64,000 nucleotides of DNA from Candidatus Micrarchaeota archaeon (GTDB taxonomy: Archaea; Micrarchaeota; Micrarchaeia; Micrarchaeales; CABMGC01), in NCBI GenBank assembly GCA_021811535.1, contig JAJZOF010000020.1, forward strand, positions 106,894 to 170,893. The letters are read 5' to 3'. The notes under the pieces are model-generated. The model saw only the letters and a list, made by a program, of their open reading frames with translations. It ran no database searches and was not told where the DNA came from. The translations under genes were made by a program, and so were the position numbers. Positions 1-64,000 of this stretch are shown in pieces; within the stretch, counting starts at the first letter, position 1, and every line of letters begins with the position of its first letter.

Positions 1-1
1 A

Positions 2-871
2 GGGGAGAATGTTGAGCTGTGCAGGGAAGATGCGGGAGCTTTTGAGGAGCTTGTGCGCGGAATGGACAAGACAAAGAAACTTTTCATAATACTAAATACC
101 GAGGGAGGGGATCCTGACGCTGCTGAGAAGATAGTCAACATATTCAGGAACGAATTCAAAGGAGGAGTAGAGGTAATAGTCCCTGACTATGCAAAAAGCG
201 CAGGCACACTTATCTCTATAGGGGCTGACAAGATAATCATGGGTCCTGCCGCTGAACTTGGTCCTGTGGATCCGCAGATATTCGTAAGCAATCCCAAACA
301 TCCTGAAGATGCCATGTTTTTCTCTGCGAGGAAGGAGCTTGACACACTTGAGTATATAGAAAGGAAACTGAAGAAGGATCCTGAACTTCTGGGCCTTTAT
401 GAGCGCATGCTTAGCAAGATGAGCCTCGAGTTGTATGGCGAGTGCATCGCCGGTGTGAAATACTTCACTGCCCTCGCGGAGCGGCTGCTCAGTGAAGGCG
501 CAATGGCTGGCAAGAGCAGCGGCGAGATATCGAAGACTGTAAAGGTCCTGATAGGATATACGGAGTATTCGCTTCATTCGGGAGTGATAAGTGGCAAGAC
601 TGCCAGGGATAAACTTGGCATGAACGTCGAGATCATGCGCTCCGATGACGAGACATGGAATCTTATAATGGATTATTACAAGAATGCCACAGGGGGAATG
701 GAGTATTCTGGAGCAGGGAAGGTTATAGAGGGGACAGAAGTTTCCAAAGTACTTATCGGGGATTCCTACCTTGATATCGTGCAGAAACGTGGCAGGAGGA
801 AAGCGGAGAAGCCCGAGGGCGGACATACAGAGAATAGTGCGGAGGTAGCTCTTGCAAGGGCAAGAAGATAG
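2..871 (+). CDS. ClpP/SppA-fold serine peptidase (SDH-family-like), probably 5'-truncated by the window edge
   Basis: The frame is open from nt 2; the first listed start is GTG at 53. Motifs LFIILNTEGGDPDAAEKI and PDYAKSAGTLISIGADKIIMGPAAELGPVDPQ resemble ClpP/crotonase-fold peptidases. Confidence 0.6.
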   Translation, partial: GENVELCREDAGAFEELVRGMDKTKKLFIILNTEGGDPDAAEKIVNIFRNEFKGGVEVIVPDYAKSAGTLISIGADKIIMGPAAELGPVDPQIFVSNPKHPEDAMFFSARKELDTLEYIERKLKKDPELLGLYERMLSKMSLELYGECIAGVKYFTALAERLLSEGAMAGKSSGEISKTVKVLIGYTEYSLHSGVISGKTARDKLGMNVEIMRSDDETWNLIMDYYKNATGGMEYSGAGKVIEGTEVSKVLIGDSYLDIVQKRGRRKAEKPEGGHTENSAEVALARARR

Positions 872-897
872 AGTACGCAAAATCGGTCCAGATTGGA

Positions 898-1806
898 TTA
901 GCCCAGGGTGGCTATTATCCCGTCTATAAGGCCGTTTACCCCTATGCCACCTGTTGATCTTACGCTCAGCCTGTGGCTGAGGACGGGTTTCGCCAGGAAT
1001 TTTATATCGTCTACATTTGCCTCTGCCCTTCCGTTTATAAGCGCGCGTGCCTTGGCTGCACGCATGAATGCTATATCCGCCCTGGGGCTTGCGCCCATGA
1101 CGATATGTATATCCTTCCTTGTAGCATCAACTATTTTCGTTATGTACTCGACGACGCTATCGCTTATCAATATGTTCTTCGAAGCGTCCTGCATGGCTAT
1201 AATGTCGCTTGTGCCTATTATCTTCTTGACCTCAACGTGCTCCTCGCGCTCCTTCAGCCTTATCATCTGCTGCTCCTCGATCATGCTTGGATAATCCACG
1301 CTTATCCTGACCAGGAACCTGTCGGCGAGGACTTTTGGAAGCGCCTCTGTGCCTTCTATCCTAAGGGGATTCTGAGTTGCAAATGCGGCGAAAGGTTTGG
1401 GAAGCTCCAGATTCTCGCCGCCTGCAGTTACCTGCTTTTCCTCAAGGGCTTCAAGGAATGAGCTCATTGTCTTCTGCGGGGCCCTGTTAAGCTCGTCTAT
1501 AAGCAGTATATTGGTGAATATCGGGCCTTTGTTGAATTTTATCTCGTTCTTCTCGTCTAGGAATGTGTATCCTATTATGTCCCTTATCTCCAGGTCGCCG
1601 GTGCCCTGCACTCTCTTGAAGTCAGCGTCTATTGTCTGTGCAAGGGTCTTGCTCATCGTGGTCTTTGCTACGCCAGGGACTCCCTCAAGAAGCGCGTGTC
1701 CCTGCGCTATCATAGTTATGAACATTAGCTCTATGGTGTCTTCCTTGCCTGCTATGTGCTTCTTGAATTCAGTCTTTACCTGCTCGTAGGCAGTTTTTGG
1801 GTCCAT
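898..1806 (-). CDS. MoxR-family AAA+ ATPase
   Basis: 302 aa. Walker A is EGVPGVAKT and Walker B is ILLIDELNRAP. QNPLRIEGTEALPKVLADRF is typical of MoxR. Confidence 0.85.
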   Translation of the reverse strand: MDPKTAYEQVKTEFKKHIAGKEDTIELMFITMIAQGHALLEGVPGVAKTTMSKTLAQTIDADFKRVQGTGDLEIRDIIGYTFLDEKNEIKFNKGPIFTNILLIDELNRAPQKTMSSFLEALEEKQVTAGGENLELPKPFAAFATQNPLRIEGTEALPKVLADRFLVRISVDYPSMIEEQQMIRLKEREEHVEVKKIIGTSDIIAMQDASKNILISDSVVEYITKIVDATRKDIHIVMGASPRADIAFMRAAKARALINGRAEANVDDIKFLAKPVLSHRLSVRSTGGIGVNGLIDGIIATLG

Positions 1807-1900
1807 TTGAAATACCGCTCGTTAGCTGGATTATTTTTATAGCAAGGAAAGGTTTAAATTAAGTGTTTTACAGAACTATGAATGAATAACAAGTGAGAGC

Positions 1901-2242
1901 ATGATAGGAAAAGGTAGCAGGAGCAGCAGAATAGCCACTCTTCCGGAGGTGCTGGGTATTTTGGAAGAGCGCAAGAAGGATGACAGCGAGCAGTTTGGAT
2001 ATGAGCTTGAGCTCTCTTATGAGTATGCAAAGCGCTTTTCATCTCTCGGGGATGAGAAGGGAAAGAAGATGAAGGATGAGCTTGTCGAGCTGGGGCTTAG
2101 CCAGAAGGCAGCGGCAAAGGTCATGGAGGTAATGCCTATAAATGTACTTCAGCTCAAGCAGGTCCTGGTTATGGAAAAGAAAACATACGAGGAAGATGAG
2201 CTTGCCAAGGTAATTGCCACAGTGGACAAGTACAGGCAGTGA
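1901..2242 (+). CDS. rpoF: RNA polymerase subunit Rpo4 (RpoF/Rpb4 family)
   Basis: 113 aa with the Rpb4-like pattern (YELELSYEYAKRFS...ELGLSQKAAAKVMEVMP). Sits in the conserved archaeal neighbourhood with L21e and DUF655. Confidence 0.75.
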   Translation: MIGKGSRSSRIATLPEVLGILEERKKDDSEQFGYELELSYEYAKRFSSLGDEKGKKMKDELVELGLSQKAAAKVMEVMPINVLQLKQVLVMEKKTYEEDELAKVIATVDKYRQ

Positions 2243-2257
2243 ATCGAAGCGGGGGAG

Positions 2258-2851
2258 ATGGTGGCGATGTTGGATAAAGTTCAGAAAAAGGAGGACCTGG
2301 AGGAATATGCAGTGGTGCTTGATTATCTTCCCACCGGGCGCTCGTATTCTGCCAAATCCGAGCCGATAGTGCAGCTTGTCGGTGAGAATAAGTTTACGCT
2401 TCTTGAGGCTGTGCCTAAGACCAACGAGATAAAGATAGGAGAGCGGGTATACATAGGCAAGGGAGAACGCGACAAGATAGCGATAATAAAAGGCAGGCTT
2501 AATTATAATGAGCTTAGCGAAGGAGCGAGAAACGAGCTTGTTATTGCGGTTTACGGAATAATAAAAAGCAACGAGGCCAGGTTTGTGGAAGTCTTCAACA
2601 GCGCATCGCCGCTTAATATAAGGATGCATGCGCTTGAGCTGCTTCCTGGTATAGGGAAGAGGCACCTGAGTGCGATCCTTGAGGCACGCGAAGATAAGAA
2701 ATTCGAGAGCTTTGAGGATATAACCAAGAGGGTTAGCCTGCTACAGGATCCGATAAAGCTTCTAGCTGACAGGGTAATAGAGGAGCTTAAAGGAGACAGC
2801 AGGTTCTATATGCTTACCAGACCGGCTGCTGCTCCGCATCAGAGATTCTGA
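2258..2851 (+). CDS. DUF655-type nucleic-acid-binding protein (OB fold plus helix-hairpin-helix)
   Basis: 197 aa. Motifs LDYLPTGR, FTLLEAVPK and HALELLPGIGKRH. Conserved partner of rpoF and rpl21e in archaea. Confidence 0.7.
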   Translation: MVAMLDKVQKKEDLEEYAVVLDYLPTGRSYSAKSEPIVQLVGENKFTLLEAVPKTNEIKIGERVYIGKGERDKIAIIKGRLNYNELSEGARNELVIAVYGIIKSNEARFVEVFNSASPLNIRMHALELLPGIGKRHLSAILEAREDKKFESFEDITKRVSLLQDPIKLLADRVIEELKGDSRFYMLTRPAAAPHQRF

Positions 2852-2909
2852 GAGTATAAGAACCTTGGTAAGGCATCGGCATACGTTTTGAGAGCCTGTG
2901 TTAGCTACG

Positions 2910-3212
2910 TTAATCCTTTGGTTTTGAGAAGATCTCAAGGTGGACCTGATTCACTACAAGAGTCCTCGACGTTGATTTTGAGACGTTAAGCTTTACCACG
3001 TACGCATTGCCGCGGCGCTCAAGCACTGTGGCAACCCTGCCTCTGTACCTAGGATGCGGTATATCCTTGAAATTGCCTTTTGGGACTATTACCACCTTGT
3101 CCCCCTCCTTGAAGCTCTTGAGCCGGCTTGATATGCTCAGCCTTGAGGGCTTGTGATGCCTGGAGAGGTGCCTCGTCCTGCCTACAAAAAGACCATGGGA
3201 TCGTTCAGTCAT
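2910..3212 (-). CDS. rpl21e: 50S ribosomal protein L21e
   Basis: Begins at internal Met43 (MTERSHGLFVGRTRHL...GDKVVIVPKG...HPRYRGRVATV). The longer ORF reaching 3338 would overlap the divergent TBP-like gene. Confidence 0.85.
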   Translation of the reverse strand: MTERSHGLFVGRTRHLSRHHKPSRLSISSRLKSFKEGDKVVIVPKGNFKDIPHPRYRGRVATVLERRGNAYVVKLNVSKSTSRTLVVNQVHLEIFSKPKD

Positions 3213-3299
3213 TAAGCTAACCTGCAGAATTATATCTTTCTTTTTAAACCCAATATATAAATACCTTTCATAATTATATTTAAATGTATTGGTGTATCC
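3213..3299. promoter_or_regulatory. AT-rich divergent promoter region (rpl21e <-> TBP-like gene)
   Basis: TATA-like elements: tttttaaa at 3241-3248, atatataaata at 3253-3263 and tatttaaat at 3277-3285. GGTG at 3291-3294 precedes ATG 3300. Confidence 0.5.
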
Positions 3300-3611
3300 A
3301 TGGTTGCCAAAAACAAGCCTAAAGGAAGCCTGCTGCATCCGACATTCAAGATAGAGAACATAGTCGCAAGCGCAGACCTTGGCGTTGAACTTGATCTTTA
3401 TAGCATAGCGAAGGCCTCACCTGATGTAGACTATGAGCCAGAGCAGTTTCCTGGAGCTATCTGCAAGATACACGAGCCTAAGACCGCGCTGCTTCTCTTC
3501 AAGAATGGGAAGATAATATGCACCGGGGCGAAGACAGAGGCGGATATAAGGAAGGCAATAGACCAGGTAGTGAAGATCGTTAAGGATTATATAATAACGA
3601 CGCAGGAATAG
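3300..3611 (+). CDS. TATA-box-binding-protein homologue with only one TBP repeat (103 aa)
   Basis: ENIVASADLGVELDLYSIA...YEPEQFPGAICKIHEPKTALLLFKNGKIICTGAKTEADIRKAI matches one canonical TBP repeat. The stop lies 5 nt before the convergent dedA stop. Confidence 0.8.
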   Translation: MVAKNKPKGSLLHPTFKIENIVASADLGVELDLYSIAKASPDVDYEPEQFPGAICKIHEPKTALLLFKNGKIICTGAKTEADIRKAIDQVVKIVKDYIITTQE

Positions 3612-3615
3612 ACGC

Positions 3616-4230
3616 TCATCCTGGATTCCTTATCTTTTTCATGCTGATGCGGTATATTGCGTAGAGTATTACGCATATGACCGCAATGTATGCTATCACA
3701 GAGTAGATGTTAGAAGAAGTTATTCCGTAAAACCCGAATGCTATAAGCGCAACATCCCATATGAATGACCCTGCCATCGAGTATGCTATAAACTTCTTTT
3801 TTGGCATCCTTGCGAAGCCTGCTGGGAAGTTTATCAGTCCCCTCACTACAGGAAGCATCCTTGAGATGAACACGGCAAAGCTGCCGTTTCTCTCAAACCA
3901 GGAATCGAATGCCTTGACATCCTTTTCCTTTATATGGAACGTGCCCAGGTGCTTGTATACTACATCCTTCTCGAAGAAATATGCTATATAATAATCGACC
4001 ATGAATCCAATCATGCCTGCAGCAAGGGCAACCACGAGGGCAGCATACGGATCCAGGAGGCCCTTGAAGGAGAAGTATCCTATCAGGGGAAGTATGACTT
4101 CGCTCGGTATAGGGATGGATGCGGACTCAAGCAGCATCAGCAAGAATATGGCATAATATCCATAAGACGTTATTAGCTGGCTTATTACGCTATAAGATCC
4201 CGCAAGTATGCTTACTGCTAATGGCAACAT
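3616..4230 (-). CDS. DedA-family (SNARE-associated) membrane protein
   Basis: GYYAIFLLMLLESASIPIPSEVILPLIGY is the DedA signature. Met22 is chosen as start to avoid a divergent overlap with pelota; the ORF is open to 4293. Confidence 0.8.
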   Translation of the reverse strand: MLPLAVSILAGSYSVISQLITSYGYYAIFLLMLLESASIPIPSEVILPLIGYFSFKGLLDPYAALVVALAAGMIGFMVDYYIAYFFEKDVVYKHLGTFHIKEKDVKAFDSWFERNGSFAVFISRMLPVVRGLINFPAGFARMPKKKFIAYSMAGSFIWDVALIAFGFYGITSSNIYSVIAYIAVICVILYAIYRISMKKIRNPG

Positions 4231-4273
4231 ACTTATTTCTAATACTATCAAGCTTAAAATTGGTAAGGTATGA

Positions 4274-5299
4274 ATGAAGGTAATACACTTCAATGACGAG
4301 AGCGGAGAGATGAAGATACGTCCGGACTCCTTCGACGACCTTTATCTCCTTGCGATAGTCATATCTCCTGAAGACATGGTGGAATCCGAGAGTACTAGGA
4401 AATTCCGTGCTGATGAAGGCGACACTGGGGAGCAGAAGAAGGTTGTGATAAAGCTCTCCGTGGAGAAGCTTGAGGTGGACAAGAATGCGGCCAGGCTCAG
4501 GGTTGCGGGAAAGATAGTCTCTGGGAGGCCTGAGGAATTCGTGAGAATGGGGAGTTATCATACATTAAACGTGGCAGTGGGAGATGTGGTAAAGATATGG
4601 AAGGCGGAATGGAAGGACTATATCCTAAATAGGCTTAGGCAGGCAGTCATTGCTTCGGGGAAACCGCGGCTTGGAGTGGCGCTTCTTGACGATGAGAGGG
4701 CGCTATTTGCATACATACGCGGATACGGGATAGATATTATAACGGAGATCTACAGCAGGCTCAGCAAGAGGATGAGCGAGAAGGATTACGCATCATGCAG
4801 GAAGGCATATTTTGAGACGATACTCAGGCTGATATCTGGCATGGACGTGGAGCTTGTCGTTGTTGCAGGGCCCGGCTTTACAAAGGATGACCTAAGGGTG
4901 TATATAGATGGGCTGCGCGACAAGCCCGCGAAGAAGATCATATATTCATGGGCGAGCGACGTAGAGCGTTCCGGGATAAGGGAGGTTATGCAGAGCCGTG
5001 AACTCGCCAAGTTTATCGAGGGGGAAAGGGTCGCGAAGGAGTTCGCTTACCTGAACGAATTCATGATGCAGCTCAGGCTTGGCTCTGCCACTTACGGCGT
5101 GGAGAGGGTTATGGAGAAGGTGGGGGGAGGCATGGCCAAGACAATAATGGTAAATGATTCTGCGCTCGGGGATAAGAGGATAAGGAAGGTCCTTGACGAG
5201 GCTGAAAAAAATGGCGTGGGGATAGAGATATTCAACGCAGACGACGATGCAGGGATCCAGCTCAGGAATTTCGGCGATATAGCAGTCTGCGCCGCGTGA
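4274..5299 (+). CDS. pelA: Pelota (Dom34) mRNA-surveillance / ribosome-rescue factor
   Basis: 341 aa. N-terminus MKVIHFNDESGEMKIRPDSFDDLYLL and eRF1-like domains. Confidence 0.85.
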   Translation: MKVIHFNDESGEMKIRPDSFDDLYLLAIVISPEDMVESESTRKFRADEGDTGEQKKVVIKLSVEKLEVDKNAARLRVAGKIVSGRPEEFVRMGSYHTLNVAVGDVVKIWKAEWKDYILNRLRQAVIASGKPRLGVALLDDERALFAYIRGYGIDIITEIYSRLSKRMSEKDYASCRKAYFETILRLISGMDVELVVVAGPGFTKDDLRVYIDGLRDKPAKKIIYSWASDVERSGIREVMQSRELAKFIEGERVAKEFAYLNEFMMQLRLGSATYGVERVMEKVGGGMAKTIMVNDSALGDKRIRKVLDEAEKNGVGIEIFNADDDAGIQLRNFGDIAVCAA

Positions 5300-5306
5300 G
5301 CACGCG

Positions 5307-6365
5307 TCAGGTAAATGAGAATGCCTGCGTGCCTGGGCCGCATGCATCGGTCCATAGGACAGCGAGTTCGTATATGCCGCTGTTAAGAACCGCGTTTGCA
5401 GAGGCGTACTTTGTCGATTGCGTAGCTCCCCATGTTGAACCGGATGCGAACGGGCTTATCCATCCTGAACCCTTTGCCAGGAGAGGCCGGTAATAGGCCA
5501 TTATGGCAGACTGCCCTTCCACCTGCATAGTAACCGGAGTGGAAGGCTCGGGCACGTATATATCGGTGTACGCTATTGAGAGTGTGGAATTGTAAGGTGA
5601 ATTGCATGCAACATTGCTTGAGTTGAGGGAGGATGTGGTTATGGTGTATGATGTGGCGGGATGGTCAAGATAGTAGCTGCCCAGATTCGATGAGTTTGTC
5701 GTAAATGCATACCCGTTAGACCCGAATAGATAAGATGAGACCCAGTATCCGTTCTGCATTATCGTATAGTTTTCGGGAAGGGTGGGAACGAGACGTATCT
5801 CGCTGAATGCGGGGAGCTGCTCGCTTGCAGGACCATGCATGGCAATTACGCTAAATAGGCTTTCATTGCGCGAAGTGGCATATAGCGTGAAATATCCTGA
5901 GTAGTTTACCGGGGTGTAGGAGCATGCGCTTCTTTGCACGGAATTTATCCCAGAGTTGCAGTACTGGACTGACGCTTTGTAAGACCCGCTGACCGCAGCC
6001 CCCTGTGATTCCGCGGCGCTGAACTCGATCAGACATGATGTAGTGCCTCCTGGATATACCAGATTTGGTGAGCAGGCACCGATGCCCGTCTGGTTCTGGC
6101 TCGTCACTATGCTTATGTTTGTCACGTTGACAGGAATAGGATTGGAGTTCGAGAGGAGCAGCTGGACTGCGGAGTAGCCATACTGCTGGGACGTGTAAAG
6201 GTAGCCCTGCAGGCATCCCAGGTTGCCGAGAGAACCGCATTCGCTCTTCTGATATACGGAGGTTGCAGGAAATGCTATGGCAAATACGGCGGTAAGGAAG
6301 ATTGCGAGTAGTATGAAGAGGAAGCCGTAGGTTATAAGGAATTCCATGGCTGCCTGCGTCTTCAC
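5307..6365 (-). CDS. Class III signal peptide (archaeal type IV pilin-like) secreted protein
   Basis: N-terminus MKTQAAMEFLITYGFLFILLAIFL has Q(+1)...E(+5) followed by a hydrophobic helix. The remainder is S/T/N-rich with many N-x-S/T sequons. Confidence 0.7.
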   Translation of the reverse strand: MKTQAAMEFLITYGFLFILLAIFLTAVFAIAFPATSVYQKSECGSLGNLGCLQGYLYTSQQYGYSAVQLLLSNSNPIPVNVTNISIVTSQNQTGIGACSPNLVYPGGTTSCLIEFSAAESQGAAVSGSYKASVQYCNSGINSVQRSACSYTPVNYSGYFTLYATSRNESLFSVIAMHGPASEQLPAFSEIRLVPTLPENYTIMQNGYWVSSYLFGSNGYAFTTNSSNLGSYYLDHPATSYTITTSSLNSSNVACNSPYNSTLSIAYTDIYVPEPSTPVTMQVEGQSAIMAYYRPLLAKGSGWISPFASGSTWGATQSTKYASANAVLNSGIYELAVLWTDACGPGTQAFSFT

Positions 6366-6442
6366 CTTCTCACCTATTATTTTTTGTATCGCAAGCTTAT
6401 TATAGTATAATTTGTTTTATAATTGATTTTTTGGAATTTGAG

Positions 6443-7234
6443 ATGGCCTTTAACCCGAAGAGGAAGAAGCTTGGGCAGGTTTTCCTTGCAGATGCAAACA
6501 TAGCAGAGAAGGAGGCAGAGTATGGAAGGGGCAGGAATGTGCTTGAGATAGGGCCCGGGTATGGGACCCTGACAGAGCGGCTCTGCGCGGTAGCCGAATC
6601 GGTCCTTGCTGTTGAGAAGGATGAGCGGTTATACAGGTACCTTAGGCAGAGCATGCACCGCAGGAATCTGAGACTCGTAAACATGGACTTCCTTAAGATG
6701 GGCGATGATGAGATAAGGCGAAGCAATGTGAATATATTGATATCCAACATACCATACAACATATCAAGCCGGATAATAGGGTGGATATCTTCGCATGATA
6801 TACCTGCCTTTATATGCGTGCAGAAGGAATTTGCGGAGCATATGAGCGCAGGCAGCGGCACGCGCGACTACTCAAACCTAAGCGTGATGTGCGCGCTCAA
6901 GCTGCATGTAGTGGAGATGATGGATGTAAGCAGGTACTGCTTCAGGCCTGTGCCGAAGGTTGACTCCGAGATAATTTATGTGAAGCCTCTTGGGACGCAG
7001 ATGGAGGTGGAGGAGGAACGCATGATCTCGCTCCTTATGCAGCATAAGAAAAAGACGGTCAGAAAAGCATTCGTCTCCATAAGGAAGAGCATAGGGATGG
7101 AGAAGGAAGCTATAGACAGGATGCTCTCTGGAAACAGGTACATCGATAGGAGAGTGTTTAAGATGGAGCCGGAAGAGCTGCTTGACCTCGCAAGGTCTGT
7201 ATCGGTGGACCTGCGAAAGCGTGGGCTAGAATGA
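6443..7234 (+). CDS. ksgA: 16S/18S rRNA dimethyladenosine transferase (KsgA/Dim1/RsmA)
   Basis: Motifs GQVFLAD, SAM motif VLEIGPGYGTLT and NIPYNISS. ATG 6443 is preferred over TTG 6431. Confidence 0.85.
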   Translation: MAFNPKRKKLGQVFLADANIAEKEAEYGRGRNVLEIGPGYGTLTERLCAVAESVLAVEKDERLYRYLRQSMHRRNLRLVNMDFLKMGDDEIRRSNVNILISNIPYNISSRIIGWISSHDIPAFICVQKEFAEHMSAGSGTRDYSNLSVMCALKLHVVEMMDVSRYCFRPVPKVDSEIIYVKPLGTQMEVEEERMISLLMQHKKKTVRKAFVSIRKSIGMEKEAIDRMLSGNRYIDRRVFKMEPEELLDLARSVSVDLRKRGLE

Positions 7235-7903
7235 ATACTGCGCTTCCTGTATCTCGTCGAGCACTACCCCCTTTTTTACTTTATCTAGGAAGAGCCTCTC
7301 GGCTTTTTTAGACTCTTCCATTCCAAGGAGAGCCTTGTAGTGCATTGGGGCATATATCTCCGATGTTATCTTTCCTGCGGCTTCTATCACCTCCTCCACG
7401 TTCATCGTGTATGTGCCCCCCATTGGAAGAAGGGACATGTCCGCTTTTATGCCTGACATCTCGTCTATAAGGTCAGTATCCCCTGCATGATAAAGGCTCT
7501 TCCCTCCTATGTGGGCTATGTATCCTACCCATCCGTTCTTACGCGGGTGCGCATGAAGCCGCGCCTCGACTCTGTTGTACGCAGGCACGGTCTTGAAGAT
7601 GAACCCTGAATCCCTGTGCTCTTCGCCAGGCTTGACGCCTTTTGCACGACCTTTCTCTATCTTCCCTATGCTGTCCATCGGAAGGTATATGCGGGTATCG
7701 CTGTCAGCTATCTTGTTGATGTCTTCTATGCTCAGGTGGTCCTGATGAGGGTGCGTTATAAGTATGATGTCAGCATGCGGGTATTCGCCCTTAAGCCTGA
7801 ATGGATCTATGTATATCCTCTGCTCGGATGATTCTATAACAAAACTTGCGTGCCCTATCCATTTTATGTTTTCTTCTATCTTCAATAAAACACCCTTGCA
7901 CAA
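7226..7903 (-). CDS. Metallo-beta-lactamase-fold hydrolase (UPF0173-like)
   Basis: Motifs ILITHPHQDHL and HAGDT. Confidence 0.8.
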   Translation of the reverse strand: MCKGVLLKIEENIKWIGHASFVIESSEQRIYIDPFRLKGEYPHADIILITHPHQDHLSIEDINKIADSDTRIYLPMDSIGKIEKGRAKGVKPGEEHRDSGFIFKTVPAYNRVEARLHAHPRKNGWVGYIAHIGGKSLYHAGDTDLIDEMSGIKADMSLLPMGGTYTMNVEEVIEAAGKITSEIYAPMHYKALLGMEESKKAERLFLDKVKKGVVLDEIQEAQYSF

Positions 7904-7945
7904 TAGTTATTTAAATGAGAAAAAAGATTAATCTTTGGTGGTGGA

Positions 7946-9016
7946 GTGGCAGTTGCAGTTGCCGAGAGACATAAGCTAAGGGAGCTTAGCATGCTCCATA
8001 GGAAACATCTGCAGGAACATGAGAAGATGTTTGTGCATGCAAGGGATGCACATGCAGAAGAGATAGTGCCTTTCCACGAGAGCAGGGTTGACGTAGACGG
8101 ATTAAGTGTAAATTACATAGACGAAGGGCGGAAAGACGCAAAGATACTGCTTCTTGTACACGGTGGCGGTGATTCTTCTTCGTATAATTCATGGAGGCTT
8201 AACATAGAGGAACTCAGCAGGAGCTATAGGGTGATAGCACCAGACCTGCCAGGATTCGGGAAGACACAGAAACCAGACAAGAAATGCACGCTTGATTATT
8301 ATGTAAACGAATTTATGCCGAAGTTCATTGAATCAGTTGGCCTATCAGGACATAAGCTCCTCTTGGCGGGTAGTTCTATGGGAGGAGGAATAGTACTCGG
8401 CTACGCGTTAGACCATCCCGAGATGGTAGAGAAGCAGATACTTATCGGAAGCTATGGGCTTTATGACCGGTCTTTCTCAAGGCTTGCCAACAGGCTTGCA
8501 CATATGCCGCATTTCAGCTACAGGGCTTTTGAGCTCATGAGAACGCGTGCAGGAAAGGTACTTGATTTCATCGTGGGGTTGTCCCTCTTGGATGCAATAA
8601 AGGAGCATGACATGCTAGTAAACATTAAAGAAGTCAGGGAACATGATATCAGGCCGGCGTTCTTTGATTTCCTGGATGACCAGATAACCAAGAATGGGTT
8701 CAGGACAAATTACTCGAAAAGGGTAGGCGAACTCTCGGAGAACGGGATACAGACTATGATAGTGCATGGAACTGAGGATCCTCTCTTCCCCATAAAAGAC
8801 ATATTGAAAGTTGCAGAGAGGATAAAGGACTGCAGGTTCTACGAGATGAACGGATGCGGCCACAGCCCGCAGCTGAAGGATCCTGATTCATTCAATGCGA
8901 CTGTGCTCGAGTTCCTTTCGGCAGAGGCACAGGGAGCCGTAATGGAAGAGGCATCCAGAAGGAGGCACTGGCCTCTCGGAATGAAGCTATTCAGGTGGAA
9001 GTGGAGCGAGGCTTAG
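7946..9016 (+). CDS. Alpha/beta-fold hydrolase
   Basis: LLLVHGGG, nucleophile elbow GSSMGGG and C-terminal GCGH. SD-like ggtggtgga sits directly upstream of GTG 7946. Confidence 0.8.
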   Translation: MAVAVAERHKLRELSMLHRKHLQEHEKMFVHARDAHAEEIVPFHESRVDVDGLSVNYIDEGRKDAKILLLVHGGGDSSSYNSWRLNIEELSRSYRVIAPDLPGFGKTQKPDKKCTLDYYVNEFMPKFIESVGLSGHKLLLAGSSMGGGIVLGYALDHPEMVEKQILIGSYGLYDRSFSRLANRLAHMPHFSYRAFELMRTRAGKVLDFIVGLSLLDAIKEHDMLVNIKEVREHDIRPAFFDFLDDQITKNGFRTNYSKRVGELSENGIQTMIVHGTEDPLFPIKDILKVAERIKDCRFYEMNGCGHSPQLKDPDSFNATVLEFLSAEAQGAVMEEASRRRHWPLGMKLFRWKWSEA

Positions 9017-9494
9017 GCTTGCTGCCCCTTGTGTGGATGCGGCCTGCGAATAGCTTTAGCACCTTCTCGAATTCCTCTGGGGAACCGAAATTCTTGTAGA
9101 CGCTTGCGAACCTTATGTATGCGACTGGATCAAGCTTATACAGCTCGCGTATGACCATGTCGCCTATCTCCCTGCTGCTTATCTCCTTGAGCCCTTTTGA
9201 GCGTATCTTCTTTTCTATCTTTCCTACGGTAGTCTCCATGGTGGCTCTTGTTATGGTGCGCTTCTCGCATGCGCGCATTATTCCGTTAAGTATCTTGCTG
9301 CTATCGAAAGGCTGCCTGGTGCCGTCCTTCTTTATTACAGTTATATCGGCGAGATCCGCCTTCTCGTAGGTGGTGAATCTCCTCTTGCAGTATATGCACT
9401 CCCTTCTTCTTCGTATGCCTTCTCCTCCCTGCACTTCCCTTGAGTCTATGACTTCAGTGTTATCTGATCCGCAATAAAAGCATTTCATCGGCAT
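8991..9494 (-). CDS. nrdR: NrdR-type transcriptional repressor (zinc ribbon plus ATP-cone)
   Basis: MKCFYCGSDNTEVIDSRE...RRRRECIYCKRRFTTYEK is the NrdR zinc ribbon, followed by an ATP-cone. Lies 27 nt downstream of nrdJ on the same strand. Confidence 0.85.
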   Translation of the reverse strand: MPMKCFYCGSDNTEVIDSREVQGGEGIRRRRECIYCKRRFTTYEKADLADITVIKKDGTRQPFDSSKILNGIMRACEKRTITRATMETTVGKIEKKIRSKGLKEISSREIGDMVIRELYKLDPVAYIRFASVYKNFGSPEEFEKVLKLFAGRIHTRGSKPKPRSTST

Positions 9495-9521
9495 TACCGG
9501 CCCTTATAAGGGCACCTGAAC

Positions 9522-11921
9522 TCAGTCGCATTTAGTATATCCGCAGGATTTGCAGATTCCGCAGCCTCCCTCGTTCACGTAAGTCTTCTCCCTGCATGAA
9601 GGGCATTCCATCGGTTTTATTACGTGGTCCTGATGCTTTGGTATCGAGAGCTGATGGCCGTCAAGCTTTATATCGCTGTTTTCTTCTGCAAGCGGCTTTG
9701 CCACCACCAGCTTGGACTGCGCTATCATCATCTCTATGGCCTTTGCTATTGCATCAGGCACGCTATAAACCTTTATGCCGCGATCCCATGATATTGAGCT
9801 GTTTGCCTTTATGCCTTTTATGCTCTCCACTACCTCGTTCACGTCTCCGCCGATCTGAAGGTATTTGCTTATGAGTCTGCCCAGTGCCTCGCAGTAGCTC
9901 TTCTCCTCGCTGCCTGCCTTGCCCATGTTTATGAATACCTCACGTATCTGGTCGCCGTCAAAGTTTGCTGTTACGTAAAGTGATCCGTTTGGTGTGCTTA
10001 TCTTCATGGTCTTTCCGGTGAGTATGTGGTCGCGTTTCCATTCTTCCTTTGCCTTCTGTTCCGGAGTTGCCTGTACTCCTTTCTCTTTCCGGTTCTGCTC
10101 TTCCTCTGTTATCAGTATACCTTCCCTTGAGCCTTCCCTGTATACGGTAATGCCCTTGCATCCTGCCTTCCATGCCTGCATGTATATCTCCCCTACCTGC
10201 TCCGCAGTGGCTTCGCGTGGAAGGTTTACGGTAGAAGATATTGCGCTGTCTATATGCTGCTGGATTACGCCCTGCAGCTTGACCCTGAACTGGGCGTTTA
10301 TCTTGTGCGCTGGGATGAAGAAGTCTGGCAGTGAAGCCTCTTCGGATACCTGCGCGGTCTTCATGTACTCAAGCACAAGAGGATGGTAGACTTTGAAGAA
10401 CTCCTGGCTCAGCGACTCCGACCTGCGCGTATAGCTAAATGCGAATATCGGCTCTATGCCGCTTGATGTGCCTGCTAAGACCGATACGCTGCCAGTAGGC
10501 GGAACGGTAAGTATCGCCACGTTCCTCAGTCCGTGTTTGGCTATGTTGCTCCTTATGTCTTCAGGAAGGGTCTTTATGAACGGCATTGAGAGATGCTTTG
10601 CAGGATCAAAGAGAGGGAATGATCCTTTTTCCTTTGCCACCTCTATGCTCTCATCGTAGGAGAAGAGCTTGATCCTGTTGAACAGGTCATCTACCAGTGC
10701 CAGCGCTCTTTCAGTATCATACTTTATCTTCAGCTTGACCAGCATATCGGCAAGGCCTGTTATTCCAAGCCCTATCCTTCTGCTGCTCCTCGCCGCAGCA
10801 GTCTGCTCTGATAGTGGATGCTTCTGCATGTTGTATTCTAGTACATCGTCAAGGAACCTTACTCCGTATCTTACCGCCTGCTCAAGCCCATTCCAGTCTA
10901 TCGAAGCCGAGTCACTGAATGGATTCTTGACGAATGCGGAGAGGTTGACATTCCCAAGGTCGCATGCGCCATATGGCTGCAGCGGCTGCTCCGAGCAGGG
11001 GTTGGTTGTGATGACTTCCATGCCGTTGTACTCGCTTGGCGAGTATCTCTTTACAGTATCCCAGAATATGAGCCCTGGCTCTGCCCAGTCCCTTGCCGAC
11101 TTTATGAGCTCATTCCAGAGGGTCTTTGCCATTATCTTGCGCTCTATCTTCCCCACAACGCTGTTCTCGAACCTGAGGGTAAATTCACTGTCATTCTCCA
11201 CTGCCCTCATGAATTCGTCGGTTATCTTTACGCTTATGTTTGCGTACCTCACATTGCTGAGGTCCTTCTTTACGTTTATGAAGGCCATGATGTCGGGATG
11301 GTCTACATTTATCGTTATCATAAGAGCTCCGCGCCTGCCGTTCTGCCCTATAGTATGGGTTGTCTCGCTGAATATGTTCATGAATGAGACCGAGCCTGTT
11401 GAGAATATCGCCGAATTGTTTACCGGGGCTTCCCTTGGCCTTAGAATGGATATGTCCGTCCCTACTCCTCCCCCGTAACTGTATGTCCTTGCGGCTTCCT
11501 TGCACCATTGGAATATCGATTCGATGGAATCTTCCTTTATCGGTATGACGTAACAGTTCAGGAGAGTCGTCTTCCTGCCCTGGCCTGCGCCGAAGAGTAT
11601 CCTGCCTCCTGGAAGGAACCTGAAGTCGTAGAGCAGCCACTTGAATTTTTCCTGCCACTCGGTCCTCTTCTCCTCGCTCGGCTCTGCGCTGGCTATCTCG
11701 CGCGCTACCCTGTCCCACATCTCGCTAGGCACTTTCTCCACAGTGAGCCCTGTTTTGTTCTTAAGTGCATATTTCTCGTAAAAGACGCGTGAGCGTATCT
11801 CATCCCCTCCGAAGAAATCGAGGGTCTCCTTTGGAAGCCCTATCCCTTTTCCCTTCTGCTGCTCCTCTATAAACTGTGTTGATTCCTCAGAAACCGCGGC
11901 CGCCTTGTCTTTTTCCACCAT
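9522..11921 (-). CDS. nrdJ: Class II (adenosylcobalamin-dependent) ribonucleotide reductase NrdJ
   Basis: About 800 aa. Motifs NPCSEQPL and TVPPTGS, plus a C-terminal Cys-rich ribbon CPSC...CGICKSCGY. ATG 11921 is preceded by GGTGGT; an alternative GTG is at 11966. Confidence 0.9.
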   Translation of the reverse strand: MVEKDKAAAVSEESTQFIEEQQKGKGIGLPKETLDFFGGDEIRSRVFYEKYALKNKTGLTVEKVPSEMWDRVAREIASAEPSEEKRTEWQEKFKWLLYDFRFLPGGRILFGAGQGRKTTLLNCYVIPIKEDSIESIFQWCKEAARTYSYGGGVGTDISILRPREAPVNNSAIFSTGSVSFMNIFSETTHTIGQNGRRGALMITINVDHPDIMAFINVKKDLSNVRYANISVKITDEFMRAVENDSEFTLRFENSVVGKIERKIMAKTLWNELIKSARDWAEPGLIFWDTVKRYSPSEYNGMEVITTNPCSEQPLQPYGACDLGNVNLSAFVKNPFSDSASIDWNGLEQAVRYGVRFLDDVLEYNMQKHPLSEQTAAARSSRRIGLGITGLADMLVKLKIKYDTERALALVDDLFNRIKLFSYDESIEVAKEKGSFPLFDPAKHLSMPFIKTLPEDIRSNIAKHGLRNVAILTVPPTGSVSVLAGTSSGIEPIFAFSYTRRSESLSQEFFKVYHPLVLEYMKTAQVSEEASLPDFFIPAHKINAQFRVKLQGVIQQHIDSAISSTVNLPREATAEQVGEIYMQAWKAGCKGITVYREGSREGILITEEEQNRKEKGVQATPEQKAKEEWKRDHILTGKTMKISTPNGSLYVTANFDGDQIREVFINMGKAGSEEKSYCEALGRLISKYLQIGGDVNEVVESIKGIKANSSISWDRGIKVYSVPDAIAKAIEMMIAQSKLVVAKPLAEENSDIKLDGHQLSIPKHQDHVIKPMECPSCREKTYVNEGGCGICKSCGYTKCD

Positions 11922-11931
11922 GATACCACCA

Positions 11932-11978
11932 ATACAATATGTTGTGCCTGTACCCTTCAAAGGCACAAAGAGTTGTAT
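11932..11978 (-). promoter_or_regulatory. Two tandem NrdR-box-like palindromes upstream of nrdJ
   Basis: Box 1 at 11932-11947 is atACAAtatgTTGTgc. Box 2 at 11963-11978 is gcACAAagagTTGTat. Both are ACAA-N4-TTGT and start 31 bp apart; TATA-like tttataat is at 11991-11998. Confidence 0.5.
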
Positions 11979-12072
11979 TTTTAGGCAATATTTATAATAC
12001 TATCAGTCCTGCCTTTTACTTTCCTTTGCATGACTTCACATGCACATTTAAACGCTTTGCGCAAGATGCGTC

Positions 12073-12768
12073 TCAGAAGAACTCGTTGATCTTGAGCTGC
12101 CTTATTGCCTGTAGGGTCTTCCACCTGTTGCGAATATACGAAGTGGCCTTCTGATTGTCCATGTTTGCACGTATTGCCGCTATTGTGACCTTGTCTGAAG
12201 GGTACCCGGATCCGAAATCTATGCCGAGCCTGTCTTTTATCTTCTCTATCTCACGGTCCCTTGATACCTTTGCTATTATGCTCGCGCTTGAGGCTACAGG
12301 ATACCTCGAATCGGCTTTGTGCTCTGCTATTACGGTTATGGATGGATTCTTTCCCCTTGGTGAGGGCACACCCTTTATCCTCATCGACTTCTTTGAAAAG
12401 ACGCTGATCCTTATCCCGAATTTATGCGGTATTACATCAGGGGAATCTAGGTATACACGTGCGACGTCCCCGCTAAGCGAATCTATTATTGAAGCGAACT
12501 TAAGTGCCTCAAGCTGGTTCAATGATATCTTTGCAGCCATGGACCTGTTGATCTCCTCGGCATCAATGCTTATGGTCTTTACCTCTTCCGCAAGAGAGTT
12601 TATCTCGTCGAATAGAAATTCCCGTTTCCTTCTTGTGAGGAGCTTGGAGTCCCTTACGCCTATCTCGGCGAGTTTCTTCTCCCGTGCCTTGCTTATGCAA
12701 ACAACACTGACTGTTAGCGGACCTAAGACTGCGCCTCTGCCTGCCTCATCGCCGCCGGCGATGATTAT
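12073..12768 (-). CDS. rnhB: Ribonuclease HII (start codon unresolved)
   Basis: The frame is open from 12777. IIIAGGDEAGRGAVLGP (catalytic motif) is encoded at 12768-12718, but the first ATG/GTG/TTG is at 12540. The 5' limit is set at ATA 12768. Confidence 0.8.
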   Translation of the reverse strand: MIIAGGDEAGRGAVLGPLTVSVVCISKAREKKLAEIGVRDSKLLTRRKREFLFDEINSLAEEVKTISIDAEEINRSMAAKISLNQLEALKFASIIDSLSGDVARVYLDSPDVIPHKFGIRISVFSKKSMRIKGVPSPRGKNPSITVIAEHKADSRYPVASSASIIAKVSRDREIEKIKDRLGIDFGSGYPSDKVTIAAIRANMDNQKATSYIRNRWKTLQAIRQLKINEFF

Positions 12769-12777
12769 GCAATCACC

Positions 12778-13032
12778 TTAGACTACTCCCTTTTTGTCAA
12801 CAACTATGAAATCGTTTACAGCCATTACGCTCTCGTAGGGCACCTGGAGCTTCCCTGATTTTACGTTGAGCTTGTTGACGAACTCGCTGTCTACGTTCGG
12901 CTCTATTATCAGCGCGCTGAGCTTGCCGCTGGACTCGTTGACTTCTGCGTCGACAAACTTGCCCAAGTCAAAGCCATCGCTCGTGACTACTTCCTTGCCT
13001 ACTAATTGTTCTGCTATTACATATTTTACCAT
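12778..13032 (-). CDS. PRC-barrel domain protein
   Basis: 84 aa. LVGKEVVTSDGFDLGKFVDAEVNESSGKLSALIIEP is typical of PRC-barrel proteins. Confidence 0.7.
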   Translation of the reverse strand: MVKYVIAEQLVGKEVVTSDGFDLGKFVDAEVNESSGKLSALIIEPNVDSEFVNKLNVKSGKLQVPYESVMAVNDFIVVDKKGVV

Positions 13033-13110
13033 ACAGACACCATCTACTCGTAAGATTATATTATAACTTAAATTTATATATTTATAGTCAAAATACCATT
13101 ATAGAAGGAT

Positions 13111-13395
13111 TTGATGGGAGACAACATCGGCACGCTTTTTTTCAAGGATAAGCAGGTTAGGCTTCTCCTGATGCTGAACGAAAAGAACAAGGAGTGGTAT
13201 ATATCCGACCTGGCAAAGCAGGCAAACGTGACGTATATACACACCAGCAAGTTCATAAGCAAATGCGAGGACTTCGGGATAGTGGCTGCCGAGAAGCATG
13301 GGAGACTGAAGAGAATCTATCTTACCGAGAAAGGCCGCTCTGTAGCCGCAGGCGTTGCTGATACGCTGAGCAAAGTAGGGATTGCGGCTTATTGA
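13111..13395 (+). CDS. Small winged-helix transcriptional regulator
   Basis: 94 aa. ISDLAKQANVTYIHTSKFISKCEDFGIV...RLKRIYLTEKG is an HTH-plus-wing pattern. Confidence 0.5.
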   Translation: MMGDNIGTLFFKDKQVRLLLMLNEKNKEWYISDLAKQANVTYIHTSKFISKCEDFGIVAAEKHGRLKRIYLTEKGRSVAAGVADTLSKVGIAAY

Positions 13396-13398
13396 CAG

Positions 13399-13809
13399 TC
13401 ATATAGCTTCTATTATGGCTGTTTTCTTTACCGCATTCTCCACGTATGAATAATCCCTGTAGTTGACAAATGCGGTAACCGATATAGTGTATTCGCCTTT
13501 GTCCGTGCCCACGTCGCTGAATATCTCAACTGCGGCGTTCTTTTCCTCGCTCGGGCCAAGCTGGCCGAATCTCAGCTCCTTCCTCTTTGCGAACAGATTG
13601 TTTTCGAAGTTAAGCTGCTTTGGCACCTCTATCAGTATAGATCCCATCACAGGTTCCTTTGAGAGGTTTCTGACTTTTATGCTCATTGTTGTGGAACTCT
13701 TCATGTTAGATTTGAGCTTATACGGAACAAATTCCGTCCTTATAAGATAAGGTGCCTCTCCTTCCTGTGCCTCAGACCCTTTCTTCCCGAAGATACCAAA
13801 GATTCCCAT
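13399..13809 (-). CDS. Hypothetical protein (beta-sandwich-like, N-terminal MGIFGIFGKK amphipathic segment)
   Basis: 136-aa ORF with no antisense competitor of known function. I recognise no family. Confidence 0.45.
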   Translation of the reverse strand: MGIFGIFGKKGSEAQEGEAPYLIRTEFVPYKLKSNMKSSTTMSIKVRNLSKEPVMGSILIEVPKQLNFENNLFAKRKELRFGQLGPSEEKNAAVEIFSDVGTDKGEYTISVTAFVNYRDYSYVENAVKKTAIIEAI

Positions 13810-13993
13810 TCTAAGACCCTAGTCGCCAATATCCACTTTCATTTAAGGTATTAAAATCTTTCATGAACGTGCCATTAATGGGCCGGTTACTGGAATGGTT
13901 CTCTAGTAAGATTAACCGAAGAATGCCAGCCTCATTGATTAGAGGTTTTATTGTTGGTAATTGCAGTGGCATATCCTAGTTTTCATACTTGAA

Positions 13994-14470
13994 TTATTTG
14001 TGTTTCTTAACACCCACCATGTTTTCTCTCTCGATCCTGATTATCTTTCTTATCCTGCGAAGGTGCCTCGCTTCCACTTCTCCTTCGCGCATTGACCATA
14101 TGCGTAGTATCTTTCGCGCAGATGCAGCATCTACAAACCTTGCGCCAAGGCAGAGAACGTTTACGTCTCCGTGCATTGATGCTACTATTGCCGATTCCTC
14201 ATCCCAGCAAACTGAGGCATATACCCCTGGAACCTTGTTTGCGGCCCTGTCCATACCCTGGCCTGAGCCGCAGATCAGGACCCCGCGGCCTTTCCCTCCC
14301 GCGACTTTTTTGCTTACTGCAAGTGCGTAATCAGGGTAATCATCATCCTTATCGTAAGCATGGGGCCCGAGGTCTACTGCCTCGAATCCCATTTTCTTTA
14401 GATATGCGACAATGTGCTTCTTCAGTCCAAAGCCAGCGTGGTCGCTTGCCACGTATATTTTTTCGCCCAT
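13994..14470 (-). CDS. rpiB: Ribose-5-phosphate isomerase B (RpiB/LacAB family)
   Basis: From Met14: MGEKIYVASDHAGFGLK...GVLICGSGQGMDRAANK. Confidence 0.85.
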   Translation of the reverse strand: MGEKIYVASDHAGFGLKKHIVAYLKKMGFEAVDLGPHAYDKDDDYPDYALAVSKKVAGGKGRGVLICGSGQGMDRAANKVPGVYASVCWDEESAIVASMHGDVNVLCLGARFVDAASARKILRIWSMREGEVEARHLRRIRKIIRIERENMVGVKKHK

Positions 14471-14558
14471 GCAATCCACTTCGCAGATGTGCTGCAGCTG
14501 CAATGCCAAAGGTTATAATGCTATAAGGGGCTTATATCCTTTTGTATCAGGTGTTTTT

Positions 14559-15371
14559 TTGAAGGAGACTCAGGAACAGAAAAGGAGGCGACTCCTTGAG
14601 CTTGCAAAGGCGTCAGTAGCCAACACGTACTCGACCGGAGAGCATTCTCTCGTACAGGCGATAAATACTTACAATGAATTGGACAAGGTAAAGAACCTGA
14701 TCCATGAGAAGCTTGAGGAATGGTATGGGATATACTTCCCGGAGCTCCGCTCAGGGAGCATGGCTTCGTACGCCAAGTTTGTAATGGAGTTTGGAAAGGA
14801 GAAGAAGAGCGCTGACAAGGATGGCATCTCCGTGATATTCGGTGCGAAGGAGGGAGAGCGCGTCTTTGAGCAGGCGCAGAAGAGTATAGGCAGGGATCCT
14901 TCAGAAGGCGAGTACGCCATGCTGAGGATGCTTGCCAAGCAGGAGGAAGATATTGAGCACGTCCAGAAGGATCTCGACGCATTCATAAAGGAATCCTGCA
15001 ATGAGAGGATTCCCAACCTTGCTTATTTAGTAGACTACAGGATAGCTGCCGAGCTTCTTGCCAAGGCAGGGTCGTTATCGAAGCTGGCGCTTATGCCTGC
15101 CAGCACCATACAGCTGCTTGGTGCGGAGAAGGCCCTCTTCAAGCATATAAAGTTTGGGAAGAAGCCGCCTAAATATGGCATACTGTTCAAGATGCCTGAG
15201 ATAACAAATGGTAAGCGCGAGTCAAGGGGGAGGATAGCCAGGCTATATGCAACCAAGATAAGTATAGCTGCAAGGGCAGATGCATTCACCAGGAGGTTCA
15301 TAGCCAAGGAGCTTAAAGAAGACATAAATAGAAGGCTTAAGGAGATAGACAGCAGGAAAGGGAGGAGATGA
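14559..15371 (+). CDS. Nop5/Nop56-58-family protein lacking the N-terminal (fibrillarin-binding) domain
   Basis: EEWYGIYFPEL, LLGAEKALFKH...PKYGILF and RGRIARLYATKISIAARAD form the Nop domain. Start set at TTG 14559, because ATGs further upstream overlap the divergent rpiB. Confidence 0.7.
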   Translation: MKETQEQKRRRLLELAKASVANTYSTGEHSLVQAINTYNELDKVKNLIHEKLEEWYGIYFPELRSGSMASYAKFVMEFGKEKKSADKDGISVIFGAKEGERVFEQAQKSIGRDPSEGEYAMLRMLAKQEEDIEHVQKDLDAFIKESCNERIPNLAYLVDYRIAAELLAKAGSLSKLALMPASTIQLLGAEKALFKHIKFGKKPPKYGILFKMPEITNGKRESRGRIARLYATKISIAARADAFTRRFIAKELKEDINRRLKEIDSRKGRR

Positions 15372-15838
15372 CTTTGCGGCGATGCACGCGACTGCAGAGC
15401 GCTATGGAATACCTGATGACGTACGGATGGGCGATACTCCTTGTTGCGATAGCTCTTGGGGCTCTGTGGGAACTAGGATTTTTTGGAAATTCAGCGTCAC
15501 CTGTTTATTGCGACGGCGCTTCCGGATTCGGATGCTCAAATGTGCAGTTATACTCCAATGGTACGATGACGCTGAGCATCATTTATTTTGGAAGCGGCAT
15601 ACTCAATGTTACCGGCTTTTCGTGCACGGAAAGCCCGGTGAAGCCTTATCCTGTGGTGGATACCAATCTGGAGCTGGTTGATGGAAAGTATTACAATGAG
15701 GCTTTTGCATGCCCGATAAGCAATGGCTATGTCGGGGAGCCGTTTTCCGGATACTTATGGGTAACCTATTCTGAAGGAGGCACCACCGGCCTGGTAGAAC
15801 AGTTTGCCACTGTGAGCACAAAGGTTGTTCCGAAATAA
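15368..15838 (+). CDS. Class III signal peptide (pilin-like) protein
   Basis: MTLRRCTRLQSAMEYLMTYGWAILLVAIALGAL. The ATG overlaps the Nop5-like stop (ATGA). Confidence 0.75.
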   Translation: MTLRRCTRLQSAMEYLMTYGWAILLVAIALGALWELGFFGNSASPVYCDGASGFGCSNVQLYSNGTMTLSIIYFGSGILNVTGFSCTESPVKPYPVVDTNLELVDGKYYNEAFACPISNGYVGEPFSGYLWVTYSEGGTTGLVEQFATVSTKVVPK

Positions 15839-15933
15839 AACTCTCTTGCGTGACCATATTTATGGAAAAATTTAATCAAGGTTTATATATCTTTAGAATA
15901 GATAAAACAGAGTAATAGTATTTGGTTGGTATC

Positions 15934-17904
15934 ATGGATAATGGAAGTTTGACCACTGAAGTAGTGGATAAGAATATAGTAGTTAATATAAACAACAAGC
16001 GGCCGGAGATGGATGAGAACAGCGCAGAGACGCTTACGAACCCTGTTCTTGCACCTTACCACAGAACGCTTCAGGAGATAGAGAAGATGCCTGTGCTTGA
16101 GAGGACCAAGACAGTATGCCCTGAATGCAAGCTCATCGTAGATGGAACCATATACAAGGACGGCGAGAATGTCATGATAAGGAAGTACTGCCCGGAACAT
16201 AACTGGACAGTGGAGAAGTACTGGGAAGACTATGATATGTACATGAAGATGAAGAATTACAATTATTACGGAAGGGGATTCGATAACCCTAACTACATAA
16301 ACAAGGGTGAGAACTGCCCGTTCGATTGCGGAATATGTGAGAGGCACAAGTCCCATACTGGATTGGCAAACGTAGTCATAACGAACAGATGCCATCTGAG
16401 CTGCTGGTACTGCTTCTTCTATGCAAAAGAAGGCGAAGCCATCTACGAGCCGACAAGGGATGAACTTAACAAGATATTCTATAACTTAAGGAACCAGAAG
16501 CCCATACCGGCAAATGCCCTGCAGATAACAGGAGGGGAGCCTACGATGAGGGAGGATCTGGTAGAGATAGTCAAGAACGCAAAGGAATCAGGATTTGACC
16601 AGATACAGCTTAATACCACTGGCATAAACCTTGGGCTGAACCCGCAGCAGGCCGTAAGGCTGAGGCATGCAGGCGTGAGCACCTTGTACATGTCATTTGA
16701 CGGTGTGAGCAAGAGGGCGAACCCGAAGAACCACTGGGAGACGCCGATGGCGCTTGAGGCTGCAAAGAAGGCAGGGATAGGTGTCGTACTCGTACCTACT
16801 GTAATAAGGACAGTAAACGATCACGAGCTTGGGGACATAGTGAACTTTGCCCTGAACAACATGGATGTCGTAAAGGCGGTTAATTTCCAGCCTGTCTCAC
16901 TTGTAGGCAGGATGCCGACAAGGCTGAGGGAGAAGCAGAGAATATCAATACCAGGCGCGATAAAACTCATAGAGGAGCAGACAGGAGGGGTCGTCGCAAA
17001 GGAGGACTGGTTCTCGGTACCTTACGTAGGCGGCATAAACAAGTTCATAGAGGCGCTCAGCGGAGAGTACAAGTACGATCTCTCGATACACTTCGCATGC
17101 GGGGCAGGAACCTATCTCTTCGTTGACAAAGACAATAAGATAGTACCTGTGGCGCGCTTCCTTGATATAGTGGGCATGATGGAGAGCCTGCAGAACGCGG
17201 TAAACGAGATGGAAGGAAGGTCCAGAATAGAGAAGAGGATAATAGCTCTTAAGACAGTAGTAGGGCTTAAGAGGTTCATAGACAAGGAGAAGCAGCCTAA
17301 GTCACTTAACTTTGGGAAGCTCTTCGCATCCATAATACTGAAGCATGACTTTGCCACGCTGGGTTCGTTCCAGCTGAAGAGCCTCTTCCTGGGCATGATG
17401 CACTTCCAGGACGAGTATACATACGATATCAAGAGGGTAGAGAAGTGCGACATACATTATGCGATGCCTGATGGGAAGGTTCTTCCTTTCTGCACGTTCA
17501 ATGTATTCCCAGAGGTATACAGGGACAAAGTGCAGAAACAGTACAGCATACCTTCAAAGGAGTGGCAGGAGATGCATTCAGACTGGGGCTACACGAAGGA
17601 TAAGTATACCAGAAACATCAAGGAGCTTGAAGCCAGCGACCTGTACAGGAAGACTTATCAGGGAATGGTAAACTACTTCGCGCTTCCTGTAAATGCAGCT
17701 GAGGCTGCAAGAAGGAAGGCGGAGAAGGGAATATCCGCATACGGAGCTCCACAGAAGACATACGCTGTTGCGGAAAAGAGGCAGGAGGAGCACCAGCATC
17801 ACGAAGAAGCTGCTGAAGGGGACAGTTGCGGGTGCGGAGGAAACTGCGGATGCGGATCTGGCGCAGAAAAGGCTGGAGATTCATGCGGGTGCGGAGGCCA
17901 GTAA
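15934..17904 (+). CDS. Radical SAM enzyme resembling tetraether lipid synthase (Tes / GDGT-MAS family) with a Cys-Gly-rich C-terminal tail
   Basis: N-terminal rubredoxin-like CPEC...CPEH, an extra CPFDCGIC, the radical SAM motif NRCHLSCWYC, and the tail HQHHEE...DSCGCGGNCGCGSG...DSCGCGGQ. Confidence 0.65.
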   Translation: MDNGSLTTEVVDKNIVVNINNKRPEMDENSAETLTNPVLAPYHRTLQEIEKMPVLERTKTVCPECKLIVDGTIYKDGENVMIRKYCPEHNWTVEKYWEDYDMYMKMKNYNYYGRGFDNPNYINKGENCPFDCGICERHKSHTGLANVVITNRCHLSCWYCFFYAKEGEAIYEPTRDELNKIFYNLRNQKPIPANALQITGGEPTMREDLVEIVKNAKESGFDQIQLNTTGINLGLNPQQAVRLRHAGVSTLYMSFDGVSKRANPKNHWETPMALEAAKKAGIGVVLVPTVIRTVNDHELGDIVNFALNNMDVVKAVNFQPVSLVGRMPTRLREKQRISIPGAIKLIEEQTGGVVAKEDWFSVPYVGGINKFIEALSGEYKYDLSIHFACGAGTYLFVDKDNKIVPVARFLDIVGMMESLQNAVNEMEGRSRIEKRIIALKTVVGLKRFIDKEKQPKSLNFGKLFASIILKHDFATLGSFQLKSLFLGMMHFQDEYTYDIKRVEKCDIHYAMPDGKVLPFCTFNVFPEVYRDKVQKQYSIPSKEWQEMHSDWGYTKDKYTRNIKELEASDLYRKTYQGMVNYFALPVNAAEAARRKAEKGISAYGAPQKTYAVAEKRQEEHQHHEEAAEGDSCGCGGNCGCGSGAEKAGDSCGCGGQ

Positions 17905-17931
17905 GCCTATGCGCCCATAGGGTGTCTTTTA

Positions 17932-18618
17932 ATGGATAAGAGAGAAGTGCATAAAGCCAGCGGATTCCTCGAAGACCTTAAGAAGGAAGACGGGAAGGAG
18001 TACAACGACAAGATAACAGAGAATGGGAAGGAGTACAGGGTACCTTACAGGATCGTCAAGGAGATCGTATTCAGAGACGTAAGAAAGGAAGATATGGTAG
18101 ATATAGAGCATGCGGCGAGGCTGCAGTACAGGCTCATGCTCATGGATGCAGTACTGCGTGCAAAGGTAGAATTCAACCATGGCATAATAACCATTGTTTA
18201 CAATAATCCCGAGGCAGAGAACAGGAAGGAGAAGGTAAGCAGAGAGGAGCTTATTGACTTCCTGGCAAAGGAGGGCGTGCATGTGGATGCAGGCTCAGCT
18301 CAGGAAAGGGACTTTGACTATTACAAGGAGATGTATTCTTACCAGTTCAACCCTCCGGTTATAAGGGAGAGGCCTCCTTACGGGTATTCGCAGGAGGAAT
18401 GGAAGAGGATGAAGCCGGAATGGGAGGCTAAGAAGGCGGAGTACGAGAAGAAGAAATGGGAGAAATTCAGGGCTTACCAGGATTCTTATCTGGAGAAGCA
18501 TCCTGAGCTAGCTGCGGAGATGGGAGTCGAGGTAAAGCAGAGAAAGAGGTCTTTGTCTGAGAAGATATTTGGGAGGAAGGGCAAGGATGAGAAGGGTTTC
18601 TGGTTCCACGGAGCCTGA
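17932..18618 (+). CDS. Hypothetical protein (HMA/ferredoxin-like core without CxxC, K/E/W-rich tail)
   Basis: 228 aa, starting 27 nt after the Tes-like gene. AKVEFNHGIITIVYNN...REELIDFLAKEGVHV is a beta-alpha-beta-like pattern. Confidence 0.5.
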   Translation: MDKREVHKASGFLEDLKKEDGKEYNDKITENGKEYRVPYRIVKEIVFRDVRKEDMVDIEHAARLQYRLMLMDAVLRAKVEFNHGIITIVYNNPEAENRKEKVSREELIDFLAKEGVHVDAGSAQERDFDYYKEMYSYQFNPPVIRERPPYGYSQEEWKRMKPEWEAKKAEYEKKKWEKFRAYQDSYLEKHPELAAEMGVEVKQRKRSLSEKIFGRKGKDEKGFWFHGA

Positions 18619-18684
18619 AGCGTATTGGCCATCTATTGTGCAGCAATATAATTAAAGGCATATGCGATATAATACCCGATTGGC

Positions 18685-20166
18685 ATGCAGGAGTCTAATG
18701 GCGCTTTGAATATTGCTTCCAGGCGCGGGATTTATTATCAGGCATTCGGAATATACGGTGGTGCCGGCGGATTCTACGATTACGGGCCTGCAGGGTTGAG
18801 GATAAAGCGCAAGATAGAGGGGTTATGGAGAAGGTCTTTCGTTGACCGTCTTGGCGCTATGGAGATAGAGACTACTACAATAACCATATTGCCCGTCCTT
18901 AAGGCAAGCGGGCATGTAGACACATTTACAGATCCTGTAGCAGTATGCACCAAGTGCAAATCTTCTTATAGGGTGGACAAGCTGCTTGAGGAAGCATATT
19001 CCGCTTCCGGGAACGAGGAAGGATATGAGAGCGTGAAGAAGATGAAGGCCCAGCAGATGGGCGAGAAGGTGAAGGAGCTCGGGCTTAAATGCACAAAGTG
19101 CGGAGGCACGCTCGGAGGGATAGAGGCCTTCAACCTTATGTTCAAGACAGAGATAGGGCATGGAAGCGGTGAGGTTGGTTATCTCCGGCCGGAGACTGCG
19201 CAGGGCATATTCGTTGATTTCAAGGATCTTTACAGGATACATGGGTTTAAGCTTCCATACGCGATATCCCAGGCTGGAAGGGCATACAGGAATGAGATAT
19301 CCCCAAGGCAGCAGCTTGTAAGAATGAGGGAATTCACACAGATGGAGACAGAACTTTTCTTCAACCCTAGGAAGGAACAGAGTGAACTCGGAGGCGTGAG
19401 GATAGGCGATATAAAGGATAGGGAGCTGCTCTTCGCTTCTGCAGGGGAGAAGGAGAGGATGGTTAAGATAGGCGAGCTGCTTGAGAAGAAACTGATACCT
19501 AACTTTTACTTCGCTGTGATGCTGGATATAGAGAATGGAATGCTGCAGAAGATGGGCTTCCCTGAAGGAAGGTTCAGGTTCAGGCAGCTTGAGCCTGAGG
19601 AACTCCCGCACTACTCAAAAGGCAATGTCGACCTTGAGGTAAATACATCCTATGGATACATAGAGGTTGCCGGAAATGCTTACAGGACGGATTATGACAT
19701 AGCCTCGCATGCGAGGAATTCGAATACTGAGATATGCGTCAATGAGGACGGCGAGAAGGTAGTGCCGCATGTTGTTGAGGCAAGTATGGGACTTGACAGG
19801 CTCCTCTTCTCTATCCTGGACTGCTCTGTCACATCCGAAGGAAGGGAGTGGGAGTGGCTAAGGCTCGGGAAGGAGATCGCACCTTATACTTATGCCGTCT
19901 TCCCGCTGCAGAAGGATGAGAAGATAGTGGCATTCGCAAAGAAGGTCCTTGGCGAGCTGGTGGGTGCGGGAATGGATACATATTACTCAGAGACAGGCAG
20001 CATAGGGAAGAGATATGCGAGGGCTGACGAGATCGGGGTTGCGTATTGCATAACAGTGGATTTCCAGAGTCTTGAGGACGGAAGCTTTACGATAAGGGAC
20101 AGGGATAGCGCAGAGCAGGAGAGGAAGAAGCTTGGTGATGTTGTTGATAAGGGCGCGAGAGCTTGA
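18685..20166 (+). CDS. glyS: Glycyl-tRNA synthetase (archaeal/eukaryal-type class II)
   Basis: Motifs RRGIYYQAFGIYGGAGGFYDYGPAG, LRPETAQG and FRNEISPR. Confidence 0.9.
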   Translation: MQESNGALNIASRRGIYYQAFGIYGGAGGFYDYGPAGLRIKRKIEGLWRRSFVDRLGAMEIETTTITILPVLKASGHVDTFTDPVAVCTKCKSSYRVDKLLEEAYSASGNEEGYESVKKMKAQQMGEKVKELGLKCTKCGGTLGGIEAFNLMFKTEIGHGSGEVGYLRPETAQGIFVDFKDLYRIHGFKLPYAISQAGRAYRNEISPRQQLVRMREFTQMETELFFNPRKEQSELGGVRIGDIKDRELLFASAGEKERMVKIGELLEKKLIPNFYFAVMLDIENGMLQKMGFPEGRFRFRQLEPEELPHYSKGNVDLEVNTSYGYIEVAGNAYRTDYDIASHARNSNTEICVNEDGEKVVPHVVEASMGLDRLLFSILDCSVTSEGREWEWLRLGKEIAPYTYAVFPLQKDEKIVAFAKKVLGELVGAGMDTYYSETGSIGKRYARADEIGVAYCITVDFQSLEDGSFTIRDRDSAEQERKKLGDVVDKGARA

Positions 20167-21019
20167 CATAAAGCTTAGTGCAGAAAGCGGACAGCCGCTC
20201 ACTTTTTTCGGTGAATTCGGAAGGGATGGAAGCAGGGATACGCTTTCTTATCCTGTAGAGGATGGGTATATCAGGATTTATGCGGAGAGTGCGCCAGACA
20301 CCAAGATAGAGTATGATTTCTGGGGAAGCATAAGTTCAAAGGAGGCAAGGAAGGATATATATGACAGATTCTCCCTGGGGCTGGACATGAAAAGCGTATA
20401 CGCTTCGATAAACACCGACGAGTTTATGGATAATGCCATAAAGGCTCTGCGCGGAATGAGGATAACCAGGAACCAGCCATGGGAAACCGCGCTTTGCTTT
20501 ACCGTATCCCAGTTCAACAACATAAAGAGGATACGTGGGATAATATCCAGGCTCTCGGAGAGGTTCGGAGAGCTGAGAGATGTGGAAGGGAGAAGGATGT
20601 ATGGCGTTCCTTCTCCAGATGTGCTTTCTGATGTCCCGTTGCGTGAGCTTAGGCGTTGTGGCACTGGTTTTAGGGACAGGTATATAAGAAGCGTGGCAAG
20701 AGCCTTTGCACTTAACGACTCCTTCCCTGAACTTTACAGGATGCCCTATGACGAGGCCAAGAGCAGTCTCTGTGCAATAGACGGAATAGGCGACAAGGTC
20801 GCCGACTGCATACTTCTATTCGGCTATGGTAGGGTCGAGGCTTTTCCCATAGACCTCTGGGTTAAGAGGGTGGTTGAGAGGATTTACTTTGGAGGAAGGA
20901 AGCAGCGGATACGCATGATACACAGTTTTGCAGAGGATAGATGGGGAGCGGTACGCGGATACGCGCAGCAGTATGTATTCTGGCATGGAAGGAAGATGGG
21001 GATTGGTAAGCTTGATTGA
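20132..21019 (+). CDS. ogg: 8-oxoguanine DNA glycosylase / AP lyase (Ogg, HhH-GPD)
   Basis: IDGIGDKVADCILLFGYGRVEAFPIDLWVKR matches the OGG1-type HhH-GPD motif. Confidence 0.8.
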   Translation: MVMLLIRARELDIKLSAESGQPLTFFGEFGRDGSRDTLSYPVEDGYIRIYAESAPDTKIEYDFWGSISSKEARKDIYDRFSLGLDMKSVYASINTDEFMDNAIKALRGMRITRNQPWETALCFTVSQFNNIKRIRGIISRLSERFGELRDVEGRRMYGVPSPDVLSDVPLRELRRCGTGFRDRYIRSVARAFALNDSFPELYRMPYDEAKSSLCAIDGIGDKVADCILLFGYGRVEAFPIDLWVKRVVERIYFGGRKQRIRMIHSFAEDRWGAVRGYAQQYVFWHGRKMGIGKLD

Positions 21020-21584
21020 GGAGATAGGGAGGATAGAGAAGGATATACTAGGTCTTGAAGAGAGGCGCGACGCGGTTATGGCCCTCTCTCGCATGATAAT
21101 ACGGTCAGCGGGAAAGATGATTACCGCGGTTCATGCAGGAAATAATGCTGCGTGTTTAAAGGAAGCATCATTCCTTGGAGAGGCGATAAAGAGGATGCGG
21201 AAGATGGAGAAGGGTCTCGAATTTTATTCGTTACAGGCGCATCAGGAGTATGTTGAAGCATTTTCTTTTATGATCATGGTAAGGGAGATGAGGATACCAA
21301 GGATGGCTGAACTTGGCGAGGGGAGCGTCTCGTACCTGCTAGGGCTTATGGATACTGTAGGCGAGCTCAAGAGAGAGATATTCGACAGGTTGAGGAATGG
21401 GGATAGGGATAGCGCATTAGTCTATTTCGGCATTATGGAAGAGATATACGACTCCTCGCTTCCGCTCCGGTTCCCGAATTCCATAATGCCTGATTTCAGG
21501 AAGAAGCAGGATGTAGCAAGGATACAGATAGAGGGGCTTATGCCAGAAATCCTTGCGGCTGAGAAAGAGAAGAGGAAGCGATGA
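20985..21584 (+). CDS. Translin-family protein
   Basis: SYLLGLMDTVGELKREIFDRLRNGD is typical of translin. Start uncertain (ATG 20985, or TTG 21003/21012). Confidence 0.6.
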   Translation: MEGRWGLVSLIEEIGRIEKDILGLEERRDAVMALSRMIIRSAGKMITAVHAGNNAACLKEASFLGEAIKRMRKMEKGLEFYSLQAHQEYVEAFSFMIMVREMRIPRMAELGEGSVSYLLGLMDTVGELKREIFDRLRNGDRDSALVYFGIMEEIYDSSLPLRFPNSIMPDFRKKQDVARIQIEGLMPEILAAEKEKRKR

Positions 21585-21677
21585 CCTGGGTTTTTAACCG
21601 TTCCTTCCGAATGCCGATAATAAAATATATTTAAATAGCTTTCTATTCATAAAGCTTATAGATGTTTGGTGAAGGGT

Positions 21678-22154
21678 ATGAAATTTAGACTACAGAGCGC
21701 TATGGAATATCTGATGACGTACGGATGGGCAATACTTATTATTGCAGTAGTGCTTGGTGCATTGTTTGCATTGGGCGTTTTCGGAGGCAACACTCTGGGA
21801 ACAACGTGCGTCGCGCAGTCAGGTTACCTATGCCAGAATCCTATTTACTCACACGCAACAGGTAATTTTGTCGTAACAGTAGGGCAGAGCACTGGAACAA
21901 ACTGGGATAATGTGGCTTTCGGCTTCCAGCCGCAGAGCGTGCCTGTCCCAAGCAATGGAGTCCCAAGCTTCCCTGATGGCCTTACGGCAAACATAGCGGT
22001 TCTTGGAACCGGACAGACGCAGAGCGAGAATGTGCCTGTAAGCGGAGTAGTCGCTCCTGGAACGACCCAGTCAGGTACACTTTGGGCAGAGTACCAGATA
22101 AATGGCAACACTTACTACGCGCAGATTGCGACTGTAACTATGAAGGCCGTATAA
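21678..22154 (+). CDS. Class III signal peptide (pilin-like) protein
   Basis: MKFRLQSAMEYLMTYGWAILIIAVVLGALF. GGTGA lies 8 nt upstream of ATG 21678. The N-terminal coding segment is near-identical to 15396-15445. Confidence 0.75.
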   Translation: MKFRLQSAMEYLMTYGWAILIIAVVLGALFALGVFGGNTLGTTCVAQSGYLCQNPIYSHATGNFVVTVGQSTGTNWDNVAFGFQPQSVPVPSNGVPSFPDGLTANIAVLGTGQTQSENVPVSGVVAPGTTQSGTLWAEYQINGNTYYAQIATVTMKAV

Positions 22155-22180
22155 AGGCCTAGGTACTTACATTATGCACG

Positions 22181-22216
22181 AGGAGAAACTAGGGTTTCTC
22201 CTCCTTTTATTTTTTA
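22181..22216 (+). terminator. Hairpin plus T-tract terminator after the pilin-like gene
   Basis: AGGAGAAAC-tagg-GTTTCTCCT is a perfect 9-bp stem (22181-22202) followed by ccttttatttttt. Confidence 0.5.
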
Positions 22217-23130
22217 CTTTTTGAGAGCTCTTCCTTTATCCGCAGTACTTCCATGAGTTCATTGGGGCTGAGCAGCGGCTTCCTGATCCTCTCATTATCA
22301 TCAGTGGCTATCCTAGGACATGCGGTGTTCACAAAGGCATCGAATTCAAGCATGTTGTTTATAGAGTCAAAGTCTATCGTATTGGATATCAATATGGCTG
22401 CTGAGATTCCACATGATTCTATCTTAGACTTAAGGATCTTTGCGAGGCTCATGTTATGCTGCCCATTCTTCGTGCTTACCAATATCCCTATGTTTTTCGC
22501 GTCTATTGATGAGAGTATCCTGCCTCTGCTCCTCTTCTGTGCTGCTATGCGATATTCTTGCATATCAAGTATCTTGTTGTTAAACGGGTCTACAGCTATC
22601 AGCGGCTTTGTTGTATGGTAGGCGGCACCCAGCGGGTGAAATATTCCCCCTCCCACGTAGACTATTGCGTCTGCCGCCTTGTCTATGCTTGCAGCCGCAC
22701 CTACATCGCAACCGAGAACCTGGCCTGGCTTCTTCGCAAATCCGTAAGGTTTTCCTATAATCACGTATTTTCCATGCGATGAATAGAATGCCTTCATCTC
22801 CTCCAGCTGGTGGATGTGCTGTATTGTTGTTATAAGCCCTATCTTCGTGTACCCTTCAAGATATCTTAGGGAATCATCCAGTATCCCGAGCGGCGCATCG
22901 ATACGATAATCGACGTATTCGACATTGAAGTCCACGTGCGAGAATTCTGCATGCCCGAAGTGTATGAGTTTCTCCGCTTTTATATTCTTCGCCTCGTCTA
23001 TCGCAAGGTCGCATGCGCCATATGTCGGCGAAGAGGAGATGAATACCTCGTGACCCTCGCCCTCGAGTTTTTTTGCGTGCTCCAATGCCTTCTGCTTCAG
23101 CCCTTCAGGGAATTGTATCAGTATTCGCAT
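22207..23130 (-). CDS. dph2: Diphthamide synthesis protein Dph2 (2-(3-amino-3-carboxypropyl)histidine synthase)
   Basis: From Met27: MRILIQFPEGLK...SSSPTYGACD...HFGHA. Confidence 0.85.
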   Translation of the reverse strand: MRILIQFPEGLKQKALEHAKKLEGEGHEVFISSSPTYGACDLAIDEAKNIKAEKLIHFGHAEFSHVDFNVEYVDYRIDAPLGILDDSLRYLEGYTKIGLITTIQHIHQLEEMKAFYSSHGKYVIIGKPYGFAKKPGQVLGCDVGAAASIDKAADAIVYVGGGIFHPLGAAYHTTKPLIAVDPFNNKILDMQEYRIAAQKRSRGRILSSIDAKNIGILVSTKNGQHNMSLAKILKSKIESCGISAAILISNTIDFDSINNMLEFDAFVNTACPRIATDDNERIRKPLLSPNELMEVLRIKEELSKSKK

Positions 23131-23216
23131 TTTACCAGTAGGATGAGCCCAATAATTCCCATTGGAAAGAACAGATATATATTGCTTCCCAAAGAAGAAA
23201 TAATGCAATTGATTAT

Positions 23217-23750
23217 ATGAGGCAGGACGTAATATTAGTTGATGAAAAGGACAAGCAGATAGGCACCGCTGAGAAGCTGGCTGCGCACCGGAACGGGGGC
23301 AGGCTTCACAGGGCCATATCCGTATTTGTCTTCAATAGCAAAGGCGAGACGCTGCTGCAGCAGAGGTCCGATAAGAAGTACCATTCTGAAGGGCTCTGGG
23401 CCAACACATGCTGCAGCCATCCATTCGTTGGGGAGGATGCGCTTACCGCAGGCCACAGGCGGCTAAAGGAGGAGATGGGCTTTGATTGCGATATGCATGA
23501 GGCATTCCAGTTCAAGTATGAGGCAGACGTAAGCAATGGGCTTACGGAGAAGGAGTATGACCATATACTCTTTGGCAGCTATGATGGCGTGCCAGAGCCT
23601 GATCCGGATGAGGTAAAGGGATGGAAATGGGTAAAGATAAGCGATCTTGAGCGTGACATAAAAGCCCATCCGGAAGAATATGCGGCGTGGCTGAGGCTTA
23701 TTATGGAAGACCTGAAGAAAGCCTTATCTGCTGAGCAGAAGAGACGCTGA
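23217..23750 (+). CDS. idi: Isopentenyl-diphosphate delta-isomerase, type 1 (Nudix)
   Basis: Motifs HRAISVFVFN, LLQQRS..K and WANTCCSHP. Confidence 0.85.
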   Translation: MRQDVILVDEKDKQIGTAEKLAAHRNGGRLHRAISVFVFNSKGETLLQQRSDKKYHSEGLWANTCCSHPFVGEDALTAGHRRLKEEMGFDCDMHEAFQFKYEADVSNGLTEKEYDHILFGSYDGVPEPDPDEVKGWKWVKISDLERDIKAHPEEYAAWLRLIMEDLKKALSAEQKRR

Positions 23751-23754
23751 GAGC

Positions 23755-24282
23755 TTATCTTGCTATGGGCTTCGTGTTTATAGAGTATACTCCTGATAGC
23801 TTCGCTGCTGCACGCTTAAGCGCGTGTCGTGCTATCTCCTTGCTTGCACCCATTGTCCTGAGTTCGAATACTGGCTGGCCCTCATTTAGTATTGCCGCGA
23901 CCGATGACGGGCTCCCGAAAGATAGGGACATTCCCTGTGATATTCGGTCTGCTCCTGCTCCTGTTGCCCTCTTCTTCTCCCTTATAACGTTGTGCGGATA
24001 TGTGAGCACCTTTAGCTTATAGTTATTCGGTATCTCCCTTTCCAGGTACTTGTTTGCAACCTGCCTTGCAGCTTCCAGCGCGTTGGAGCGCACCCTTATC
24101 TTCTGCTTTGAGTTAAGCGTCATGCAGAGGTCGTATGAGGGCTTCTCCACGCCCATGTTGAATACAAGCAGGCTCGTGTGCGGAAGGGACTTTACGTAGT
24201 TTTTCCTGGGTTTTTTTATGGAAAACCTGCTCCATGCCTGGCTGTTTATCGTCCTTACGGATCTTCCCGGTCTTAACTTCAT
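23755..24282 (-). CDS. rpl10e: 50S ribosomal protein L10e (uL16)
   Basis: From Met23: MKLRPGR...ALEAARQVANKYL...RATGAGADR. Confidence 0.85.
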   Translation of the reverse strand: MKLRPGRSVRTINSQAWSRFSIKKPRKNYVKSLPHTSLLVFNMGVEKPSYDLCMTLNSKQKIRVRSNALEAARQVANKYLEREIPNNYKLKVLTYPHNVIREKKRATGAGADRISQGMSLSFGSPSSVAAILNEGQPVFELRTMGASKEIARHALKRAAAKLSGVYSINTKPIAR

Positions 24283-24360
24283 TAGAATCACTATAAATGA
24301 TATTTGTTCTGGGTCTTTATAAAAGTTGCTTTTTCTCAAAATAAACAAAAACTAAAACAC

Positions 24361-24462
24361 TTATTCGTCGTCTCCTTCGTCGTCGAATTCCTCTTCGTCG
24401 AAGTCTTCGTCTTCTTCTTCGTCATCCAGATCTTCGTCTTCTTCTTCGTCTTTCTTCGCCAT
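24361..24462 (-). CDS. 33-aa poly-acidic micro-protein (MAKKDEEEDEDLDDEEEDEDFDEEEFDDEGDDE)
   Basis: ATG at 24462 is preceded by AGGTGA (24468-24473, 5-nt spacer) and TTTAAATA (24502-24509). TAA stop at 24361-24363. Too short for the ORF track. Confidence 0.45.
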   Translation of the reverse strand: MAKKDEEEDEDLDDEEEDEDFDEEEFDDEGDDE

Positions 24463-24584
24463 TGGATTCACCTGACAGTAGCAAACAGTAGATAAGTAAG
24501 CTATTTAAACCTGTCCCCGTCATGTTTGGAGAGGTATATAATCTTATACATTAATAATTTCTCTTGTATAATTACTTAACCTGC

Positions 24585-24656
24585 GGGCTTGTGGCGCAAC
24601 GGTAGCGCGTCCGCTTTGCATGCGGAAGGTTTCGGGTTCGAATCCCGACAAGTCCA
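24585..24656 (+). tRNA. tRNA-Ala (UGC)
   Basis: Cloverleaf folded by hand. Acceptor GGGCTTG/CAAGTCC includes G3:U70, the anticodon loop is TTTGCAT, the T-loop is TTCGAAT and the discriminator is A. CCA is not encoded. Confidence 0.9.
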
Positions 24657-24689
24657 TTAATTATTATGCTTGTCTCCACTTCTTTTTCC

Positions 24690-25445
24690 TTATCCTACAT
24701 CCGTCTTGTTGAATGCGTATGCGGCTATCGCGATCAGTATGGCGGTTGATACCAGCATCCCGGCAAGATCAATCCATATGGAGAATGTGCCAGAGCCAGA
24801 TAGTGCTATGCGCATACCGTCTATCCCGTAAGTCAGTGGGTTTAGGTATGTTATCACCCTTACAAAGGATGGGAGCACAGTTATTGGGAATATACCGTTG
24901 GAGAGAAAGAAGAGCGGCAGGGTAAAGAAGCTTGTAACAAGCTGGAATCCCTGGAAGTCGTTTATCAATGAGCCTAGAGTAAGCCCCAGGCTTATGAATG
25001 TGGCTGCTATAAGCAGCATGAATACTATTACCATTGGAGTGAATATTGAGAGATGGATGTTGAAGCCTATAAGGAGGGATATTGCTATCACTATTATACT
25101 CTGCAGCAGCGCTGTCGTTGCGCCGCCAAGGACTCTCCCTATCACTATTGAAAATCTTGAATTTGGCGTCACGAGGATCTCTTTCAGGAATCCAAACTGT
25201 CTGTCCCACAGTACGGCTGTTCCAGAGGATATGGAGGTGAAAAGCAGCGACATCCCTATTATTCCCGGGACTATGAAATCAAGGTAGCTTCCTCCTGTGG
25301 TCAGATGTATCAGGCTTCCCAGTCCAAGGCCCAGACCCAAAAGGAAGAATAGCGGCATCATCAGTATACCTATTATCCTAGATCTTGCCCTTATGAACCT
25401 CTTAACATCCCTAAGCCAGAGAACGTATACTGCATTTGTATCCAT
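24690..25445 (-). CDS. ABC-2-type transporter permease
   Basis: 251 aa with six hydrophobic segments. Starts 1 nt after the ABC ATPase gene. Confidence 0.8.
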   Translation of the reverse strand: MDTNAVYVLWLRDVKRFIRARSRIIGILMMPLFFLLGLGLGLGSLIHLTTGGSYLDFIVPGIIGMSLLFTSISSGTAVLWDRQFGFLKEILVTPNSRFSIVIGRVLGGATTALLQSIIVIAISLLIGFNIHLSIFTPMVIVFMLLIAATFISLGLTLGSLINDFQGFQLVTSFFTLPLFFLSNGIFPITVLPSFVRVITYLNPLTYGIDGMRIALSGSGTFSIWIDLAGMLVSTAILIAIAAYAFNKTDVG

Positions 25446-25446
25446 T

Positions 25447-26442
25447 TTATCTATTCCTCTTCATCCTTACGCTCCGCATCATTCCCTTCCATCCTTCTCC
25501 GGCTTCTTCCCTGATAGTCTTTCCAGTATAGTATATGAAGACATCCTCAAGGCTCGGCTTGTGTATGTTAACTGACTCTATCTTTATCCTGTTTTTTGTA
25601 GCGATGTTTATTATCTCAGGCACCTTCTTCTCAGCCTCGACCAGTGTCAGGTCTATGAAGTCTTCATGTTTTGTTATCCTTCTTACCCATTTGGTCTTCT
25701 TGAATATTGTTTCTAATGCGGCAGCATTACCCGGCGATTTTATCGAGACGACGTCTCCACCGAGCTTGTTTTTGAGAGCTGTAGGAGTGTCAAGGGCGAC
25801 AATCTTCCCATGGTCTATGAATGCAACCCTGTTTGTCAGGAAATCCGCTTCCTCGATGTAGTGTGTGGTAAGTATTATTGTGACCTTGTGCGTCTCGTTG
25901 AGTTTTTTTATATAATCCCAGATATGTCTGCGCGTCTGTACATCAAGTCCCAGTGTAGGTTCATCAAGGAAGAGGACTTTTGGCTGGTGTATGAGGCCCC
26001 TGCCTATCTCAAGGCGGCGCTTCATCCCGCCGGAGTAATTCTTAACCAATATGTCTGCCTTATCTTCAAGTTCTATGAGCTTGAGTATCTCACTGATCCT
26101 TTCAGTGCGCTTCTCCTTGTCTATCTTATAGAGTATGGCATGGAACTCAAGGTTTTCCCTTCCGGTAAGTTCTTCGTCTAGAGATGGGTCCTGGAATATT
26201 ATGCCTATAATCTTTCGCACGTCCTTTGGGTCTGACCTTATATCGAGGCCTGCTATATCCACCTCTCCTCCGGTGGGCTGCAGCAATGTTGTGAGCATCT
26301 TTATAGTTGTGGTCTTTCCTGCACCATTCGGGCCGAGGAGCCCGAATATCTCCCCCTCGTTTACTTCGAATGATATGCCGCCTACTGCCTGGAATTCTCC
26401 AAACTTCTTTGAGAGGTTCTTTACTTTTATTATCTTTTCCAT
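25447..26442 (-). CDS. ABC transporter ATP-binding protein (DrrA/CcmA-like exporter type)
   Basis: Walker A GPNGAGKTT, signature YSGGMKRR and Walker B VLFLDEPT. Confidence 0.9.
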   Translation of the reverse strand: MEKIIKVKNLSKKFGEFQAVGGISFEVNEGEIFGLLGPNGAGKTTTIKMLTTLLQPTGGEVDIAGLDIRSDPKDVRKIIGIIFQDPSLDEELTGRENLEFHAILYKIDKEKRTERISEILKLIELEDKADILVKNYSGGMKRRLEIGRGLIHQPKVLFLDEPTLGLDVQTRRHIWDYIKKLNETHKVTIILTTHYIEEADFLTNRVAFIDHGKIVALDTPTALKNKLGGDVVSIKSPGNAAALETIFKKTKWVRRITKHEDFIDLTLVEAEKKVPEIINIATKNRIKIESVNIHKPSLEDVFIYYTGKTIREEAGEGWKGMMRSVRMKRNR

Positions 26443-26446
26443 ATCT

Positions 26447-26884
26447 TCACTCCAGAGACCTTAGCCTCTTTGATATCAGATTAATCCTTGCCTTGTATTC
26501 GTTGAACCTCCCCTTCTCGCTCTGCTTAAGCTCTTCCAGGTACGATATGCTGCTCTCTATGTTGGTTATGACCTCATCCGTGCTGTTACCAGGATATGCT
26601 TCCTTTCTGTACGATTCGGCAATCTCGTATTTTCCGTCCTTGTTTTTCTTTATCAGGCGCTCTTTGGAGAGCTGTTCAAGGAGTGGGTATATTGATCCTG
26701 GAGACGGTCTCCACCAGCCGTGGCTCATCTCTTCAAGCGTATCCATTATTTCTATCCCATTCTTAGGCCCTTCTTGTATGACTCTTAGTACTGATGGTCT
26801 TATCCAGCCGCGTTGGCCAAAGTTCCTTCGCCATGTAAAGGCTTCGTTTATATTCGAACTATTTCTGTGTTTTTCGTTGTTCAT
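26447..26884 (-). CDS. PadR-family transcriptional regulator
   Basis: VLRVIQEGPKNGIEIMDTLE...PSPGSIYPLLEQLSKERLI. ATG 26884 is preferred; the ORF is open to GTG 26893. Confidence 0.8.
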   Translation of the reverse strand: MNNEKHRNSSNINEAFTWRRNFGQRGWIRPSVLRVIQEGPKNGIEIMDTLEEMSHGWWRPSPGSIYPLLEQLSKERLIKKNKDGKYEIAESYRKEAYPGNSTDEVITNIESSISYLEELKQSEKGRFNEYKARINLISKRLRSLE

Positions 26885-26911
26885 AGACACCACGTCAGAT
26901 AAATTTAGATT

Positions 26912-26950
26912 ATATCGTTTATCCGATATCGCTTATTTGATATTTATACC
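26912..26950 (-). promoter_or_regulatory. Three 14-bp-phased GATATCG-type repeats upstream of padR (candidate operator)
   Basis: The repeats are atatcgtttatcc (26912-), gatatcgcttattt (26925-) and gatatttatacc (26939-). They include the palindrome cgatatcg. Confidence 0.3.
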
Positions 26951-26980
26951 GCTTTGTATTTAATACCTATGCATGCTGTT

Positions 26981-27580
26981 CTATTTGGTTAGGAGTTCAT
27001 CCTGAAGGGCTGTTTTTCTTGAGCTTATCCTGGAGAGTATGCGCCTTATCGCTTCTGAGGCTATCTTTTCATTCCCGTCTGTTTCTGATGGATCATATAT
27101 TATTGATCCGCGCTCCCCAATCCACCTCTTCCCGCCTCCTGCCGCAACCATCCCGTCAAGCATCGGATTTGGTGCGCGTATTGCGCTCCCGAGCATCCTG
27201 TAGAAATCCTCATCTTCGTCCAGATGGTAGAGACCCTCTATTGATGCGGATGTTGAAGAGACGAGATAGCTTATAGGACCGTACCTCGTATTAAGGAGCG
27301 CATTGAATTTTCCTGATAGGTTGTCCAGTAAAGCGATCTCCTCTTTTTTGGCTGAGAGCACCCTGTTTAGGCCTTCTTCGCTTTTCTTTCTGAATATCTC
27401 CGCTTTCAGATCACCGAGCTCCTCTTTTATCGACTCTGATTCGCTGGCGCGGACTGAATGAAGCTGTTTTTCCAGCAGAAATATCTCATTCAGCAGCTTC
27501 TGGTCCTCTATATTTTTATGCATATCATTTGGAGATTGTGTCTTTTCTGTATCTTCAACTTCGCCAGGCGAATAATCCAT
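26981..27580 (-). CDS. Hypothetical coiled-coil protein
   Basis: 199-aa ORF co-directional between the SDR and padR genes. The N-terminal half is heptad-like and E/K-rich. I recognise no family. Confidence 0.45.
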   Translation of the reverse strand: MDYSPGEVEDTEKTQSPNDMHKNIEDQKLLNEIFLLEKQLHSVRASESESIKEELGDLKAEIFRKKSEEGLNRVLSAKKEEIALLDNLSGKFNALLNTRYGPISYLVSSTSASIEGLYHLDEDEDFYRMLGSAIRAPNPMLDGMVAAGGGKRWIGERGSIIYDPSETDGNEKIASEAIRRILSRISSRKTALQDELLTK

Positions 27581-27601
27581 GATTTAGATGGTGTTTTTAC
27601 A

Positions 27602-28354
27602 TTAATCAATCTTTTTGTTCATCATCTGGAACGTTCTGTCCGCTTCTTCCTTTCCCATCTCCATCCATTTCTTTGTCTGGCCTGCTGTTATCTCGTATTT
27701 ATTCTCCTCGACTCCGCTGATTATTATATCTGCCATCTCCTCTGCTGTGATGGCGTTTTCTGTCTTCGGCTGAGGTCTTCCTTTTAGATAGGTATCGTAC
27801 ACTATCGGAGGCACCACCTCGAAGACCTTTATGTTCGTAGAAGAGAGTTGGTGCCGCAGGGACATTGTAAATGAGTGAATTGCCGCCTTTGTTGCGGAGT
27901 ATATCGGGTACCTGGTCATTGGTATGAATCCCAAACCTGAAGATACATTGATTATCGCACTTTCCCTGTGTTTCGCAAGGATTGGTATCAGATATGCAGA
28001 AAGATACACATGTGCCCTGAAATTTACCTGTATCTCGTCCTCGTTTGAGAGTAGATCTTCTGGACCTTTTGAGAAGTCGATCGGTCTCTGTATGCCTGCG
28101 TTGTTTATTAGCATATCGACTTCTGGAAACTTCTGCTTGATAGACTCGTTCAGTGACTCTATATCTGCTTTTTTTGAGATGTCGCATCGTATTGCATGTA
28201 CACCAGGTGCAGCTTCCTGAGCTGCAGTGAGCTTATCCGCATTCCTGCCGCATATTACCACGTTATTGCCCATTCCGATGAGTTTCTTTGCAAGAGCAAA
28301 ACCTATGCCAGATGAACCACCCGATATAAATATTGTCCTCTTCTGCATCTGCAT
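27602..28354 (-). CDS. Short-chain dehydrogenase/reductase (SDR)
   Basis: ISGGSSGIGFA, NNAG and YSATKAA are classic SDR motifs. Confidence 0.85.
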   Translation of the reverse strand: MQMQKRTIFISGGSSGIGFALAKKLIGMGNNVVICGRNADKLTAAQEAAPGVHAIRCDISKKADIESLNESIKQKFPEVDMLINNAGIQRPIDFSKGPEDLLSNEDEIQVNFRAHVYLSAYLIPILAKHRESAIINVSSGLGFIPMTRYPIYSATKAAIHSFTMSLRHQLSSTNIKVFEVVPPIVYDTYLKGRPQPKTENAITAEEMADIIISGVEENKYEITAGQTKKWMEMGKEEADRTFQMMNKKID

Positions 28355-28436
28355 AATATTCCACCTGATTTACTATGGTCAATATTCTGCGCGGGAATAT
28401 ATAATTACCTTGCATGCTGTTTATGTATGTGGTTTT

Positions 28437-29492
28437 ATGATCGATAGCGTTGGCTATGCTGCAAACAGCGCAGGTGGAAAGCTGGGAAAGTTTTCTTTCA
28501 AGAGGAGGGATGTCGGGGACAATGATGTGCTTATCGAGATATCTTACTGCGGAATATGCCACTCTGATATACATGAGGTAAAGAATGAATGGGGCGGATC
28601 TAACTATCCTCTTGTTCCGGGGCATGAGATAATAGGTAAGGTAGTTGAGATTGGAAGTAATGTAAAAAAGTTTAAGACAGGGGAGCTTGCCGGGGTTGGC
28701 TGCATGGTAGGCTCGTGCGGGAAGTGTGAAGCATGCATTAGAGGCGAGGAGCAGAACTGCAAGGATGGGCCCATATGGACATATAATTCAACCGATCCTG
28801 TAACTGGGAATCAGACTCTGGGAGGGTATTCCAATAATATTGTAGTTAATGAATCTTTTGCGCTGAAGATAAACAACGGGGTAAACGAAGCTGCCGTTGC
28901 GCCTCTTATGTGTGCGGGGATAACTACTTATTCCCCTCTTAAGAGATGGGGTGCCGGTCCTGGAAAGAGCATAGGAGTAGCAGGGCTGGGCGGGCTTGGG
29001 CATATGGCAGTAAAGATAGCAAAGGCGATGGGAGCGGATGTTACAGTGATAACCAGCTCTGAAAGCAAGGTTAATGAAGCAAAGAGGCTCGGTGCCAGCA
29101 GGGTAGTCTTCTCGAAAGACAAGGCAGCGTTTGACGCAAACAGGAGATCCTTCGACATAATAATTGATACAATACCCGCAAAGCACGATATAGACTCTGC
29201 GCTTTCGCTAACAAAGCCTGGAGGCGCCGTAGTTGTTGTAGGGCTTCCGCCACGATCGCAGAAGTACGAGCTCTCTGCATCTTCCGTTGTTGGAGGGAGT
29301 AGGATCTTTGCTGGATCTAATATAGGAGGTATAAGGGAAACGCAGGAGATGCTTGATTTCTGCGCGAAGCACGGAGTTACTGCAGATGTGGAGAAGATAC
29401 CTCCTGAGGAGATAAATGAAGCCTATGAGAGGGCCCTCAGATCGGATGTAAAGTATAGGTTTGTAATAGACATGGCATCGCTGGCGCATTGA
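28437..29492 (+). CDS. Zn-dependent alcohol dehydrogenase (cinnamyl-ADH/YahK-like, NADP type)
   Basis: From Met71. Motifs YCGICHSDIH, structural Zn site CGKCEACIRGEEQNC and GLGGLGHMAVK. Confidence 0.85.
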   Translation: MIDSVGYAANSAGGKLGKFSFKRRDVGDNDVLIEISYCGICHSDIHEVKNEWGGSNYPLVPGHEIIGKVVEIGSNVKKFKTGELAGVGCMVGSCGKCEACIRGEEQNCKDGPIWTYNSTDPVTGNQTLGGYSNNIVVNESFALKINNGVNEAAVAPLMCAGITTYSPLKRWGAGPGKSIGVAGLGGLGHMAVKIAKAMGADVTVITSSESKVNEAKRLGASRVVFSKDKAAFDANRRSFDIIIDTIPAKHDIDSALSLTKPGGAVVVVGLPPRSQKYELSASSVVGGSRIFAGSNIGGIRETQEMLDFCAKHGVTADVEKIPPEEINEAYERALRSDVKYRFVIDMASLAH

Positions 29493-29627
29493 GGCTGCTT
29501 TAATCATTCTGGTTTATTTCCTACGTTTGCCTACTATTTGCCTATACAATGATGGGCGTTCCCATGGTTGCAGAGCCATATTTTAGCTATCTAGGAGTGC
29601 AACTATAGCATATCTTCGGTTTAAATC

Positions 29628-29651
29628 CTCTCATTAATAATGAGAGCTTTT
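29628..29651 (+). terminator. Perfect 9-bp-arm palindrome plus T-run
   Basis: CTCTCATTA-a-TAATGAGAG (29628-29646) followed by ctttt. Located between the ADH gene and tRNA-Asp. Confidence 0.35.
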
Positions 29652-29667
29652 GTGCAATAATAATGAA

Positions 29668-29740
29668 CGCCTTGGCCGGGATTCGGACCCGGGTCACAAG
29701 CGTGACAGGCTCGTATGCTAGACCACTACACTACCAAGGC
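29668..29740 (-). tRNA. tRNA-Asp (GUC)
   Basis: The reverse complement folds as GCCTTGG...anticodon loop CTGTCAC...T-arm CCGGG-TCCGAAT-CCCGG...CCAAGGC with discriminator G. Confidence 0.85.
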
Positions 29741-29793
29741 ATGGACACTATACTTTAATGCCTTCTTATTTTAAACTTTAGCTTAGGCCTATT

Positions 29794-30297
29794 TCAGGTA
29801 TTTGTTTGTCTGCGGGGATCCCTTTGGGCGGAGAGAAGTTCGATTGTTGCTATAAAGGCCTTCTCGCTTCCTATAATCGCTTTTAATTTGGACACATTGT
29901 CCGCAAATTTATCGGCATGTTGCGCGGATACACGAAGAGCAGCCTTGGATAGCAGTTTTTCTAATTCTGATGGATCAGTTATAAGCTTATGCGCCATGAG
30001 CCCTGTACTTGTTATCCTTAATTTCTCGCCGTGCGATCTTATTATTCCGAGCGTCTCTAGCTCTTTTATGCCTGTTTCTATGCTGCTGAAGAGGTATTCC
30101 GGCATGTGGCTGCCTGAGCTGGCAATTTGAAGGTCTACAAGCGAACCCCTTTGCATGGATTTCCTATCTGCCATGATGAACAGGGAGTATATCTTTTCTA
30201 TATCTGAAAACTTTATACCGCTGTTATTTATTTTCAGGTATAACATGCTCTCTAGAAGCCGTGTGGCGGCTTTCTCCGCGCTCTCGGCTCTTGACAT
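29794..30297 (-). CDS. Hypothetical protein with possible winged-helix segment
   Basis: From Met17. GIKELETLGIIRSHGEKLRITSTGL is wing-like. I recognise no family. Confidence 0.4.
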   Translation of the reverse strand: MSRAESAEKAATRLLESMLYLKINNSGIKFSDIEKIYSLFIMADRKSMQRGSLVDLQIASSGSHMPEYLFSSIETGIKELETLGIIRSHGEKLRITSTGLMAHKLITDPSELEKLLSKAALRVSAQHADKFADNVSKLKAIIGSEKAFIATIELLSAQRDPRRQTNT

Positions 30298-30422
30298 AAA
30301 CACATTGACCCTGATGCTGTTTGCATGCATTATGTACGCCTGCATATTAATCGTGTTTTAGATTTATAGAAGTATGCTTTCCTCATGGCAAAATATATTA
30401 GTCTACAGCCAGTATTAGATGT

Positions 30423-32171
30423 ATGCGGAACTACGATGTATCTATACGTATATCCGGGGCGAATGGGGACGGGATAGATTCGATAGGTTTCATGATAGGC
30501 AAGAGCCTGGCAAGGAATGGGTTGTATATATTCGGATACAGGGGTTATCAATCAGTAATAAGGGGCGGGAGCGTATGGTATCAGATAAGGGCGAGCACCG
30601 AAAAACTTTATACGCACGGAGAATACATAGACATACTTATCTCCTTTGATCTGGATGGGATAAAAAACAGCCTGGGTTTCGTGAAGGGCGGCGGGATTGT
30701 GATATATGATTCCAAGACCAATGGGGCTGATGAACTTGCTGCTTCATCAAAAATGGATATAAATTTCGTGAAGCTTCCGCTTCTCGATTCTGCAGTGAAG
30801 AGCGGAGGTGACATATACAGGAATACTGTCGCTTTCGGGATACTATCTAAAATTGTAGGGATAAAGGAAGATTTTGTAATAAAATCCATATCCGACAGAT
30901 TCAAGAAGAAGCCAGGGCTTGTTACGCCTAATGTGACTGCAGCTAAGATAGGATACGAGTTGGACTTGGGCATAGATACCACAAAATTTTACTTCGGAGA
31001 AGAAGGAGAGCCTAAGAGAAGTTATATGCTTAGCGGAAACGAGGCTATAGCGATAGGTGCTGCAGCTGCGGGGTGCAAGTTCTACGCAGCCTATCCAATG
31101 ACTCCTGCAAGCAGCATACTCGACTGGTTTGCATCGCATGAAAACCATGGGATATTATACAAACAGCCTGAGGATGAGATAACAGCAATAAACATGACTA
31201 TTGGAGCGGCGAGTGCAGGTGTGCGCGCGATGTGCGGAACAAGCGGAGGCGGGTTCTCGCTCATGGTCGAGGGTCTGGGGCTTGCTGGAATACTCGAGGT
31301 ACCTATAGTAGTTGTTGAAGCGCAGAGGAGCGGGCCTAGCACAGGGCTTCCAACGAAGACGGAGCAGGGAGACCTTCTCTTTGTCATGAACGCATCACAG
31401 GGTGAATTTCCAAGGGTTATTATAGCTCCAAGGAGCGTGGAGGAGTGCTTTTATGAAACTGGTGCGGCATTTAATATCGCTGAGAAGTACCAGTGCCCTG
31501 TAATAATACTATCGGACCTTTTCCTGTCCGAACATATAGAGAGCGTGAATATAGAACCGGAAAGGGTAAGAATAGAAAGGGGGAAGATAGCCACTGAAAA
31601 GGCAGGCGGAGACTTCAAGAGGTATCTCATTACCGAGGACGGCGTATCTCCAAGGGCTCTTCCCGGGACCAAAGGCCTTGAATTCGTCGCCCCAAGCGAC
31701 GACCACGATGAGTACGGCAACCTTATCACTGATGTTTTTGTTGGAACTCCAGAGGCTGTAGAGCTGCGGAGAAAGATGCACTCTAAGAGGATGAAGAAGC
31801 TCGAGACAATGGTGAAAAACGGCGACATAAAGATGCCTGAAGTTGTCGGTGAGGGAGCCGATGCTTACCTTGTGACCTTCGGCTCTTCGACATATGCATG
31901 CATAGAGGCCGTTGGTCTTCTTAAGGACAAAGGCATTAACGTTGGGATTATATCATTCTCTTACCTTCATCCAATGGATTCCGAGAAGGTAGAGGCGCTT
32001 CTTAGCGGCAAGAGGCTTATCGATGTGGAGAGCAATTATACAGCGCAGTTTGCGCGGCTTATAAGGATGAATACAGGAATAAATATCAAGGAAAGGATAC
32101 TCAGGTACGACGGTGAGGCATTCACCGGAGAGTATTTATGCGCGGAGGTTATGAAAATCCTTAAAGGTTGA
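30423..32171 (+). CDS. 2-oxoacid:ferredoxin oxidoreductase, alpha subunit (fused gamma-alpha type), copy 1
   Basis: 582 aa. Motifs GANGDGIDS, FYAAYPMTPAS, GGGFSLM and GPSTGLPTKTEQGDL. Confidence 0.85.
   Translation: MRNYDVSIRISGANGDGIDSIGFMIGKSLARNGLYIFGYRGYQSVIRGGSVWYQIRASTEKLYTHGEYIDILISFDLDGIKNSLGFVKGGGIVIYDSKTNGADELAASSKMDINFVKLPLLDSAVKSGGDIYRNTVAFGILSKIVGIKEDFVIKSISDRFKKKPGLVTPNVTAAKIGYELDLGIDTTKFYFGEEGEPKRSYMLSGNEAIAIGAAAAGCKFYAAYPMTPASSILDWFASHENHGILYKQPEDEITAINMTIGAASAGVRAMCGTSGGGFSLMVEGLGLAGILEVPIVVVEAQRSGPSTGLPTKTEQGDLLFVMNASQGEFPRVIIAPRSVEECFYETGAAFNIAEKYQCPVIILSDLFLSEHIESVNIEPERVRIERGKIATEKAGGDFKRYLITEDGVSPRALPGTKGLEFVAPSDDHDEYGNLITDVFVGTPEAVELRRKMHSKRMKKLETMVKNGDIKMPEVVGEGADAYLVTFGSSTYACIEAVGLLKDKGINVGIISFSYLHPMDSEKVEALLSGKRLIDVESNYTAQFARLIRMNTGINIKERILRYDGEAFTGEYLCAEVMKILKG
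31221..31291 (+). repeat. 71-nt segment with a single mismatch to 42184-42254 (core of a roughly 320-nt highly similar block between the two OFOR alpha genes)
   Basis: By-eye alignment. The exact 50-nt run agcggaggcgggttctcgctcatggtcgagggtctggggcttgctggaat occurs at 31242-31291 and 42205-42254. Confidence 0.85.
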
Positions 32172-32176
32172 TATTC

Positions 32177-33052
32177 ATGTACACTATGCAGGACTACAAA
32201 TCAAACGTGAAACCGATATTCTGCCCCGGCTGCGGGGATTATGGAGTAGATGCATCCATGCTTAAGGCATTGATGGAACTGCAACTGGATCCCTCAAACA
32301 CAGTAATAGTCTCTGGCATAGGATGCAGCTCGAGCATGCCCCACGATTTTAAGACTTACGGGATACATGGGCTTCATGGACGGGCCCTTCCGCTTGCGGA
32401 AGGAGTACGTCTGGCGAACACGGAGCTCCACGTCATAGTCGCAGGAGGTGATGGCGACGGATACGGCATTGGGCTAAATCACCTGATCCATGCGATACGC
32501 AGGAACCTCAATATCACATATGTCGTCATGAACAATGAGATATACGGTCTTACTACTGGGCAGGCCTCGCCTACAAGCGGGATGGGGCATATTACAAAGT
32601 CTACGCCTTTTGGGGTAATAGAGCGACCAGTAAATCCGTTGTCACTTGCGCTTGCTGCGGGGGCGACTTATGTCGCGCGCGGCTTCTCTGGGGATCCGGT
32701 ACATCTTACGAATCTGATAAAGAATGGTATATTACACAAAGGCTTCGCGCTTGTGGACGTGCAGAGCCCTTGCGTAACGTTCAACAAGATAAACACATAC
32801 GAATGGACTAGGAAGAGGGTCTATAAACTGGAGGAGGCAGGGCATGATCCAAAGGATTTCATGAAGGCGATGGAGAAGGCCGTTGAGTTCCAGCTAAACC
32901 CTGAGAAGTTTCCCATAGGTTTGTTTTATGAGGCAGATGTACCGACATACGAAGAGCAGGAGGAGGCGCTTAAGCAGGGGCCGCTCACAAAACACCAGCT
33001 GCAGAGCATAGAGGACGTCAAGGCTCTTCTTGAGGAGCATTCGGTATTATGA
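32177..33052 (+). CDS. 2-oxoacid:ferredoxin oxidoreductase, beta subunit (TPP-binding), copy 1
   Basis: Motifs FCPGCGDYG, GGDGDGYGIG and MNNEIYGLTTGQ. Confidence 0.85.
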   Translation: MYTMQDYKSNVKPIFCPGCGDYGVDASMLKALMELQLDPSNTVIVSGIGCSSSMPHDFKTYGIHGLHGRALPLAEGVRLANTELHVIVAGGDGDGYGIGLNHLIHAIRRNLNITYVVMNNEIYGLTTGQASPTSGMGHITKSTPFGVIERPVNPLSLALAAGATYVARGFSGDPVHLTNLIKNGILHKGFALVDVQSPCVTFNKINTYEWTRKRVYKLEEAGHDPKDFMKAMEKAVEFQLNPEKFPIGLFYEADVPTYEEQEEALKQGPLTKHQLQSIEDVKALLEEHSVL

Positions 33053-33054
33053 AT

Positions 33055-33155
33055 TCCCGTTGGTGTGAGTCGAACACACAGCCTGTCGGTATCTACTGCC
33101 ATGTTACTGGAAGTGCAAACTACAGCCGACCGCTCTGCCATTGAGCTACAACGGG
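33055..33155 (-). tRNA. tRNA-Tyr (GUA) with a 29-nt intron 3' of position 37
   Basis: Acceptor CCCGTTG/CAACGGG (C1:G72) with discriminator A73. Anticodon stem GTCGG/CCGAC and loop CTGTAG|intron|A, with the intron at 33091-33119. T-arm GTGTG-TTCGACT-CACAC. Confidence 0.85.
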
Positions 33156-33209
33156 ATACTGCTATATCTGATATACATTTATTTATATATTGTGAGGAAA
33201 GATTATTTT

Positions 33210-35993
33210 ATGCCTAAGGAGCGCGCTGACGATGATAAAGGTTACAAGTTTGGCGCCAAAAGCTTATCCGTAAGAAATAGGAGAAGGGAGCGCAGCAGGT
33301 ATACACATGTGCCGCTCTTTACATACAAGGCAAAGGATATCGTAAGGCAGTTTCTTGGGCATAAGAACCTGCCAGATGCGATATCAGCGACTTTTGCCGC
33401 GGCGAGCGTGGCGATAGTATTCCCATTTTTCCCTATACAGATACTTATCCCGCTGCTCTTCCTTACATTCGTAATAACGATGATACATCCTCTTGCGGGG
33501 CTTATTGTGCTCCTCTTCGAGACGCTGCCCATGCTCATATTCCAGGTACCGCTGCTTGCATGGATATTCTGCATTTTCGTGAGCATTGCCCTGATCTTGG
33601 GGTATAAGCATTACAGGTCAATAACGCTCCTCTACACTATGATTGTGCTGCCGTTTTCCTTCCTGGGATGGTTCCTTGAGATACCTGCATTCATTATAGG
33701 CACACTCTTCATAGGCTTCAGGCGCGCATCCATAGTTGCCATACTTACAGTGCTATTGGTCTCCATGATCTCTGGGCTTACAGGGATAAGCAATACAGGA
33801 ATGATAGCGTATAATTCCCATGCGGTGCACACCATACTTTCCAAGGACAATGCTACGGTCTTCTTTGTGCCAAGCAGAGAGGTGCCGACATTGGGCAACT
33901 TCACCTCTGCTGCCGGGCAGGGGCTTATCAACTTCTTCGGATTTAGGGTGTCTGGCAATCTTTTCGATGGATTCAGGCTTGCCGGACTTGCGATATTCTA
34001 CGGGTTGCCTTATATACTCCTCCAGATGTTCGTGTGGTTCCTTGTCGTCTTCGCGATAAGCGATTATGTGATAAGGAGCAGGTCACCATACAAAGGTATA
34101 GAGGCAAGCTTCTTCAGTTTCATAATACTGTTTGTATATTTCTTTGCGACAAGATTCGGAGGGCTGACATTTACAAATTATGCGTTTGCCGGGTTTCTCA
34201 TAACGCCTGCAGTCCTGCTTGTGCTGGAACTGAACAATGTAGACGTAGTTAAGTCTCTTGAGGTAATGAAGAAGGACTTCCTGGGCAGGTTTGGCGATGC
34301 TTTTGAGGACCTTACCGCAAGCGCCCATGAGACCCTTAACGATGTCGCAAACTATGACGAGACGAAGAAGGAGTTGCGCGAGTCAATATTGTCGCCTATA
34401 GAACATAGGGAGATATCCGGCGCATACAACGTGAAGCCAGCAAAGGGCATACTGCTCTTCGGGCCGCCGGGAACCGGAAAGACGCTTGTGATGAGGGCAA
34501 TAGCAAATGAGATACGTGCAGGATTCTTCTATGTGAAGACATCCTCGATACTATCGAAATACGAAGGCGAGAGCGCACAGATGCTTTCCAGGATATTCGA
34601 TACGGCGAAGTCACATGCACCTGCGATACTCTTCTTCGACGAGATAGACGGGATAGCATCCAAGAGGGAGATGGACAGTGGAGGCAGCAACAGGCAGCAG
34701 CTTATGACAACACTCCTTGCGGAGATGGACGGTTTCCAGAAGCTGCAGGGGGTTGTCGTAGTAGGTTCAACCAACGTGCCACAGCTGATAGATCCCAGCA
34801 TCATGAGACCTGGCAGGTTCGACAAAGTCATATACATGCCGCTGCCAGATAAGATAGGAAGGGAGAAGATCTTCAGGTATTACCTGAGCAAGCTCCCGAT
34901 AAACAAGGATATGGATTATAGCAAGATAGCCCAAAACACACCAAGGTTCTCCGGGGCTGACATAAAGAATGTATGCGAAGAGGTGGCAAGGATTGTTGCT
35001 GAGGATGCGGTTAAGAGGCGCGTGGTGCTTGAGATAACAACTGCTGATGTCTTAGATGTGGCCGCGAAGACCAAGCCATCCGTCTCGCTTGCCTCAATAG
35101 AAAATTACAATAAATTCAAGATGGATTATGAGAGAAGGCAGCACCAGGAAGCCAAGGAAAAGGTAGACGAAGCGGAGACAGGAATGAATGACGTTATAGG
35201 CTTGGATGAGGCTAAGAAGGCGCTCTACGAGGCTATAGAGCTTCCAATATTGCATCCTTCGCTTGTGAGCAAGTATGGGGTGGAGGAGACAAGGGGCATA
35301 CTGCTCTTCGGGCCGCCGGGAACCGGAAAGACGCTTGTGATGAAAGCCTTATCGAATGACATAAAGGATGATGCAAAATTTATAACTGCGTCAGGGTCGG
35401 AGATTGTAGGTGGAGGGAGCAATAACGCACTGGCAAGAATAAAGGAACTGTTTGACAGGGCAAGGGAGAATGCGCCTGCGGTAATCTTCATAGACGAGAT
35501 TGACTCTGTCCTTCCACTTAAAGAAGGCAGTTCCGAATCGGCGCAGCAGATAATAAGCGAGTTCCTCCAGCAGATGGATGGGATAAAGAGCAGCAAGGGG
35601 ATAGTAGTAGTTGGCGCTACAAACAGGCCTGAGATGATCGATCCTGCTCTTCTCAGGAGCAAGAGGTTTGATAGGATTGTCTATGTAGGCCCTCCGAAAT
35701 CTGCCGAGAGGAAGAAGGTATTTCAGGCCAGCCTGAAAGGCGTCCCGTTGTCCAAGGATGTCGATTTTGACACTATAGCGGATAGGACTTCCGGATACAC
35801 TGGAGCAGATATAATAAATGTATGCAGAATAGCAAAACTACGGGCTCTGGAGAGGAGCATAGACAAGGGGATTGAGGACGAGCTTAATATGTCTGATGTA
35901 GAGGCTGCCCTGAAGAGGGTAAGGGCGTCTGCCTCTAATTCAGTAATAGGCAAATACCTTAATTTTATGGTAAAGTACGGGATAGAATCCTAA
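33210..35993 (+). CDS. Polytopic-membrane-anchored tandem AAA+ ATPase (CDC48/VCP-like D1-D2 cassette)
   Basis: From Met24. About 340 N-terminal residues contain roughly 8-9 hydrophobic helices. These are followed by two AAA modules (GPPGTGKT twice; Walker B ILFFDEID and VIFIDEID; RPGRFD and RSKRFD). Confidence 0.85.
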   Translation: MPKERADDDKGYKFGAKSLSVRNRRRERSRYTHVPLFTYKAKDIVRQFLGHKNLPDAISATFAAASVAIVFPFFPIQILIPLLFLTFVITMIHPLAGLIVLLFETLPMLIFQVPLLAWIFCIFVSIALILGYKHYRSITLLYTMIVLPFSFLGWFLEIPAFIIGTLFIGFRRASIVAILTVLLVSMISGLTGISNTGMIAYNSHAVHTILSKDNATVFFVPSREVPTLGNFTSAAGQGLINFFGFRVSGNLFDGFRLAGLAIFYGLPYILLQMFVWFLVVFAISDYVIRSRSPYKGIEASFFSFIILFVYFFATRFGGLTFTNYAFAGFLITPAVLLVLELNNVDVVKSLEVMKKDFLGRFGDAFEDLTASAHETLNDVANYDETKKELRESILSPIEHREISGAYNVKPAKGILLFGPPGTGKTLVMRAIANEIRAGFFYVKTSSILSKYEGESAQMLSRIFDTAKSHAPAILFFDEIDGIASKREMDSGGSNRQQLMTTLLAEMDGFQKLQGVVVVGSTNVPQLIDPSIMRPGRFDKVIYMPLPDKIGREKIFRYYLSKLPINKDMDYSKIAQNTPRFSGADIKNVCEEVARIVAEDAVKRRVVLEITTADVLDVAAKTKPSVSLASIENYNKFKMDYERRQHQEAKEKVDEAETGMNDVIGLDEAKKALYEAIELPILHPSLVSKYGVEETRGILLFGPPGTGKTLVMKALSNDIKDDAKFITASGSEIVGGGSNNALARIKELFDRARENAPAVIFIDEIDSVLPLKEGSSESAQQIISEFLQQMDGIKSSKGIVVVGATNRPEMIDPALLRSKRFDRIVYVGPPKSAERKKVFQASLKGVPLSKDVDFDTIADRTSGYTGADIINVCRIAKLRALERSIDKGIEDELNMSDVEAALKRVRASASNSVIGKYLNFMVKYGIES
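34445..34494 (+). repeat. 50-nt exact intragenic repeat, copy 1 (Walker A of AAA domain D1)
   Basis: gggcatactgctcttcgggccgccgggaaccggaaagacgcttgtgatga is identical to 35294-35343. Confidence 0.9.
35294..35343 (+). repeat. 50-nt exact intragenic repeat, copy 2 (Walker A of AAA domain D2)
   Basis: Identical to 34445-34494. The flanking codons are diverged. Confidence 0.9.
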
Positions 35994-36119
35994 GCCGGCA
36001 TATTGAAGGCATTAAGGCTGAATCTGATGTGCATGTAAACTTTGGCAAGGAGATGAATAAACTTATTGATTATTCTCTGTTTTTTATACTTTTCTGCATC
36101 ATTATGAGTTAGGGTTTGC

Positions 36120-37517
36120 ATGATTCCTCTGCTTCCGGCAATAGTCATAATACCAATATTATTCTCCCTGCCCATATTTTATTTTGGCGATGCATACGCC
36201 AAGAAAATTGCGATTGCTGCTTCCTCGATCTCCTTTGCACTCACTGTTATTGCTGGAGTGGTCGCGATAACGCAGGGATACGGAGCGCTCTCTTTCAGCA
36301 GCGTTTACATACAGCAGATAAATGCGGGGTTCAGTTTCTCGCTTGGGCAGCTTACCCTCCTGCTCTTCCTGATGACAGCCATAGTATTCTTCGCTGCGAC
36401 GCTTGTCAGCGACTGCTTCATAAAATCATCCAAATCAATATATTATATTGTATTGCTTCTCTCCGAGGCAGGAGGGTTGGGCGTCTTCTCCTCGTCAAAT
36501 TTCTTTCTCCTTTACATTTTCTGGGAGATAAGTGAGGTTGCGATGTTCTTCATGATATTCATGTTCGGAAGCAACAACAGAAGATATGCGGCAATGAAAT
36601 TCATCATATATTCGGTAGTGGCAAGCCTTATGCTCCTTATAGGGGTAATAATGCTCTATGTATCAGTCCCGGTGCATACTTTTAATATACAGTCGATAAT
36701 TTCGCAGGGATCCGCGCTGAGCACAAACGTGCAGGATATTGTCTTTGTTCTTTTCCTGATTGCCTTTATGATAAAGATGCCTGTCTTCCCACTCCATGGA
36801 TGGCTTCCTGACGCACATACAGAAGCCCCCACGACTGGCAGCATGATACTGGCAGGAGTGCTGCTTAAATACGGGGGTTACGGGCTCTTCCTCACATTTG
36901 AGATAATTAGGATAAGCCCTTCCCTGGCGCCATACCTTGCGGTTCTCTTTGGCTTCTCTGCGGTATACGCTTCGTTTGCAGCGATAAAGCAGACAAACCT
37001 GAAGAGGCTGATAGCTTATACGAGCATAACAGACATGGGCATTGTTGCGCTTGGGCTGAGCACCTTCACACAGATAGGAAATTACGGGGCATTCTATGGC
37101 ATGCTCAGCCATGGATTGGCGATAGCAATACTCTTCCTTGTCGCTGGCACGCTCAAGGAGATCTATGACAGCCTTGACATGCGCAACATAAGCGGCGTGA
37201 TAAGGGATTATCCGCAGCTTGCGTATTTTTTCATCTTCGGAATGATAACGATAATAGGCTTTCCGATAACTACTGGGTTTATAACTGACATTCTGATATT
37301 TTACGGTTCTGTTAGCGCCTTCGGCCTGTACGGGATAGTCCCCCTTGTCTCTATCCTTGTCATGGGAGGGCTGCTCTTCCTGGTGATAGAGAAGGTAATG
37401 ATGCCTTACGTTAACGTTGAACCTGCAGGGGTATTTGACAGGCGGGTTGTGCTTGGATGCTCCATACTTGCGGCAGGGGTAATATTATTCGGTGTCCTTC
37501 CAGGAATCTTCATATGA
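36120..37517 (+). CDS. Orphan NuoM/ND4-like (Mrp-antiporter-like, proton-conducting) membrane subunit
   Basis: 465 aa. HGWLPDAHTEAPTTGSMILAGVLLKYGGYG matches the NuoM/MnhD family core. No other complex I or Mrp genes are in the window. Confidence 0.8.
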   Translation: MIPLLPAIVIIPILFSLPIFYFGDAYAKKIAIAASSISFALTVIAGVVAITQGYGALSFSSVYIQQINAGFSFSLGQLTLLLFLMTAIVFFAATLVSDCFIKSSKSIYYIVLLLSEAGGLGVFSSSNFFLLYIFWEISEVAMFFMIFMFGSNNRRYAAMKFIIYSVVASLMLLIGVIMLYVSVPVHTFNIQSIISQGSALSTNVQDIVFVLFLIAFMIKMPVFPLHGWLPDAHTEAPTTGSMILAGVLLKYGGYGLFLTFEIIRISPSLAPYLAVLFGFSAVYASFAAIKQTNLKRLIAYTSITDMGIVALGLSTFTQIGNYGAFYGMLSHGLAIAILFLVAGTLKEIYDSLDMRNISGVIRDYPQLAYFFIFGMITIIGFPITTGFITDILIFYGSVSAFGLYGIVPLVSILVMGGLLFLVIEKVMMPYVNVEPAGVFDRRVVLGCSILAAGVILFGVLPGIFI

Positions 37518-38484
37518 ATAGATGCTTTATGAAGAAGGGAAGCGATAGCAGGATTATCACAATTATAGGCAGGTAGAAGTTGTCATCCATTGATGTTGGA
37601 ACGCTCTCTGCAAGCGCTGCTACTATCGCTATGGGGATCGAATAGAACCCTATTATTGGATAGGAGATCGCTGCGGTTGAGATGAAGAACGCGCTTGTGC
37701 CGTATACGCTCTTTTTCCTGTTATATGGGAGCTTTGGTCCCTTGAAGTACAGGCCTGCCATGGTTGCCATTGGATCGCCTATGAATATCGCTGCAAGCGG
37801 CACCACCGCGAGTATCTGGCTTAGGAACGACACTGAGATTAGCCCGCCTACGGCGAGCCACAACGCTCCATAGCCTATTGCGGTGCCTTCCCTCTCCAGA
37901 GAATAGATTGACCTTGAGATATGTGCCTTTGGATGTGTATTAGCATAGGAGACAAATAATATACCGCAGAGTACAAACACGATAAGCACTATATACGGGT
38001 AGGGGGTTGGAGCGAGAAGGAAGATGGAGACGAATAGTATGCCGGATACCATATGAATGAAATCTCTCCTTATCTCGCGTTCAGGGTCCTTTTTGAGCAC
38101 CTTGGACTTCTTTGACAAGAATGCCTTTGCCATTATTCCGAAAAGCAGGGACTGGGATATGAGTAGGATACCTATGGAGGAAACAGAGAAGATGAATAGT
38201 ATTGAAAGCGTCATGTATGCTATAGTGAACTGGAATTTTTCAGAGAATGCAGTGGTGGCGAATATCATGAAACCTATCGCTACAGCAAACGCCTTCAGCG
38301 TGCTGAGAGTCTCAGCATACGGCAGGAGAAATGCGATAGTAAGGAATAATATGAGACTCCTTCTCTGCCTGCTGCTTCCTGTAGCAATGCGGAATGCATA
38401 TGCGGAGACGCATGCGCCTAGAATAAAAAACTGAAGCGCAAGCACTAGTATTTCCAGCATCGGATCACGCAGATTAAGCCACAT
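37510..38484 (-). CDS. Polytopic membrane protein of the CTP-dependent polyprenol (dolichol) kinase / cytidylyltransferase family
   Basis: C-terminal motif IGDPMATMAGLYFKG...KKSVYGTSAFF resembles the CdsA / dolichol kinase family. Confidence 0.55.
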   Translation of the reverse strand: MWLNLRDPMLEILVLALQFFILGACVSAYAFRIATGSSRQRRSLILFLTIAFLLPYAETLSTLKAFAVAIGFMIFATTAFSEKFQFTIAYMTLSILFIFSVSSIGILLISQSLLFGIMAKAFLSKKSKVLKKDPEREIRRDFIHMVSGILFVSIFLLAPTPYPYIVLIVFVLCGILFVSYANTHPKAHISRSIYSLEREGTAIGYGALWLAVGGLISVSFLSQILAVVPLAAIFIGDPMATMAGLYFKGPKLPYNRKKSVYGTSAFFISTAAISYPIIGFYSIPIAIVAALAESVPTSMDDNFYLPIIVIILLSLPFFIKHLFI

Positions 38485-40312
38485 ATATTACCCATGCGGC
38501 TATTATGAATGCGGCCGCGATAAGGATAGGGATCAGCCTGCGCGACTTCCTGTTTATGTCATGTATTACCTCGACAATCTTGTCTGCAGCGTCGTCCCCC
38601 CATACTGCAAAGTTCTCCATGTAGAACTCCCTGAAGGCGGACCTCACATCTGTCATATTCTTCTGTGCGTCTTCTATAAGATCATCTATTAGCGGGATCA
38701 TCTCGGAGGGCTTGGTTGTCCTGCCGAGAGCGTTGCTCGCGGAGAGGGCTATTGAATTAACAGCGTGGGTATCTGTGGTATAAAGCTCCAGCTCCATACC
38801 GTATTTATTGCGTACGTGTGATAGCACCTTTTCCCTGAATCCAGGAAGCATGTTGTTTGCATCGAAGTATATCATGCAGAACTTGCTGCTTTTTGTCTCG
38901 AATATGCCTACGCTTGTGTATCCGTATCCCATATCCTGGTTGCCTCTGAGAGCCTGCCTGAGTTTCTTTGATGAAGACCCAAACCGCAGACTGGTCATAT
39001 AGCCTTTTGAGTTTATGGTTTCCAGGATCGCGTTCTTGTATTGCTCGACATATCTGCTGCCCTTATATACGCCTACGAGCTCATTTTTCGGGGCAGTCTC
39101 AAACCTTGAGTTGTGTGCATCTATCAGTATAGGGTTTATTCTTTTTGGAATTATTGATTCCATCTCTTCCCCGACTTCACGCTCTATGTCCTCCGTTACC
39201 TTGGGCGCTTTGGTCAGCGTTATAAGGCTTGTGTCATTCAATCTTATGTTTATGGCTTTGCATGAGCTGCTCTGCCCTTTCGTGATCATGCCTGCGGTTT
39301 TTGCAAAGTCGGATTCTTTTATGCTGCTTATGTTGTTGCCTATTGCACGGCACATGCCATATATCTGCGATGCGCTCACCGGATTGTCAGATATGTTGAC
39401 CGCGCCGTGGACTATGAATGGGGTTGCATCGTAGTGCCTCTTTATGAAATCTCCTATTCTTTCAGTTGTTACACTGCCGCCGACGTTTGAGAATGGGCCG
39501 TAGTGTATACCCGGATTTACAAAGATCGCACTTATTCCATGCTTGTTTTTTAGAATAAGTAGGCGCATCTTTATCTTTCTCTTGACACCGCCTTTCCTGA
39601 ATACGCTTGCCTCTTCCTTTATGTTATATAGCCATTGGCTGACCATCGCGGTGAAGAGTTCTGTTGCGCTTATATCCAGTTTTTTCTTTGCAGGCCTGTC
39701 AACAAGGTATATTATCGCGTATCCTACGATGATGAATACCAATGTGCCTAAGTAAAGCTTGATAAGTATTGTATTTATTGGCAGGTTTATGTCCAATATG
39801 TACCCGCCGAATGGGAGAAAGAACATTATATTGAGCATTGGCTGTATTGCTGCGGTGAAGAGAGCCGCCTTCCTCTGCCCCACAGCAACCTTGTTTACGA
39901 AGAACCAGTACTCGTATATGGATGCGTTGGAGAGCAGAAGAGCGACGTATGCTATAGCCTCGCTTTTTGTGAAGAGATAGAGTATTGCAATTATCATTAT
40001 TTCTGCGGCATATATTATCGTTATGAAGAGGACAGGAAGAAGCGCCCTTTTCATTGTTATCCTTGGCTTGTAGATTGTTATCAGTATGGATGATATTATT
40101 GCAGGCATGCTGATTATCATTATTCCCGTAGCAGAGCCAAGGGAAGCTATGCTGAAAGGGTCGCTTGATGCGTTGAAGTGTATTACAAGGCTTGCGACAG
40201 TTCCGGTTAGTATCCCTACAAGGATAAGTGCGATTGCCTGGCTCTTTGCGGATGGGCTTACGACTTTGAATATATCAGCATATTTTGTTATTTCGTAGGT
40301 ATCTTTCGGCAT
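38474..40312 (-). CDS. Large membrane protein: about 9 N-terminal TM helices, a soluble D/H-motif domain and a C-terminal TM anchor (DUF2070-like architecture, from memory)
   Basis: 612 aa. Soluble-domain motifs FIVHGA, IDAHNSRFE and YTTDTHAVNS. Overlaps the downstream gene by 11 nt. Confidence 0.5.
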   Translation of the reverse strand: MPKDTYEITKYADIFKVVSPSAKSQAIALILVGILTGTVASLVIHFNASSDPFSIASLGSATGIMIISMPAIISSILITIYKPRITMKRALLPVLFITIIYAAEIMIIAILYLFTKSEAIAYVALLLSNASIYEYWFFVNKVAVGQRKAALFTAAIQPMLNIMFFLPFGGYILDINLPINTILIKLYLGTLVFIIVGYAIIYLVDRPAKKKLDISATELFTAMVSQWLYNIKEEASVFRKGGVKRKIKMRLLILKNKHGISAIFVNPGIHYGPFSNVGGSVTTERIGDFIKRHYDATPFIVHGAVNISDNPVSASQIYGMCRAIGNNISSIKESDFAKTAGMITKGQSSSCKAINIRLNDTSLITLTKAPKVTEDIEREVGEEMESIIPKRINPILIDAHNSRFETAPKNELVGVYKGSRYVEQYKNAILETINSKGYMTSLRFGSSSKKLRQALRGNQDMGYGYTSVGIFETKSSKFCMIYFDANNMLPGFREKVLSHVRNKYGMELELYTTDTHAVNSIALSASNALGRTTKPSEMIPLIDDLIEDAQKNMTDVRSAFREFYMENFAVWGDDAADKIVEVIHDINRKSRRLIPILIAAAFIIAAWVIYVA

Positions 40313-40327
40313 CCGAACACTTAGACG

Positions 40328-41026
40328 TTACCTTCCGAACCTGCGTTGCCTGTTGTTATAGTCGTTTAGAGCGTTTGAGAGGTCTTTCTTAGTGAAGTCA
40401 GGCCATAGTTTCTTTGAGAAGTAAAGCTCGGAATATCCAGTCTGCCAGGGCATAAATCCGGAGAGCCTCTTCTCTCCTGAAGTCCTTATTATGAAATCTA
40501 TATTGGGTATCTGGTTCGATATAAGGTGCTTCTCGAACTCCTTCTCTATGTCTTTTATCTTAAGAGTAGCGTGATTTGCAAGGTATTTTACAGAATGAAT
40601 CAGGTCTTCCCTGCCCCCATACCCTATAAGCACGTTTATTATGCCGTCTTTGTATCCCTCTGTCTCCTTCTCGAGCTTGGAGAGGCTGCGTATTAGGTCT
40701 TTTGGCAGCATTTGCCTGTTTCCTATTATCTTGATCCTTGTCTGCGTCTTGTGCAGCCTTGAAGCGAGTGACTTGCTTGTTGCGGCTTTCTTGTAAATGT
40801 AGAAGAGTGCGTTTATCTCCTCCTTCGATCTCTTTATATTTTCCGATGAGAAAGCCCATACGGTTACGTTTCTTATCCCGTAGGCTCTGCACCATTCACT
40901 GAATTCCACGAATTTTTTTACACCGTTGTTGTAGCTTTTTAATATTGAGAGCTTGTGAGCCCGCGCCCACCTCCTGTTGCCGTCGGGTATAATAGCTATG
41001 GTCATGGGGAGCTTCTTTTTTGCCAT
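40328..41026 (-). CDS. uppS: Cis-prenyltransferase (undecaprenyl/di-trans,poly-cis-polyprenyl diphosphate synthase)
   Basis: Motifs IAIIPDGNRRWA, RNVTVWAFSSEN and RTSGEKRLSGF. Confidence 0.9.
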   Translation of the reverse strand: MAKKKLPMTIAIIPDGNRRWARAHKLSILKSYNNGVKKFVEFSEWCRAYGIRNVTVWAFSSENIKRSKEEINALFYIYKKAATSKSLASRLHKTQTRIKIIGNRQMLPKDLIRSLSKLEKETEGYKDGIINVLIGYGGREDLIHSVKYLANHATLKIKDIEKEFEKHLISNQIPNIDFIIRTSGEKRLSGFMPWQTGYSELYFSKKLWPDFTKKDLSNALNDYNNRQRRFGR

Positions 41027-41406
41027 TTTATCAATTGTTTATATAGGGTGTTTAATTAGTTTATTAATATTGCCTTATTTAAAACTTCTTATATATGACT
41101 GTTTGTGTGCCTGTTTGGGACATATAGTATTTTCCAGATTTAATTTTAGCTTTTTGCTGGCTTATGGCTGCGATTCCCTTTTGTAGCTCCTGGTGCTTTC
41201 GCGACTGCGGATCCTTTTTTATTAAACGCGTAAGAAGCCTTTCAGAGTAAACGCAAGTATACTGTCTTGTGATAACTTATCGCATTTGGGCTATGGTCGG
41301 TGTATTTTTTGTCGATGCAGATCTGGATTCGAACGTCAGATGCATAACTCCGCCCCCATGTTTTTTAAAGTGTAGGCTCTAATCAATACCTAGAGCGTTG
41401 TTTATA

Positions 41407-43143
41407 ATGGTTAGCGTTTCTGTTAGGATTGCAGCCGCAAATGGCGACGGAATCGAATCGAGCGGTACGCTGCTTGCCAAGGCAGCTGCAAGGAAAGGAT
41501 TGCATATATTTGGATACAGAGGTTACCAATCGGTAATTCGCGGCGGCCATGTCTGGTTCAGTGTCAGGATAGCTGATGAGAAGATATACGACCATGGGGA
41601 AACGATTGATATACTTGTGGCTCTGAACCAGGATGCGGTAGACCATCAGGCTTCGCATCTTAGCAAAAATGCTTTTGTGATATATGACTCGGGAAAGATA
41701 AAGGTTGACAGGCTTGAGGGAAGAGGATTCAGGCTTCTTCCGATACCGCTCCTTGACATCGCAGTAGAGACAAGCGGCGACCCGATAGTCAGAAATGTAG
41801 TTGCCCTGGGAGCCGTAATGAAGATAACAGGCATAGGGACGGATACGCTGCACCAGATACTAAAGGAGACGTTCGGGAAGAAAGGTGACAAGATAGTCGA
41901 GCAGAATGTCAAGGCGGCGGACAGAGGATACGGATACGAAGGCGTTGAGACTGCATTCAGCCTTAAGTCCGATAATAAGAAGCTTTATGTTATGGATGGA
42001 AACACTGCGTTATCCATAGGTGCATATTCTGCAGGATGTAAGTTCTACGCAGCCTATCCAATGACTCCTGCGAGCAGCATATTGCATTGGTTTGCTGCTC
42101 ATGAGGACAAAGGAGTCTTTGTGAAGCAGACAGAAGATGAGATTGCGGCAATAAACATGACTATCGGAGCGGCGAGCGCCGGCGTGCGCGCGATGTGCGG
42201 AACGAGCGGAGGCGGGTTCTCGCTCATGGTCGAGGGTCTGGGGCTTGCTGGAATGATAGAGGCGCCGATAGTTGTTGTCGAGTCCCAAAGAACGGGGCCT
42301 AGCACAGGGCTTCCTACGAAGACGGAGCAGGGAGACCTTCTCTTTGTCATGAACGCATCGCAGGGGGAGTTCCCTCGCATAGTCGCTGCGCCTAGAGATG
42401 TGGAAGAGTGTTTTTATGTAGGAAAGCAGGCTTTCAACTTGGCAGAGAAGTACCAGTGCCCTGTAGTGATAATGTCAGACCTGTTTCTCTCTGAACATAT
42501 AGAGAGCGTAGAGTCTTTCGATATTGATAGGGTTGGCATAGACAGGGGAAAGATAGCAACTGCTGTTCAAGATGGCAGGTTCAAGAGGTATCTGCTCACT
42601 GAAGACGGCATATCCCCAAGGTCAATACCTGGAACGGCTGGCCTTGAGTTCACAGCTGCGAGTGATGAACATAATGAGTATGGAGACCTAGTAAGCGATG
42701 TTTTATCCGGGATAGATGAGCATGTGGAGATGCGCAACAAGATGCACTCGAAGAGGATGAGGAAGCTCGAGACCATGCTCAAGAATGAGTCCTGCTTTGT
42801 TCCAAGTGTGGAGAGCAGCTCGGGGAGCCACTCGCTCGTATGTTTTGGATCTACAACGGAAGCCTCAAGGGAGGCAGTAAAGATACTAAAATCAAAAGGC
42901 ATAGATGTAGGTTTGATATCGTTCAATTATCTGCTCCCTCTTGACAGGAAGGCGACTACAGATGCGCTGAAGGGAAAGAAGCTGATAGACGTAGAGGTTA
43001 ATTATACTTCGCAACTTGCGCAGATAATAAAGCTGTGCACAGGGATAGATGTGGATTACAAGATAAACAAATACGATGGAGAGGCAATAACTGGAGAGGA
43101 GATTGCCAGGAAAGCAGAACAGATAATTAAAGGTGTAGTGTAA
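41407..43143 (+). CDS. 2-oxoacid:ferredoxin oxidoreductase, alpha subunit, copy 2
   Basis: Paralogue of 30423-32171 with the same motifs. ATG 41407 is preferred over TTG 41398. Confidence 0.85.
   Translation: MVSVSVRIAAANGDGIESSGTLLAKAAARKGLHIFGYRGYQSVIRGGHVWFSVRIADEKIYDHGETIDILVALNQDAVDHQASHLSKNAFVIYDSGKIKVDRLEGRGFRLLPIPLLDIAVETSGDPIVRNVVALGAVMKITGIGTDTLHQILKETFGKKGDKIVEQNVKAADRGYGYEGVETAFSLKSDNKKLYVMDGNTALSIGAYSAGCKFYAAYPMTPASSILHWFAAHEDKGVFVKQTEDEIAAINMTIGAASAGVRAMCGTSGGGFSLMVEGLGLAGMIEAPIVVVESQRTGPSTGLPTKTEQGDLLFVMNASQGEFPRIVAAPRDVEECFYVGKQAFNLAEKYQCPVVIMSDLFLSEHIESVESFDIDRVGIDRGKIATAVQDGRFKRYLLTEDGISPRSIPGTAGLEFTAASDEHNEYGDLVSDVLSGIDEHVEMRNKMHSKRMRKLETMLKNESCFVPSVESSSGSHSLVCFGSTTEASREAVKILKSKGIDVGLISFNYLLPLDRKATTDALKGKKLIDVEVNYTSQLAQIIKLCTGIDVDYKINKYDGEAITGEEIARKAEQIIKGVV
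42184..42254 (+). repeat. 71-nt segment with a single mismatch to 31221-31291
   Basis: See 31221-31291. Confidence 0.85.
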
Positions 43144-44006
43144 TGGCAGGTTATAGTTCTGGAGTCAAGGCGATATTCTGCCCCGGCTGCGGGGATTTTG
43201 GAGTGCAGGCTGCGCTGAATAAGGCATTCATGGACCTGAAGATAGACAAGAGCAATATAGTCATGGTATCGGGTATAGGGTGCAGTTCAAGCATGCCGCA
43301 GGTCTTCGGAGTTTACGGCATACACAGCCTTCATGGCAGGCTTCTCCCTGTGGCATCCGGAGTAAAGCTTGCAAATTCAAAGCTTACTGTTGTAGGCGTA
43401 GGAGGGGACGGCGACGGATATGGGATAGGCAGCGGGCATTTTATACACACGGCAAGGAGGAATCTGGATATCACTTACGTTGTCATGAACAATGAGATAT
43501 ACGGTCTGACTACCGGGCAGGCTTCTCCGACCAGCCTCAGGGGCGCTAAGACCAAATCCACTCCTTTCGGGGATATAGAAAATCCTATCAACCCGATCTC
43601 TCTTGCCATAGCTGCCGGGGCGACTTATGTCGCCAGGGGCTTCTCTGGTGATCCTATGCACATGGCAGAACTCATAAAGAATGGGATCCTGCACAAGGGC
43701 TTCGCGCTTATCGATGTCTTCAGCCCGTGCGTAACGTTCAACAAACTGAACACTTATGAATGGTTTAAGTCTAGGATTTACAGGCTCGATAAGGAAGGCC
43801 ATGATCCTTCAGATATAGGCAAGGCCATGCAGAGAGCGATGGAGACAGAGGTAACCAATTGGGAGAAGGTTCCGATAGGCTTGTTTTATAAGAAGGAAGG
43901 TGAGACATACGAAGACTCTGATATTGTGCTTAAGAACGGGCCCCTCGCAGGGCAGCCCGCGCCCAGCAAGGAGAACGTAATGCAGATACTTGAGGAGAAT
44001 AGATAG
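43143..44006 (+). CDS. 2-oxoacid:ferredoxin oxidoreductase, beta subunit, copy 2
   Basis: Motifs FCPGCGDFG, GGDGDGYGIG and MNNEIYGLTTGQ. The ATG shares one nt with the alpha-subunit stop (TAATG). Confidence 0.85.
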   Translation: MAGYSSGVKAIFCPGCGDFGVQAALNKAFMDLKIDKSNIVMVSGIGCSSSMPQVFGVYGIHSLHGRLLPVASGVKLANSKLTVVGVGGDGDGYGIGSGHFIHTARRNLDITYVVMNNEIYGLTTGQASPTSLRGAKTKSTPFGDIENPINPISLAIAAGATYVARGFSGDPMHMAELIKNGILHKGFALIDVFSPCVTFNKLNTYEWFKSRIYRLDKEGHDPSDIGKAMQRAMETEVTNWEKVPIGLFYKKEGETYEDSDIVLKNGPLAGQPAPSKENVMQILEENR

Positions 44007-45065
44007 GTGTGTTTGCTGTACGGAATAGTTGGTTATGGTGTTTATTTTCCTGTTTACAGGATAAAGGTAGAGGAGATCGCCAATGTATGGCATGAGGATG
44101 CAGAGAGCATAAAGAAAGGGCTTAATATAACTGAAAAGACCGTGCCTGCGATAGATGAGGATGCTGCAACCATAGCGGTCGAAGCTGCACGGAGGGCAGT
44201 ATCGCATGCAGGAATAGACGCCCACGAGATAGGCGCAGTTTATTGCGGCTCGGAATCGCACCCGTATGCTGTAAAGCCTACTTCCACTGTAGTGGCGACT
44301 GCAATAAGCACCGGGAATAATGTCATGGCTGCGGATCTTGAGTTTGCATGCAAGGCTGGTACGGCAGGGATGCAGGTCGCTTTGGGGCTTGCGAAGAGCG
44401 GCATGATAAAGTATGGTTTGGCTGTTGGAAGTGACACATCGCAGGGAAGGCCTGGAGATGCGCTTGAGTACACGGCCAGCGCAGGAGGAGGTGCATATGT
44501 GATAGGAGGGGGAAGGGAGGAGGTGATCGCGGAGATAACGCATACGTTAAGCTTCACTTCGGATACTCCTGACTTCTGGAGGAGAGAAGGCGCTAGTTTC
44601 CCTTCGCATGGAGGCAGGTTTACTGGAGAACCCGGATATTTCAAGCACATAATAGGTGCAACGAATAGGCTTTTTGAGACAACAGGAATGAAGGCATCCG
44701 ATTTTGATTATGCAGTGTTCCATCAGCCGAACGGGAAGTTTCCAATCAATGTGGCTGCGAGGCTGGGATTCGATATGAAGAAGATAGAGAACGGGTTGGT
44801 AACCCCGAAGATAGGAAATACGTATTCAGGTTCATCGATGATAGGGCTCGCCGCCACTCTTGACGTTGCAAAACCTGGAGAGAAGATACTTGTCACAAGC
44901 TTCGGGTCAGGGGCAGGTAGCGATTCATTTGCTATCGAGGTCACGGAGAATATCGAGAAGAAGAGAGAGAGGTCGGTTAAGGTAAGGGACCTCATAGAGA
45001 AGAGGAAGATTTACGTAAATTACTCCGTTTACCTGAAGAACAGAGGTTCCATAAGGAAGAAATGA
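44007..45065 (+). CDS. Hydroxymethylglutaryl-CoA synthase (archaeal type)
   Basis: [20 protein letters not shown] and an EFACKAGT catalytic-Cys context. Starts directly after the OFOR beta stop. Confidence 0.85.
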
Positions 45066-45074
45066 GGTTGTTAA

Positions 45075-46238
45075 TTGAGAGATGTTGCAATAATAGGTAT
45101 AGGCCTTGCAAAATTCGGCGAGCGTTGGGACTGCGGGCTTAAGGAGCTCATGGTCGAAGCAGGGATAGCAGCAATAAGGGATGCGAACCTGAACAGCAAG
45201 GATATAGAGATGATTTATGGTGGGACGATGGCCTCTGGCAGGTTTGTCGGGCAGGAGCATACGGCTGCACTTATGGCAGACCAGCTTGGGCTTCATAACA
45301 TACCTGCAGTGAGGATAGAGAACGCGTGCGCTTCTGGTGGGACGGCGCTGCGCGAGGGATTCATGGCGGTTGCGAGCGGCATGCATGACATAGTTGCAGT
45401 AGGTGGCGTTGAGAAGATGACAGACGTCACTTCTGGAGAGGCTGCTACAGCGCTTGGAGGAGCAGGCGACCAGGAATGGGAGTTATTCCAGGGGATAACT
45501 TTTCCGGGGCTTTATGCGCTTATTGCAAAGAGGCATATGCACGATTACGGCACTACGGAAGAGCAGCTTGCTGCGGTAGCTGTAAAGAATCACCACAATG
45601 CGACGATGAATAAGTACGCCCAGTTCAACAAGGAGATAAGCGTAGGCGAGGTAATGAAGTCAAAGGTTGTCGCTGATCCGCTTAAGCTTCTGGACTGTTC
45701 GCCAATATCTGACGGCGCTGCGGTTGTTATACTGGCTCCGCTTGAGACTGCAAAGAAGTATAATGATACTCCGATAAAGATAAGCGCCAGCGCGCAGGCA
45801 AGCGATACGCTCAGGCTTGCAGACAGGGACAGTCTTGTAGAGCTCAAGGCAACCAAGATTGCCGCGGCAAAGGCCTTTGCCATGGCAAAGACAACCCCAT
45901 CTGCCATAGGAGCAGCAGAGGTCCATGACTGCTTCACCATAGCAGAGATACTTGCTATGGAAGACATCGGTTTCTACAAGAAAGGCACGGCAGCAAAAGC
46001 TGTGGAAGATGGAGAGACGGCAATAGGAGGGAAGATAGCGATAAACACTAGTGGCGGATTGAAAGGATGTGGGCATCCGGTAGGCGCAACAGGTGTAAAG
46101 CAGGCAGTAGAGATAGTTACACAGCTTAGGGGAGAGGCCGGTGGAAGGCAGGTAACTGGGATAGAGAAAGGGCTGACGCACAATGTAGGCGGCAGCGGGG
46201 CTACTGCGGTAGTGCACATATTTGAGAGGTATAATTGA
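45075..46238 (+). CDS. Acetyl-CoA acetyltransferase (thiolase)
   Basis: Motifs VAIIGIGLAKFGE, ENACASGG and NTSGGLKGCGHPVGATG. Confidence 0.9.
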   Translation: MRDVAIIGIGLAKFGERWDCGLKELMVEAGIAAIRDANLNSKDIEMIYGGTMASGRFVGQEHTAALMADQLGLHNIPAVRIENACASGGTALREGFMAVASGMHDIVAVGGVEKMTDVTSGEAATALGGAGDQEWELFQGITFPGLYALIAKRHMHDYGTTEEQLAAVAVKNHHNATMNKYAQFNKEISVGEVMKSKVVADPLKLLDCSPISDGAAVVILAPLETAKKYNDTPIKISASAQASDTLRLADRDSLVELKATKIAAAKAFAMAKTTPSAIGAAEVHDCFTIAEILAMEDIGFYKKGTAAKAVEDGETAIGGKIAINTSGGLKGCGHPVGATGVKQAVEIVTQLRGEAGGRQVTGIEKGLTHNVGGSGATAVVHIFERYN

Positions 46239-46245
46239 TGGTTTT

Positions 46246-46641
46246 ATGGAAAGATCCTCAGCTAATCTATGGAGAAAGATAAACTCAAGGTATAACCTTG
46301 TGGGCTGCAAGTGCCAGAATTGCGGCGCGCTCTACTTTCCTTCGAGAGTCGTATGCAGGAAGTGCGGAAGGGACTCCAAGATAACGGAGGCCAGATTCAG
46401 CGGGAATGGGGTCATAAGCTCTTACACAAATATACGTGTGCCCCCTGATTCTTTTAAGGAAGAGGCGCCTTATACAATAGCAATAGTAAAGCTTGACGAG
46501 GGGCCTTCGGTGGAAGGCCACGTAGTGGAGAGCGGAGGCGAAGTAAAGATAGGAAGCAGGGTAAGGGCTGTATTCAGGAAGATGTACGTCGAAGGGGATG
46601 AAGGCCTGATATACTACCATTACAAATTTGAGCTTGCCTGA
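46246..46641 (+). CDS. DUF35 OB-fold/zinc-ribbon protein (scaffold of the archaeal thiolase-HMGCS complex)
   Basis: CQNCGALYFPSRVVCRKCG is a zinc ribbon and is followed by an OB fold. It sits in the canonical position next to thiolase and HMGCS. Confidence 0.8.
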   Translation: MERSSANLWRKINSRYNLVGCKCQNCGALYFPSRVVCRKCGRDSKITEARFSGNGVISSYTNIRVPPDSFKEEAPYTIAIVKLDEGPSVEGHVVESGGEVKIGSRVRAVFRKMYVEGDEGLIYYHYKFELA

Positions 46642-46652
46642 AGCGTGATTTC

Positions 46653-47177
46653 TTGAAGGAGATAGATAGCACGCTGATAAAGCGCATAAGGAGCATACCG
46701 GATTATCCGAAAAAGGGCATCGTATTCAGGGACATAACGCCGCTGCTCAAAGACCCGATAGCATTTTGTTCCGCGATAGATGCAATTTGCGATGCGGTAA
46801 GCGGAACCGATTTTGATTATGTGGTTGGGATAGAGGCGAGGGGCTTCCTCATCGGATCCGTAGTTGCCTATAAGATGCATAAAGGGTTCGTACCGCTAAG
46901 GAAAAAGGGTAAACTGCCATTCGAGAAGGTTACTGTAGAGTATCAGCTCGAGTATGGGATGGAGGCCGTAGAGATGCATAAGGATGCGATAGAGAAGGGC
47001 AGCCGCGTCCTCGTAGTTGATGATCTGTTGGCCACTGGAGGTACGGCAAAGGCGGCAAATGACATAGTGAGGTCTCTTGGGGGGATTGTTGCCGGATATG
47101 CATTCCTCATAGAGCTTGCAGACCTTAAGGGAAGAGAGAAGCTCAGTGGCAATGTCTTCTCGATACTAAAATTCTAG
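46653..47177 (+). CDS. apt: Adenine phosphoribosyltransferase
   Basis: IPDYPKKGIVFRDITPLL and the PRPP motif VLVVDDLLATGGT. Confidence 0.85.
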   Translation: MKEIDSTLIKRIRSIPDYPKKGIVFRDITPLLKDPIAFCSAIDAICDAVSGTDFDYVVGIEARGFLIGSVVAYKMHKGFVPLRKKGKLPFEKVTVEYQLEYGMEAVEMHKDAIEKGSRVLVVDDLLATGGTAKAANDIVRSLGGIVAGYAFLIELADLKGREKLSGNVFSILKF

Positions 47178-47184
47178 TGACGCG

Positions 47185-48534
47185 ATGAAGACAAAGATAA
47201 TAGCCACATACGGACCCGGAATAGACAACGATAAAACGCTCACACGCCTCATCAAGGGAGTAGATATATTCAGGCTTAACCTTTCGCATGGATCTGAGGA
47301 CCAGTGGCATTCGTATGTGGAAAGAATAAGGAGCATATCTGAGAAGACGCATGAGGAGGTTGCTATACTTGCAGATCTCCCTGGACCAAAGATAAGGATA
47401 GGTAAGCTCGAAGGCGAGATTGGGGTTAAGACTGGAGAGACCGTCTCTTTTGCTTATGGCGGAGGTGAAGGCAGCATACCGCTTGAGTATGACCTGTATC
47501 CGGAACTTAAGGTTGGATTTCGCGTCTCCCTTGGAGATGGGTACATGCGTCTGGTAGTTACGGGACTGCGGAAGGGGAAGATCTACTGCAGGGCGCTGAA
47601 TGCAGGTATTATAAAGAGCAGGAAGGGGGTAAACGTCTCCGGAGGTTTGGTGGGCGTTGAGCCTCCTACTGAAGAAGACATAAAGCTCATCTCTTTTGCA
47701 AGAAAAGAGGGCTTCGATTTTGTAGCTGCCTCTTTTGTAAGGCACGCAAAGAATATTGAGAGGATCAGAAGTCTCCTTGGTAACGAAGGGGTCGTCGCAA
47801 AGATAGAGAGGAAGGTTGCGGTGGACAACATTAAGAGCATAGCGGAGGCATCTGATGCAATAATGGTGGCACGCGGAGACCTTGCATTCGACATTGCGGT
47901 TGAGAAGGTTCCGATAGCGCAGAGAAGGATAATAAGCGCGGCGCGCGAAGCTGGGAAGCCTGTTATTGTTGCAACGCAGATGCTGGCAAGCATGACCGAA
48001 AATCCCATGCCTACCCGTGCTGAAGTCAATGATATAGCGAATGCGGTTTTCGAGGGGGCGGACTGCCTCATGCTTAGCGAAGAGACTGCGGTTGGAAAGT
48101 ATCCGCATGGATGCGTCTCTGTGATGAGGAGGACTGCACGCCAGGCGGAGAAGAACGCTGCTGCCTCTGGAGAGGAACGCGATATAAAGAGCATTGAGGA
48201 GGGAATAGCATTTGCGGCATCAAGCCTCTCGCAGAATTATATGACAGAATGCATATTCGCGCCTACGCAGACCGGCTATACTCCGGCAAGGCTGGCGGCA
48301 TTGAGGCCCAAGGCGCGGGTCATAGCCCTGAGCGGCAGGCCTGAAGTGCGCAGGAGAATGCGCATGTATTATGGCATAGAGAGCCATGCGATAGGCAAAT
48401 ATTCATCGGTAGACCGCATGCTTCGGCTCGTTGAAGGCATAGCGAAGGACATGGGGGTGCGCCGCTATCTTGTTATATCTGGCTCGCCGAATGTCATGGG
48501 CAGCACAGATACCCTCAAGTACATATGCTATTAG
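47185..48534 (+). CDS. pyk: Pyruvate kinase
   Basis: Motifs KIIATYGP, FRLNLSHG, MVARGDL and TQMLASM. Confidence 0.9.
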   Translation: MKTKIIATYGPGIDNDKTLTRLIKGVDIFRLNLSHGSEDQWHSYVERIRSISEKTHEEVAILADLPGPKIRIGKLEGEIGVKTGETVSFAYGGGEGSIPLEYDLYPELKVGFRVSLGDGYMRLVVTGLRKGKIYCRALNAGIIKSRKGVNVSGGLVGVEPPTEEDIKLISFARKEGFDFVAASFVRHAKNIERIRSLLGNEGVVAKIERKVAVDNIKSIAEASDAIMVARGDLAFDIAVEKVPIAQRRIISAAREAGKPVIVATQMLASMTENPMPTRAEVNDIANAVFEGADCLMLSEETAVGKYPHGCVSVMRRTARQAEKNAAASGEERDIKSIEEGIAFAASSLSQNYMTECIFAPTQTGYTPARLAALRPKARVIALSGRPEVRRRMRMYYGIESHAIGKYSSVDRMLRLVEGIAKDMGVRRYLVISGSPNVMGSTDTLKYICY

Positions 48535-49389
48535 TCATATCTTCTGGTTCTCAAACAATGAGTTTATCACAAGGTGCATGTTTGAGCCCTCCGATATTCG
48601 CCTGAATGCATACTCCTTCCATTTCTCGCCGAAGGGAATGTATATCGAGACGTTTTCGCCTCCTTTCGCGAGCTCTACCGCATACTGATTGTGGATCCCC
48701 TTAAGCATCGCGTGGGTAATATCACGCCTGTACCACTTGTTCAGCCGCAGCGCCTTGAGTGTAATATCCTTGTCGTGCGTTGCTATGGTGAATTTGTGCG
48801 AATTCCTGAACAGGTAATCCATAAGTGCATAATAGTTCTTAGTTGTGAGCTCCCTGCTGCTGTATGCAATATCATATGGGGCGGTGTAGGCACCCTTCAC
48901 AAGCCTTACTATGGCGCCATATTCTGAAAGTCTCTTTATGTCTGATGCTGAGCGTTTAAGGTATGATTGTATGCATATACCTGACTTTCCTTTTCTCTCG
49001 ATATCAAGGAATATGTTGATGGTGTCTTCTACCTTATCATAGGTCTCCATGTCAAGCCATACGAAGACCTTTCTTGAAGAAGCATGGGAGAGTATCTTTT
49101 TGTATGACCTGCGCGCCAGGCTCTCGTCTATGTTCTGACCGAGCTGGCTGAGCTTCAATGATATGTCAGCAGAGGTGTGCGTGGATGATATTGTATCTAT
49201 TATGCTGATGTATTTCTTAACCGTGGACTCGACTTCGTCTTCTGAACTTATCTCCTCGCCTAGATAATTTATAATGCCGCTTATTCCGTGCCTGTTGAAT
49301 TCCTTTGCGGCTGCTATTGCATCGCCGGTGCTTACGCCTGCAATCCACCTGCCGGCTATCAGCTTCTCTAGTAAAGCGCCCCCCTGCAT
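48535..49389 (-). CDS. Proline dehydrogenase-family flavoenzyme
   Basis: 284 aa. The pattern RWIAG...INYLGE...VWLDME...VRLVKGAY is typical of the PutA-type proline dehydrogenase barrel. Confidence 0.7.
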   Translation of the reverse strand: MQGGALLEKLIAGRWIAGVSTGDAIAAAKEFNRHGISGIINYLGEEISSEDEVESTVKKYISIIDTISSTHTSADISLKLSQLGQNIDESLARRSYKKILSHASSRKVFVWLDMETYDKVEDTINIFLDIERKGKSGICIQSYLKRSASDIKRLSEYGAIVRLVKGAYTAPYDIAYSSRELTTKNYYALMDYLFRNSHKFTIATHDKDITLKALRLNKWYRRDITHAMLKGIHNQYAVELAKGGENVSIYIPFGEKWKEYAFRRISEGSNMHLVINSLFENQKI

Positions 49390-49419
49390 ACTTGGATATA
49401 CATTGAAAGAGATAAATAT

Positions 49420-50463
49420 TCAACGCAAGAGCGCATCGAGTTCGCGCCTGGTGGAAAATGACCTGTGGTTTGTAGCTTTCTCTATCCTGTTGGCTATTGC
49501 TGCGCCTATTCCTTTATTATCGAAACTTTCTATTATGCAGAATTCTGCACCTATGCCATCAAGCGTTATCAGAGCGGCGAAAAGATTTTTTGCTATTGTA
49601 GCTTTCCGCCTGCGGCTGCCAAGACTTATCTTGTGTGGAGCCGATACGCGCCTGCAGCTCTCGGCCGAGCCAACAAAGCAGAAGTTTTTCATTCCTGATG
49701 TTATCTCGTTTATTGCAATTATGGTATCTCCCGTATATGCAAATAAAGGGGTAGATGGCGAGTAGTGCTTATATTTGAGCCCGGGGCTTCTGGGAGGTGA
49801 TTTGATCGTGTGTGGAGGGACATATATGTGTGGTGATTTGCCGAATATTGATTTTATGCTCTTGGCAGTGAATGCCCCAGGCCTTAAAATCTCGAAGGTC
49901 TCCAGGTCAAGTACCGTTGACTCTATCCCATATGTGGAATCCTTAGATGATATTATTATCGGAACCTTGCCCATGAAATATTTTAGCGCGTGCTTCGCTT
50001 TTGTGGATGATGGCTTCTTTGATATATTTGCGCTCGGTGCCGCAATAGGAACCCCTGCTGTGTTAATAAGGTCTATAGCTATCCTGCAGCGCGGCATTCT
50101 TACGGCCACCGTATCCAGGCCTCCCGTAACTACCCTTGGGAGCACCTTCCTTGCCCTTACTACAAAGGTTATCGGGCCTGGCCATGAAGATTCTATCTGT
50201 CTGCGGTATCTCTTAGGTATAATGGCAATTTTATCTGCCATGCGCATGCTCGAGACATGGACTATTAGGGGGTTGTCGCTTTTTCTTCCCTTTACCTTGT
50301 ATATTTTTCGGCACGCAGCAGCATCTAGCGCATTTGCGCCTATTCCGTAGACGGTCTCGGTAGGGAATACAACTATCTTGCCGGATATTATTGCGGATGC
50401 GGCAAGAGATATCTTATCCTTTTCCGGATGGTCCCAGTTCACCTTTAGTACTGTTGTTTCCAT
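49420..50463 (-). CDS. sua5: L-threonylcarbamoyladenylate synthase (Sua5/TsaC2, YrdC plus Sua5 domains)
   Basis: Motifs VVFPTETVYGIGANALD and SANISKKPS. At 347 aa it includes the C-terminal Sua5 domain. Confidence 0.85.
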   Translation of the reverse strand: METTVLKVNWDHPEKDKISLAASAIISGKIVVFPTETVYGIGANALDAAACRKIYKVKGRKSDNPLIVHVSSMRMADKIAIIPKRYRRQIESSWPGPITFVVRARKVLPRVVTGGLDTVAVRMPRCRIAIDLINTAGVPIAAPSANISKKPSSTKAKHALKYFMGKVPIIISSKDSTYGIESTVLDLETFEILRPGAFTAKSIKSIFGKSPHIYVPPHTIKSPPRSPGLKYKHYSPSTPLFAYTGDTIIAINEITSGMKNFCFVGSAESCRRVSAPHKISLGSRRRKATIAKNLFAALITLDGIGAEFCIIESFDNKGIGAAIANRIEKATNHRSFSTRRELDALLR

Positions 50464-50464
50464 T

Positions 50465-51220
50465 TCATCCTTGTCTGAAAAGGTTGTCGCTGACTACCTT
50501 GGCTGCGAGCTCTGACGGGTTTACTATTACTGTGCCCTTCGCTGCTATATTCTTAAGGTGGTGCTCCGCCTCCGCATTTGGGGCTATCACTATCACCTTC
50601 TGGCTCTTGGCAAGGTCGCGGACCAGAAGAAGCGAGTATACGGCCCTCGATCCGTCCCTCATGTCTATTACTATGGCCTTTGCCTTGTCCAAGGCAAATT
50701 CCTTCATGTCAGAATCCGATGTCGCATCGACGACATATGCCTTGTACCCCTGGAAGTTAAGGTGGTCTGCTGTTACCTTGTCCGAAGTCACAATTATGAA
50801 CCTCTCGTTTTTCTCTTTGAGCTTTTCGGCTATGTGCATGTTTATTGTATCTGTCCCTATAAGTACAACATGGTTTTTGAGGAACCTCTTTTCGAAACTT
50901 GAGAGCCTGCCTTCTATTTTTGATATCCTTTCGTTCATGAATTCACCAGATATAACCGCTATTGCGCTAAGGAATACAGAGAGCCCTGCTATTATAAGTA
51001 TGATTACGAATATCTGCGCAAGTTTTGTGACTGGATATATGTCACCGTACCCTACTGTTGATATTGTTACCACGGTAAAGAAGAGTGCAGATATCACGCT
51101 GTTGATCCTTACGTTGAATCCGTTGTACTCGTTGCTTATTATATAGGTGCCAACGGTACCGAAGAGCAGCACGGCTATTATAGCAATTACATAGGCGAGT
51201 ACCTGCAGGGAGATGCGCAT
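50465..51220 (-). CDS. Two-TM potassium channel with cytoplasmic RCK/TrkA-N domain (MthK-like)
   Basis: Selectivity filter TVGYGD and a Rossmann-like HVVLIGTDT segment. Confidence 0.85.
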   Translation of the reverse strand: MRISLQVLAYVIAIIAVLLFGTVGTYIISNEYNGFNVRINSVISALFFTVVTISTVGYGDIYPVTKLAQIFVIILIIAGLSVFLSAIAVISGEFMNERISKIEGRLSSFEKRFLKNHVVLIGTDTINMHIAEKLKEKNERFIIVTSDKVTADHLNFQGYKAYVVDATSDSDMKEFALDKAKAIVIDMRDGSRAVYSLLLVRDLAKSQKVIVIAPNAEAEHHLKNIAAKGTVIVNPSELAAKVVSDNLFRQG

Positions 51221-51427
51221 GGGATCATTTTAGAAAGTAGCCTTTTATTATTCTGGTATATACTGATGCAATAAATAAAAGGTTTCTTATTTATCCGCCT
51301 TACGCACGCGGTTTCTTCCATGTCTTAGATTTGAGGTGTTGAGAGATGCGCTCATAAGTGCGCATTGCTGGGGCCCATATCCATGGGGTGTTCTTTGTGA
51401 CCGTGTTTATTCTGCCGCTCAGCGGCC

Positions 51428-52231
51428 TCATGCCGTGCTTCCTAAAAAATGGTTAATCGAGTCTATGTCTTTTTTGCCGAGAGATTTCGAGGCTGCGGCT
51501 GCGTTCTCTTCCATATGCTTAATATCCGCAGCTTTTGGTATAGCTATTACGTTGTCGTGCCTTATTGTCCATGCAAGGGCCACCTGAAACGGGTTCATGC
51601 CCAGCCTTGAGCCTATCTCAGCTAGGCGATCCATAAGCTCCTTGTTCTTTGCTATTGCCCCGCGCGCCAGAGGGCTGTAAGCAATTATGGATATGCCTTC
51701 CTTACGGCAATATTCAAGCATGCCTTCCTCAGCTGACCTGACGAGCATGCTATATTCTATCTGGTTTGAGACTATGACGTTGTCTTTTAGCGCCGCCTGT
51801 GCCTCTTTGAGCTCTGCTATGGAGAAGTTGCTTACACCTATGTAGCGTATCTTGCCGTCCTTTACTAACTGCTCCATCGCGGACATCGTCTCACTTATCT
51901 TTATACGCGGGTTTGGCCAGTGGAGCTGATAAAGGTCTATGCATTTAACTCCCAATTTCTCCAGGCTTGTATCGCATGACTTTATAACCTTCTCCCTGCT
52001 GAAGTGATCCGGGGAGACTTTTGTTGCGATGAATGCAGAGCTGTCTCTTGCCGCTGCGCCTACAAGCGGCTCGGTATTGTACATCTCTGCAGTATCTATA
52101 AAGTTAATCCCAAGAGAAAGCCCTCTCCTAATTGCCTTGGTCTCCATTTCAGGGTCTATCCCGAGTTTCCACGTTCCGATTCCTATGGAGGAGAGTTTCT
52201 CATTTGTTTTACCAAGATACCTGTATAGCAT
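51428..52231 (-). CDS. Aldo/keto reductase
   Basis: Motifs IGIGTW, FIDTAEMY, LYQLHWP and IGVSNF. Confidence 0.85.
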   Translation of the reverse strand: MLYRYLGKTNEKLSSIGIGTWKLGIDPEMETKAIRRGLSLGINFIDTAEMYNTEPLVGAAARDSSAFIATKVSPDHFSREKVIKSCDTSLEKLGVKCIDLYQLHWPNPRIKISETMSAMEQLVKDGKIRYIGVSNFSIAELKEAQAALKDNVIVSNQIEYSMLVRSAEEGMLEYCRKEGISIIAYSPLARGAIAKNKELMDRLAEIGSRLGMNPFQVALAWTIRHDNVIAIPKAADIKHMEENAAAASKSLGKKDIDSINHFLGSTA

Positions 52232-52296
52232 TTTACCGATTTTTAAATTGATGGCAATAATTTTAATGATTTGCGTTAATATTTTAGGGTACGTGC

Positions 52297-53334
52297 ATGC
52301 CGCATAGAAAGAATGATAATGATATAACCTCCTTAAGCAGGATTAGCAGGCAGTCCGATTATATAAAGAGGCTCAGCAGAGCAAGGGGGATAATCAATCT
52401 CGTCATGCTCTTCAGCGTCATCGTCTTTGGGCTTATACTTGTTTTTGCGATATTAAACGATGGCATTTCGAACATGGTTAAGGCTTTTGAATCGGTAAAC
52501 CTCTTTTACTATGGGGTAGCTTTCTTTGTCCTTTTTTCAGGTTATCTGATCAGATTCCCAAAATGGGAGTTGTACATCAGGAGGCTCAGGATAAGGATAA
52601 ACAGAAGAAAGAATTTCGTGATATACCTCTCCATGTACTCCATGGATATAACACCTGGCAGATGGGGCAGGGCAGTTGTTTCTTATACGATAAACAGGCT
52701 AAAGAGGGTGAGGTTCTCCAGGACATTCCCAGCGGTAGTAGCAGACATATTTACAGATTTTCTTGGGTTCCTGATAGTATGCCTTGTCGCAGCTTTCTTC
52801 ATCAACAAATACGTCCTGGTCTCGCTTGTCATAGGATTCCTGCTCCTGCTTCCCTTCGTGTTTATGTATACAAAGGGGCCATTTGAGTACTTTAAGAGGA
52901 AGCTCAGCCGCATTGAGAGGATGAGGAGCTTCTTTGAGGTGGGAGAGCTTTATTTCCATGACAAGAAGCGGCTGGGAAAGGACGTTTATTTGTATTCGCT
53001 CATCTTTACCATTCCTGCGGTGCTGCTCAACAGTGCTGCCCTTTACCTGGTCATATACAGCTTCGGGATACATATAGGGGTTGCGCTCTTCCCGACTGTG
53101 GTTTTCATATATACCTCTTCCCTGCTTCTGGGGATGATAACTGGAATACCTGCTACATTGGGAGTGACGGATGCCGCTTTGGTCGGTTACCTGACCCTTT
53201 TTCTAGCACCCTTAGGAATAACGTTTGCGCTTGCATCAGCAATAACCATACTCTTCAGGATAATCAGCGTCTGGTTCGTTGAAGGTTTCGGGATAGTGGC
53301 GCTTGCGCAGTCGAAGAAGTACTGGAGGCTATAG
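52297..53334 (+). CDS. Polytopic membrane protein, UPF0104 / LPG-synthase-TM (flippase-like) type
   Basis: 345 aa with about 8 hydrophobic segments. The family call is from general architecture only. Confidence 0.45.
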   Translation: MPHRKNDNDITSLSRISRQSDYIKRLSRARGIINLVMLFSVIVFGLILVFAILNDGISNMVKAFESVNLFYYGVAFFVLFSGYLIRFPKWELYIRRLRIRINRRKNFVIYLSMYSMDITPGRWGRAVVSYTINRLKRVRFSRTFPAVVADIFTDFLGFLIVCLVAAFFINKYVLVSLVIGFLLLLPFVFMYTKGPFEYFKRKLSRIERMRSFFEVGELYFHDKKRLGKDVYLYSLIFTIPAVLLNSAALYLVIYSFGIHIGVALFPTVVFIYTSSLLLGMITGIPATLGVTDAALVGYLTLFLAPLGITFALASAITILFRIISVWFVEGFGIVALAQSKKYWRL

Positions 53335-53979
53335 CATTCTCAGGAGCCCTTTAAGATCTCCTACCACAAACGACGCGTTTTTATCACTCTTTGCCTCACT
53401 TGATATTAGTACAGTAAGCATACCCATCTGTCTCGGCACCTCGAGAGCTTTGGGCGAATCATCCACGTATAAGGTATTTTCAGGGTTGTATCCGGTAATC
53501 TTGATGGCCTGGGCGTATGCAGATGGGGAAGGTTTTGTATCGCATGAGAGGGATGTAGAGCCTATTATATTTTCGAACTGTTCTCCAAGCCCCTGGCTTT
53601 TTAGAATAATCTTTATGAAAAAATCCGGGGAGTTGGATAGTATCGATTTGTCCATCCTTAACCCGGATAGGAGGCTGGTAAGCTCCGGGTCTGCATTTGA
53701 GGATGCTATTCGTTTAAGTTCGTTGAGCCTGTGCGTGTATGCCAGTCTCCCGAACTCCTCATAACTTATCCTCCCGTCTTTAGCCACTGCGCACTGTATA
53801 ACATCTGTGCCGTGCTTTCTCCTCAGGTCTTTTATTAGGTCCTGCACCTCTGAAGGAGAGCCCAGGCTGTACCTCTCGCTTAGTAGATTTACTACGTTTG
53901 CCCTTACTATGGCATCAAAATCCTTGGTGTGCCTGAATACGGTATCATCAAAATCCGCAAGTAGGTGTTTTAATTTCAT
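53329..53979 (-). CDS. HAD-superfamily hydrolase (nucleotidase/phosphatase-like)
   Basis: Motif I is LLADFDDTVF and the distal motif is VDDSPKAL. Confidence 0.75.
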   Translation of the reverse strand: MKLKHLLADFDDTVFRHTKDFDAIVRANVVNLLSERYSLGSPSEVQDLIKDLRRKHGTDVIQCAVAKDGRISYEEFGRLAYTHRLNELKRIASSNADPELTSLLSGLRMDKSILSNSPDFFIKIILKSQGLGEQFENIIGSTSLSCDTKPSPSAYAQAIKITGYNPENTLYVDDSPKALEVPRQMGMLTVLISSEAKSDKNASFVVGDLKGLLRML

Positions 53980-54040
53980 AATTATGCAATAATATATCTG
54001 TCTCTTTTGCTATTTAAGGTTTTACGTGCAAATTATTTTC

Positions 54041-54394
54041 ATGGAGCTTAAGCAGGTAATAGTGATAAGGTCTGACATAGAGATGGGAAAGGGCAAGATG
54101 GCTGCACAGGCGGCGCATGCGGCACTTATGAGCTATCTCGAATCGCAGAAAATAGACAAGAAGATTAGCGACAAATGGATAGAGACGGGAGAGAAGAAGA
54201 TAGTGCTCAAGGGTGAAAATCTAGAGATGCTGAAGAAGTTGTACGAGGCTTTCAAGTATAAGGGGGTTCCGTGTGCACTCGTCAGCGACGCAGGGCTTAC
54301 TGAGCTTCCACCTGGCACGATAACTGCCCTTGGGATAGGCCCGTGGAGCAGTGAAGAGATAGATAAATTCACGAAGACGCTGAAGCTGCTCTGA
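54041..54394 (+). CDS. pth2: Peptidyl-tRNA hydrolase, archaeal type (Pth2)
   Basis: Motifs KQVIVIRSDIEMGKGKMAAQAAHAA and DAGLTELPPGTITALGIGP. Confidence 0.85.
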   Translation: MELKQVIVIRSDIEMGKGKMAAQAAHAALMSYLESQKIDKKISDKWIETGEKKIVLKGENLEMLKKLYEAFKYKGVPCALVSDAGLTELPPGTITALGIGPWSSEEIDKFTKTLKLL

Positions 54395-54398
54395 TCAA

Positions 54399-55307
54399 TT
54401 ATATGTAAGTGAGCCAGTCCTCAAATCCTTCGTTTAGCATGCCTGTCGTGGCGGCGGAGTAGTCTTCGGCTATCGTCTTTGTTATAGGGCCTGCAGATCC
54501 CTTTCCTATCTTCCTGAAGTCGATGGACGTTATAGGGGTAATCTCTGCAGCTGTGCCTGAAAAGAATGCCTCTGAGCACGTATAAAGCTCTTCCCTGTTT
54601 ACATCCCTTTCTTCAACCTCCAGTCCTACTGCCTCTGCGAGTTTTATGACAGAGTCGCGCGTTATGCCTATGAGTATATCAGAGGATTTTGATGGAGTTA
54701 TAACGACGTTATTCTCTACGAGGAAGATGTTCTCTCCTGGACCTTCGGCGACGTGGCCAGCAGTGTTTAGCATTATTGCTTCATCCGCGCCGGCAGCCGC
54801 AGCCTCGCTTGACGCAAGTATCGAATTTATATAATTCCCGCTCGCCTTTGCCATGGGGGGAAGTATGGAGGAGCTGATGCGCCTCCATGAAGATACTATG
54901 CACGATATGCCTGAAGACTTGTTTTTGAAGTAAGATCCGAGGTTTACGGCTGCTATTGCTATGCTGATTTTTTTGTCTTTGACAGAGAGCCCTATCCTTT
55001 GGTCATTGTAGAATGCGAATGGGCGTATGTAGCAGGAGCCCATCTTGTTTTTCCTTACGAGACTGATTATTGCATTGGTGATGTCTTCTTTTGTATACTG
55101 CAGGTCCATTGAGTATATCGCGGCGCTGGAGAAGAATCTCTTCACGTGATCCTCAAGCCTGAATATTGCCGTGCCTTCCTTTGCCTTGTATGCGCGTATT
55201 CCTTCGAAGATTCCGCTGCCGTACTGCAGCGAGTGGGTAAGTATAGGTACAGTGGCTTTTGAGCTCTCAACAAACTTCCCGTCAAGCCAGAAATATTCTT
55301 TTGCCAT
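54399..55307 (-). CDS. ilvE: Branched-chain amino acid aminotransferase
   Basis: Motifs YGSGIFEGIRAY and FFSGTAAEITPI, with a K-containing class IV fold pattern. Confidence 0.85.
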   Translation of the reverse strand: MAKEYFWLDGKFVESSKATVPILTHSLQYGSGIFEGIRAYKAKEGTAIFRLEDHVKRFFSSAAIYSMDLQYTKEDITNAIISLVRKNKMGSCYIRPFAFYNDQRIGLSVKDKKISIAIAAVNLGSYFKNKSSGISCIVSSWRRISSSILPPMAKASGNYINSILASSEAAAAGADEAIMLNTAGHVAEGPGENIFLVENNVVITPSKSSDILIGITRDSVIKLAEAVGLEVEERDVNREELYTCSEAFFSGTAAEITPITSIDFRKIGKGSAGPITKTIAEDYSAATTGMLNEGFEDWLTYI

Positions 55308-55352
55308 GCTTTAATATAATTGGTTATTAATTTAAATGTTCTATTATTATGG

Positions 55353-56489
55353 ATGCCTAAAAACGAAGCTTTCGTAAAAAAATTGTTCTCCGAATTCTAC
55401 TCGCGCAGGAAGGTGCATCTGGAGAGGGTGGAGAGCAGAGAGTTCGGTGTGGGAAATTTTGAGCAGAAGGTAGCTTACAGGCATATGGCATTCAAGGATG
55501 AGGAGGCACTTAGCGCATATCTCTCAATGGAGGCGCCGCCGTATATATCCTGCTCCTCAGCCTATTACAAGTTCCCTGGTGCAAGGCCCATGGAGAAGAA
55601 GGAGATTATAGGCGGAGAGCTTGTCTTCGACCTTGATGCGACAGATATGGATCTGCAGTGTCAGAAGGAGCATGGCAAGGGGTGGGTATGCAGCGAGTGC
55701 CTCTCTTCGGTTAAGAGGGAGGCAATAAAGCTTATAGAGGATTTCCTTATCCCTGATTTTGGTTTCGGAGAAAAGGATATCTCGATTAACTTCAGCGGGA
55801 ACAGGGGCTATCACGTTCGCATAGCAGATGAAATTGTATCTTCCCTTACCTCCAAGCAGAGGATAGAGATATCAAATTATATATCTGGAGACGGCCTCTC
55901 TGTAGAGGGCTTTTTTGTCCATGCCAGAGGCAGGCCGCTGATGGGGCCTAAGGAAGGAGATTACGGGTGGGGTGGAAAGCTCGCCAGGAGATTTGTTGCG
56001 ACACTGGAGCAGGGTGTGGATGCATTGGTATCGATGGGGATTGAGAGGAAGACGGCTTCTATACTTTATAGGAAAAAGGTGCTTGTTGAGATGGGAATAA
56101 ACACCGGCAATTGGGATATGGTCTATATAAAAAACAAGGTTGAATTCTGGAACGGGATACTGGCTGCACAGGCAATAAGGCAGAGCGACAGGATAGATAA
56201 GAACGTTACAAACGACCCGTCTCACCTGATAAGGCTCCCTGATACGCTGCATGGTGAAACTGGGCTTGTGGCGAAGAGGATAAAGTCATTGCACGACCTC
56301 AGCAGCTTCGATCCGATGACCAAGGCACTGGCATTCAGTGCGAAGCCCATACGTGTAAATGCAAATGTGCCGCATGAGCTTTCTATAGGAGGCAGCACAT
56401 ATGGACCCTACAGCGACAAGCTTGTCGAGCTTCCGCTCTACGCGGCAGTTTATCTGATGCTCAAGGGGATGGCAGAGCTCCCAGAATGA
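55353..56489 (+). CDS. priS: DNA primase small (catalytic) subunit PriS
   Basis: FDLDATD catalytic acidic motif, Zn knuckle CQKEH...CSEC and SGNRGYHV. Confidence 0.8.
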   Translation: MPKNEAFVKKLFSEFYSRRKVHLERVESREFGVGNFEQKVAYRHMAFKDEEALSAYLSMEAPPYISCSSAYYKFPGARPMEKKEIIGGELVFDLDATDMDLQCQKEHGKGWVCSECLSSVKREAIKLIEDFLIPDFGFGEKDISINFSGNRGYHVRIADEIVSSLTSKQRIEISNYISGDGLSVEGFFVHARGRPLMGPKEGDYGWGGKLARRFVATLEQGVDALVSMGIERKTASILYRKKVLVEMGINTGNWDMVYIKNKVEFWNGILAAQAIRQSDRIDKNVTNDPSHLIRLPDTLHGETGLVAKRIKSLHDLSSFDPMTKALAFSAKPIRVNANVPHELSIGGSTYGPYSDKLVELPLYAAVYLMLKGMAELPE

Positions 56490-56620
56490 ATATTTGATGG
56501 GCAGCCTGTGCTGCTGGGATAGATCCGATCAGACTACCAAATTTTTGGGCTTTACCAAAAGTTTAAATAATAAGGCATGCAAATAGATTTCTGCTGTTTT
56601 ATATTTATTATACGCTGCAA

Positions 56621-57133
56621 GTGGTTATTGTGAATGGATATAAACATATAAAGAATACTTTTAAGGCAGAATTCAAGAACCAGGATATCGTCGCGAAGAG
56701 CAGGATAGCAGGATGGAAGGATATGCCTGTCGTCGCGAAGCTGGAGAAGCCTACAAATATAGCTAGGGCGAGGGAGCTGGGATACAAGGCTAAACAGGGC
56801 GTCTTTGTAGCCAGAATACGGGTGGAGCGCGGACTAAGCAAGAGGCAGAAGGTCAAGGGCGGAAGGAAACCGTCGAAGAGCGGCAGGTTCTTTGCATATT
56901 CAAACTCTCTTAAATCAATTGCCGAAGGTAGGGCCGCCAGGAGATTCAACAACTGCGAGGTGCTGAATTCTTACTATATAGGCGAGGATGCGAAATACAA
57001 GTTCTTTGAGGCGATAATGCTTGACAGGTCGCACCCTTCAATATTGAATGACAAGGTATACAGCGAGGTAGTATCTAGGAAGGGAAGAGCATTCAGGGGA
57101 CTTACCAAGGCCGGGAGAAAGCACAGGAATTGA
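56621..57133 (+). CDS. rpl15e: 50S ribosomal protein L15e
   Basis: Motifs ARELGYKAKQGVFVARIRV and GGRKPSKSG. Start is GTG 56621 or GTG 56630. Confidence 0.85.
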   Translation: MVIVNGYKHIKNTFKAEFKNQDIVAKSRIAGWKDMPVVAKLEKPTNIARARELGYKAKQGVFVARIRVERGLSKRQKVKGGRKPSKSGRFFAYSNSLKSIAEGRAARRFNNCEVLNSYYIGEDAKYKFFEAIMLDRSHPSILNDKVYSEVVSRKGRAFRGLTKAGRKHRN

Positions 57134-57134
57134 G

Positions 57135-57401
57135 ATGCAGAGACGAATTAAGGCTGCGCTGAAGATCTCAGTTGGAAACGATGCCGATTATTATAAGGAC
57201 ATTCTTGACGGAATAAATTCGAAGGCTGTTTCTGTCAAGGTCTCTTCTTCTAGAGAGGAGATTTTTGTAGAGTTTGAGGCAGGTTCGGTAAGAGCCGTTG
57301 CTTCCGCACTGGAGAGTTTCTCGAGGAGGCTCTCTCTCGCGGGAAGGGTACGGGATCTGGCGCAGGATGTTAGGAAGCCAAAAATTCCGCTGAAGAGATA
57401 A
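57135..57401 (+). CDS. Possible KEOPS subunit Pcc1-like small protein
   Basis: 88 aa. The patterns KAALKISVGNDADYYKDIL and FEAGSVRAVASALESFSRRL recall Pcc1 (A.D..ALR...NS.LR). Confidence 0.4.
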   Translation: MQRRIKAALKISVGNDADYYKDILDGINSKAVSVKVSSSREEIFVEFEAGSVRAVASALESFSRRLSLAGRVRDLAQDVRKPKIPLKR

Positions 57402-57459
57402 TATTATAAACGTTTAATATAAAAGGTAGTCTTGTTTAACTCCTTGTTAAGTGAAAGGA

Positions 57460-58416
57460 ATGAGGAAAGGATCCTTAGAATTTTGGCCGCATAGACGCGC
57501 GAAGAAGCAGATGCCTAGGTTCAGGAGGTATGCTGCAGTTAATGAGGAGACCGAACTGGGAGGATTTGTCGCTTTCAAGGTGGGAATGACGCACGTCTCC
57601 ATGATAGACGACAGCGAATCCCCATCCAAAGGGAGCGAGGTCTCAAGGGCGGTAACAATACTCGAGATGCCTAAGCTTACCGCATACGGAATTAGGCTCT
57701 ACAAGAAGGGTTATCTTTACAGGCAGGCTTACACGGAATATTTCGATCTTGAGACTGCAAAGAAGTTTGGTATAGAGAGCAAGAATGACGTTAAGGCCAT
57801 TAAAAATGATTCTGCATTCGAGGATGTGATGCTGCTTGTATTTTCAGACAGTTCCAATCTTGGCTTCGGCAACAAGAGGAAGATGCGCTTCGAGATACCG
57901 GTAGGTGGAAAGGATAAGGACCAGAAGCTGAGCCATGCCCTTAGCATTATGGGCAAGGAACTGAAAGCATCAGATATCATCAAGGCTGGAGAATATATTG
58001 ATGTTAAGAGCATAACAAAGGGCAAGGGATGGGCAGGAGTCATCAAGAGATATGGAGTATCGACGCAGGTGAGAAAGGCTACCGGAAAGGTAAGGCATGT
58101 CGGTACGCTTGGGCCATGGCATCCTCCAAAGGTAATGTTCTCGGTTCCACACTCCGGGCATATGGGATATAACTTCAGAACTGAGCTGAACAAGAGGATC
58201 CTTATGGTTGGTAAGGCTTCTGATGCGGCACGTGTAAATGTTTCGGGAGGATTCCCAAACTACGGGCTGGTAAGCAATGATTTCCTTGTTGTTGACGGTT
58301 CTATACCAGGGCCTGCCAAGAGATTGGTAAGGGTAAGAAAGGCCATAAGGAGCAGCGGCAAGATCGCGGAGCCGCAGATATCGTATATATCGGTTGCCGC
58401 AAAGAATGGTGCTTGA
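57460..58416 (+). CDS. rpl3: 50S ribosomal protein L3 (uL3)
   Basis: RKGSLEFWPHRRA...AFKVGMTHV...KGKGWAGVIKRYG. An alternative GTG is at 57451. Confidence 0.9.
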   Translation: MRKGSLEFWPHRRAKKQMPRFRRYAAVNEETELGGFVAFKVGMTHVSMIDDSESPSKGSEVSRAVTILEMPKLTAYGIRLYKKGYLYRQAYTEYFDLETAKKFGIESKNDVKAIKNDSAFEDVMLLVFSDSSNLGFGNKRKMRFEIPVGGKDKDQKLSHALSIMGKELKASDIIKAGEYIDVKSITKGKGWAGVIKRYGVSTQVRKATGKVRHVGTLGPWHPPKVMFSVPHSGHMGYNFRTELNKRILMVGKASDAARVNVSGGFPNYGLVSNDFLVVDGSIPGPAKRLVRVRKAIRSSGKIAEPQISYISVAAKNGA

Positions 58417-59224
58417 TTTGAAAGTCTATGGTTCAGATGGTAAAGTTGCCGGGGAAGTCACATTGCCTAGCGTTTTCCACGGAAGATTCAGGAAGGATAT
58501 AGTTGAGAGAGCATTGCTCTCGGAGATGAGCAGAAAGTATCAGCCACAGGGGCACAGTCTGCTTGCCGGTTTGCAGACAACAGCAGTATACGTGGGCAGA
58601 TATGATGCAGGATACAGGGTGGGTAGGCATATGGGAATCGCAATAAGGCCGAGGCAGAAGCTTGGCGGAGGAGCACAGGGAGATGTCCGAAGAATTCCAT
58701 CCAGCGTAAAGGGAAGGAGAGCGCATCCGCATAAGATAGAGAAGACCCTCAGAGAACATATTAATGTAAAGGAGTATGTAGCCGCGCTGAGATCCGCTGT
58801 GGCGGCGAGTGCTGACGCAGAGCTTGTAAGAACCAGACATTCGGTAAAGGTGAATGAACTGCCATTGATAATAGACGAGAAGGCAGAAGCGCTGCAGAAG
58901 ACAAAGGATGTAAGCAAGATGCTTGTATCGCTTGGGATAGCTGATGACCTTGAGCGTTCAAAGAAGCCAGAATTGAGAAGGGGGCTTAGGAGGCTCTCAA
59001 ACAGGAGGAAGTTCAGGAAGAGCGTGCTTATAGTGGCAAGCAAGGGCAGCAGTATCATTGCTTCTGCGGCAAATATAGCAGGCGTGGATTCTTGTTCGGT
59101 TGATGATATCTCGATAGAGAGGCTCGCTCCCGGGGCAGAGCCCAGGCTTGTTATATGGAGCTCGAAGGCAGTAGAGGGGCTTGAGAGCGCGATAGAAGCC
59201 AAGGGAGAGAAGAAGGTGTTATGA
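58406..59224 (+). CDS. rpl4: 50S ribosomal protein L4 (uL4)
   Basis: Its position after L3, plus PQGHSLLAGLQTTA...GGGAQGDVRRIPSSVKGRRAHP. Confidence 0.9.
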   Translation: MVLDLKVYGSDGKVAGEVTLPSVFHGRFRKDIVERALLSEMSRKYQPQGHSLLAGLQTTAVYVGRYDAGYRVGRHMGIAIRPRQKLGGGAQGDVRRIPSSVKGRRAHPHKIEKTLREHINVKEYVAALRSAVAASADAELVRTRHSVKVNELPLIIDEKAEALQKTKDVSKMLVSLGIADDLERSKKPELRRGLRRLSNRRKFRKSVLIVASKGSSIIASAANIAGVDSCSVDDISIERLAPGAEPRLVIWSSKAVEGLESAIEAKGEKKVL

Positions 59225-59475
59225 TGGGTGTCTTGTTTTTCCCTGTTGCTACAGAGAAGGCCCTGGGCAAAGTGGATTATGGAAATATAATAACGTATGT
59301 GGTAGATACAAGGGCGACAAAGGCGCAGATACGCAAGGAATTTGAGGAGACTTTCGGTGTTAAGGTGGCAAAGATAAATACAGGGATAAGCATAAAGAAT
59401 TCAAAGAAGGCTTATATAACATTAAGAAAGGAATATAGGGCAGAGGAGCTCGCCAAGAAGCTCAAACTGGTCTGA
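59221..59475 (+). CDS. rpl23: 50S ribosomal protein L23 (uL23)
   Basis: 84 aa with PVATEKAL...FEETFGVKVAKINT. Confidence 0.9.
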   Translation: MMGVLFFPVATEKALGKVDYGNIITYVVDTRATKAQIRKEFEETFGVKVAKINTGISIKNSKKAYITLRKEYRAEELAKKLKLV

Positions 59476-59486
59476 TAGGTGGTTGA

Positions 59487-60206
59487 ATGGGCAAGAGATT
59501 GAAGCAGCAGCGCAGAGGAAAGGGTAGCCTTGCCTACAGGAAACCGCCAAACACATTCAAGGCGGATGTCAGATTCAAGAAGGTCCAGGCACAGGGAAAG
59601 ATATATGGCGAGGTTCTTGAATTCATTGACGATCCGGGGCATACAGGCCCGCTCATGAGGGTAAAGTACGATGACAACAGCGAGGAGATGCTCATAGCAC
59701 CTGAAGGCATAAGGATAGGGGACAGGATTGAGGAAGGCGCTGACGCGTCCGTCTCCCTTGGCAACATACTTCCATTGTCCAAAGTGCCGGAAGGTATGCC
59801 GGTTTACAATATAGAGAGCCTCCCTGGAGATGGGGGGAAGTTTGTGCGTGCATGCGGCGCTTATGCAACCATAATAGGCCGTGTTGGTGATAAGGTAAAC
59901 GTACTGCTACCTTCAAAGAAGACCATAGAACTTAACATAAACTGCAGGGCCGAGATAGGAGCCGTAGCAGGAGGAGGAGTAACTTCACAGCCGATAATGA
60001 AGGCGGGTAAGAGCCATTATATAATGCATGCGATAAACGCAAAGTGGCCTGTCAATAGGGGCGTCAAGTCCAATCCTGTCGACCATCCGTTTGGAGGGAA
60101 GCAGCATCACAAGGGAGCATCCAGCATGGTCTCCAGAAACGCGCCTCCTGGTGCAAAGGTAGGACATATAGCCGCAAGGCGCGTGGGAAGGCGCAAGAGA
60201 GGTTGA
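59487..60206 (+). CDS. rpl2: 50S ribosomal protein L2 (uL2)
   Basis: Motifs GKRLKQQRRGKGS and NPVDHPFGGKQHH. Confidence 0.95.
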   Translation: MGKRLKQQRRGKGSLAYRKPPNTFKADVRFKKVQAQGKIYGEVLEFIDDPGHTGPLMRVKYDDNSEEMLIAPEGIRIGDRIEEGADASVSLGNILPLSKVPEGMPVYNIESLPGDGGKFVRACGAYATIIGRVGDKVNVLLPSKKTIELNINCRAEIGAVAGGGVTSQPIMKAGKSHYIMHAINAKWPVNRGVKSNPVDHPFGGKQHHKGASSMVSRNAPPGAKVGHIAARRVGRRKRG

Positions 60207-60211
60207 GTTAG

Positions 60212-60604
60212 ATGGCAAGAATATTCTTATACAAGGGAAGGAGCATCGAGGATCTGCAGAAGCTCAGCATTGCTGAGTTTTCCAAGCTGGTGAAGGCCAG
60301 GCCGCGAAGGGCGATAAAGAGGATGGCACCTGATTACAAGGACCTTATAAAGAAGGCTGAGAAGATAAAGGCGTCTGGCGCTGCAAAGCCGGTAAGGACG
60401 CATACACGCGAAGCGGTGATAATACCGCAGTGGGTCGGGATGCGATTTGCGGTCTTCAACGGCAAGGAGTATAAGGAATTCGATGTGGTTCCTGAGATGC
60501 TTGGGCATAGGCTTGGGGAGTATTCTTTTACCACCAAGGCCGTGGTGCATTCTGCGCCTGGAATAAGGGCTACGAGAGGAAGCAAGTTCCTGGCTGTGAA
60601 GTGA
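60212..60604 (+). CDS. rps19: 30S ribosomal protein S19 (uS19)
   Basis: Motifs RTHTREAVIIPQWVG and FNGKEY...PEMLGHRLGEY. Confidence 0.9.
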   Translation: MARIFLYKGRSIEDLQKLSIAEFSKLVKARPRRAIKRMAPDYKDLIKKAEKIKASGAAKPVRTHTREAVIIPQWVGMRFAVFNGKEYKEFDVVPEMLGHRLGEYSFTTKAVVHSAPGIRATRGSKFLAVK

Positions 60605-60608
60605 TTTT

Positions 60609-61211
60609 GTGGCATATTCGATTACGCATAAGATTGATGGAGTAGTTCTTGCGATGAAGCAGGAGATAAACGCCAGTTACAAGGATCTCGGCGCTGTCTG
60701 CGACGCTATAAGGTACAAGAATGTCAATGACGCAGTCGAGTACCTTGAACAGGCAAGGGAGATGCATATTGCAGTGCCTTACAAGAGACATAACAGGCAT
60801 ATGGGATTCAGGCATGAGCTGCACGGAAAGAAGGGAAAGTATCCGCAGAAGGCCGCACGCGAGGTTGCGATAGTGCTGCAGAACGCGATAGCAAACGCAC
60901 GCAACAAAGGATTTGACGAGAGCTCGATGGTTGTGCTGCATGCGGCTGCAAACAAGACACATATAGAAAGGAGATATCCATCCAAGGGCAGCATCTCATG
61001 GGGCAGGGGAATGTACGGAAGGGGCTCTACCATGCACAGCGATCTGGAATATGCGAAAGTAGAGATAGGGATTGCTGAGAAGGATAAGGTTATGCAGCTT
61101 AAGAGCAGAGATTCGAAAAAGGCTATATCAAGGAGACTTAGGGAAAGGGAACCGAAGGTGCCGGAGGCGAAGGGTGCTTCAAAGGAGAAGCTAAAGGAGA
61201 GTAAAAAGTGA
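60609..61211 (+). CDS. rpl22: 50S ribosomal protein L22 (uL22) with a K/E-rich C-terminal extension
   Basis: ASYKDLGAVCDAIRYKNVNDAVEYLE. About 45 extra C-terminal residues. Confidence 0.85.
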   Translation: MAYSITHKIDGVVLAMKQEINASYKDLGAVCDAIRYKNVNDAVEYLEQAREMHIAVPYKRHNRHMGFRHELHGKKGKYPQKAAREVAIVLQNAIANARNKGFDESSMVVLHAAANKTHIERRYPSKGSISWGRGMYGRGSTMHSDLEYAKVEIGIAEKDKVMQLKSRDSKKAISRRLREREPKVPEAKGASKEKLKESKK

Positions 61212-61215
61212 TTTT

Positions 61216-61848
61216 TTGGTAGTGGAGAGAAAATTCATCAACGACCTTGTGATAAAGAACAACATATCGAAGTATCTGGAGAAGGCTTTTGCCAAGGCAG
61301 GCTTCTCCAGGGTCGACATACAGAAGACCCCGGTAATAACCAGGGTTACCGCATACGTTGCAAACCCGGGAAGGGCGATAGGCAGGGGCGGCGAGACTAT
61401 AGATATGGTAACGGAAGATATAAAGAAGAAGTTTGGTATAGAGAATCCGCAGATAAGCATAGCCGAGGTAAGCAACCAGCGCCTTGAGCCAAGGCTCGTC
61501 GCGAAGTACATAGCCACGTCCCTTGAGAGGGGGGTAAACGCAAGGAGACTTCTGCATACGGTAATAAAGGAGATTATGGAGAGCGGGGCTCTTGGAGCCG
61601 AGATAACCGCAAACGGAAAGCTTGCGGCTAAGGGCGCAAGGGCAAAATCGATAAAGGTCAGGTTGGGTTACCTCCCGAAAGCTGGAAACGTGGCCAGGCT
61701 TGTCGATGAGGCGAAGATCGCCTCGTATCCTAAGTATGGGGCCATAGGCGTGCAGGTGAGGATAGTGCAGCCTGATACGAAGTTCCCTGCAGGCACTACG
61801 AAGAAGATAGCCCTGCCGAAGAGCATTGCCGCTGCAACAACCAGATAA
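61216..61848 (+). CDS. rps3: 30S ribosomal protein S3 (uS3)
   Basis: The KH-domain segment RKFINDLVIKNNISKYLEKAF...GRAIGRGG. Confidence 0.9.
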   Translation: MVVERKFINDLVIKNNISKYLEKAFAKAGFSRVDIQKTPVITRVTAYVANPGRAIGRGGETIDMVTEDIKKKFGIENPQISIAEVSNQRLEPRLVAKYIATSLERGVNARRLLHTVIKEIMESGALGAEITANGKLAAKGARAKSIKVRLGYLPKAGNVARLVDEAKIASYPKYGAIGVQVRIVQPDTKFPAGTTKKIALPKSIAAATTR

Positions 61849-61857
61849 GGTATTTAT

Positions 61858-62061
61858 ATGAGAACATCGGAATTAAGATCTTTGTCAACAGAGGAGCTCG
61901 TATCCAAGCTTAAGGGCCTGAGGCTCGATATAGGGATCGAGAAGCGCAAGATAGCTGCCACAGGAGTTGCAAGCAAGAAGGTCAAGCTTAGGGAGATGCG
62001 TAGGACTGTTGCGCAGATACTTACACTGCTTAATGAGAGAGGGATGAAAACAAATGCCTGA
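61858..62061 (+). CDS. rpl29: 50S ribosomal protein L29 (uL29)
   Basis: 67 aa with ELRSLSTEELVSKLKGLRLDI. Confidence 0.85.
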   Translation: MRTSELRSLSTEELVSKLKGLRLDIGIEKRKIAATGVASKKVKLREMRRTVAQILTLLNERGMKTNA

Positions 62062-62359
62062 AATGTGCCCGAAGTGCGGATTGCCCAAGGAGATATGCGT
62101 ATGCGAGATCCTGGACAGGGAGACAAACAGGCGAATAAAGGTTTATACTGTAAAGAAGAAGTTTAGAAAGTACATGACAGTGGTTGAGGGGCTCTCCGGG
62201 GAAGAGATGGAGAAGACGGCAAAGGAGCTCAAGCGTATCCTTGCGTGCGGCGGGACATACAAGAACGGCATGATAGAGCTGCAGGGAGAGCATAAGGATG
62301 CAGCACGGAAGGCCTTGGTTGAGATGGGCTACTCGAACGAGAGCCTTGACGTATTCTGA
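62054..62359 (+). CDS. sui1: Translation initiation factor SUI1 (aSUI1/eIF1)
   Basis: N-terminal Zn knuckle CPKCGLPKEICVC, then MTVVEGLS...LKRILACGGT...IELQGEH. Confidence 0.85.
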   Translation: MPEMCPKCGLPKEICVCEILDRETNRRIKVYTVKKKFRKYMTVVEGLSGEEMEKTAKELKRILACGGTYKNGMIELQGEHKDAARKALVEMGYSNESLDVF

Positions 62360-62402
62360 GCAGCAGCATAAATTAATTAAGTTTTATAGGATAGCTGTAT
62401 TG

Positions 62403-63260
62403 ATGTTCATGCGCTGGTTGGCTATGAGACTGCTCCTGATTATGGTCTCCGCGTTTATTCTTGCTTCCGAAGTCAATGCGGCCACGTATGTAAGCATAGT
62501 AGGGCCGAGAAACGCAACGCTTTACAACAACCAGAGCATATATCTTGGCAAAGTCGGCCCTGGAGAGAGCTTCTATATCTCCGCGTCGCCAAACACGACC
62601 AATGCACAGGGGCAGTCCGTTGTGCTTGGTTGGGATACTATAGAGGCGATCTCACTGCCGGCAGGCTGGGATTCACAGAAGGCCGCGCTGTACGAGGATC
62701 CTATGAAGATGAAGGTAACGGTGCCCTCGAATGCAAAATCAGGAAAATATATGATAACCGTAAGGACAGTCAACCTTAACAACTACTCAAAGATAGGCAA
62801 CCTTACCTTTTACGCTTATGTCAACGTAACCCCTGATGTCTTCAGGCTGATAGTGACTCCGTCCTCAATAGACGTGGGGCCGGGGCAGCCTGGAGACCTG
62901 TACGTGACGATAAACAATACAGGCATATCAGACGATCCTTTCATAATAAACGCGTATGGGCTTCCTGCGTGGAACTCCTCTGATGAGGTCATCTCGCTGC
63001 ATTCCACAAGGAACTCTTTCGTGTACCCTGTCTATCTCTATGAGCCTGGAAGCTACAGGTTCAACCTCACCGTCTCCTCTGCTACAAGCCCGCTCATAAA
63101 TGAATCTTATGGAATAAACATGACAGTTAAGGAGGACCTTGCAAATGATTACCAGGCTCTTGACAAAGGGATAGCGCTCTCGCCTGTAATAGAGGAGCCA
63201 GTATATTCCTTCATATCCATTCTTGACAGTGCATACAGGTATATCTCTGCAAAGGTGTGA
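62403..63260 (+). CDS. Secreted protein with Sec-type signal peptide and many N-glycosylation sequons
   Basis: MFMRWLAMRLLLIMVSAFILASEVNA|ATYV. Contains 11 N-x-S/T sequons. I recognise no family. Confidence 0.55.
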   Translation: MFMRWLAMRLLLIMVSAFILASEVNAATYVSIVGPRNATLYNNQSIYLGKVGPGESFYISASPNTTNAQGQSVVLGWDTIEAISLPAGWDSQKAALYEDPMKMKVTVPSNAKSGKYMITVRTVNLNNYSKIGNLTFYAYVNVTPDVFRLIVTPSSIDVGPGQPGDLYVTINNTGISDDPFIINAYGLPAWNSSDEVISLHSTRNSFVYPVYLYEPGSYRFNLTVSSATSPLINESYGINMTVKEDLANDYQALDKGIALSPVIEEPVYSFISILDSAYRYISAKV

Positions 63261-63952
63261 TTATGGGTGAGAAGGGCCCTGCGAAAGCAGGTTTTGTATA
63301 TGTTAGGGCAGCTGCCATTGAGGATCTGTGCAGGTATGTTTCCCGCTTCGACTTTACTTCGGATAACCTGTTCGCCTCAGAGCTTGAAGGCAAGAGGGTG
63401 GTAATGGCCATAGGCGAGGCTTTCGAGAACAAGGTAATATGCTATTATGTCCCTTATGAGAAGAAGGCAGAGCTCATTGAGTATATGGTTCCGCAGGTAC
63501 ATGGTGAGAAGGAGGCAGCAGTTGCAGTTGAGAGGATAGAAAGGCAGCCGGCGCATTATGTGAATATAATCGATGTAGGGCTTAGGGATATAATCAGGAA
63601 GAAATTCGGGAAGGGTGAGGTTGCGCTGCTGCGTGCTGCAGGACATGAAGACATAGTGCGTGCCTTGGTGAAGAGGGGTATGAGAGACGAATATATAACG
63701 CATATTTACTCCTTTGCATATAAGGGCTTCCGAGTTATAGGGGCATTCGACATTGTTGAGGAGCTGCAGAATGGGAGAAAGGCTTTTTATTATTCGGTTT
63801 CAACCAATAATACAGACGCTGCTTTCGCAAGATACAGCTATATAGATAATCGCGTTGACTTTTCAAAGACATTCGGCGAACATAATTATATGTATGTTAA
63901 GATAATCAACCTTGCAGAACCTTTCCCGTTCTTCGATAATGTGCCCGCTTAG
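63257..63952 (+). CDS. Hypothetical cytoplasmic protein
   Basis: 231-aa ORF that overlaps the upstream stop by 4 nt. I recognise no family. Its stop overlaps the tRNA-Asn 5' end by 10 nt. Confidence 0.45.
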   Translation: MIMGEKGPAKAGFVYVRAAAIEDLCRYVSRFDFTSDNLFASELEGKRVVMAIGEAFENKVICYYVPYEKKAELIEYMVPQVHGEKEAAVAVERIERQPAHYVNIIDVGLRDIIRKKFGKGEVALLRAAGHEDIVRALVKRGMRDEYITHIYSFAYKGFRVIGAFDIVEELQNGRKAFYYSVSTNNTDAAFARYSYIDNRVDFSKTFGEHNYMYVKIINLAEPFPFFDNVPA

Positions 63953-64000
63953 CTCAGTGGTAGAGCGCCTGGCTGTTAACCAGGAAGTCGCAGGTTCAAT
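63943..64000 (+). tRNA. tRNA-Asn (GUU), 3'-truncated by the window edge
   Basis: GCCCGCT-TA-GCTC-AGTGGTA-GAGC-G-CCTGG-CTGTTAA-CCAGG-AAGTC-GCAGG-TTCAAT... Confidence 0.8.

Follow-up and report, generated by a model that had tools for sequence, protein, structure and literature searches.

A Micrarchaeota tetraether lipid synthase carries a lineage-typical Cys-rich tail that appears to co-evolve with the product of a downstream gene

Results

The tes locus of a Micrarchaeota archaeon

The window analysed here is a 64,000-nucleotide stretch of contig JAJZOF010000020.1. It contains a gene of the tetraether lipid synthase family (tes; Tes/GDGT-MAS) and, directly downstream on the same strand, a conserved unannotated gene that we call p228 (Table 1). 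The open reading frame originally predicted at 15934-17904 (+) was recovered at 15922/15934..17904, and gives 656 aa from the ATG. The gene call from this ATG agrees with public assemblies, and 13 public contigs carry a call for the identical protein. A DPANN-type host had been raised as a possibility, and the window does come from a Micrarchaeota (DPANN) genome. The tes gene is flanked by housekeeping genes, with a ribosomal-protein cluster on the same contig, and is therefore not host contamination. Zeng et al. 2022 (PMC8941075) had earlier described Tes homologues in DPANN MAGs and suspected host-derived genes; the chromosomal context of tes in the window speaks against such an origin. The window also encodes two 2-oxoacid:ferredoxin oxidoreductases (OFORs).

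The promoter scan covered bacterial sigma-70 sites only, and the candidate TATA box TTTATATA upstream of tes rests on reading by eye. Read in the same way, the 27-nt spacer between tes and p228 shows no TATA-box-like element comparable to TTTATATA. Two hairpin-plus-T terminator candidates in this spacer (17906-17925) did not rise above the shuffled expectation.

Table 1 Features of the tes-p228 locus (positions in the window; residues of the encoded protein).
Feature	Position	Strand	Remarks
Possible archaeal TATA box, TTTATATA	15882..15889	+	~45 nt 5' of tes start; spotted by eye
tes (tetraether lipid synthase, Tes/GDGT-MAS)	15934..17904	+	656 aa, ATG start; alternative TTG at 15922
Rubredoxin-like Fe domain, residues 56-98	16099..16227	+	Pfam Zn_ribbon_HMPTM residues 54-98; 7TOL alignment
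N-terminal auxiliary [4Fe-4S] motif CPFDCGICERH	16315..16347	+	C128, C132, C135, H138
Radical SAM domain, residues 147-306	16372..16851	+	Pfam PF04055, E 3e-24
Radical SAM CX3CX2C motif CHLSCWYC	16390..16413	+	C153, C157, C160; codons read directly
C-terminal auxiliary [4Fe-4S] region	17098..17493	+	C389, M489, C505, Y509, C520; 7TOL alignment
Helical C-terminal extension, residues 553-604	17590..17745	+	Past end of MJ0619 structure
Ala/Lys/Glu-rich low-complexity linker, residues 605-619	17746..17790	+	pLDDT <40
His/CxC tail HQHHEEAAEGDSCGCGGNCGCGSGAEKAGDSCGCGGQ, residues 620-656	17791..17901	+	HQHHEE His/acid patch, then three S/N-CGCG modules
14-nt direct repeat, copy 1	17827..17840	+	Encodes CGCGG
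14-nt direct repeat, copy 2	17884..17897	+	Encodes CGCGG
p228, conserved unannotated partner gene	17932..18618	+	228 aa; 27 nt 3' of tes
HMA-type ferredoxin-fold domain of p228, ~residues 40-130	18049..18321	+	AF2 pLDDT 83
KGFWFHGA C-terminal motif of p228, residues 221-228	18592..18615	+	Near-invariant

The protein is a Tes enzyme with all four metal sites

Membership in the Tes/GDGT-MAS family, proposed in the original prediction, is borne out by a family model, a structural match and the conservation of four metal sites. Against NCBIfam NF045702, the Tes equivalog model, the protein scores 666.5 bits (cut-off 450), with residues 58-540 covering profile positions 2-485/486. It matches the crystal structure of M. 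jannaschii GDGT-MAS (PDB 7TOL) over residues 56-552 with 39% identity (E 6e-127), and its AF2 model matches 7TOM with a TM of 0.83 normalised to the target (E 1.2e-39, 503 columns); the second-best structural match is MoaA, at TM 0.44. Several other names were set aside. The Tes-related radical SAM (seleno)protein TrsS (NF045646) reached 302.5 bits against a cut-off of 490, with the match limited to residues 57-359, and the model for intein-containing Tes (NF045703) 652.6 bits against 1700, there being no intein in the 656-aa protein. For MoaA, an annotation found on some homologues, the models gave 70-72 bits against cut-offs of 231-325, and Tes is preferred to it as it is to the label '7,8-dihydro-6-hydroxymethylpterin dimethyltransferase' that is also seen among homologues. 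We regard it as nearly certain that the protein is a Tes family enzyme.

The motifs on which the family assignment had been based are all present: CPEC...CPEH (C62, C65, C86, H89), CPFDCGIC (C128, C132, C135) and CHLSCWYC (C153, C157, C160). Alignment to characterised Tes/GDGT-MAS mapped all four metal sites and found them conserved. In the 7TOL alignment, with the ligand numbering of MJ0619 taken from PMC9433317, the rubredoxin-like residues C62, C65, C86 and H89 correspond to C9, C12, C33 and H36; in an alignment of 95 homologues (A2) the Cys of this site do not vary, and H89 is kept in at least 90%. Residues C128, C132, C135 and H138 of the N-terminal cluster align to C73, C77, C80 and a conserved His, all four invariant in A2. 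The radical SAM residues C153, C157 and C160 are likewise invariant, and the partial TIM barrel fold matches 7TOM. In the C-terminal region, M489 and Y509 are the equivalents of the labile Met439, the one Met known as a ligand, and of Tyr459; universal conservation has been reported for both (PMC9433317). These two residues and C389, C505 and C520 are invariant in A2, and we infer that the three Cys are the ligands of the C-terminal cluster.

The order of sites is thus that of the characterised GDGT-MAS enzymes (MJ0619, 7TOL/7TOM; MA_1486): rubredoxin-like Fe, N-terminal [4Fe-4S], radical SAM and C-terminal [4Fe-4S]. All ligands are kept, as are the labile Met and the conserved Tyr. The same activity is predicted, and the gene is best explained as a functional tetraether lipid synthase of a Micrarchaeota archaeon, with predicted formation of GDGT or macrocyclic archaeol. 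What the Micrarchaeota enzyme adds to GDGT-MAS is an N-terminal extension of about 55 residues with a conserved APYHR motif, a helical C-terminal extension of about 50 residues that also occurs in Thermococcus, a disordered linker, a His/CxC tail and a dedicated downstream partner gene.

A disordered tail of CxC doublets is typical of the lineage

The helical extension is confidently modelled (AF2 pLDDT ~83-96 at residues 561-600), its pattern D556-K557-Y558-x-R560...Y571...Y575...F582 is invariant in A2, and it is found again in the Thermococcus Tes P0241. The linker that follows is unalignable among homologues and varies widely in length. The predicted tail HQHHEEAAEGDSCGCGGNCGCGSGAEKAGDSCGCGGQ was found at nt 17791-17901, its 6 Cys forming three CGC doublets, and is predicted to be disordered (AF2 pLDDT ~30). 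The 14-nt direct repeat TGCGGGTGCGGAGG is present in exactly two copies in the window, at 17827-17840 and 17884-17897; shuffled sequence yielded a mean of 0.03 matches, and two copies in 0 of 100 shuffles.

The original prediction treated the tail as a peculiarity of this copy. It is instead lineage-typical, repeatedly lost or gained: Tes proteins with Cys tails and the same architecture occur in 52 of the 80 Micrarchaeota GTDB species. The prediction had also allowed that CGCG tails might prove to be both common and already annotated. Our homologue survey found them common and not annotated, and no account of a Tes tail was found in the searchable literature, in keeping with the original statement that such a tail is not known to have been described for the family.

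In general, a variable linker leads to an acidic patch that contains His, after which come two to five CxC doublets. Tails hold 4-10 Cys, most commonly 8, and 335 of 355 Cys (94%) lie within CxC doublets, which are spaced 2-23 residues apart. With number and spacing so variable, a loosely organised metal sponge is a better fit than a site of fixed geometry. The modules consist of 35% Gly, 24% Cys and 11% Ser, with aromatics outside the ten commonest residues. The final Cys lies at most 3 residues from the C-terminus in 50 of 52 tails and is itself the C-terminal residue in 29 (for example ...SCGC, ...SCNC and ...NCDC); other tails end in CGGQ, CGGA, CGGH or CGGM. Windows of 12 aa with at least 3 His were present in 15 of 52 tailed and 0 of 28 untailed proteins.

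Of the 80 species, 27, including the Mancarchaeum type, lack a tail, and they fall in at least 7 separate places on the Tes tree, so the tail is dispensable and not needed for catalysis. The deepest Micrarchaeota branch carries one, and the Cys doublets are kept even though the catalytic cores of the lineages share only 67-81% identity with that of the window's Tes. In a search for a docking site, the Tes core positions co-varying with the tail amounted to one conservative V/I position.

Searches with the tail alone, by word-indexed protein search and by phmmer against the PDB, returned no match; a short query of low complexity is the probable reason. The check in other protein families therefore relied on about 1 Mb of local Micrarchaeota DNA. 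Of its 4,212 ORFs, taken from stop to stop and 80 aa or longer, the only real genes with two or more CxC in the last 50 residues were those of Tes, so the tail exceeds what chance would give.

Short Cys tails also arise independently in other Tes lineages. One of these, the non-Micrarchaeota Tes P0244, has a CCGG...CCGG...GGCGC tail and forms its own lineage; directly downstream of it lie genes for a ferredoxin and a DUF1858/Fe-S_biosyn (IscA-type) protein. This locus may serve as a precedent, from another tailed lineage, for Fe-S-related neighbours. The idea that Tes is generally linked to Fe-S carrier genes was rejected: Fe-S neighbours were seen at only 2 of the 10 non-Micrarchaeota loci examined, and one of the ten sits on a contig of 2.3 kb that leaves hardly any flank.

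The downstream gene encodes an HMA-like protein without the metal-binding cysteines

In 76 of the 80 Micrarchaeota species loci, tes is followed directly by a p228 homologue in the same orientation, and the median length of the spacer is 23.5 nt. The two genes share a frame in the window, and stop-codon read-through was considered; it was rejected because spacer length at 72 loci favours no frame: 19 are in frame, and 23 and 30 fall in the two other frames. We found 286 homologues of p228. Of the 120 listed, none has a Pfam domain, and those named are all 'hypothetical' but for one JGI label. Comparison of p228 and five homologues with Pfam and NCBIfam, at E up to 10, gave no meaningful match, HMA included. 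A DUF3213 protein encoded 3' of the Thermococcus tes is not a homologue (hhalign probability 0.6%).

The relationship of p228 to HMA domains was seen only by a family profile against the PDB and by structure search. In Foldseek, its best 18 PDB matches are all HMA domains (TM 0.40-0.79, target-normalised, most 0.57-0.79), and the family profile matches the HMA domains of B. subtilis CopA (E 6.5e-7), with GMTCAAC aligned to ELIDIEH. The canonical GMxCxxC loop is absent, its CxxC metal site being replaced by D57-x-x-H60 (nt 18100-18111). Among 102 homologues, 89 are free of Cys, and D57 and H60 are conserved in 78% and 84%, respectively; lacking both HMA Cys, and with replacements conserved only to this degree, p228 may not bind metal. 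Stronger conservation is found in an RxQYR helix (R63, Q65, Y66 and R67 invariant) and at the C-terminus, where K221, F223, W224, F225, H226 and G227 are at least 95% and G222 89% conserved in the same 102 homologues.

The Tes tail and the C-terminal motif of p228 vary together

Tail and KGFWFHG motif are both present in 47 cases and both absent in 18; a tail without the motif occurs in 2 and the motif without a tail in 7. The association is strong by Fisher's test (p = 1e-9), which ignores kinship among species. On the Tes tree, an NJ tree without support values, the motif is absent in five separate tail-less groups and always kept in crown tail-bearing lineages. The tail thus appears to co-evolve with p228. 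Such coupling could also be imitated if streamlined lineages shortened both disordered C-termini in parallel. Variants of DxxH in p228 showed no association with tail state. Since p228 also occurs where the Tes tail is absent, its core role must be independent of the tail.

Discussion

The kind of enzyme and the existence of DPANN homologues were known; new are the lineage-typical Cys tail and its partner p228. Tes would join the ends of two phytanyl chains, turning diether lipids into membrane-spanning tetraethers, and would employ three [4Fe-4S] clusters and one rubredoxin-like iron, 13 iron atoms in all. We propose that the tail is a flexible metal-binding arm of the metallothionein/SlyD kind which, together with the product of the co-transcribed p228 gene, may load, maintain or protect these iron and Fe-S cofactors. 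As an overall explanation this is the best we have, and we would give it an even chance. The role in delivering or storing metal or Fe-S that the original prediction had suggested gains indirect support from the SlyD/metallothionein-like composition, from the His runs and from the apparent co-evolution with an HMA-fold neighbour, which that prediction had not noticed. The parts of the explanation differ in strength. The tail probably binds metal; whether tail and p228 act jointly, presumably in contact, is evenly balanced; and that the purpose is supply or repair of Fe or Fe-S, rather than protection from thiophilic metals, is put forward tentatively. More speculative still is a self-contained cofactor-maintenance module, in which the tail would be a tethered reservoir of Fe or Fe-S fragments and p228 its loader or unloader. 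The KGFWFHG end and the invariant RxQYR helix might then fill or empty the reservoir, and the module would keep a 13-iron Tes, with a cluster that bonds covalently to the substrate, active in a reduced-genome symbiont.

Several known systems resemble parts of this arrangement. SlyD binds Ni2+ and Zn2+ through its His/Cys-rich C-terminus, which has a part in metalloenzyme maturation (PMC3292732). In E. coli and H. pylori SlyD this is a disordered tail with abundant His, Cys, Gly and acidic residues, much like that of Tes; SlyD, however, is a separate FKBP prolyl isomerase chaperone that acts on hydrogenase. The Tes tail belongs to the same polypeptide as the metalloenzyme, has CGC doublets as its dominant feature, holds fewer His, and shares no sequence homology with that of SlyD. 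With ~24% Cys, dominant CxC, scarce or absent aromatics and no predicted structure in the apo form, the Tes tail also resembles metallothioneins, but these are free proteins, while the Tes tail is a 30-residue enzyme appendage with putative metal binding. With the HMA metallochaperones (CopZ/Atx1, CopA and the N-terminal domains of ATP7B), p228 shares the beta-alpha-beta-beta-alpha-beta fold and sequence homology to CopA; it differs in the change of GMxCxxC to D-x-x-H and in its additional long helix and KGFWFHG C-terminus. An HMA domain is paired with a C-terminal CxC tail in CCS, an association also seen here, except that the CxC tail of Tes sits on the client enzyme and not on the chaperone. 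In LipA, another radical SAM enzyme, a sacrificial auxiliary cluster is regenerated by NfuA/IscU. GDGT-MAS forms an intermediate in which the substrate is bound through C-S to a cluster (PMC9433317), and a dedicated cluster-supply partner is plausible because this auxiliary cluster reacts chemically. The likeness to LipA is conceptual only: consumption of the Tes cluster is not evidenced, and p228 is unrelated to Nfu or IscU.

The tail might have no specific function and be a near-neutral low-complexity expansion by replication slippage. Exact 14-nt repeats, highly variable length and copy number, repeated loss or gain, and a Tes core that, bar one V/I position, does not co-vary with it would all suit this reading. 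Slippage would hardly keep 94% of the Cys in doublets across cores 67-81% identical when the neighbouring linker cannot even be aligned, nor does it account for the restriction to Tes among 4,212 ORFs, the tail of the deepest branch, the recurrence of short Cys tails in other Tes lineages or the retention of an unrelated motif in p228 that tail presence predicts. We consider neutral expansion improbable. Slightly less probable, in our judgement, is a sacrificial sponge for thiophilic metals (Cu, Zn, Cd, As) that shields exposed Fe-S sites of Tes in metal-rich habitats instead of supplying iron. The composition is metallothionein-like, and the rubredoxin domain and N-terminal cluster of GDGT-MAS do lie at the protein surface (PMC9433317); other Fe-S enzymes of the same DNA, such as the OFORs, have no such tail, however, and the acidophile Mancarchaeum is among the tail-less lineages.

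The tail might instead hold one more redox cofactor, a rubredoxin-type Fe(Cys)4 site or a small Fe-S cluster. It would then be a tethered ferredoxin through which electrons enter to reduce the radical SAM cluster, in an organism whose electron carriers are few. The Cys are paired, their commonest count of 8 would give two sets of four, a role in tuning electron transfer has been proposed for the surface rubredoxin and the N-terminal cluster of GDGT-MAS (PMC9433317), and a ferredoxin gene follows tes directly in another tailed lineage. Against a cofactor site speak the unconserved Cys number (4-10) and doublet spacing (2-23 residues), complete predicted disorder and repeated loss; the His runs and acidic patches fit metal-storage tails rather than cluster-binding motifs, and with two OFORs in the window a ferredoxin-type carrier is probably present in the organism. 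We hold this reading to be unlikely, to the same degree as the sponge. Least likely of all is a membrane anchor, with the terminal Cys prenylated or acylated as at the CXC ends of Rab GTPases and the FWF of p228 as a second anchor. The Tes substrate is a membrane lipid, the terminal Cys of 29 of 52 tails closes a CxC doublet as in the tails listed above, KGFWFHG is rich in residues of the membrane-interface type, and prenyl diphosphates occur in archaea. Neither a protein prenyltransferase nor Rab-type machinery is known to us from archaea, and the window showed no such gene. Several internal doublets, acidic residues and His runs would be superfluous for anchoring, and of two redundant anchors the survivor should be under more constraint, whereas tail and motif are lost together.

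A metal-binding tail that serves the Tes cofactors with p228, should it prove true, would be a new servicing mode for a multi-cluster radical SAM enzyme, combining a tethered metallothionein/SlyD-like tail with an HMA-derived partner. No metallochaperone system dedicated to a lipid-modifying radical SAM enzyme would have been described before it, and the HMA fold would be put to a new use, Asp/His replacing Cys. For a family of 286 'hypothetical' members, a fold and a genomic context are now available, along with a role that can be tested, and the tail and p228 could improve heterologous expression and reconstitution of Tes.

For the organisms, the Micrarchaeota Tes forms its own clade of at least 80 species with a lineage-specific partner gene; together with the contig context, this indicates that these symbionts keep the last step of tetraether synthesis, despite a lipid pathway reported as incomplete. 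A co-culture of a related Micrarchaeum contained 97% GDGT-0, a figure for the co-culture and not for Micrarchaeum alone (PMC8975820). Whether Micrarchaeota themselves turn scavenged diethers into GDGTs is now a directly testable question, and their Tes bears on the assignment of environmental GDGT pools to producers.

A tetraether synthase with conserved cofactor sites

The open reading frame proposed in the original prediction as a tetraether synthase (tes) was recovered as described, together with its three cysteine motifs, its C-terminal tail and a 14-nt repeat. Its product is found unchanged on 13 contigs, and it belongs to the known Tes/GDGT-MAS family, as had been predicted: it scored 666.5 bits against NF045702, the NCBIfam equivalog for tetraether lipid synthase Tes (cut-off 450), over nearly the whole profile, and residues 56-552 matched M. 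jannaschii GDGT-MAS (7TOL/7TOM), the only close solved structure, with an E-value of 6e-127. An AlphaFold model computed from an alignment of 95 homologues matched 7TOM with a TM-score of 0.83 (E 1e-39); the runner-up, MoaA, reached 0.44. TrsS and MoaA were rejected as identities for the ORF, since their scores fell far under the NCBIfam model cut-offs.

Using the ligand numbering of Lloyd et al. 2022 (PMC9433317) and an alignment to 7TOL, we mapped all four metal sites of the characterised enzyme. In the 95-sequence alignment every mapped residue was invariant except H89, which was at least 90% conserved. The profile score, the structural match and the conserved cofactor sites agree, and sequence evidence could hardly assign the protein to Tes more firmly; tetraether synthesis is its predicted activity. 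The enzyme requires 13 iron atoms, and in GDGT-MAS the substrate becomes covalently attached to one cluster through a C-S bond as an intermediate (PMC9433317). Micrarchaeota Tes also carries an N-terminal extension of ~55 residues that MJ0619, the M. jannaschii enzyme, lacks; it includes a nearly invariant five-residue motif.

Features of the window and cofactor sites of Tes
Feature	Position (nt)	Strand	Tes residues	Remark
156-aa ORF	15368-15838	+		immediately upstream of tes; start ...RLQSAMEYLMTYGWAILLVAIALGAL
tes ORF	15922 (TTG) or 15934 (ATG) to 17904	+		ATG start used by public gene callers, 656 aa
Segment with motif A40-P41-Y42-H43-R44 of N-terminal extension	16042-16113		37-60
Rubredoxin-like Fe site			C62, C65, C86, H89	CPEC...CPEH
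N-terminal [4Fe-4S] site			C128, C132, C135, H138	CPFDCGIC (C128, C132, C135)
Radical SAM cluster			C153, C157, C160	CHLSCWYC
C-terminal [4Fe-4S]			C389, C505, C520 (ligand role inferred), M489 (= Met439)	conserved Tyr nearby: Y509 (= Tyr459)
Tail HQHHEEAAEGDSCGCGGNCGCGSGAEKAGDSCGCGGQ	17791-17901	+	620-656
14-nt repeat TGCGGGTGCGGAGG	17827 and 17884	+		two copies in tail
p228 gene, 228 aa	17932-18618	+		start 27 nt past tes stop codon
2-oxoacid:ferredoxin oxidoreductase pair	30423-33052	+
101-nt tRNA	33055-33155	-		Rfam
cis-prenyltransferase (UPPS family)	40328-41026	-
2-oxoacid:ferredoxin oxidoreductase pair	41398-44006	+
HMG-CoA-synthase-like gene	44007-45065	+
Thiolase	45075-46238	+
Second tRNA	63943-64000	+		cut by window end

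A cysteine-rich tail across the clade

The tail had been presented as distinctive of this copy and as seemingly absent from prior description. The second point stands, as we found no description of a tail on Tes in the literature searched. The first does not: at least four Cys occur in the last 70 residues of Tes in 52 of 80 species-level Micrarchaeota genomes, with none in 27 and a single Cys in one, and about three-quarters of the 120 closest database homologues listed have a comparable tail. Tails are thus clade-wide here, and rare but recurrent in a diverse set of 150 Tes representatives taken from a library clustered at 50% identity, for example in P0244 (...GGCCGG...GCCGG...GGCGC) and P0314 (...SCGSGCGCH). 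No other real gene with a tail-like ending was found in ~1 Mb of Micrarchaeota DNA.

The 52 tails contain 4-10 Cys each (commonest 7 or 8), and 335 of the 355 Cys lie in CxC doublets, CGC accounting for 124 of the 170. The module that holds the Cys, 30 residues at the median, is 35% Gly, 24% Cys and 11% Ser in composition, with no aromatic among its ten commonest residues. The Ala-rich linker before it is highly variable in length, the region past the conserved xPVN motif ranging from 38 to 108 residues. Windows of 12 residues with at least three His occur in 15 of the 52 tailed proteins versus none of the 28 others. Model confidence falls from pLDDT ~83-96 over a helical extension (561-600) to ~30 over residues 602-656. 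At the nucleotide level, shuffling gave a mean of 0.03 matches to the 14-nt repeat, and two matches in 0 of 100 shuffles.

On a neighbour-joining tree of the catalytic core, which carries no support values, tailed and untailed proteins are interleaved. With a tailed branch deepest among the Micrarchaeota and seven or more untailed groups scattered through it, this tree indicates that the tail is old, selected where retained and dispensable for catalysis.

A conserved neighbour with a metallochaperone fold

The gene directly 3' of tes, encoding the 228-aa protein p228, was absent from the original prediction and is more informative than the tail. A homologue lies directly downstream of tes on the same strand at 76 of 80 loci and on the opposite strand at one; at least two of the three loci without it end at a contig break. 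The median spacer is 23.5 nt, and the remaining neighbours vary between loci. We detected 286 family members; the 120 listed contain no Pfam domain, and all those bearing a name are 'hypothetical' save for a single JGI label.

An AlphaFold model of p228 (pLDDT 83) consists of a beta-alpha-beta-beta-alpha-beta domain followed by one long helix and, at the C-terminus, a short segment. Its top 18 Foldseek matches in the PDB were all HMA domains (CopA, ATP7A/ATP7B, RAN1/HMA7, ZiaA, Atx1, CsoZ, CopZ, MerP), with target-normalised TM-scores of 0.40-0.79, mostly 0.57-0.79. Independently of the structure search, the family profile matched the HMA domains of B. subtilis CopA (E 6.5e-7), placing ELIDIEH opposite GMTCAAC. 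DxxH, formed by D57 (78% conserved) and H60 (84%), takes the place of the metal-binding CxxC, and 89 of 102 members are Cys-less. The same helix carries the invariant R63, Q65, Y66 and R67 (RxQYR), and the C-terminal motif KGFWFHG is conserved at 89-98% per position.

On the other side of tes, the 156-aa ORF looks by eye to have an archaeal type IV pilin-like (class III) signal peptide. Nothing in Pfam matched it, and its adjacency to tes is not kept in other species.

The tail and the KGFWFHG motif co-vary

We compared the 74 loci at which tes and p228 are both complete. Tailed Tes was accompanied by p228 with KGFWFHG at 47 loci and without it at 2; for untailed Tes the counts were 7 and 18 (Fisher's exact p = 1e-9, kinship between loci ignored). 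The two tailed exceptions, L069 and L070, form the deepest branch. On the Tes tree (without support values) the motif is absent in five separate untailed groups and never in crown tailed lineages; some untailed lineages have kept it, and the converse does not occur within the crown. This pattern of loss is as expected if KGFWFHG serves the tail and is dispensable after tail loss, though parallel trimming of disordered C-termini could contribute to the association. Since p228 itself persists in untailed lineages, for example of the Mancarchaeum type, its core function is independent of the tail.

A possible role in cofactor servicing

The tail is like metallothionein in composition and like the C-terminal tail of SlyD in its His/acid patch; the SlyD tail binds Ni and Zn and helps metalloenzyme maturation (PMC3292732). 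Given this likeness, a 13-iron enzyme with a C-S intermediate, and a co-evolving protein of metallochaperone fold, the simplest interpretation is that the tail would be a tethered metal-binding arm which, jointly with p228, might supply, repair or shield the Tes cofactors. By analogy, the tail probably binds metal. That it cooperates with p228 we consider an even prospect, and a specific role in Fe or Fe-S supply is a tentative suggestion.

Other accounts of the tail seem less probable. Neutral low-complexity sequence, as the variable length might suggest, is unlikely; the tail's deep position on the tree and its co-variation with KGFWFHG argue against it. An extra redox centre, which the pairing of the cysteines might suggest, and a protective metal sponge, which the metallothionein-like composition might, are each distinctly unlikely. 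A lipid anchor at the terminal CxC is very improbable: the last Cys is suitably placed, no more than three residues from the C-terminus in 50 of 52 tails and at the very end in 29, but an anchor would have no use for the internal CxC doublets.

Neighbours of Tes in other lineages offer weak independent support for the tethered arm and its servicing role. Directly downstream of the P0244 gene (L088:256-4770), an intein-containing Tes with a SlyD-like CCGG...CCGG...GGCGC tail, lie a small ferredoxin and a DUF1858 + Fe-S_biosyn (IscA-type) protein; in another non-Micrarchaeota lineage, genes for a ferredoxin and a DUF59 protein are situated 3.4 kb upstream of tes. Fe-S-type neighbours were absent from eight further non-Micrarchaeota loci, one with almost no flanking DNA.

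Other neighbours are of different kinds. A 101-aa DUF3213 protein, homologous to P. furiosus PF1455 (PDB 2F40), is encoded 11 nt downstream of a Thermococcus intein-containing Tes (L089:6140-6445); it has no detectable similarity to p228 and may be a second lineage-specific small Tes partner. At the locus of P0254, a distant Tes (L091:1-2003), genes for a CDP-archaeol synthase (CarS-like) and a CDP-alcohol phosphatidyltransferase lie ~1 kb and ~3 kb away; Micrarchaeota tes loci lack such a lipid-gene neighbourhood.

Micrarchaeota encode their own tetraether synthase

A Tes 99% identical to that of the window is encoded on JAJZKO010000002.1 ('Candidatus Micrarchaeota archaeon isolate MAS1.bin30'), and nearly all of the 80 best related loci, from GTDB species representatives, are labelled Micrarchaeota, Micrarchaeaceae or Micrarchaeia. 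Across all Micrarchaeota genomes the loci detected number at least 568. The nearest Tes outside the group, such as the Thermococcus intein-containing enzyme and one from Bathyarchaeia, are ~50% identical. A Micrarchaeota-type Tes (72-76% identity) also turned up in L021, L043, L053 and P0055, under the labels 'bacterium', 'Candidatus Acidoferrum sp.', 'Acidiferrales bacterium' and 'Methanothrix sp.'; L021, L043 and L053 have p228 as well, and all are probably mis-binned or mislabelled contigs.

Around tes lie genes for RpiB, Nop56/58, glycyl-tRNA synthetase, OGG, diphthamide synthase and ribosomal protein L10e, and elsewhere in the window an L3-L4-L2-L22-S3 ribosomal cluster, primase, eRF1 and pyruvate kinase. 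Micrarchaeota therefore have their own tes, contrary to the suggestion that Tes homologues in DPANN MAGs are possibly host-derived (Zeng et al. 2022, PMC8941075). These relatives and this context bear out the DPANN-type host that had been considered; Tes in DPANN is not in itself new, as that study had already reported it. Rfam places a 101-nt tRNA where ARAGORN reports none; the probable explanation is an archaeal tRNA gene with an intron.

The window also holds adjoining HMG-CoA-synthase-like and thiolase genes (steps one and two of the mevalonate pathway) and a cis-prenyltransferase gene, so isoprenoid synthesis is kept, at least in part, by this DPANN genome. This bears on whether the organism makes lipids or only remodels them. 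Two distinct 2-oxoacid:ferredoxin oxidoreductase subunit pairs (POR/POR_N + TPP_enzyme_C/PFO_beta_C) imply ferredoxin-based electron flow, on which radical SAM enzymes could draw. In Ca. Micrarchaeum harzensis the mevalonate and lipid pathways are reported as incomplete, and GDGT-0 makes up 97% of co-culture membranes (Krause et al. 2022, PMC8975820); retention of the last tetraether step is for these reasons of real biological interest, even if tes in DPANN was known before. The tail and its partner gene are an undescribed, lineage-specific variation of the Tes system, moderately interesting for the archaeal lipid, DPANN symbiosis and radical SAM fields.
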